DNA from: Girardia tigrina
Lineage: Eukaryota
Direction: 5' to 3'
Assembly: GCA_001938485.1 (NCBI GenBank)
Contig: MQRK01207495.1
Location: 1-51,921, forward strand
DNA length: 51,921 nt
Part shown: positions 1-51,921 of the stretch, piece after piece
Numbering within the stretch: the first letter of the stretch is position 1
Layout of the letters: every line of letters begins with the position of its first letter
Translations under genes and position numbers: made by a program
Notes under the pieces: generated by a model
Databases searched by the model: none
Seen by the model: the letters and a program-made list of their open reading frames with translations, nothing else
Told to the model about the DNA's origin: nothing

Positions 1-68
1 TATATTCCTATAGCCATTATTAACATATTGCTGTTATTTTTTAGAATATTTACGGTGCTAAATTAATA

Positions 69-1253
69 ATGGGAAAAATTAAAATTCGAGCAATTTTCTT
101 GTACGAATTTAAACTGGATCGTAAAGCAGCAGAAACGGCTCGCAATATCAATAAAGCGTTTGTCAGGGGAACAGCTTCTGAGTGCACAGTGCAACGATGG
201 TTCCGAAAATTTTCTGATGGAGAAGAAAACCTTGAAGATGAAGAAGGTTGGAACAGATCCCCGTATAACAATCAGAGAACTTGCAGATGGGTTGGACATT
301 AGTCATTCAACAGTCCTGGATCATGTAAAACAACTTGGAAAAATCAAGAAACTTGATAAATGGGTTCCACATGATTTGAATGAAAATCAAAAGAACCGAC
401 GCTATGAAATTTGTTNNNNNNNNNNNNNNNNNNNNNNNNNNNNNNNNNNNNNNNNNNNNNNNNNNACTTGGAAAAATCAAGAAACTTGATAAATGGGTTC
501 CACATGATTTGAATGAAAATCAAAAGAACCGACGCTATGAAATTTGTTCTGCCAATCATCTTCGCAATAAAAACGATCCATTTGTTGACCATATTGTTAC
601 CTGTGATGAGAAATGGATCCTGTATGATAACCGACGTTGATCTGCACAGTGGTTGGAGAAAGATGAAGTATCGAAACACTTTCCAACACCGAAACTAACA
701 CCCCGTAAGGTTATGGTGACAGTTTGGTGGTGTGATGCTGGAATCATCCACTATAGTTTCTTGAATCCAGGTGAAACAATCACAGCNGAGAGGTACTGTC
801 ATGAAATTGATGAAATGCATAAGAAATTGAAAACCCTTTGTCCGGGATTTGTCAATCGAAAAAGTCCCATCCTTCTTCATGATAACGCTAGACCTCATAT
901 TTCAAAATTGACTCTTCAAAAGCTTAATGAGTTGGGCTATGAAACCATGCTTCATCCACCATATTCACCAGACCTCTCGCCAACGGACTTCTACTTTTTC
1001 AGACATTTTTACAACTTCCTACGTGAAAAAATTTTCCAAATCCAAAATGATGCTCAAAATGCCTTCCAAGAATTCGTCGCTTCGAGAAACGATGCATTTT
1101 ATGCTGATGGAATAAAACAACTTGTTTCTCGTATACAAAAATGTATTGATGCCAACGGTTCATACTTTGATTAATAAACTTTTGTTTCTGTGAATTTGCA
1201 CGTCTTTGAAGTTTGTGTCCCAAAACCGTCATTATTTTTCGACCAACCAAATA
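69..1253 (+). mobile_element. mariner (DD34D) element, pseudogenised; left TIR outside window
   Basis: HTH N-terminus (KAAETARNIN...TVQRWF), WVPHDL, TCDEKW, LHDNARPH, YSPDLSPTD motifs. Frameshift near 250 and TGA at 638-640. Mariner-type right TIR aaaaccgtcattatttttcgaccaaccaaata at ~1222-1253. Confidence 0.93.
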
Positions 1254-1879
1254 TTTCATTATATTTATGTATTTGTATAATAAAAGTAAATACAATTACA
1301 AAATTACCAAAGACACTTTTATCACAAAACGATTTAATGTCTATTTAAATAATTTAATAGATTTAAACCAACTAATACTTAATTTTAACAAATTAATATT
1401 TGTTAAAAATAAATAAATAATATTTGTTCTAAAAATAAGTTTAAAAAATTTTAAAATAACTTGATGAATTTTTTCATGTAAATTAATAATTTATAAAATA
1501 TTTTTGCGTTAAAATGTCACACTTCATTTAGTGTAACGTTTTAGGAGATTTTCTGTTAGAAGAAATAAACGAATCTAAACGGAATTTTAAATACAAATTA
1601 TTTAATGTAACCTCACATTAACAATAATTACTATCTTTAAATACTTTAAAAAATAAAAAACAACCCATCTAAATTTATGAATAAATTTTGTCTTATGTTT
1701 TCTTAAATCATCATTAGCAATTATTTGTTATATTTATTGATAATGACATCAGGAATTCTATGATCATATTTTCAAAAATGCCTTAAATTAATTTAACTGG
1801 CGTTCAGAAAGTGAATAGTAAAATTATTGGATAAGTAATGAAAGTTTTAGTTGATCAAATATTATAAGTATTGAGCTGG

Positions 1880-2600
1880 TGATCGACTTGAAAGTTCACA
1901 AATCCGGATTTTCAAAAGAAGATTGGCTTCTATCGTGGACCTCCCATCTCTTTCAAATTATTGAGCATATATGCTCTTCTGGGTCGTCTAAACCAAAGAA
2001 TTAAACAACCACCAATGAAGGTCGGAGTGTTTTGGTAATATAAGATCATCCGTGGATTAATGTTTTGTGATTGTGCAAACCTTTGACTGCGGTAAAGCAT
2101 CTAACACAGCCATGAAATGTTCCTTTGAAACTACCAAAGAGATCTGTGATCCTAAAAGCTAAATGTATACCTTTGAAACCTATAGTTTTACTTCAGCCGT
2201 TAAAGTGGTCGGAGTTTCCGCTTGTGATTGAATGTTTTCTTATGGAATATCTTCAGAAATATCGACATCTGCATTACCGGTGTTGTTGGTTTGACTATCT
2301 TCTGCTGTCTGAAATGTTGTTTTCTCAAGCTCCACAATTTCATTAGATTTGTGATAATCACGCCTTTATTATACACGATTTAATACCAGTGCCAAATAAA
2401 TTTATAAACCAAATTTGCTTGAAATGTACAAATTGTTTTCCATTTAATGAAAAGGGTCTGTTTTACATTGTATTTAATTGATTGAATCTTTAAATTACAT
2501 ATATTTCTACAAAAAAATTCTCCACAGTTTTTTTGTAATTCAGAAGGTATATATATAATATTGAGTCTTTTGAACACAAGTTTAATATTTTGAAAATATA
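1880..2600 (-). mobile_element. Degenerate Penelope-like element fragment (GIY-YIG region), tandem copy 1, interrupted by an insertion at ~1938-2368
   Basis: KWKTICTFQANLVYKF...Y upstream of the insertion and IEANLLLKIRICELSSRS downstream align with copy 2 (NKSKTVCGLQAYLVYKF / IGETNRHLKTRISEHSQMSRS). Confidence 0.65.
1938..2368 (-). mobile_element. 3' fragment of RTE-like LINE with C2H2 zinc-finger relic
   Basis: Minus strand encodes TFHGCVRCFTAVKGLHNHKTLIH (C2H2-like). It ends in gctcaataatttgaaagagatgggagg, shared with the insert at 3092-3271. Confidence 0.55.
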
Positions 2601-2623
2601 ATTTGATTAAACCTTTTTTTATA

Positions 2624-2675
2624 TAAATATTGGACATGTTTCGATGTTTACATACATCATCATCAGCAATATTTA
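2624..2675 (-). ncRNA. Minimal type I hammerhead ribozyme in PLE terminal repeat
   Basis: Minus strand: uaaauauug CUGAUGA U GAUGU-auguaa-ACAUC GAA ACAUGU C caauauuua. Perfect 9-bp stem I, 5-bp stem II, palindromic stem III, GUC cleavage triplet. Confidence 0.9.
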
Positions 2676-3091
2676 GAAATTTTGTATAAGAATATTTAAA
2701 TTGTTTTCATAACATAATTTTAAAAGGTATATTAACTTTAAATGGAAAAATTTTTAATAAATATTTTTATTTATTAAAGTATTATTGGGTAATAATGGCA
2801 AAAAAATATCTTAATTAAAAATTTAAGTATTGAAATAACCTTACTTTGCCCATTCTGAATGTTAATTGATGGGTTNNNNNNNNNNNNNNNNNNNNNNNNN
2901 NNNNNNNNNNNNNNNNNNNNNNNNNTCGTAATGTGAATCAAAACCCTTTTGTAGAACAGAAAACTCATCTTTTGAAATGGATGAGGTTCTATCTTTACAA
3001 CATAACCAATGATCAAGAACCTTACTCGATCGACTCATTTGCGAATGCTCACTTATCCGGGTTTTGAGATGACGATTTGTCTCTCCGATGT

Positions 3092-3271
3092 GGGCCTCCC
3101 ATCTCTTTCGAATAGTATTGAGCCACTAGGCTCTAATTCAATGAATATCACAAAGGTGTTCATATTCTTGTACCTAGCTTCTTCTTGGATTTTCTTTAAG
3201 AAAGAGATAGCTTGTTGGGTTCCTCTGTCTGGCCGGAATTCGAATTGCCAATTGTTGATGATTGCCACAGA
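3092..3271 (-). mobile_element. Internally deleted RTE-like LINE (RT fragment fused to 3' end)
   Basis: QFEFRPDRGTQQAISFLKKIQEEARYKNMNTFVIFI matches the non-LTR RT motif QxGFRxxRxTxxxI...FID, then ILFERDGRPT. Flanked by GATGT direct repeats at 3087-3091 and 3272-3276. Confidence 0.75.
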
Positions 3272-4936
3272 GATGTACGAGTTTTGCTACCCGTGAGAAT
3301 AAAATTTATATACCAGATAAGCTTGCAAACCACAAACTGTTTTCGATTTATTTGAGAGGAAACTTTGAACTTTGGATGTGACAGAGACTACTTTGGCACT
3401 ACTTTTTGTTCTACAAATACTCTTCTTAAAAGCTCTAAACCCTTTAGAATATTGTATCTTAATGATTTGTTTGTATTCTTCAGTACTTTCTTCTTCTAAT
3501 TGTTTTTTAAGAAGCAGTTAAAAAAACAAGAAACAATTAAAAGAAGCAAATACTGAAGAAAACAAACAAATCATTAAAATTTCATACAAACAAACAATTT
3601 TCAGACAAAACTTATAATGAAATTTGTATTTACAGGCCAAATTTATGTACATGTAATCACTATGCAATCACTAAATCATAAAAAAGACTTAATACAGTTG
3701 AATAAAATTCAATTTTCCCTGTTAGGGATTGAAATATTAAATTTAAAATTTTCGATGCATAACATAAATTTTCAAAGTAAAAATTTTCATATAAATTTTA
3801 AAACGAAAATTTAGTAAAATAAATTTAAACAAGTTATTTTAATGTATTTATTATTTTATTTTGTGCGTCTGTAATTCTAAGTAAAATGTTTCCTCCCGAA
3901 ATTAAAGGAAAATATTAAAAAATTAATTTGTTTTAATAATTTGTATTTGTGATATTACTATATTTTTTGAAAATAAATATTTTATTTTTATATGATAAAT
4001 AATTCAAATTTGTCAATACGAAACAATGATAACATGCACATTGATTTTTTAAAAAAAGCTTTTATCATCATTTCATCATATATCACTTTCCTTCAGTAAT
4101 TATTGAACTGTGAACGCAAAATCATCGTATGAGATGATAAACGAATATTTTAAAGTAATAAAGAAAGAAATTCAGTGGCTTTTGACCGGAAAAATGTAAA
4201 TTCGATTCAAAAGGTTTCATGTTTGCTTGGTGGCAAACAAGAGGCGTGATCAAATATGTGGTTCTAGCTCCCCAACCATGTAGAACATATTATCACTTTT
4301 AGTGTTTCACGCTACAATATTTTGATTGAAAAGAGTATGCAAGAATTTTCAGACTTAACAAAAACGTTTTCTCTCAAAAATATATAAAAAATGTAATTAA
4401 TAAATGAAAGTCTGATGTTTTTGTGATGTAAAACGACGTTATTTATGCGACGACCGAATTTTTTATTTATTTTCCCATGTGTATTATTTATCTTTACTTA
4501 ATTTAATATATTTTTTATTTAGGGAGTCAAATGACATTTTTTCCAAAATTCAAATATAACATTCTTTCATTTGCTTTCTATTAACAGAGACTTTCAGTTT
4601 AGTAATTTAATTTAATTTAATTCAAAAATTAATTTCTTATTTTCTATTTTGTATTTGCTTTCTGAATTTATTCTGAATTAATTAAAATAAGCCATATAAA
4701 TCAATTCTAAAAAACTGTTTTATTTAATTTGATTGAAGTTGGTTCAATGTCAAATGTCCTAATTGGATCAGAAATGAAGTATAATAAAATTGGAATCCTT
4801 TCAGAAAAATTAATATTGTTTATATTTTCATTTTTATATTTAAAATTTTATATATATATATATATATNNNNNNNNNNNNNNNNNNNNNNNNNNNNNNNNN
4901 NNNNNNNNNNNNNNNNNTTTTCATTTTTATATTTAA

Positions 4937-4986
<50 letters not shown>

Positions 4987-5683
4987 AAGTGATTAGTTTA
5001 ATTATTTACCATTTGTTTCCAATATTATCCAAAATTGTAAATTAAATTATTTATTTAAAATATTAATAAGGCTTTACTAAACGTGGAAAGACGAGCGTAA
5101 TAAATACCTAATATCATTACAAAATTTGATTTAATTTTAACAAAATATTGAAAGGATAAAATAAAATTAATAAGAATAATTTCTCTTTTTTATGGATTTA
5201 TAATTAAATATCTGGTTTTAAAATTTTATAAAATTATATTATTTACGTTGTTATTTGATTTTTTTTAATTTATAATTTTTTAATCTGTTGTGGATTTTGC
5301 TGCAGTTTGTACTGGGTCCATTTTATTCATAATTGGTTGTACATCTAAATTTTTTTTAAAAATCTTTTACAGTAATTCCGACCAATAAGATATAAAAGTA
5401 CCAAATTTTGTCAAACAATAAAATTTAAAGAAAATTTCAACAATAAAAATAAATCAAAAACATTCAAATTTCTTTTTAGCCCAAATACAATTCGTTTTAA
5501 AATAAATTTCAATTAATAATTTTGCTTCAAAATAAGGAAAACAGAAATAATTTCGTTTAAAAAATTTAGATAGCTCCTCAAAAAAATCTTAGCACTCTAA
5601 AGACGCTATCGAAGCACTATCGAAGACTCGTTACAACAATTGTTGAAATATTGAAATTCATAAAAAATGATTTTCAAATCACC

Positions 5684-5860
5684 TGACTCACAACTCGCTC
5701 TGATTGGTTAACAAATAAGAGCCAATCAATCCACACGATTAATATTTTTTTAGTGCATGATGACTCGGCACACTGGCAATCTCTCTATCTCTCTGAACTC
5801 AAATATGGTTGATAATTACACAAATAACGAGTCATCGACAAATCTAGACAAAGACCAATT
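5684..5860. promoter_or_regulatory. Candidate promoter/enhancer: AP-1 site, two opposed CCAAT boxes, ARE-like site
   Basis: TGACTCA 5684-5690, ATTGG 5703-5707, CCAAT 5722-5726, TGACTCGGCA 5761-5770, inverted ATGACTCG 5828-5835. Confidence 0.35.
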
Positions 5861-6680
5861 GTCTGGATTTGAATTCAAATAATAATGAATTAATTATTTA
5901 AATGAAATTAATATTTTTTATCTTTTTGTAATATTAATTTAAATTATTTAACATATAATTATATATATTTATCATGAAATGCGTGAATAATTTACCGATA
6001 AACAATTTAAAATAAAAAAACAAACATAATTGATTGTCTTTGGTCAAGAAGAGGAGGGCACTTGAATTATAAATAAAAATAATAAAATATTATTACAAAT
6101 TTACTTAAATTGTGAAACAAATATTCTTTAATTTTGATTGATTACAGTTATTAAGAGAATAAGGCGTATGATAGAGAATATTTGCTCGTTCAATATGTTA
6201 CAAACTTTTTGATCTTTTCAAACCAAAAACCTTTAAAGGTATTACACTGAGTTTATTGGATTTTAAGTGGAATTTTTTCAATCAGCGTCAGTGAAAAACG
6301 TTTTGTAAAATTGTAGTGTTTTCTATTTTACGTTAGTTGAAAATGACAACTACTTCAAATGTTTACCGTTTCAATGGTTTTTATTTCATAATTTTTGCTG
6401 ATAAATAAAGATTTTTCACAAATAATAATTTCTCAAGACACAGAAAAAGAATATATTTTTATTAATCTATTATAATTTCTGCGGTTTTTGTTTCAATTTC
6501 TGTCAATTTATAAAAGAAGAAAGAAAATCAATATTTTCCTCAAAAACTAGATTCAGATTGCTTTTATAATTTTGTAGAAATACTATTTGTAGTGCTTACA
6601 ACTGCTATTAGAAGTTTGTTTCTTTTAAAATTGAAGTTTGTTCTTCACTTGAAGACACTTGACCGGACTCAAAGAGTTGG

Positions 6681-6917
6681 AATGTGTACTGAAAACGTTT
6701 TTTTTAACATTTTATGTTTGCTTTTAATTGCCAAACAGCAAAATATTATATTTTTTCCTTTATAAGTCTAACTTGAAAGAAAAGCAGAAATACTGATTTG
6801 TGTTAAGCGTTTTTCGAAATATAATAAATCAGAATTATTTATATTTCTTCAAAGAAGTTTGAGCTCGTGTTTCTAAAAGTATAATAAAAAGCAAAAAAAC
6901 GTTTTTCGGTATACATT
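6681..6917. mobile_element. Possible MITE relic
   Basis: Imperfect ~24-bp inverted repeat aatgtgtactgaaaacgtttttt ... aaaaaaacgtttttcggtatacatt. Confidence 0.3.
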
Positions 6918-7467
6918 ATTAATGCTTTTTTAATTAGATAATAAAAGTGTTCATTATATTTAATTGATATGAATTCCGTTTGATAGAATATTTTTCATTT
7001 TGAAAATATTTTCTATTGTCATAACTCTCAGAGTTAAATAAATAAATACCGAAAAAGTCAATAGACGCAACAAAGCAAATAAATAAGAAATTAAATGATG
7101 AATAAATAATAATGAATGAAATAATAATCTCAATCTTATTTGATCATAATATGGCAGGGAATGTCATCTTCGCCCAAGAACCTTGGAAATCAGAAGTTGA
7201 CTCAAACGGTTTGAAGGTACTTGTTTGTTTATCATTACTACTTTTGCATTTATCTTATTACTTTGTGGCCAGAATTTAAATTTATAAATTAATGGTATTT
7301 ATACGTATTTATATAAAATGCAAATTAATGACAGCTATATTATTAGGTCTACCAGGACATTATTTTTTAATCAACAACAAATAAAAAATCAAATAATTAA
7401 CGAAAATTTTATATAAAGTGTAGTGACTTGTCTCACAAAATTATAAATATAAATAAATATCTAAATA

Positions 7468-7508
<41 letters not shown>

Positions 7509-7986
7509 TCTATCGGTTATTTCTTTAACCTACTCTGTTTATGCATCTTAAATGCCAAACATGTTGCGGCCGCTCGAAAGCTTCATACGAGGGCAATACA
7601 ATAGAGTTTCTTGATTCCGATAATTTAAATATTTTTTTGGTACGGTAGCCGTTGGGCCGTTGGTACACTCAATTATGCAAAAAAACATTATAGCTTGGTT
7701 TTGCATATTTTTGTGTGTTTCAGTAGGCAAAAAACCTGGTGGCTCCTATCTCCTCTCCAGGTATGGATGGCCGTTGGCTACGAAGAGCTCATCCACTCAT
7801 TGCTAGGTTTTGATTTTTATCCAGCTAGGTGTTCTTAGTTTTTTTGTTTTGCAAAGATTAAAGAGGTTCGAATTAGGGAGACATAATCTCGAAAAACTAT
7901 GCTTTGTATGGCTGTAGAAGCTTATCAAATTATTACTTTCAATTATTGATTTTTGTAAAAAGTAATTTATTATAATTTATAATTTA

Positions 7987-8672
7987 TTAGGTTGTTGCAA
8001 AAGGAATGCAGGTTTTTGATTTTTTTGTATTTACCGCAAAGATATACGACTAAAGCATGTATGGTGTTATACGTCATTTGAAAGTTGTATTTATATCCTC
8101 ACTACTTTCCGAAACCGAAACTCCACCAAAAGAAGGTTATGGTGACTGTTAAGTTGTCTGAAGCCGGTCTCATCCATCACAGCTTTCTGAACACAGATGA
8201 AACCACAGAGAAGTACTGCTCACAAATTAAAAAAAATACATCACGAGCTCCAAATTGTGTGCCCGAGATTGGTCAATATGAAGGGGCCAATTCTCCTCCA
8301 CGGCAACGCACGTCCACACATCGCAAAACCGATCTTACAAAAGCTAAACGAATTGGGCTACGTAACTCTGCCTCTTCCACCATACTCACAAGTCCTCTCG
8401 CCTACCGATTAACACTTTTTCAAGCATCTTGACAACTTCCTCCAGGAAATATGCTTCAAAAACCAAGACGACGCCTAAGACGCCTTTAACGCTTTCATCG
8501 AATCTAGAACTCAGGAGTTCTACACTAGGGGCATCAATAAACTTGTTTCTCGTTGACAAAAATGTATTAATTCTTATGGTTATTATTTCGATAAGTAAAG
8601 TTTATTCGGTGATGAGTTACGTTTGTTTAAAGTTTAGGTTCAAAAACCTGAATTGCTTTTGCAACAACCTAA
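7987..8672 (+). mobile_element. Internally deleted mariner with both TIRs and TA TSD
   Basis: TIRs ttaggttgttgcaaaaggaatgcaggtttttga / tcaaaaacctgaattgcttttgcaacaacctaa. TA at 7985-7986 and 8673-8674. Frameshifted catalytic half (PKPKLHQKKVMV, LHGNARPH, PPYSQVLSPTD); HTH missing. Confidence 0.93.
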
Positions 8673-8717
8673 TATTATAAAATTTTAATATTGTTCTTTA
8701 TTAAATTTCGAATATAT

Positions 8718-9146
8718 AAGGTGATCATAAAGTAACTAGCGCTTTTTAAACTGCAATAACTTTAGAATTATATTGTATTTCTTTTTAATTATAAAAGTAT
8801 CTTGAAGCTTATGCTTTAAAATTTAATTCAAAGTACATTTTGTTTAAATGTTTTAATTGTTGTTATTGTTTTAAGCGTAAGATTCAAAATGGATGTAAAT
8901 TAGCGTGTAAAAATTGTTATTTTATTTGCGCAGCATGAGTCAATGACTTTAGTAAGAAGAGAACTTCAACGACTTAAATGGAAAAATATTCCAACCAAAA
9001 GGAGTATTAGAAGCATCTTCAAAAAGTTTGAAGAAACAGGAAGCGTTCTAAATGCCCCAAAATACGGAAGACCACTAATTGATGATGAAAAGAATAATGA
9101 GATAGCAGAACATTTTAATCAAGAATCCCATTCTTCTATCAGGAAA
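8718..9146 (+). mobile_element. 5' fragment of Tc1/mariner-superfamily transposon (HTH region)
   Basis: MDVN*RVKIVILFAQHESMTLVRR...PTKRSIRSIFKKFEETGSVLNAPKYGRP, ATG at 8889. Terminus resembles that at ~20937. Confidence 0.75.
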
Positions 9147-9592
9147 TCGTTATCATCCCACACACAACCCTTGAAATCTCTCAATAATGTTATACCAAAT
9201 AATCCATTAACATATTTCCCTTTGTCATTGCAAAAGAAGGAAATCGATTTATCTCTGGTGTCTGATTCTAACCTGCAGTCTGACCATTCTTTGGGGGTCC
9301 TTGACAATAAACCAAGGCAGTTTCTCGGCTCAACCAAGCCATTAAACCCATCAACTCCGACTAATAAACCAAACAAACCATCTTTCACCAAGTCAGCCAT
9401 CGATTTAAAAAGTACACAACAATCTATTAATATTAACAAGCTAAAACCATGCATCCACAACGTTCAGTCTTCTTTTCGCCGTGGGTTCAAAATCATTATT
9501 CTTGTATAGCTCTCACTAAGACTTGACATGACCAAGTATCGTTCCATCATGCACCGCATCTTTCGTTGGGGGCTGATGCAGTGGTCATCTTT
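9147..9592 (+). mobile_element. Possible 5' fragment of a LINE (start of APE endonuclease)
   Basis: Low-complexity P/S/K stretch then CIHNVQSSFRRG...LRLD...FRWG, loosely like the RTE APE start (WNVRSxxxxGK...ExRWxG). Confidence 0.35.
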
Positions 9593-11286
9593 GTAAGAAA
9601 AATTTAGAAAATTAATTTCTATATAAATAAATTAAATATACATATAAATAAATATATTAAAATTACCATATAAAATATCTATAACACAAATAAAAACAAT
9701 TTGTTTATTCGAATTACTTTTTGAAAAAAAATTTGAATTTAAAATAAAATCTTTCTTTCAATTGTTTTTTACTTTTCATAATCAAATGAAACTCCGTAAT
9801 TATCCGTTGAGTCATTTCGCACATAAAAGTAGCAAATAAACAAACAAACAGACGAAATGAGTTAATATAATCGTGGCAAAAATATAAATTTTCATATTAA
9901 AATTTCTTATCATTCTTTTCATAATTAAAATTTTTTTCTGTACGATTTAAGGATTCTGACTATAAATAATCCAATTTTTAGGAAATTATTTCTCAAATAT
10001 AGTTTATAATTTTTTTTCTACAATTTTGCTTCATTATTTATTAGAAAAATCACTGAAAAAATTTTTTAATTGAAGTATAATGTCAAAATATCAAAAGTTT
10101 CTATTACTAAGAATTGTTTATCAAGACATTTTTGACGATTTTTTTACAAAAAAGCAGAGAGTCATTAATCAAACTGTTCTTGAAGGTAGGTATGACAGTT
10201 TTCACAAAACCAAATTCTGGTTTTTTTCTTGGAAGAATTTTCGGTCTTCTTATATAACGATTTATCAAAAATTAAACATTTAAATGCTTCAATTGTTTGA
10301 AGGAGTTTGAAACTGAGAAGCAAATGAGATTGTCCACTTCAATTATCCCGTTGGTTTCATCAATTAGATAATTGGAAAACTATTGAAGATTTTGAAACAT
10401 TTCCTCTATTTGTGTCAAATTCACTAATTTATGTATATTCAATTACGTTGTCTCATTGGCGGAGGAAAATAAAAGGAAGAGGAAAATGAATATTTTTATA
10501 TCATAAAATAATAACTTTAAAAAAATGAAAAATTAAGATTGATAAAAATATATATTGAAATATTTAATTTTATTCACATGAGAAATTGTGAAATAAAATT
10601 TTTTTGTCCTTTCATTATATAAATTAAAACCAAATGAATAAATATATAAAATATTATTTTTTTTACAAAAAAATATTATGTTTTATAAGTTTAATATACA
10701 GTAATAAATTTTTTTTAAGGTTTCGAAAAAAATGTTTCATCATATTATAATATTAATTATAATTATAAATTTATATTATTTTATAATAAAATTGATACAT
10801 ACCATGGGTAACAACCTATGCTGTACAAGAGGTAGGTAGTAAACCTCTTTTTTTCAGATACCAATCCCTGATAGAACCATTCTTAAAATTATTGAATGAC
10901 CTTCATCCTTACTTTACGTTGTACATTACTGATAGAAAACATAAATAAACACCACTAGAAAAGAAAAAAATACATATCAAATTGGTTTTAAGAAGGTGGA
11001 TATTGATGATCACCAATGCCTTTGAATTATTGGCGGGGTTTGATGAAGCAAGATGATTATATAAGCTGTTTTAACTTGAATCGATTTAATACTATTTAAA
11101 TGAAAAGCAGAAACAAGAACATTTCAAAGCACTTTTTTGATCTTGCTTTCTTTCATAAAATGGTCATTTTTCGAATCGAATTTAGATATGATGAAAATGA
11201 ATCTAATATAGTAATTAAAAAGGTTTTGCAAAATGTTTGGTCGAGAACATATCAAAGACAAATCCATAATTTGATAAATGAAAATT

Positions 11287-11288
<2 letters not shown>

Positions 11289-11340
<52 letters not shown>
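11289..11340. repeat. (AAT)n microsatellite
   Basis: About 17 tandem AAT units. Confidence 0.95.
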
Positions 11341-11343
<3 letters not shown>

Positions 11344-13335
11344 TAGTAATAATAATAATTATTTTATTTAATTATTTGATGATCACTAATTTATATAAGA
11401 AATCTAATTTGAAAAGATAATCTGTTTTAGAGAAATATAATAAAATATTTCAATATATTAATTATCTTTTTATATCTTTGCTATAAATATTTTTTCATCG
11501 TTGTTTAAATCCATCGCCATGGATCTTCAGAATAATAATCAAATTTAATAATTTTTATTTAATTATATTTCCATTAAATTATAATGTCTCTCATCGAAAT
11601 TTAGGAAAATAAATTGTTTAAGTTGTGTTTTAAAGATTAAAAGTTTATTTTTGTTTTATTCAAAAAACAATTTTATTTATTTTAATTTATTTTATTAATT
11701 ATTTTTATAGAATAATTTATGATTATTTAACTCCAAATATCTAAAAGTAAGGGAAATTGTTTTTTATATTTGCTTAAAAAACATCTCTTTTTTAAATCAA
11801 TATTTATCTTTTGATTTTCTGAACTTTTGTAAACCAAAACCTCAAAGTTTGTTTGATATATTAATTAAATTAATTAATTTAAAAAATAATTTAAATCATT
11901 ATTTGATTTTTTTAGTTTTTTTTAACATTTACTTATACTTTTACAATTTTTTTTGAAACTATATTTTCTGAATTTATTATTGAAATTACTGTTAATTATT
12001 ATACAATAAAAATACAATTATGTTATTTTTAAACTATGAATATATAAAATCTAATTACGAAATAGACTTAAAATATTTATTTGTAATTTGTTCCTCAAAC
12101 TGATGAAGAGAATCGTAAACCGATTAAATGAAAGAGATCTACGCAAGCATTTTGATAAAAATATTTAAAATAATTAATTTTTCATTAATAAAATTATAAT
12201 TAATTTTTGTTTTTTTCTTTGAAAAATATCACTTTGCATATTTTTAGTTCGTAAAATACACTACATGTCCAATATTAAAACAAAATTTTTATCAGAAAGT
12301 TTAGGTCTTTTAGAAATAATAATAAATATTATTACAAACTAAGATAAAAATCACTTATTATAAATTAAAATAAAAGATTTGTAATATTAGTTAAATAAAT
12401 AATATTTAGAAAATATTGTTTAACTTCTCTAATATTTTTTTATTTAAAAACAAATTTTCTTAAAATTTAAAATATAAAGTCAATTAAAAATCAAAATATT
12501 AGCATAAAATAAAACATTAAAAATAAAATTGTTAGGTAATCGAAATAAAATAATAATTAAGTTTTGATATTAAAAAAAAGAATATTATTTAAACGATTTT
12601 TTGACGGATTATGACAGTTTAAAACAAATAAATTTTAAATATTATTAAATTTATAAATACTATATTTTATTTTATATTTTTCAGGATAGTTGTTTTGTTA
12701 AAATAAATCTAATTAAAAAATAAATAAATAAAATCGTAAAATGAGAACATTTCATATTAAATTACAGAAAACAACAGGAATCTAATTTATTATTTTTTTT
12801 AATTATTCAAAATATTTCCCGTTAATTAAGAAAATATTTAATACATAAAAATGAAACTGAAATTCCTTTGAAAAATTATGATTTTTCTTTTTTTGGATAT
12901 TTTTAAATTTGTAATTAAATTTGAATAAAAGAAAAAATTTCCGATTGTGTAAGATTACTTCTTGAAGTAATTTTATGTTTTACTATTTAATCTTTATGAT
13001 TAAATTGAATTAAGACTTTTGTACTTAAATAAAATTTTAGTAATTATATTTTTATTATTTGACATACATATTATTCAAACGTTTTCAAAGAATGTATGTC
13101 TGTTATCTTTCTGTATTAATCTGCTTCATTTTCACCATTCATGCGTTTAACAAGAACATCCAATAAATATGAACTTTAATATTTTTCTCTTTAATTAGTT
13201 TTTTATATATTATACAAATGCAATAAATCATTAAAACAAAAATAATTACAACACAAATAAGATTGTGATCAAAACATATCCAACGTTAATTTTTAAAAAT
13301 ATGCTTTAATAAATATATATATATATATATATATA

Positions 13336-14402
13336 CAGTGCTTTTTTTGTAAAAAATAGGTGCCGGTACTAGGGTGAGCACATTTCTGTTCTGCCATTCA
13401 GGGATGCTATTTTTGAAGTGGACGAACGAGAGTGCCGAAGGCACTTGAGCGTGAGCGGCGAGACGCTAAGCTGCTCGCGATTAGGGGTTCTGGGGCGGAG
13501 CCTCAGTCGCCAACGCATTTTCAGGCATTTGGCTTGAAAAGGAGCTCGTTTTTGGACCATAAAAAAACTAATTTTGTCAATTGTATTTTTCAAAAAGAAA
13601 AAAAGTAAGCGAATTTTAAAAAATCATGTTTTTNNNNNNNNNNNNNNNNNNNNNNNNNNNNNNNNNNNNNNNNNNNNNNNNNATCAAGTTTTCTACCCAC
13701 GTAGAATAATTTTATTTATTGGGATTTTGTTTGTTAGTTGGAGTGAAGGAAATTCCAGGACTGCTCAAAAGTAACAGACGATCCAGAAACGCTAGGGCCC
13801 CTATCTGAATGCATTAGTTCCCACGGTTCCGTTATGGTTTCTTCTGTGACACCTTTTATCGTTATTTCTTCACTCAGTCTGATTTTTTTATTTGCCGGAA
13901 AATTGCTTGATTGCGAAGCCGAAAAGAAATCAATAATCTTCTTCATTTTTAAAGTGGGATAAATTAATTAAATATAATTTTATAAATCAATTAATTATAA
14001 ATTTTTAAATTTGCTCTTTTAATGTTTTAAATTTAAANNNNNNNNNNNNNNNNNNNNNNNNNNNNNNNNNNNNNNNNNNNNNNNNNNNNNNNNNNNNNNN
14101 NNNNNNNNNNNNNNNNNNNNNGTGTTTATAAATAATGTGGCTGCCTAAGCTCTTTTCAGGTGACGGATGCGTTTTCAATGTGGATATATAATTTTTGACG
14201 GCTAAATAACTTGCTCGGCGTTAATAACGAACACGACCTTAGTATGAGTTATAAGCAGTACGTACTAATCGGTACGATGCGATTATTATATTATACTACG
14301 GTAGACCATTTTTTTACATTAGTTTTTTAATGTGTTTAAGTGTTATAGATGCAATTTTAAAATTTCAAATTCCGATTTATCATAAAATTATTATTATGAA
14401 AT
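13336..14402 (-). mobile_element. hAT-like non-autonomous relic
   Basis: Starts with CAGTG right after a (TA)n run. GC-rich subterminal motif ggggttctggggcggagcctcagtcgccaacgcattt. Minus ORF MKKIIDFFS... resembles hAT transposase N-termini. The other end probably lies in the gap before another (TA)n run. Confidence 0.5.
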
Positions 14403-15292
14403 NNNNNNNNNNNNNNNNNNNNNNNNNNNNNNNNNNNNNNNNNNNNNNNNNNTATATATATATATATATATATATATAACATCTATTACCAGCCACAAGT
14501 GTAAACATCCTCTTTTATATTACGCTCAATGTACATGAAAAATTATTCAATTACTAAAATGTAAACCTAAATTTAAGTAACTAATCAATTAATGATTTTT
14601 AAAGGGAATTTTAATTTACTCTTCCTTCTTCAAGAACCTTTAGTTTAAGTTGGCTTCACGCCTAACCATAAACAGATTATATTGTTTTCGATTTAAGCAT
14701 ATTATGTGTTTAAAAAAGTAATTAAAAAAATAAATAAAAAAAATATAAAAAAAATATTTAAGTCCCACAAACATATTTTTATATATGTACACAAAATTAA
14801 TTTATAAAAACATAATATTTTTAATAATAAAAAACGTAATTATCGTAAATTTTCCTGTATGCTAATCTGACTTGTAAACATATGGACTTTGGGATACCTC
14901 CTCAAATAATAACTCAAAAAAGGATGTTCCATCAAATCTACCCAAATTAAATGAAATAAATTTTCTTTAAAAATATTTTTCTTTATTATTTAATAATTTC
15001 TCAAAACATTAGGATATAATTACCGTACACAGAAAAACAAAATAAGAAGAAATTATTATGTTAAACATAATATGCATTAATGTTCCCAAAACTCTGAAAG
15101 TGGTAGTTAATCGTGAAATAATCTATATATATATATAAAGAGAGAGAGAGACTGATTTAAGTACAGAATTATGAATTGGAGTATTGAAGTAACTTCTTTA
15201 AAAGTTTTCACACATAAATATTATTTCTAATGTCGTTGATATGGGTTAAATAAATAAAAATATTTATTTCAAAATTAAAATTCGAAAGCCAA

Positions 15293-15353
15293 TTGAAAAT
15301 ATTTATAAATTTCGACGGTTTAACCGTCATCGTCAGAACAAATGATTTTTCAA
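15293..15353 (-). ncRNA. Minimal hammerhead ribozyme (PLE family B, stem III variant AUUUAU)
   Basis: CUGACGA U GACGG-uuaaa-CCGUC GAAA core; bulged stem I. Confidence 0.75.
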
Positions 15354-17053
15354 ACGAAATTTACTTATATAGTGCANNNAATGATTATGCAATCAATACG
15401 TAATCAGTACATCATTTAAAAACTCTCAACAAAGTTGTAGAGAATGCAGTTTGAACGTTAATTTTAGGATCCAAAGATCTTATATATAACGCTTCACATA
15501 TCACTCTCTCCCAATAATTTTGAAATTGAGTGCACAGAATTTTAAAGTGTTGTGAATTTATATATTCTTTACAATGTCTTCTATGTCCTGCAATGTTACT
15601 TCCACCTTCATTGCTACTGTGTTCCTGGATTTTCTTACAGAGATGACGTGAAGTCTCTCCAATGTATGTGGTGTTACACCCATTACATGTATATTGGTAA
15701 ATGAGATCCGAACACAATCTCAATGGCGGTGGAGATTTATTGCCGAACATGCTTTCAATTTTCTGGGTACGGGATATTACTTTTAAACTTATTGCATTAT
15801 CTAACGCTTTCAAAATAGAATTTTTAAATATTTTAAACCCCTCTGAATACGGCACAGTTAACAAATAACCAATTCCCAAACCTTTATCATTAGTGTTGCA
15901 AGATTGCTCTTGATCTTGAACATCTAAAATTTTAGTATTACTTTTTTTGTCAATTAATTTATCAATAGTTTCCTTTGTTAATTTCTCTACTATCAATTTT
16001 GAATATCCATTATCATATAATAATTTGTTTAATTTATTTACATCCTTTATAAACTGACAACATCAAAAGATGCCATAATTTCATCAGTATTTTTAATATC
16101 AAATTTTGAAATAAAATCCACAAATTCAAAACTGTCAAGACACCCAAAACCTTTTGGAATTAAAGGTTTCAACATAATGCCGAGAAATTTTGCAATTTCA
16201 TATTGTGATGTTCTAATCATCGACAATACTGGACGCATCGGAATACCTTTTTTATGTACCTTAGGTAAACCATAAAGTTTAGCAGGTTGTGGTGCTACTG
16301 GCTTTAATTTCTTCGCAACATCTTTATTTATGTGATTATTATTAGCCAATTTTAATAATAGGGAACTCAAATATTCATCATCTTTCAATGGGGGCAATTT
16401 TCCGTTTTTTCTAATTTTTTCGATTTTCTTAAATTGAGAACCCTTTAATATTTCATTCATTTTCTTATTATAATCAAAATCATTCAATATTACTAACCCA
16501 TTTCCCTTGTCAAATTTACAAATATTTACCTTTTTTTAATTAGATTTTTTAATATTAAAAATTCTTTATTACTTAGATTTTCATTTTGTTTTAAATATTT
16601 ATTTGTACTATTAAAAAACATGTGTTTTAAATTTTCAAAATCCACGTTTTTATTTAATTTTGAAACATTCATAATTAAAAAATTAAACAATGTTTCAACC
16701 TTGGTTTGAAGTTTAAATTTATTAATTTTCTTTCTAATGACATGCTTTGGACCATACTTTAATATATTTAATTCATCATCGGTTAAATCAATGTTACTTA
16801 AGTTTAAAACGGTATTTTTAACATTAAATTTAAAAACACCAAACAATTTCCGCAAATTAGATAACTTTTTATTCTGTGCACTCAATTTAAAAATTATTGG
16901 GAGTGACATGTGAAGCGTTAAATATAAGATCTTTGGATCCTAAAATTAACGTTCAAACTGCATTCTCTACAACTTTGTTGAGAGTTTTTAAATAATGTAC
17001 TGATTACGTATTGATTGCATAATCATTAACTGCACTATATAAGTAAATTTCGT

Positions 17054-17114
17054 TTGAAAAATCATTTGTTCTGACGATGACGGTTAAACCGTCGAAATTA
17101 ATAAATATTTTCAA
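17054..17114 (+). ncRNA. Minimal hammerhead ribozyme (PLE family B)
   Basis: uugaaaaaucauuuguu CUGACGA U GACGG uuaaa CCGUC GAA AUUAAU A aauauuuucaa. Palindromic stem III; predicted cleavage 3' of 17103. Confidence 0.82.
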
Positions 17115-18264
17115 TTGGCTTTCGAATTTTGATTTTAATCATTTGCCAATTTTATTTCAATTTATTCACAATTATTTCAAAATTGTCATTTATTTTGTTA
17201 ATTCAAATTGAAAAGAATTACATTAATTGATTTACAATCAAACTTTAAAAGTATAATAATTACAAAATATCCGAATAATACTATATACAACCCAAACTCC
17301 AAAAAACGAAGGTATATCTTACGAATTTCTAGTTTACGAAACACAAAATGATTTTAACTTGCGTTAATCAAAACTAATTTCTAGAGAATAATACTTTCAC
17401 AAAAGTAATTATAAATTCTTCTAAATAGTCTCATAATAATATGAATTGTCCTTCTCATTTCTGAGAATTTTTTAATTAAATCATTTTAAGTGTGAGCAAT
17501 TGAAAATGAGTGCTTCCACTTTTCAATAATCTCAGCCTCACGTTTTGCGTTTGAGGAAGAAATTTTAAATAAAATATTTGACTAAAAGAATATTTACTAT
17601 ATTATTAGAGGTGTACATTTTATTTATATTCTTTTCATCAAAATATTCTATCTAAATAAAAAAATACTCATGGGACTTACCATATTATAGTACTCAGTCA
17701 ATGACTCTTTGAAGTTTCATCTATCGTTATTGAGTTCATTCTCATTCTTTTTATTTTATTGATGTTCAAAGTGAATTTAGAACAAAAATTATGATTTTGC
17801 ATTCCCTTCAATCCCTTGAGTGTTAGATTGTATGTGTGATGAAGTATGTACGTATGAAGATTCTATGCGTGATTAAGTCGCAACTCCAAATGATTTTATC
17901 CCACACCATTTTTAATATAAATTAGAAATCTTTAAGATGAGACTTCTCTCACTCAATGTGATTTTAAAAGCCTCTACGTTGAATCAAAAACAATTTGTAA
18001 TCCAATCAATGTCAATCAACTGTTACGACGAACAAAATTATATTCTGAAAAGAAAGTGTGTTCTCTCAACTGTATCAGCTTTGAATCTGATGGAAATTCG
18101 TATGTTTCTCCAATCATCAGGATTAAAGTTTACCTTAAACTTCTATTTTTCTATTTCTTATGTAACAAAGAATGTGCCCTGTTTTAACAATATCTATATT
18201 GATGCAGAAACCGTGTCTTTTTCGATACAAAGGAGAAAGTAAGCCTTTTTCTCGCGATAATATC

Positions 18265-18965
18265 CGTGAATTTTGGAGTCGAATGTCCATATGGATCTTT
18301 TCAATTTTGTGTTTCTTCCTAACTATGCGCGTGCATAGATTATGAAGGGCATGCAACTTCTTAATGTTCTTGTACGCAGTTCTCCAGCTTTCACAGCCAT
18401 AGCAGACTACAGAAAATATGCATGCGTTGATAATTTTCTTCTTATTCCTCATACTCAGTTTGGAGCCCTTCAGCAGTGGTCTCAGATCCTTGATCTTCTA
18501 GGTTCCTTTCTTGATTCTTTCCTTAACTTCCGCGTCTACATTTCCTGCTGAAGAGATCGTGGATCCTAGGTACCAAAAGCTAGTGACCCACTCAATACAG
18601 GCCTTAACCTGGTGCCTAGCAGTAAGGTTTCGACTATCTCCGTTTAGGTTCAAAACTTTGGTTTTACCGATGTTAATTTTGAGACATAAATCTAAAAGGA
18701 ATGCATTTAAAATGTTCAAATTATTCATCAGGTTTTCCAGTTCGTATTGATGAGGTAGAAGTCCTCCGCACAGGCTTATCTGTTGATCATAAGGAAACTT
18801 CCATCTTCATGTTTTAGCATCACTCCTACAGAGAGACCGTTCAATATTACTCTTTCACCGCCGTGTCGAATACAATATTGAACATGAGCGGCCCTAAAAC
18901 ACAACCTTGACGTACTCCTTTATCCATGTAGAAGGTTTTATCCCCTATAGAACCTTCGAATCTGT
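18265..18965 (-). mobile_element. RTE-clade LINE reverse transcriptase fragment
   Basis: KGVRQGCVLGPLMFNIVFD (~18870-18925), KINIGKTKVL, FWYLGSTIS, EVKERIKK, VVCYGCESW; frameshifted. Confidence 0.88.
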
Positions 18966-19601
18966 CATGGAAAGCTTTGATGATTTTCTTTTGATTTTAC
19001 TCACACTTTTTTACACCATTTTTTTACGGAAATTAAAATCATTATTCACACATTTTTTAAAAACTGACAGAGATCTTTTGACTAATTGAAATAAACACAT
19101 ATCACACTTTTCCCAATCAACTATTCACATTTTCAAATTCACACACATACACGCAATCATATTCAAACACACACATTCACATTCAAACAAATACACGTTC
19201 AAATTTACACACATACACCAAAACGAAATTAAACAAACTTCATTGACTCATGTGATTTGCATTTCTCTAATGAATACAAGATATTTATTATTCATTATTG
19301 AATAATTAAAAAGATGAAAACTAAAATATTAAAACCAAATTTAAAAGACCAATAAAAGAGACCTAAATCATTTATTCGTTTATTATTAATTTTTTAATTT
19401 CTTATTTTATTTAATTTAATAAATTTTTGAATTATATATTTCTTACTTTATTTTAATTATTTAATTTATTTATAATATCTTTCTTAAACTGGCAAAATGT
19501 TCGTTCAAACATTTAATTTTCCGCTTCATATACTATTAGGCAATTTTAAACTAAGAAAAATTTAAATTAATATTTTTAAATATATATATATATATATTGT
19601 T

Positions 19602-20706
19602 CTAGGTGCTTTGACCATAGGTAGTTTTCCCACAGTGGGGCTTTGACCACAGGTGGTTTGGTCGAGCAACACCTTGAAGAAAATTTATTTTCTGCTTCGT
19701 GCAGTCCATAAGCAGACCGTTAAGGAAACGCCGCATTGTTGGGTGACAACATTGTAGCAGCGACTGTAGACTGTTATACCATCCTTCGCAAATGTTGTTC
19801 GTTCGTGCTACACCATCGCCAATCGTCTGCATTTGATTCCAAGTTTCCATTGCAAATAAGGCAGGTTTGTAGTTTTCTCAACGATCACGCATGCGACGTC
19901 CTCGGATATAAGTGTGCTCGAAGTATGTCAGCATCTCGTAAATGTTATTAATTACTGGTATCGAGTCTGATAGTATTAGTTCGATTAATAGTTCGAAGGC
20001 TTCTGTAACATCTTGTACTGGTACAAGAGATAGGGCGGCAAGACAACGAACAGTGATACGCACATCTTTATTAGTTTCATATTCCACTTTCAGTCCAACC
20101 TCATGTACTTTTCGTATTATGCTTTGAGCAAGATGGAAATAGCAGCCTGTAGTACGAGCATCAGGAAATATTTCTTGAAATGCACCCATTGCTGTCATTT
20201 CAAAATCGGTGCGAATAATTGTTGGTGCTGCCCACGGAATAAGACGCACTACTTCCTGGAGTAATCGGTCGTACGTGGCACGTGTTTTATCTGGTAAAAG
20301 ACAGTATAACGCAGCTGGATTGGCGCCTTTGACAAATTGAAAATGAATAGTATAAAGCTGGAAAAATACTTTACTTTGCCCATTAAGATTATTTCAATAC
20401 TTAAATTTTTAATTAAAATATCTTTGCCATTTTTGCCAAATAATACTTTAATAAATTATAGTATATACTGAAAATTATTCCATTTAAACTTAATATAAAT
20501 TTTAAAATCATTTATATTAAGAACAATTAAAATATTAGATTCTGGCCCACGCAAGCCAAAATCATGGAATACTATACAAATATTAAAATGCTAAATTTAC
20601 AAATATTGTTGATGATGATAATATATAAAAGAAGCTTTAATCAAATTATCAAGCTGGTGACAAACCACCTATGGTCAAAACCCCTGTGGTCAAACCTCCG
20701 CGTACC
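19602..20706 (-). mobile_element. Mutator/MULE element, internally deleted
   Basis: QLYTIH, YCLLPDKT..TY, TDFE, GCYFH, RTNNICEGW motifs. Both ends carry inverted tttgacca(c/t)agg subterminal repeats. (TA)n runs on both sides. Confidence 0.9.
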
Positions 20707-20936
20707 ATATATATATATATATATATATAATTTTATTCTGACAAAAATGGTTTTTACTCTATTTTTATGCATTTCGTAAAATCGTTTTGTAAATTTTTCT
20801 CTAAAAATTAATTAAGAATTCTTAAAAGTAAATTCGTTTTAGTTTTTGAGGCTTCAACAAAAGAACAGAAATTTCTGTTGATCATATTACTTTATATATT
20901 TGAATATAATAGTTGATTTTGTTTGAAATATATATT

Positions 20937-21400
20937 TTGGGTGATAAAAAAGTAACTTCCTGTTTTAAAATGCATAAAACTTATTTCAAATACCGTAATA
21001 TGTTTCTAAACCTTTGTGAATTGGTTAGTTAATATAGGACAATTTAATCTATGCTTTTTTTCTTTTTTGATCTGTTTTTTGAATTTGTTTTAATTAATTT
21101 AAGAAAGTAATTTTAATTATTTTTTTTAATTTTATTGTTTAAAATTTCAAAATGTACAAAACTGTTTGGACATCTTACCTCCGGGGAAGGTGTTCAAGTA
21201 GCTACGCGTCACAAAATTTGGAGATCAACTTTTCACGTGCAAAGATTGTGGAGAACCATTAAGATATAACATGCTCATATTGACCAAAATACAATCAAGA
21301 AAAACTTATGACCAGTTGATCTGCGGCTGAGACCCAAAGAAGTCATCGCTTTTTAAAATCCACACACTTGGATTTTTTTAATCACTTTTCCAAATATCGA
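20937..21400 (+). mobile_element. Highly degenerate Tc1-type deletion derivative
   Basis: Terminus ggtgataaaaaagtaact...ttttaaaatgcataaaactt resembles 8720-8762. C-terminal-like frames (IDQNTIKK..YDQL..RLR..VIA). Confidence 0.4.
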
Positions 21401-21742
21401 CATAAATGTATGATGTATGAGAATTAGATCAATATTATCGTCATAAGTATCTCATGTAATTTCCTCAGTGTAACAATCAATGAATTTAAAATAATATTAG
21501 AGTTTATTCATCAAAATGTTAGATATAATCCATAGAAAAATCTGTGTATACATGGTTCATGAACCCATACTTAAAAAAATAGTTCCCTTTACGACAAATA
21601 AAAAAGAATTATGTACATTAAAAAAAGATACAAACCTAAAAAAGATATGAAGAAGTTTCTGTAAATATAAATTGAACGAAAATATAAACCAAAAATTTGT
21701 TGTCTTTTAATGAAGACTTTGTTATCACAATGCAATGGTAGT

Positions 21743-24700
21743 TATGGTGTTTCCCTCCCACCATATAATTTTTTTTAGTTATTTAATTCCCACCAAACCA
21801 GCATTTGATGATGGGTCATATAAAGACTCAGCAGACAAAATTTTATCAAATTTAAACAATATTTAGAACTTGCTCAACAAATGTTTGTTTTCGAAATACA
21901 CTTTCTGCCATTTTTTCATCAATTGTCTGCCTTGTCTGACCATATTATGTCTTCTATGGCATACTTATTGGCTCTAGTGAAAGTGTTTAGTTCTTGGGTC
22001 ATGTGACATGACAAGGGCAGACATTTTGATTGTTTATATTACTTCATTATTCATATTGATTCATTATTCAATAGTCAATAGTATTAAGTATATTATGCAA
22101 CACACTTTTTAATAAAAAGTATTTGCATTATTTTCAGATATATTTCACTTAGGCAGCGCCAGGAACTGAATTCATCCACAATGACTGCATATAATATACG
22201 TTCATCAAGTTCCATTTGGTTAGTCGGTGCTACAAATGAAACTTTTCAAACTTCTAAACTTCGATCACGTGGTGATATCTTGAAGGTTTTGTTATACTAT
22301 CACACCGATGAGGCCATTAGCTTGAAGGAAAGCATTGATAAATCTGTTTCATTATTGTTATCTATATGGGAGATGGCCAGAATTCCGACGAAGGCCCGAA
22401 ATCACGTGGTTGAACACGTCCGCATTCTGAATGGCAGTGTCTCAAGAAGAACATCAATCGCAGTTCAGCAACAAATTTGTCCAATCAAGAGAAATTCTGT
22501 GAAAGACTGGATGATCTCTTTGATATTGCTCACCGAGATGCCATGTCAACCATAAAGATTGAAGAGGACAGATTGTTTCTAGTTGCTCAGCGTGAGAAAG
22601 GACGCACAGGAAAAATGGGGGTGTAGACATAGCACATGTATTGAAGGAAGAACGAGCAATAAAACGGAAAATAGCAGCTGAAAAGTATTCATTGAAAGTA
22701 AATATAATAGGTGCAACAACAGTACCAATATTACCAATGTCACTTTTAACTCATGCCATTACTAGCGATGAGAATTCGTCACAGTCATCAGAATCAGATG
22801 CTGAACTTGAAGCTGGTCCACCCATTCCTAAAACTCCCAAGACACAGAGTCAGACAGCAAGAGGTACTGTGGATATTGTGACTCCTCAAGTTGCTGCTGC
22901 TCTTGATAGAACAAACACTAGTGACAGAAGGCTGCACATATATTTTCTGCGATGGCATCTACAGGACTACTCAAGCAAGATGTGGAAGAAGTCATTATTA
23001 GTGCCAGCGCTATCAGGCGAGCACGCATGAAGCATCGCAAGCTTTTCAGCTCGGAAGTCAAGGACACATTTGATCCAGCAGTGCCATTAATTTTACATTG
23101 GGACGGTAAGATAATGGATGACCTTACTGGTCCAGAACGAGATAAAGTTGATAGACTTTCTATTCTGGTTTTTGGGTAGGACGTGGTAAAATTGTTGTCT
23201 GTCCCTAAGCTCCAAGATGGCACAGCAGCTCCAATGGCACAAGCAATCACACAAACTAATGATGACTGGGGCTTACAAGACAGGATCAAGGGTCTCTGCT
23301 TTGACACTACTTCTTCAAACACTGGCACAAAAAATGGCACTTGCATTCAGTTGGAAGAAGAGCTAGGTCGACAGTTAGTTAATTTGGCCTGTCGTCACCA
23401 CATCTCCGAGATCATTCTTGAAAAGGTTTTCAGCATTGAAGATGTCTCAAAGTCTCCTAACATGGAGTTGTTTGGTCACTTCAAAGATTTTTGACCCCGC
23501 ATTGATCAGAAGTCATTTTGTACAACAGCTGAAGATAACAACTTGGCAAGTATAATCGCTCCTTTGAAGGATAATGTCATAAAGTTTACACTGGCTCAAC
23601 TAAATAAATTTCAACCTCGTGACGACTACTGTGAATTGCTTGAACTTTCTATCATATTTTTGGTTGGTACACCTGAACGTGGAATACGATTTCGGTATCC
23701 TGGTGCCATTCACAGGGCTCGTTGGATGGCGAGAGCAATTTATTTTATAAAGATGGGGCTATTTCGCAAGCAATACGAGCCACTACAGCCTGTCACCAGC
23801 TCTCGAAAGTCTTGCGATCTTTCATATGGCCAGAAAATAAGAAATCATCTGCAGGAAGTAAATCTGTTCATCACTAAAGTATATCTGAAATACTGGTTTG
23901 AAAGTACAGCTGCAAACTGTGCTCCACGACAAGACCTTGAACTGCTTTGTGCATTATCTGAGTACCCAAACACTGAAATTACGAAGGCTGCCACTACAGC
24001 ATTTGGGCGTCACCTTTGGTATCTATCTGAAACTCTTGTTGCTTTAGGCTTCTTTGATGATGCTGTCAGTATAGAGAAGCGCTTAATGGTATTATCACTC
24101 AAAGAAGTTGAAGGCTCAGATGAGCCTCTGAAACGAATTCAGCCATTTCAGCATCCGACTACTAAGAAACTTCACAACTTTGTTACAAAAAGAACAATCA
24201 TTTTTTTCACGATTCTTGGCCTATCACAGGAATTCCTGCACGTTGATCCAAGTGACTGGGAATTTCAACCAGAGTATCAAGAAAGCAAACGCCTTGTGCT
24301 ATCTCTCAAAGTCAACAATGATTTGGCGGAACGTGGCGTTGCATTGATTCAAGAGTTCAACTCGAGTTTGACACGCAATGAAGAACAGAAGCAGTATCTG
24401 CTTCAAGTTGTTGAGAACCATAGAAAAACATTTTCAGCACCAATCAAGTCCTCAGCAGTTGATGCCAAGCTGCAGTTATTGGCCAACAGCAAATAACGAC
24501 TTACTTTTGCATTATGCAATAAAAGCATATAAACTTTAATCTGTAGTATAGGTTAGTAATAATTGTGTCGCTCGTCTGATGCTGTCATGACTATATTACT
24601 ATATTCTTTTGTAATTCTGAACAAAGTTTTTTAAAGAAACATCTTCTTCTATTACTGGTGTATTCTGCAGTTTTTATGAATTTCTTGAGGCATAGCAGTT

Positions 24701-24857
24701 TTCGACGCAAATTTTTAAAACTTAAACAGCGTTGAGCAAGTCCTAAATATTGTTATTTTAGGCTAAAAAATTTATCAAAGCTTTTCTATAACTAGCATCA
24801 TGTAATGGAGGGTTGGAGAACACTGTCCTGATACTTTCATTTTTTAGAAGCACCCTA
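21743..24857 (+). mobile_element. hAT-superfamily (hATm-like) DNA transposon, full length, transposase pseudogene 22181-24496
   Basis: Termini tatggtgtttc / gaagcacccta. Perfect 8-bp TSD ATGGTAGT (21735-21742, 24858-24865). Subterminal inverted repeat ~21855-21878 / 24731-24754. Motifs HWDGK, FDTTSSNTG, LACRHH, PGAIHRARWM, NDLAERGV; several stops and frameshifts. Confidence 0.85.
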
Positions 24858-25218
24858 ATGGTAGTAACTCTTAAAGCAAGAAACATCCTTAAAGTGAAAC
24901 AGAAAAAAAATTTGGGAATCAAAAGTCAGTTTTATTGTTTAGAACCGTATCAAAACCTATCTGTTGAAGAGACAAATAGTTAAATTTTTAGTCTTACCAA
25001 ATATTTGTACTTTTTGTTTTCATTTTATTTTTAAAGATCTTTACAAAAGCTTTTTAAACTAATATTGACCAGGAATGATCAATATGTAACNNNNNNNNNN
25101 NNNNNNNNNNNNNNNNNNNNNNNNNNNNNNNNNNNNNNNNNNNNNNNNNNNNNNNNNNNNNNNNNNNNNNNNNNNNNNNNNNNNNNNNNNNNNNNNNNNN
25201 NNNNNNNNNNNNNNNNNN

Positions 25219-25262
<44 letters not shown>

Positions 25263-25914
25263 GATTTAATCTTTATTAATTTGAATTTATAATAATTTAT
25301 TAATTAGAAACTTATTAAATATAATTTTATTCAAACAAAGCACAAAAATTATTTTTAAAAAACCGAAGTAAAGCCCTTAAATAGGATCAAAACAACTTCG
25401 TCCACATCCAATCTGCAATTGTTTACTCCAGTTGAGAATATCCTCTCAAAGATAAAATGGGAAATGGAAACAATTACCGCGACAAATTTAGCGTAAATCT
25501 CTTTACAATCACTAATTAAATCCAAATAAATTTGTTAATAATAATAATCTCTTAATAAAAATTCCAATTCATCGAGAAAAAAGAATTTGAATAAATTTCT
25601 CTTCATTTCCTCTCTTTCTTTTTCGCTACAACTCGACCAACGTGAATATTTTCCAATAAATTTCAATAGAAATTAGGAATTAATTTATTATTATTTAGTT
25701 AAATAACTTCTCTTGGTACATAATCTTTTCGATATATATCGGTAAAGACAGTTTGTACTGAGCCCATTGAAAATGTAATTTACTGCCTTGATTATCACTG
25801 ATCAATTCTTTGTCAATAATTCTCAATTTGATTTGATTATCGATTGATCAAATTTCATCAATTAGTCATAATTATCATTCAAGACGCTCTTTAAAACACA
25901 ATATTCGTCTTTAT

Positions 25915-26082
25915 TTAAATCGTGATAGCCCAACTCCCACATGAACTAGTGAACTCTAATTCCTCGGCAAACGAAAACGAGTTGCTTTCGCAATACAAAT
26001 CTTTGAGTTTCTCTATTAAATCTTTGGCGATTTCCGCCTCTTTCGGCAGAACAAATACGACAATCGATTTTTGATCGATCAT
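25915..26082 (-). CDS. Candidate 55-aa small ORF
   Basis: MIDQKSIVVFVLPKEAEIAKDLIEKLKDLYCESNSFSFAEELEFTSSCGSWAITI*. Protein-like composition within a locally less AT-rich island; no family recognised. Confidence 0.3.
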   Translation of the reverse strand: MIDQKSIVVFVLPKEAEIAKDLIEKLKDLYCESNSFSFAEELEFTSSCGSWAITI

Positions 26083-27630
26083 AAGTTACACAAATCAATT
26101 AACGACATTTTCCACTGATAAAAAACTTTTGAATTCAAACAAACGTTTCAAAAAATTTATTCCAATCAAAACAATTTTCACAATTCAAAAATGTCTGTTC
26201 TTTTCACGAAATATTTAAACAAGCAGCATTTTTTCATAATTATTTCCAAATTATTACAATATGTAATTAAAAGTGATTTTTAGATAAAATAACAAATTAA
26301 CAGTCTAAATAAATTGGACACTATAACAAGTCAATAAATGAAATTTCTAGAGATAATTAAAAAATTTTACACACTGATAAAAAATTGTAAATAACGATTT
26401 TGAGAAAAGAGATAGAGAGAGAAATGAATTTATATAAATAAAGATTATTATATATAATAATAATAACCATAATATTTAAATATTAATCTGAATTCCAATT
26501 CCGAACATAACCCTTGGTTTTATACTATTTAAGTAATAAACATTTTGATTACTGAGGTCTGAAAATGTTTGATTAACTTCTTTTTTTCTCTTCTTCTTAT
26601 CTGAACTAGCTATAAATTTATATCTATAAAAAAGAATCTTTCGGGTATGAAATCTTTTAAGAGAAAATCTTATATTGCTTCTAACCGGTTGATGTTTCCT
26701 AACTCTAATCCTACCCGTAACCATAAGCTTAACCATAAACCTAATGGAGTACAATGGTTGAAACTGATAAAGGATTTTATTTCCATTTTATATCACAGAA
26801 TGGTTCATTAAATCGGCAAAGAAAATTGTAACTTCCTCTTGCTTATACACTGAAAAAGGCCTACACTAAAATTTCATTCGATAAAACAACAAAATATAAA
26901 TTTCTGGAAAAAAATAATGAAAGAAAAATATATGATGAATGATCAATTTGAATTTGAATTTATTGTAGAATTGTTAAGATGTGCTGACCCTAGTAATGGG
27001 TCAAGGGGGGGGAGGATGTTCTAAATAACTATTCTCGCCTTTTTTATTTGACGTTTTATTTATGTACTTTGACTGACAACTATCGAAAATATTGAATTGT
27101 TTGTTTAAAATTGAATTTGTGAAAAATTCTGACGTAATAGAAATATTCCACGTACATATTTGAAATCAGCGTGTTCGAATTATGTTAGAACAATTAAAAT
27201 ATTTGAGACACGTAAAATATTTTTATTTATTATTTATTATTATTTTTATTATTTTGTTGCTTGAAATATATGATATTTGTCATATCGAGGAATGAAAAAA
27301 ACTAATTGTGTCGTTTATATCAAAATTTTTAATCCAAAACTATTATCAAAGGAATTGATTAATTCTTGAGTCGGCGAATCTTTGAAAAAATTGAAAACGG
27401 AAACCATAGAAAACTAAATAACATCAGGATTCAGTTTGAACCTTGACGATTAGCATATAGCGAAGTATGATGTGTATGGTAGAAAGTATTGCAAGGCTCT
27501 GGTTGCTTCAAACCAGAGTGAAAAATTCTCTATTTACGGAAAAGATGCAGATGATTAGGATGTAGAGTTGTAGAGTATTTTTATGATAATGATTATTTAA
27601 CATTCTCAATGGTAATTATGTTTTAATTTT

Positions 27631-27906
<276 letters not shown>

Positions 27907-29701
27907 CTACGACATTATGTCGTTAATGAAAAATTATTATTGATATTTTAAATTATAGATTTGCTAATGAGAATTGAAAACACTAAATAGTATCACCAAA
28001 TTAAAAAACTATTTAAATAGTATCAGTGACAATATTTGACGATATTCGTCATTTGATTTTTCTATATATATATATATATATAATATAATATAATTATTAA
28101 TAAAATAGTCTTTTTGCTAAAAAATATTATCAAAAGTAAAAACCAATATAATATTCTCAATTGTTTAAAACAAACTAATTTTGTTTAAAACAATTTTTAT
28201 TCCAAAAATCAGTTAAAACAACTACCAAATAGTTATTCAGAAAATAAATGTAAACATTTCTGTGACATGAGTAAACAAATCAATACTAAAAAAGAAATTT
28301 TTAAATTTTTAATGAGTTTTGTAAATAAAATAATAATATAAAAATAAAATGGTTAAAATTATTAAAGAAAACGAATTAAATTAAGAAGAAAAAATATTTA
28401 AATAATTCAATAAAAATATAATTTATTTTTAAATTTTTAAAAAATATTTTATAATTATAATTATTTGGTGATTTTATCAAGAAACTGGAAATCAACATAG
28501 TTTTGCAATTTAATTTATGCTCTAAAATTGATAGACATAAATACTTTTACATATGTTTAAAATAGAAAGTTTTTATGTTTGCTGTATGTTTTGATACCGT
28601 AAATTTCTATGTGAAAAAAATGTATCTCAAAGATTCTCCTCGTCAAGAGGAAGATTCAGAACTACTTTCCTTCAATATAAAATAATGCACCACCGAAGAA
28701 AATGCCAATTTCTCCATCTTGTTGTACTATTTTCAATCTATTGAAAAAAAATAATTTTTTAAATTTTGGATGCAACAGAATATAATAAAAGATTATTCTG
28801 GAAGAAGTTATGGCCAATTTAACTTTCTTACCTCGAAATATCATATTCAGCCTTCAAAACAATGCGATTACAATGTAATCAAAATGAAAAAAATCTGTTA
28901 AAATTTTTTAAAGAAACTTTTCGAGAGTATCTGGAATAAAAAATTACTTATCTAAATATCGAAATTGCTTTTAATAATTACAAAAACTTTTTTTTCCGAA
29001 ATTAAAAAAATAACAAATTATTTAAAAAATCAAAAAAAATATCGACTTTTTAAAATTATAATTATAATTGATCCGGATTTTCCGGCCCATAGTTTATTTT
29101 TTGCTATCAATAATTGTGACCCTGGTGTGGGCCATTTTACGTTCCCAGTTAATAAAAAAAATAAATAATAAATAAAAGAAATAATTTAATAATAATCTGC
29201 TTTAATTACTAAATATTAATTTACCTTATACTTGTAAATTCTGCAAATATGTTGTCAAACATCCATTTTTTTATTACTTTTGAATGTATTTTCTTTGTAG
29301 GTATCTTGAGTTTTTTTAATTTCTCAAGAATTATTCTTGTAGATTTACAAAACATTTTCTTGAGAAAAATATTTCCTGGTCTCACGATTATTTTTTACTT
29401 TATTCTTGAGAGGCTTACGATTATTTTTCTAATATTATACCAAACTGAGATAAAATGGCGGATTAATATTCTAATTATTATTATCTAAAACTAATTTAAC
29501 AGAATAAGCGTCAAGGCAAAATTTTTAATATAAAATAATATACTTGCAAAGTTTAATATATTTTTTAAACTTAATGCAATTTGTACAATCTGTAGGACCA
29601 AAGCGGCAACATAACAACATTAAATGCATAGAAAGAGCGGTCACCATAGAAAAATCGTTTCGTTACATGTAAACTTTCCGGTACGCATAATGACCACCAT
29701 G

Positions 29702-30413
29702 CAGTGGCGGATTTAGCTATAAGACTGGGGGGCATTCCACCCCCCACGCCCCTGTTGGATTCTAAATGGCGCCCCCAAGATGACTTTTATAAATGTGTAG
29801 TTTTGTGTACAAGAATTATCTGCATTATGATTAAGTTTCATCCTTAACACTGACACAAGGTCTGTGATGCAGAAGAACTAAATGGATTGGTTTGGCATGC
29901 ATTATTAACGTGTATACTGCAACATATTGCTGCTGATGCTTTGCTATTTGTAATATTACCATGTCGTGTTGTTAGACATAGATGATGTAGTAGGCTAGCA
30001 GGCATAATATTTTTGGGCAGTGGAGAATACTACTGAGACTTAAGATTTCACTTTACACTTGCTGATTGTACAAGTTTTGTCTGTCTATAAAGTTCAACGG
30101 GGGTTAATACACTCCAGTTACCACACTTCACTACAGCCATTTATTAATATTAAATATATCCGGCCGGAGTAAACCAAAATGTTATTAAAAGTCGGTAATA
30201 ATGACGGGTCAACAAAACTTCATTATTTTTAATAGTTATTTATTTTTTGGTGATGTCTACCGCTGGAAGAAGATAGCGGGAAGCTTACAAATCGTGTATA
30301 TTATAGTATTTAATCAATATTAAAATTAGTAGGGCTAGTACTACCTTTATCCTTTTTGGCGCCCCCTGAAAGTTTTCTCACCCCCCACGCACCAAAATCT
30401 AAATCTGCCACTG
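29702..30413. mobile_element. Non-autonomous hAT-type element (MITE-like)
   Basis: TIR cagtggcggatttag / ctaaatctgccactg; 8-bp TSD ccaccatg / tcaccatg; subterminal ggcgccccc and cacccccc-acgc repeats. Confidence 0.85.
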
Positions 30414-32336
30414 TCACCATGGCGTGCAACATGTTAATTTTATTTTAAATTTAGAAATCATTGTAAAATTTTAAATAGTTTGAATTATTTAATTAATTTT
30501 TTTAAAAATTGTTAAAAATAATAATTTTAAAAATAATTAAAAGTCCTTTTAAATTTAACCAATGGAATTTGAGGGAGATATATTTTTTAAATATTCAAGT
30601 ACCAAATTCTGATTCAGGTAATTTAAAATTAGAAATATTAATCAACTCGAATGAATCAAACTTGCGTAAGTTTTGTTAATAATTGTCCTGAGAACATTTC
30701 AACTAGTAATAAGATAAAAATAGCGGATTTCAGGCTGTTTATTTGCCTCCCATTTTATTTTGGTTTTTACCTAATGAAATAATTATTTTCAATAGGGTTT
30801 AAAATATTATTGAGATTTAAAAAAAATTATTAATTATTTAATATAAAAAATATTATTTATTTTAAAATTATTTTTTCCAAATTTTAATAAATAATCAGAT
30901 TGTAAATTTATTTTTAAAGTATATACAAGACTTATGAGTTTCAATGCCAAAAATTTCGTTCTTCAAATGGGAAATTCAGGCTCTTAAATTTTTACGTTTT
31001 TTAGTCGTACTAAATTTGTACATAGGTCTGATATTTTTAATGAGTATTATATTTTTTTTTAAAAAAAATAGAAATTTGATTTTTTTATATTTAAATTTGC
31101 TATTATTCTTTTTTCATATTAATATTTTTTTTAATATTGACAAATATCAAAAATATATAAATACTGAATCAAAATATTTTTAATTGTGTAAATATTCATT
31201 TTTGTAATTATTAAAATATATATATTTATTATTAAATTTAATTAATTACTTTACAATCATAAAATCTTTAATTAATTAATTAAAAACTATTTGATAATTA
31301 AAACAAATTTGATTATTGCAAAACTCAACGGAAAAACGATTTTTGCTAATTTATCAAAATTTAATTACCAATTTTTCCATAAAAATTAAAATAAAATCAA
31401 TTAATTTAATTAATTATTCTTAGTTGGTGACAAATGGAAATAAATTATAATAAATTTTAATTATTGAGTTCTTGAGCGATCAGTGACTGGATCAAAAAAA
31501 ATTGAAGTGAGTATTAATTAATCAAATCAATTTTTTATAAAAATCAAAAAAGATGTCACGAAATTCTCTGAGAATCTCAAATTTTATATTTTCCCCCGGC
31601 AGAGAAGCAATTGTCAGAAATATCGTGTTTTCGAAGGGAAAGAAGACGAGAAAAAACTTTACAATCTTTCTGATAAGAAAAAAAATAGAATATTTTTTTA
31701 TTTTTTTTCAAAAAAAATTAACATTAACGATTTAACGTATTTTATATAAAACATGACTGTTTTGATTCTACGTAAATTATGGATTTTTTATTGATTATTT
31801 TTTATTTTTTGTAAATTTCAGAGAAAAAAAATTTAATTTTTTTTGTAATAAAAAATTTAGATGAATTTAATTTTTTATTATTTTACTAAAAATATATTGA
31901 TGAAATAAAATGTGTTATTGGTAGAAATTAGAGAAGCATTTTTGTTCTTTAAATTTTTAAATATTAATTATTTTTTATAATTTCGAAATTTAATTATAAT
32001 TAAATTTCTTTCATATAAAATTATATTTCTATTTGAGTAATGATGATTTATTTCTAATAGTTATTAATATTAATTTTCATCAACTTTGTATATTTTGATA
32101 TTAATAAATTCAGAAATTATAACATTTTAAAGGTAAATAAATAAATAATAATAAATGAATAGTAATAAAGATATGTACTAATAAAATATACATGTTATAA
32201 CATAGTTTTACCAGATTTACCGGTAATTATTTAGGACTCTCAGGAAGCCTTGAGACTGTATCTATTTAAAACTTCCAAAAATAAGTATTTTTAAATGACA
32301 GAAACTTTTAATTAAACATAGTCAACAGCTATAATT

Positions 32337-33620
32337 TTAGGGTGAACCAAAAGTCTTTTCGTATTTTTTATTAACAATTTAAACATAATTTAACAACAAA
32401 TAAAAAACATTTAAGTTTCAAAGTAAAGGCCATTTGAATCTATTGCTTGAACCCATCTATGGGCAAGTTGTGTGATCCCGCTGTGGTACCAATCCTTGTT
32501 CTTAGTTTGCGAAGAACTGGTGACACCCGTTTTGACCTCGGCCAGATTATTGAAGCTGCGACCATGAAGAAAGTGTGCCATAGAGCGGAAAAGGTGATAG
32601 TCGGATGGCGCAAGATCCGGACTATACGCTGGGTGTGGAAGAAGTTCAAAGGCGTCCAGATTTTTGATTTTTTCCTTTGTTTGTTTGGCGGTGTGCGGTT
32701 TTGCATTGTCCTGTTATAGAAGAACTCGCTTTCGATTGATCAAAGCGAGGTATTTCTCGCCAAGTGCCGCATACATTCGATCAAGTTGGGCGCAGTAAAG
32801 GTCAGCGCCGATAGTACGACCATTTGGAACCAGCTCGAAGTGAATCACGCCTTCGAAATTCTACCAAACACACAAAAGTGCCTTCCTTGAGAAACGATCT
32901 CGTTTCGCTACCGGTTTCGCCATTTTTCCGGGATCCAACATTGATTTTGTTGGTCTGGATTACTCAAGTAAACCCACCTTTCATCGCAAATTACAATTGG
33001 ATGGATGAAACGGTCATCGCGCGGATTTTTAAGCAATTTTTGACAAGTTTCGAAACGATTTTCGGCTTGAATTTGTGTCAATTTATGAGGCACTTCTCGA
33101 CATCGTTTATTGACCTTTCCAAGAGCGTGAAGGTGTCGTATAATGAATATTTGAGGAATATCGAGTTCGGCCGACAATCTGCGAGTACTTATTGACGGAT
33201 TTGTCTCGACGGCTTCACGAATTACTCCGGAATCTACGGTGATAGGTCGGCCTGAACGTGATTTGTCTCCAAGGTCAATGTCGCCTTCATTGAACCTTTT
33301 GAACCAATTTGTGTAGTACGATTTGAGAAACATTATCGTCTTCAACTTGGCATATCTTCTTTGTTGCTGCAGTTGCGTTTAAGCCCTGTTTCCAGTAATG
33401 GCGTAAAAGAACACGAATTCCAAAATTTTCCATGATTTTTTTAAAAGACCATATAAATTATATTAACGACTAATTAGAAGTTTTAATATATATTGTGATA
33501 GAGTAGTTTAAGAGCTTTAAAAACATATAACACATGTATATAAAATATCTTTATTTGGTAATAAGAAGCAATTGAACAAAAAGACGTAGAAAATACGAAA
33601 AGACTTTTGGTTCACCCTAA
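32337..33620 (-). mobile_element. Full-length mariner with perfect 30-bp TIRs; transposase pseudogene 32411-33433
   Basis: TIR ttagggtgaaccaaaagtcttttcgtattt and its reverse complement at 33591-33620. RSGRP, VPHKL, CDERW, NGLYFET* motifs; frameshifted. Confidence 0.95.
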
Positions 33621-33884
33621 TAATAACTGATTGAAATGAGTAATAATTTTTTCAGTTTAAATATGCTCTTCAATATCCGTGACACAGCAGCTGCAACAAA
33701 ATCCTAAAATTGCGTGAATAAATAAAGCATTAGAGTTTTTGATTAGTGAGTGTTTGTTTTGGAACTTTAGGGTAGTATTAATAGAGGTTGTTTAGAAAAC
33801 AAATTGCGATTTGAAACAATCGCACTAAATTTATATTCAACAAGTAAACTAATTTACAATAAAGCTCGACAATTATACAGTGCA

Positions 33885-33929
<45 letters not shown>

Positions 33930-34269
33930 TATGCAAGGAATTAAAACTGGCACAAATAATTACCTCCAACATCAATAACGGTTTGGAGTTTCTCCCTAAA
34001 GTTCTGGAATTCCTTGTTCAACATTGATCACATTTGTTCTTACAAAACTCCGTATGTATAGCTTATTAGTATCCGTTAACCTCATGTTACTCTTCCCCTA
34101 TATGGCTATAAAGAAATTAATATTCTCCGTTGTTACATTCGAATTTGCGCCATCTGATAATTTAAAAAGCAAATATTTAAAAATTATTTATAAAATAGAA
34201 CAAATATTTTTTATTTTAAATTCACGTAACTAAAAATCATTTGTGTAAAGATGAATACTTATATGATAT

Positions 34270-35800
34270 CAGGGGCGTAGCCAGGAGAAATGAATAGAGG
34301 GAGGTGCATTTTGTCATCATTTAATAAAACGTTAATCTTTTTAAAAAGTGCTCTAATACAATACTCATTAAGAATGATTGAAACAAAATTTAAAATTCGA
34401 TTTATTCAGTCTTAAAAACAACATATCACAAAATATGATCAGTATAACTATAATTTCCGGTTTTGTTTGAGTTTAAATCATTAGATGAAATTTTTCTATA
34501 TTGATACATTTGGCTCGATTTGATTCAAAAGCTAGATATACCAAATCGAACTGGTGAGCGTGTATCATCGACTGTCTTTAAGGCCTGTTGACGAGAGTTA
34601 ACACAGATAAAGTTGGTTCACGTATAGCCGTGCTGTATCCAACGGCTGCAAATGCTGGCTAGCATTTTGTATGTTTCTTCAAGCACTACTTACTGTTCAT
34701 ATATTGTCGGACTGGATAAATATTAAACAATAGATACACATTGTATCATACGATACCAATAGAAGCATTTAAAACGAAATTTCACCTGTAAAGCATCTAA
34801 ATGATCTTTTTTTCCAAATAGCTCTTAACCACTTCGAGTTCTTCCTTTGAGGGGTGATTATTCCAAGTAAAACGAAAGGTTTTAATTTGAAAGTCCAGGT
34901 CATTTATTGATTATATCACCATCAGTAGTTCATTATTATTATGAAATCTTCGTTTAATATCACTGCAATGTATATCATTTCATAATATGCTGCTTGCAAT
35001 GACGCACTGGTGTTTCCACATCACTGCCCTGTGATTGGATAATGATGCAATTTCTTAAACGTTTCGTTTCAGTTCGTTGACGCTTTGCTTAAACACTGAA
35101 TTGCTCTTCATTTTCTGACAACAGCAACTGAGATTCTTATAATATCATTTGAAAATTTTCTGTTGATCTGAGGTTCAATATTTCCGTAAAGGTAGAGTTT
35201 ATGATTTCCATGGCATCGGTAAGACCAGTCTTTCGACGTTGGAGAATTTTGTCTGCGGGTTCAACTAATTCCAATATCCATTTCATCATGATTAAAACAA
35301 AATGGAAATCGATATCACTCAAAACCTTGATCAATCCCACAGTGAGAGCCACGTCATTTCTACCGATAGTCTTTGACAGCATTTGTTTTATTGTATAGAA
35401 AAATTTCAGCATAATTGCTAAGCATGATACTGGTAATGTTCAAGTGTACTTGCCATTGATGCTCCAATAACCGCGGAACTTTATCATCTTCATAAAGTTT
35501 TGTAATTCTAGGATTCATGCAGCATTGCTCATTGGTCAAAATGCTGCTTCAAAATATATGTCCTTTCGATGTATAAGTTCAAACAGATTTCTAAACGGAG
35601 AACGTTCTTCATTTTCATAAATATAGTAGCGTCCTCGTAATGTCAGTTCATCTGTAACATGAAATTGAATTATATCACAAATGGATTGTAAATAGTATAT
35701 GTTATCCCCAAGAACTTTGACATTCAACAGAGTTGTCTCTGAAAGTCATCTTTGTTTGTGCCATAACATCATAGATCGTCAATGAACTTCACTGGAATAA
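34270..35800 (-). mobile_element. Degenerate hAT (ZMYM1-like) transposon
   Basis: Terminus caggggcgtagccagg at 34270. Fragments GLIKVLSDIDFHFVL..ILELVEPADKILQ..LNLRS and QFHVTDELTLRG..FRNLFEL. Second TIR not found. Confidence 0.7.
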
Positions 35801-36986
35801 CGTAATGATTTTTATATTAACTTTTTTCTACTAAAATAATACAACAATTTAAAATTTAAAATTAAATTAAATCTCTTGGTGTAGTTTTAATAATCAAAAC
35901 TAAACGCGTGTATTTTTTAAATTTTAGAAAACATTTTGTGTGGAATATTTTCGTTTTTAATTAATGGAATCATCTTTAATTTGTATACACGTTTACATAT
36001 AATATTAGAATGCAATTTGTAGAAAACAGAATTTTAATATGTATAGGATACTCTGAAAATAAAGTCGAAAATTTTTTTCCGAACACCCTTTACTAAAGTT
36101 ACCTTCTATCATCAACTATTAGAGTGTCACAGCTTTCAGATGTTTATCCTTAAGGCCTACAAGAAATATGTCTAAAGACCTTTTGGATATTCAAAGTAAT
36201 CTTTTAAACTGATTTAAAACTTGAGGGTGGTGAAATATTAACCGGGTTACCCTTATTTGAATTCTCTTGGATATAGATAGAAGTGTTTTAGCCCTCAGAT
36301 TTTTCCCCATTTCTTTCGAATTTAAGTTTATTAATCTCAGAAATTAAATTTTTATTTTCAAAATCTTTTCGTAGATATGCAAAATTATTTATAGATTTCT
36401 AAATATGAAATACTGCAAAAAATCATTGAATGAAAATACAAATATATTTTTAAAAATATTAATTTTGTTATTATTATATAATAAAATATATTAAATAATA
36501 AAATATATAAAAGATATTAAGAAAAAAGTTATCTAAGAAATTTATTTTTCTCATTTAATTTGTGTATTTTCTTAATTGATCTTAACATATTTTGTCTATT
36601 TTTAATGAGCTTCATTGAATTATTAAGAGCAACTTAAAAAATTATTTTCTTTAACAAAAATATTTTATTTATTTTAAAACTTAAATATAAAAATATTTTA
36701 AATGACAAAATCATAAAATTTTGGTGATTTAAAATATTTTTAGTCAATATATTTCTGTATTTTATCTATTTTCTGTTGTTTAAAATTGTTTTATTAACAA
36801 GATAATTTTTAGAATTTTATGAAGATAATTATAAAATTATTATTTCTGTTATAAATAAAAATAATTAATAAATAAAAGGCCAAAAAATAATTGGTATACC
36901 AAATTTAAAAAACAAAATCAAAATGAAATAAAATAAAATTTATTATTAAATAATTTTAGTAATAAATTAATTATTAAATATCACAT

Positions 36987-37170
36987 AATTTTTACTATCG
37001 ATAGATTTTAAAATAGACGATTTAAATTTTTTTAAAATCAATCGATAGTAAAAATTTGAATTTAAAAATCATTTTAAATCTTACAAAATTCAAAGTATAT
37101 TCAGCAATAAATCTCGTACTCCTTTGAGTTTATGTTCCAATCTGGTTTATCAATTTTCGTGTAATGGGTG
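36987..37170 (+). mobile_element. Short PLE GIY-YIG fragment with 5' fold-back hairpin
   Basis: KIQSIFSNKSRTPLSLCSNLVYQFSCNG* is homologous to KIESMFGNKSPPPLRLCSDLIYQYTCNG of the 15 kb PLE. 27-bp inverted repeat at 36987-37013 / 37030-37056. Confidence 0.75.
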
Positions 37171-38860
37171 AATGAGAATGACATTTTTTGTTTACTTCTA
37201 TATTAACATAAAATTTTTAGCCAAACTATCACATACTATGAAAAGAATGCGATAATTAAGAAGAATTGTTTCTACATCAACGAGAATATTTTGAATATAT
37301 TTGGTATTGATTTTATGCAAAAGAAGCATAGAGAAACGATAAATCGTCCTTTTTATTCCTCAAAGGTTTATAAATGTTAAAAGAAAATTTGAAATAGAGA
37401 TCCCGAGAAACTGACGAAACAATTTGCAAAGAATCTACCAAAACAAAATGTAAATTCAATAAAATTACACAAATCGCCTCTTTCATTTACATTTCGTTAA
37501 GTTTAAAAACATATTTTATAAATCAAAGTTCGAAACAACGATGAGTTTTATTTACCACATACATTTCATCACAACTGCTCATTATTTTTCAAACTCAGCA
37601 ACGCTAAAATAATACAGTTTAATACGTTTAAGAGCAAAAGCTTTTAGAAGAATATTACACAATAATATTAATGAAAATAAAGACCATTTATTGTTAAATT
37701 TATTCTTAAAACAGTCGCGTTTCACCATTATAGCATATTCAGTGTAATAAAAAAGGGATTGATTGTTGTTTATATGGTAAGAAAAGTATTACATTATACG
37801 TTTCAAAAAATTAAAAAAAAATTTGATACATTTTAAAAACAACTATTTCAATAAAAATATTTTAATATTATTTAAAAAGCTGTAATATGATTGGATAAAT
37901 CACCTGGTTCAACTCTTCTTTTTTTATAACAAACCAGGCCAACCAGACAATTGCGACACGAATTTCAGTCGATCTATAAATAAAAACCGAAAATATTAAA
38001 AAAAATTGATTTCCTGAAAAAACTTTTGGCAAATGGAAAAAAAATATCTTAAAATTTTGTTTTACTGAATTTTTTTGCAAATTGAAAAAAAATTTGTTTG
38101 AGTCACCATCAAAAAAATTGAAATCACACTTCATTGCTACTAGCAACTGATTGACGACATCGTGACATCTATTGCATTTTTTTAAAGATGATAATTCAAA
38201 TGATATTTCTTTTATCTTTATTTGTAGTTTTGTTATGTATTTATTTCTGTTTAGTTTTTTATTTATTTGAATTTTTTGATGTTGTTTATGTATTTGTAGT
38301 TATTTTTTTAATTTTTAAATGAAATAAAATAAATTGAAGTTTAATTAATTAAACATCTAAATTTTTTAATGGGTAGATCTCGAGGTAGTTTTATCTAAAA
38401 AAGTCGATCTTCAGTACAAAAGGTTGAGCATACATGGTTCATTACAACTATTTATTTAAATAACACTTTACAGAAATTGTCAAAAATATTTGAAAAAATT
38501 TAACTTATTAGTCGCCTGACTAGTTTTAGGGTATCCTGCAAAACCTTTGCATTTACTTAGAATGAATTGTACAATTTAAAATATGTATTTTCTCTCACTT
38601 CTTTTGGCTTTTTTTTACCTCCCTGAGTTATCAAATTAAGTCATACTTCTTCGTGTGTAAGTCTAGCTCTGTCACGATTGTTATCGCACAATATTATTTG
38701 AGTGGGTCGATTCGAGACTAAGTCTATCCGAAAATAATACCATACATTTTTTATCACTAATAAAATCAATTGAAAATAGCTAAAATTAGGCAAAATCTTT
38801 GAATTTTTGAACTCTATTTATACTTTTATTCTTAATTTAATTTTGCTTTATTAATAATTT

Positions 38861-39292
38861 ATTCGAAAGCCAATTGAAAATATTTATTAATTTCGACGGT
38901 TTAACCGTCATCGTCAGAACAAATGATTTTTCAAACGAAATTTACTTATATAGTGCAGTTAGTGATAATGCAATCAATACGTAATCAGTACATCATTTAA
39001 AAACTCTCAACAAAGTTGTAGAGAATGCAGTTTGAACGTTAATTTTAGGATCCAAAGATCTAATATATAACGCTTCACATGTCACTCTCTCCCAATAATT
39101 TTTAAATTGAGTGCACAGAATTTTAAAGTGTTGTGAAGTTATATCTCCTTTACAATGTCTTCTATGTCCTGCAATGTTACTTCCACCTTCATTGAGACTG
39201 TGTTCCTGGATTCTCTTACAATTAATAAATATTTTCAATTGGCTTTCGAATTTTGATTTTAATCATTTGCCAATTTTATTTCAATTTATTCA
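38861..39292 (-). mobile_element. 5'-truncated copy of PLE family B with short inverted 3' segment (39220-39292)
   Basis: Near-identical to ~15280-15640; IQEH...EALYIRSLDPKINVQ. The inverted segment matches 17096-17168. Confidence 0.93.
38874..38934 (-). ncRNA. Minimal hammerhead ribozyme (PLE family B)
   Basis: Reverse complement of the 17054-17114 motif, with palindromic stem III AUUAAU. Confidence 0.82.
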
Positions 39293-39695
39293 TAATAATT
39301 TATTATTCTTTGTTTGCTCAAAATCATAAACTAAAGTATTTTCTTCTTTTATATGTGTATTTCTATTATATTATTTTCTCTTTATTTATATAAAAATTTA
39401 TAATTTTAGTTTAATTAGGATAAATTTTTCTAGTGTTTTTTAATATATTTTTATTTGATTATAATAATTATACAATTAAATTATATCATAAGCAAGGTTT
39501 ATGATGCTTTTTAACAATGCAATAATCTTTTCATTATTCTTTTGACACAAAAAGATATTTTTGTTACATCACCAAAAACTTAAAGAATATTTCCACATTG
39601 CCCTCCTGACATGACGATTTATTCAAAATATATCAACTTCAACTAATTAAATGACTAAAAATGAATTTTGTTTAAAACTAAAATTTTTAAAATTA

Positions 39696-39943
39696 TTGGG
39701 TTGAGAAATAATTTCCCGCCGTTTTTTGAAAAATTAAAATTTTTTAACAAAAAAAGTTACTACAAATTAATCACAAATATAATCTCCGCCATTGTTCACG
39801 ACTTCTTCCCAACGTTCAACGAGTTTTTCAATGCCTCTTTGGTAGAAATCGCCCGGTCTTTTTTAATTTGATTTAAATATAAAATTGATTAAAAATTGAT
39901 TAAAAATTCAAAAAACGGCGGGAACTTATTCATAAACCTATAA
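39696..39943 (-). mobile_element. mariner-derived MITE (~245 bp)
   Basis: TIRs ttgggttgagaaataatttcccgccgttttttgaa / ttcaaaaaacggcgggaacttattcataaacctataa; interior encodes the mariner C-terminus DFYQRGIEKLVERWEEVVNNGGDY. Confidence 0.88.
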
Positions 39944-40009
39944 TATAATAAAAGATTTTGTTAAGTCACAAAAATAATCAATAAATAAAATTTTAGAAAA
40001 AAATATAGT

Positions 40010-40090
40010 TGACTGCTGGATGAGAACACAGATATTTCAATACTCAACTGCTTTACAGTCGCTCTACACCGTCACCGGTCGACTGCTCAA
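40010..40090 (-). mobile_element. Possible degenerate tRNA-derived SINE head
   Basis: A-box-like ggtgtagagcg and B-box-like gttctcatcc about 45 nt apart; no intact cloverleaf. Confidence 0.25.
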
Positions 40091-50149: not shown

Positions 50150-51496
50150 ATGGAAACAAGCTTCAAAAAACCAGTAAGTCAATTAACCTCGGGAGTAGTT
50201 CCCTTGGGAATTTTAGATCTCGATAACAATAAGGAATTTTCTCACGTTTTGAAAAAATCCGATGTAATAAAACTGGTGCCAACATCCGGATCAATGGCAT
50301 ATTTGAATAGCAATGGAACTATAGTTTTTCAATTATCACAAACCACTGATCCGATAGATATTTGTAATGCAAAACTGGTTTATGATATCACAATCACAGA
50401 ATGTGATACCGTTTTGGAGACTAATTTCTTCCCGAAATTATTTACGTGTATGTCATTAAAATTAGGTAACTATGTTGTTGAATCGATAAATAATCCTGGA
50501 GTTGTTTCGGATATGTTATTATATGTTTCGAAAGATAGAAACTATTTACCCTGTGGAGAAATAACCGATTTTATCCCTGATCACAATGAAATGGTATATG
50601 GAGAAAAAATAGATGCTGCCGCTGGTCCGCCAGCAGTAGCTGCAGTTCCAGCCGGTTTGCGANNNNNNNNNNNNNNNNNNNNNNNNNNNNNNNNNNNNNN
50701 NNNNNNNNNNNNNNNNNNNNNNNNTTTCTCGCTGAAACATCTCTTTGGATTTTTGCAAAATTATAACCGAGTTATTTATAATATTCTTCTGGAATTCTCA
50801 TTGGTTCGAAAAATGGATAATCCAAATATTTTTTTCGCGAAAAATGGGACCAAAGGAACTATTACAATAAATTCCCTGGAACTGCACATGAATCAACTGG
50901 AGTTGAATATTGATTATTATGCCCGATTGGTGGATCGGTTGAATCTGAAAGATAAACCGATTTATGTGGATTTTCTCCAGCGAATCTCAGTGGAATACGA
51001 TTTGACAGCCCAAAAGGTTTTCTCATGGAATGCGGCATATCTGAATTATTTACCACGATATATTTTCGTCGGAATGAAAACTGATAATTCGGGATATAAT
51101 AAAAATAATTCCCTGTTCAAAATGGATCCCAAAGAATTCTCGATTCAATTAAAATTAAATAATACCTATTACCCAATCCAGCCAATGGTGAATAATACAG
51201 AAAATCGGAATTTTTATGAATTATATAATAGTTATGTGCAATGCTGCCGCGGATTCCAAGACAAGGCCCCAATGCTATCGCTGGAAGACTGGAAATCTTT
51301 TTACCCAATTGTCTGTTTCGATACCTCGGATATCGATAAAACTTTGGATGTCAACAATGTCACCGTTACACTGCTGATTCGAAAATCTGAAACGTTTATT
51401 CAAAAAATGTATTGCGTAATTCTCCAGGAAGCCAAGGTGAAAATGTCAATTCGCGGATCGCAAATCACGATAATCGAACCATTCAAAGGAAAGTGA
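50150..51496 (+). CDS. Double-jelly-roll major capsid protein (hexon-like)
   Basis: 448 aa, beta-rich; LKHLFGF, PRYIFVGMK, IQLKLNNTYYP, ELYNSY and YPIVCFDTS motifs typical of Polinton capsid proteins; adjacent to integrase and ATPase. Confidence 0.85.
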   Translation: METSFKKPVSQLTSGVVPLGILDLDNNKEFSHVLKKSDVIKLVPTSGSMAYLNSNGTIVFQLSQTTDPIDICNAKLVYDITITECDTVLETNFFPKLFTCMSLKLGNYVVESINNPGVVSDMLLYVSKDRNYLPCGEITDFIPDHNEMVYGEKIDAAAGPPAVAAVPAGLRXXXXXXXXXXXXXXXXXXXXXFSLKHLFGFLQNYNRVIYNILLEFSLVRKMDNPNIFFAKNGTKGTITINSLELHMNQLELNIDYYARLVDRLNLKDKPIYVDFLQRISVEYDLTAQKVFSWNAAYLNYLPRYIFVGMKTDNSGYNKNNSLFKMDPKEFSIQLKLNNTYYPIQPMVNNTENRNFYELYNSYVQCCRGFQDKAPMLSLEDWKSFYPIVCFDTSDIDKTLDVNNVTVTLLIRKSETFIQKMYCVILQEAKVKMSIRGSQITIIEPFKGK

Positions 51497-51522
51497 AAAT
51501 AAAATAAAATAATTGTCAAAAA

Positions 51523-51921
51523 ATGACGGACTCGTTAAAAATACGAAAATTGATAGATACTCAAACTCCCGGTTTAATTCGAGTGAATGGAAAGGAAATG
51601 TATTTGAATCGGGAAATGTTGAAAAAGATTAAAAAATTGGAACAGAAAGGAGGAATGATCGGGGATAAATACCATTCTGGTGGTTTATTGCCACTGGCAG
51701 CTTTACTGCCATTAATTTTTGCCGGAGTCACGGCTGCGGGAGCTACAGCGGCATCGATATCAAAAACTGTTTCAAATGCTCGTGAAGCTCAGAAGAATCA
51801 GGCTGAAACCGAGAAAATAAGACAAGAAACTGCAAATATTACTCCCAAAGCAGCAACCACACCAACGGGATCAGGATTGAAAGGAAAAAAAGGAAAAAAA
51901 GGTGGAATAATACCATTATTG
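51523..51921 (+). CDS. Virion core/membrane-active-like protein, truncated by window end
   Basis: 133 open codons: ...QKGGMI..HSGGLLPLAALLPLIFAGVTAAGATAASISK...TGSGLKGKKGKKGGIIPLL. Confidence 0.75.
   Translation, partial: MTDSLKIRKLIDTQTPGLIRVNGKEMYLNREMLKKIKKLEQKGGMIGDKYHSGGLLPLAALLPLIFAGVTAAGATAASISKTVSNAREAQKNQAETEKIRQETANITPKAATTPTGSGLKGKKGKKGGIIPLL

Follow-up and report, generated by a model that had tools for sequence, protein, structure and literature searches.

Two fragments of Penelope elements (PLE), about 73% identical to each other and both truncated downstream of the reverse transcriptase (RT), lie on the minus strand of the window (the whole stretch of DNA analyzed here, 51,921 nucleotides). 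A preliminary description made from the letters alone had reported that both diverged copies are cut at the same GIY-YIG codons, and this proved correct, with the split falling in each at the Ile codon of the YIG motif. The window has a GC content of 27.5% and is dense in mobile elements; Mariner elements, a Polinton-like cluster, and a fragment of a histone gene among its contents suggest an animal source.

In the second copy, the 5′ flank (3272 to 3455, minus strand; linker and GIY-YIG start, matched by tblastn to residues 1 to 19 of the related protein P0008 and to a PLE at 15.6 kb) reads ...LVYKFYSHG*QNSYI and includes a left ACATC (3272 to 3276). It is followed by a 180-bp insert (3092 to 3271), a right ACATC (3087 to 3091), and IGETNRHLKTRISEH, from which the 3′ flank continues through the end of the open reading frame (2822 to 3091, minus strand; 66% identity to P0008 residues 18 to 73; residues 88 to 104 at 2872 to 2822; 50-N gap at 2876 to 2925). 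The 3′ end/pLTR (2585 to 2821, minus strand) has high contig depth and a hammerhead-like core (CTGATGA-stem-GAAA, approximately 2666 to 2636) that was read by eye and had no match in an Rfam search. Together with the inverted repeat at the 5′ end (3457 to 3579, no strand assigned), a Penelope-type 5′ inversion, this pLTR provides the expected Penelope features. The Rfam miRNA matches in the window are this same 5′ inversion.

In the first copy, the 5′ flank (2369 to 2584, minus strand) runs to NLVYKFIWHWY*IVY and is followed by an insert of about 430 bases (about 1937 to 2368) and by IEANLLLKIRICE, the start of a decayed 3′ flank (1700 to 1934, minus strand). Next to the junctions, the two copies are identical at 54/74 positions on the 5′ side and 32/43 on the 3′ side; decay in the first copy is too advanced for any duplication to be read. 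The single homologue found, P0008, is an intact relative without an insert that reads KFQCHGCNNQYIGETNRHLKTRISEH through the site, and the second copy is 66% identical to it, which gives the host the C-terminal GIY-YIG endonuclease feature; a related Penelope copy in the window matched PF01541 at an E value of 5e-4, slightly short of the curated cut-off. The insertion breaks the endonuclease reading frame, so the earlier statement that the LINE disables its host holds for the frame. Searches for loci encoding P0008 gave 0/1 and then 1/28 candidates; the one match lay out of frame in a gene of a bacterium and was discarded as spurious.

The PLE at 15.6 kb (15271 to 17136, minus strand; RT internally deleted, 5′ pLTR inverted) has an intact YIG and is uninterrupted, as described before. 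It had been noted to carry TACATT in place of TACATC, and this difference does not explain its intactness, since empty ACATC sites exist (below) and the element is of another, more distant family (45% identity to P0008, versus 66% for the second copy).

The RT piece of the second insert (3135 to 3271, minus strand; homology at 3262 to 3131, 47 residues corresponding to approximately residues 345 to 388 of P0005) had five protein matches (P0001 to P0005) at 57 to 65% identity among 1.84 billion representatives. The longest, P0005 (930 amino acids, 62% identity to the piece), has RVT_1 at 314 to 556 and C2H2 fingers near its C terminus (zf-C2H2 matches at 771 to 796 and 809 to 831, with a third finger read from the sequence). 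The last finger and the HGW that follows match the first insert at 2141 to 2037 (E value of 0.011 by tblastn against the window and 6e-6 pairwise). The first insert scored 67 against finger 3 and 42 and 27 against the other two fingers, and the score was reached in 0/500 shuffles. It had been proposed that the inserts carry different parts of a LINE, an RT motif and a C2H2 finger, and P0005 unites both; by homology, the two inserts derive from one LINE family, probably of APE-RT type, with three C-terminal C2H2 fingers.

The first insert consists of the end of the LINE open reading frame (2001 to 2368, minus strand; acidic linker, last finger) and a complete 66-nucleotide 3′ untranslated region (UTR; 1935 to 2000, minus strand; ending in ...GGTCCAC, with a hairpin GAGCA-loop-TGCTC). 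Because the finger frame stops at 2003 to 2001 and the 66-nucleotide UTR follows, this insert is the natural LINE 3′ end. The second insert is the RT piece fused over a common AGAG to the last 43 nucleotides of the UTR (the tail; 3092 to 3134, minus strand; hairpin GAGCC-loop-GGCTC). Both inserts are in the same orientation as the host and have their 3′ end at the same base. Their 5′ ends fall at different places on the LINE, within the RT in the second insert and about 430 nucleotides from the 3′ end, in the last-finger region, in the first. The first 30 nucleotides of the two inserts are unrelated (1,381/2,000 shuffles scored equally well), and a 5′ junction common to both was rejected on this result; the two window copies (n = 2) thus do not share one 5′ end.

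A third LINE piece, from this family or a related one and covering the RT to post-RT region (E value of 3e-32 to P0005), was found at 18225 to 18987 on the minus strand; finger, tail, and PLE flank were looked for there, and none was detected. Candidate loci encoding P0005 were confirmed in 0/1 and 0/26 cases, and word-index protein searches yielded 0/248 candidates for the RT piece and 0/2,076 for the P0005 C terminus. The same kind of search with the junction reading frame returned a single candidate (1/1), an intact PLE, and no read-through junction protein.

We describe the LINE family as RTE-like on the basis of its domain order, its Atlas neighbors, a layout like that of RTE-2_OV, and pre-RT and post-RT motifs of P0005 that look RTE-like. 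It is not filed here as an RTE member, because the microsatellite-like 3′ end typical of RTEs is absent in both copies; a C-terminal C2H2 finger, as some RTEs have, is present in P0005. RVT_1 was found in P0005 with no Pfam endonuclease match, and the sequence appears to start late; among its Atlas neighbors are RVT_1 and Exo_endo_phos, with zf-C2H2 in 52% of the members of one cluster. The Pfam scan detected no restriction-like endonuclease or RNase H in P0005, and no zf-RVT match at an E value of 0.1. Similarity to L1 ORF2p was weak (85 bits over about 400 amino acids, confined to residues 127 to 531), and the PDB matches were just L1, R2, and group II RTs. Elements of the Tx1 clade have an L1-like ORF2 with a C-terminal zf-RVT region, and P0005 lacks this combination.

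The 20-nucleotide core of the tail occurred exactly twice in the window (1935 to 1954 and 3090 to 3109; 0 matches in 100 shuffles), and both tails (2/2) sit at the YIG Ile codon. A two-sequence profile of the tail found no third copy in the window (next match at an E value of 2.7). Both inserts end in ...GG(T/C)CCAC without poly(A), microsatellite, or other repeat. The tail common to both inserts, previously put at about 40 nucleotides, is real and longer than that, the first copy holding the whole UTR of about 66 nucleotides and the second its last 43. The tail hairpin shows one compensatory pair change between copies. Folding of the UTR was weak (z-scores of −1.0 to −2.3), and two additional helices (CTCTTT/AAAGAG and GTGGACC/GGTCCAC) were matched in pairing by 81, 318, and 588 of 2,000 shuffles, so that a pseudoknot built from them, without statistical support, is only a lead. 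Ribozymes (hammerhead, HDV-like, twister), an intron, a TIR, and an LTR were rejected as identities for the tail, with core motifs and termini absent by eye, and an Rfam search with the tail gave nothing credible. The tail pattern matched once in JGI metagenomes, in a bacterial contig with 68% GC, which was dismissed as chance; viral and prokaryotic collections had 0 matches to the tail or junction patterns.

Contigs from four of 24 listed runs were compared, covering three species labels (X1 and X2, organism A, the label of the window's organism in this comparison; X3, organism B; X9, organism D). An unbroken contig of 1,371 nucleotides carries the first copy together with its two junctions in X1 and again in X2 (depth of 52.3 in X1), so this copy is no assembly artifact. 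By a 31-letter rule, the junction of the tail with the PLE was bridged in 2 of 32 listed pieces (71,621 in total), one from organism B (X3; 20 differences from the second copy) and one from organism D (X9; 38 differences); a third piece, from X1, had merely 29 letters on the tail side. The junction is real, recurrent, and present in several species, where it might have been confined to this locus.

Empty sites were present as well. In contigs that pass over the insert, 3086 is joined directly to 3272, and 5 letters fit either side (X2 and X9; among 15 listed of 344 joints), so the empty site has a single ACATC, and the 180-bp insert with its ACATC duplication stands as first described. Given that AC is also retained at the end of the first tail, the duplication is 5 bp, or 3 bp with 2 bp of microhomology. 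Empty sites also appear as loose ends behind 3091 in 31 contigs of X3 and 12 of X9. A loose end behind 3134 is common to contigs, and contig depth over the tail of the second insert is high. Most tails run upstream not into the RT but into one common sequence (137 contigs in X2, 25 in X9), which matches the UTR of the first copy where it should (0.11% of window positions reach an equal score). A further joint, 3090 to 2197, connects the body of the first insert to the PLE 3′ flank without the adjacent tail; it looks alike in X1, X2, and X9 and reaches 2.7 times the single-locus depth in organism A. This likeness between organisms A and D suggests deleted forms that were either inherited or amplified.

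Summed depths in X1 were 4.5 million for the PLE 3′ flank, 3.7 million for the 5′ flank, 1.5 million for the tail bin, and about 3,800 for the RT piece, summed contig depth not being equal to copy number. If overlap inflation is set to its maximum, rough floors for organism A are 1,100 to 1,900 tails and 1,600 to 2,800 PLE flanks. Tail depth amounted to 0.44, 0.47, 0.10, and 0.19 of the PLE 3′ flank depth in the four runs. It exceeded RT piece depth by 330- to 690-fold, a figure that overlap inflation could reduce up to 31-fold; as it stands, the excess is more than plain 5′ truncation would suggest.

These arrangements would be accounted for as follows. The LINE protein would bind its short structured 3′ UTR, and the LINE endonuclease would nick the conserved Penelope sequence around TAC ATC GGA, perhaps aided by the three fingers. 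The YIG codons rank with the best-conserved positions in the host family, and that conservation alone would suffice to make them a target. Target-primed reverse transcription from the nick with 2 nucleotides of microhomology (AC) would then leave a duplication of 3 to 5 bp. The first copy would be an ordinary 5′-truncated insertion and the second a truncated insertion with an internal deletion or a template jump over AGAG. The host pLTR remains, so that interrupted copies would likely still give transcripts for intact Penelope elements to recopy, with the LINE cotranscribed from the host pLTR; such recopying would explain the multiplicity of the second copy.

We assign a probability of roughly 0.6 to the reading that the LINE inserts repeatedly and site-specifically at the Penelope YIG Ile codon, with secondary copying. 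The preliminary description had offered either targeting of the endonuclease motif or amplification of a PLE-RTE chimera as a unit; the first is favored by a single LINE family with unlike 5′ ends and by filled and empty sites in other species labels, and the second is real for at least the second copy. The 5′ junction contig of that copy (3155 to 3336) shows 0 differences and is covered 3.9 times as deeply as the first copy, and its arrangement has therefore been copied as a unit. Extending such copying to the whole pattern, Penelope proteins acting in trans, or else segmental duplication, would have amplified one or a few old LINE insertions in Penelope as a nonautonomous PLE, which internal deletions then shortened. 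We consider this rather unlikely, although it draws on the roughly fourfold, difference-free junction of the second copy, the high depth of tail relative to RT, and the identical deleted form in organisms A and D. It also fits the ability of PLE terminal repeats to mobilize intervening sequence in trans, as described in PMC3846280. Divergence is consistent with it too, being statistically alike in tail (36/43) and flanks (86/117) (p = 0.21; the last 20 nucleotides of the tail gave p = 0.04, in a region picked after the fact). What tips the balance toward targeting is that different 5′ ends are joined to the same host codon; descent from a single insertion would call for a deletion that begins precisely at the junction (in the first copy, within a few bases of its 5′ junction), and the two 5′ ends are unrelated. 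In addition, the tail share varies about fivefold among species labels while empty sites persist. A unit of tail and PLE 3′ end without the 5′ flank is argued against by the flank depth ratios (3′/5′ of 1.21 and 1.27 in the tail-richest runs versus 1.49 and 1.25 in the others), as no excess of 3′ over 5′ flank in tail-rich runs is expected if filled copies retain both flanks; these ratios are rough, and baselines vary by species.

Repeated insertion could also reflect a weak preference, with most tails elsewhere and the YIG codons a modest hot spot of a host family with thousands of copies. The LINE piece at 18.2 to 19.0 kb, outside any PLE, would fit this, as would the weak insertion signatures described for RTE elements in PMC6007223. 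It is nevertheless improbable: both window tails are at the site, no group of loose ends before 3092 appeared among the 24 listed of 2,609 rows (in a comparison where short-read contigs with unique flanks may hold too little tail to be placed), and by our own estimate two chance insertions at one codon in one orientation of an element of about 2.5 kb would occur about once in 700. Very improbable, and largely refuted, is that the tail is native to a Penelope subfamily (a ribozyme, an intron, or a second GIY-YIG helix) or that the locus is an assembly artifact. The tail of the second copy is in frame with the host as LNTIRKRWEAH, but this frame is lost in the first copy, where the tail comes after the LINE stop codon; moreover, the tail has no GT-AG ends on the coding strand and no Rfam family, and P0008 lacks any insert. 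As for an artifact, the window has N gaps and the second copy is a collapsed repeat, against which stands the unbroken contig of the first copy in two runs.

Under site-specific insertion, the LINE is likely a parasite of another parasite, homing to a Penelope endonuclease codon. In its broadest form, the claim is that an RTE-group LINE has acquired the ability to integrate sequence-specifically at the catalytic YIG motif of Penelope endonucleases and occupies between a tenth and nearly half of host family copies in several animal species; this is possible, at somewhat less than even odds. PMC6007223 describes site-specific LINEs with an APE endonuclease for Tx1 and R1 only. If the claim is true, site specificity would extend to a third APE lineage, no other element being known to target Penelope elements, and each victim would become an endonuclease-dead carrier still copied by intact Penelope elements. 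Were an RTE-like family site-specific, targeting would have one more independent origin and there would be a new combination of endonuclease and fingers to study; with the active-site motif of another retrotransposon as the target, one could measure how a mobile element lives inside another and limits it.

Among known systems, most target-specific families in PMC4640811 and PMC6007223 come from RLE elements, Tx1, and R1, and our literature search, which had Repbase, subscription journals, and supplements outside its scope, found no Penelope-targeting or site-specific RTE element. The remark that some Tx1-clade elements target other transposons is borne out by PMC4494074, in which Tx1 is found in Tx1D, Tx1-Mar and SINEU-3 in Mariner-N4_AMi, and Tx1-8_Crp and Tx1-4_AMi in LTR elements. 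By the criteria of that paper, a target-specific LINE has more than 20% of its flanks in one target, and its independently 5′-truncated copies stay with the target. Here, both window tails lie in the target and the junction recurs in two further species labels; the two window copies have unlike 5′ ends (n = 2), a number too small for a verdict. Empty sites with a target-site duplication come from the second copy and the X2, X3, and X9 contigs, the duplication of the first copy being unreadable. As with those Tx1 elements (PMC4494074), a LINE, here probably of APE type, recurs at one position of another multicopy mobile element, the same hitchhiking rival and the same test by 5′-truncated copies apply, and short nonautonomous forms may dominate. 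Unlike them, the target is the Penelope GIY-YIG motif, and the protein has three C-terminal C2H2 fingers without a zf-RVT match.

The octopus RTE-2_OV is an RTE-clade LINE with a C2H2 finger, a rare feature reported in PMC9115989; the endonuclease-RT-C2H2 order in one long open reading frame would be similar here, the endonuclease being suggested by Atlas neighbors. RTEs often end in microsatellite repeats and have weak site signatures (PMC6007223), whereas this LINE ends at a fixed CCAC after a 66-nucleotide UTR, carries three fingers, and is found repeatedly at one site. R1-clade and R2-type elements (PMC4640811 and PMC6007223) are similar in that filled copies of a multicopy target occur beside empty ones, insertion is in host sense, and the 3′ end is precise, with the difference that the target here is the coding sequence of a mobile element, not an rRNA or snRNA gene. 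Finally, foreign sequence inside a PLE, recurrent at one relative position of the open reading frame, recalls nonautonomous Penelope derivatives and captured inserts (PMC3846280 and bioRxiv 10.64898/2026.07.22.740005). The rotifer Penelope inserts in these sources are Asn-rich and keep the frame, whereas here a LINE 3′ end with a target duplication breaks it.

The Penelope element at 15.6 kb, a more distant relative with an uninterrupted YIG motif, spanned 15,271-17,136, with its reverse transcriptase core deleted at about 16,050. Its inverted 5' pLTR (16871-17136) contained a hammerhead-like core, and a 3' piece 96% identical to this element was located at 38,861-39,220. A further Penelope fragment (37,076-37,170) ended at FSCNG, five codons short of the YIG motif, and was not followed by the LINE tail (the 3' end shared by the LINE inserts of Penelope copies 1 and 2). 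The region at the 3' end of copy 2 (2,691-2,843) recurred as an inverted, 84%-identical copy at 20,384-20,536, adjoining a MULE transposase fragment (19,878-20,393).

Copy 2, which is split at the Ile codon of the YIG motif, also carried a hammerhead-like core (2,636-2,666), in which stem II was formed by GATGT/ACATC; this 5-mer was identical to that of the target duplication flanking the LINE insert, a match that is probably coincidental. Translated in the host frame, the tail of copy 2 (3,090-3,125) read LNTIRKRWEAH, similar to the helix that these nucleases have after YIG; this host frame was not preserved in the tail of copy 1.

Three decayed Mariner-type elements were found (45-1,255, 7,968-8,690, and 32,337-33,620), two with terminal inverted repeats. 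Decayed transposase-like open reading frames occupied 22,088-24,496, the longest piece of which (333 amino acids) had no match in Pfam, and an isolated C-terminal fragment of histone H4 lay at 27,631-27,906. At 44,900-51,921, a Polinton/adintovirus-like gene cluster comprised a Pox_A32-type ATPase (47682-48647), a phospholipase A2-like gene (48755-49279), an rve integrase (49280-50134), and a double jelly-roll capsid gene (50135-51496), together with several open reading frames without annotation.

Exact 31-mers in common with the window amounted to 5-12% in sequencing runs X3-X20, which represented organisms B, C, and D as well as several metagenomes of aquatic, sediment, and leaf-litter origin. 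In the runs of organisms B and D, the two compared with the window, most of the depth was carried by the Penelope family. The 31-mer sharing across runs X3-X20 may reflect either close relatives or horizontal spread.
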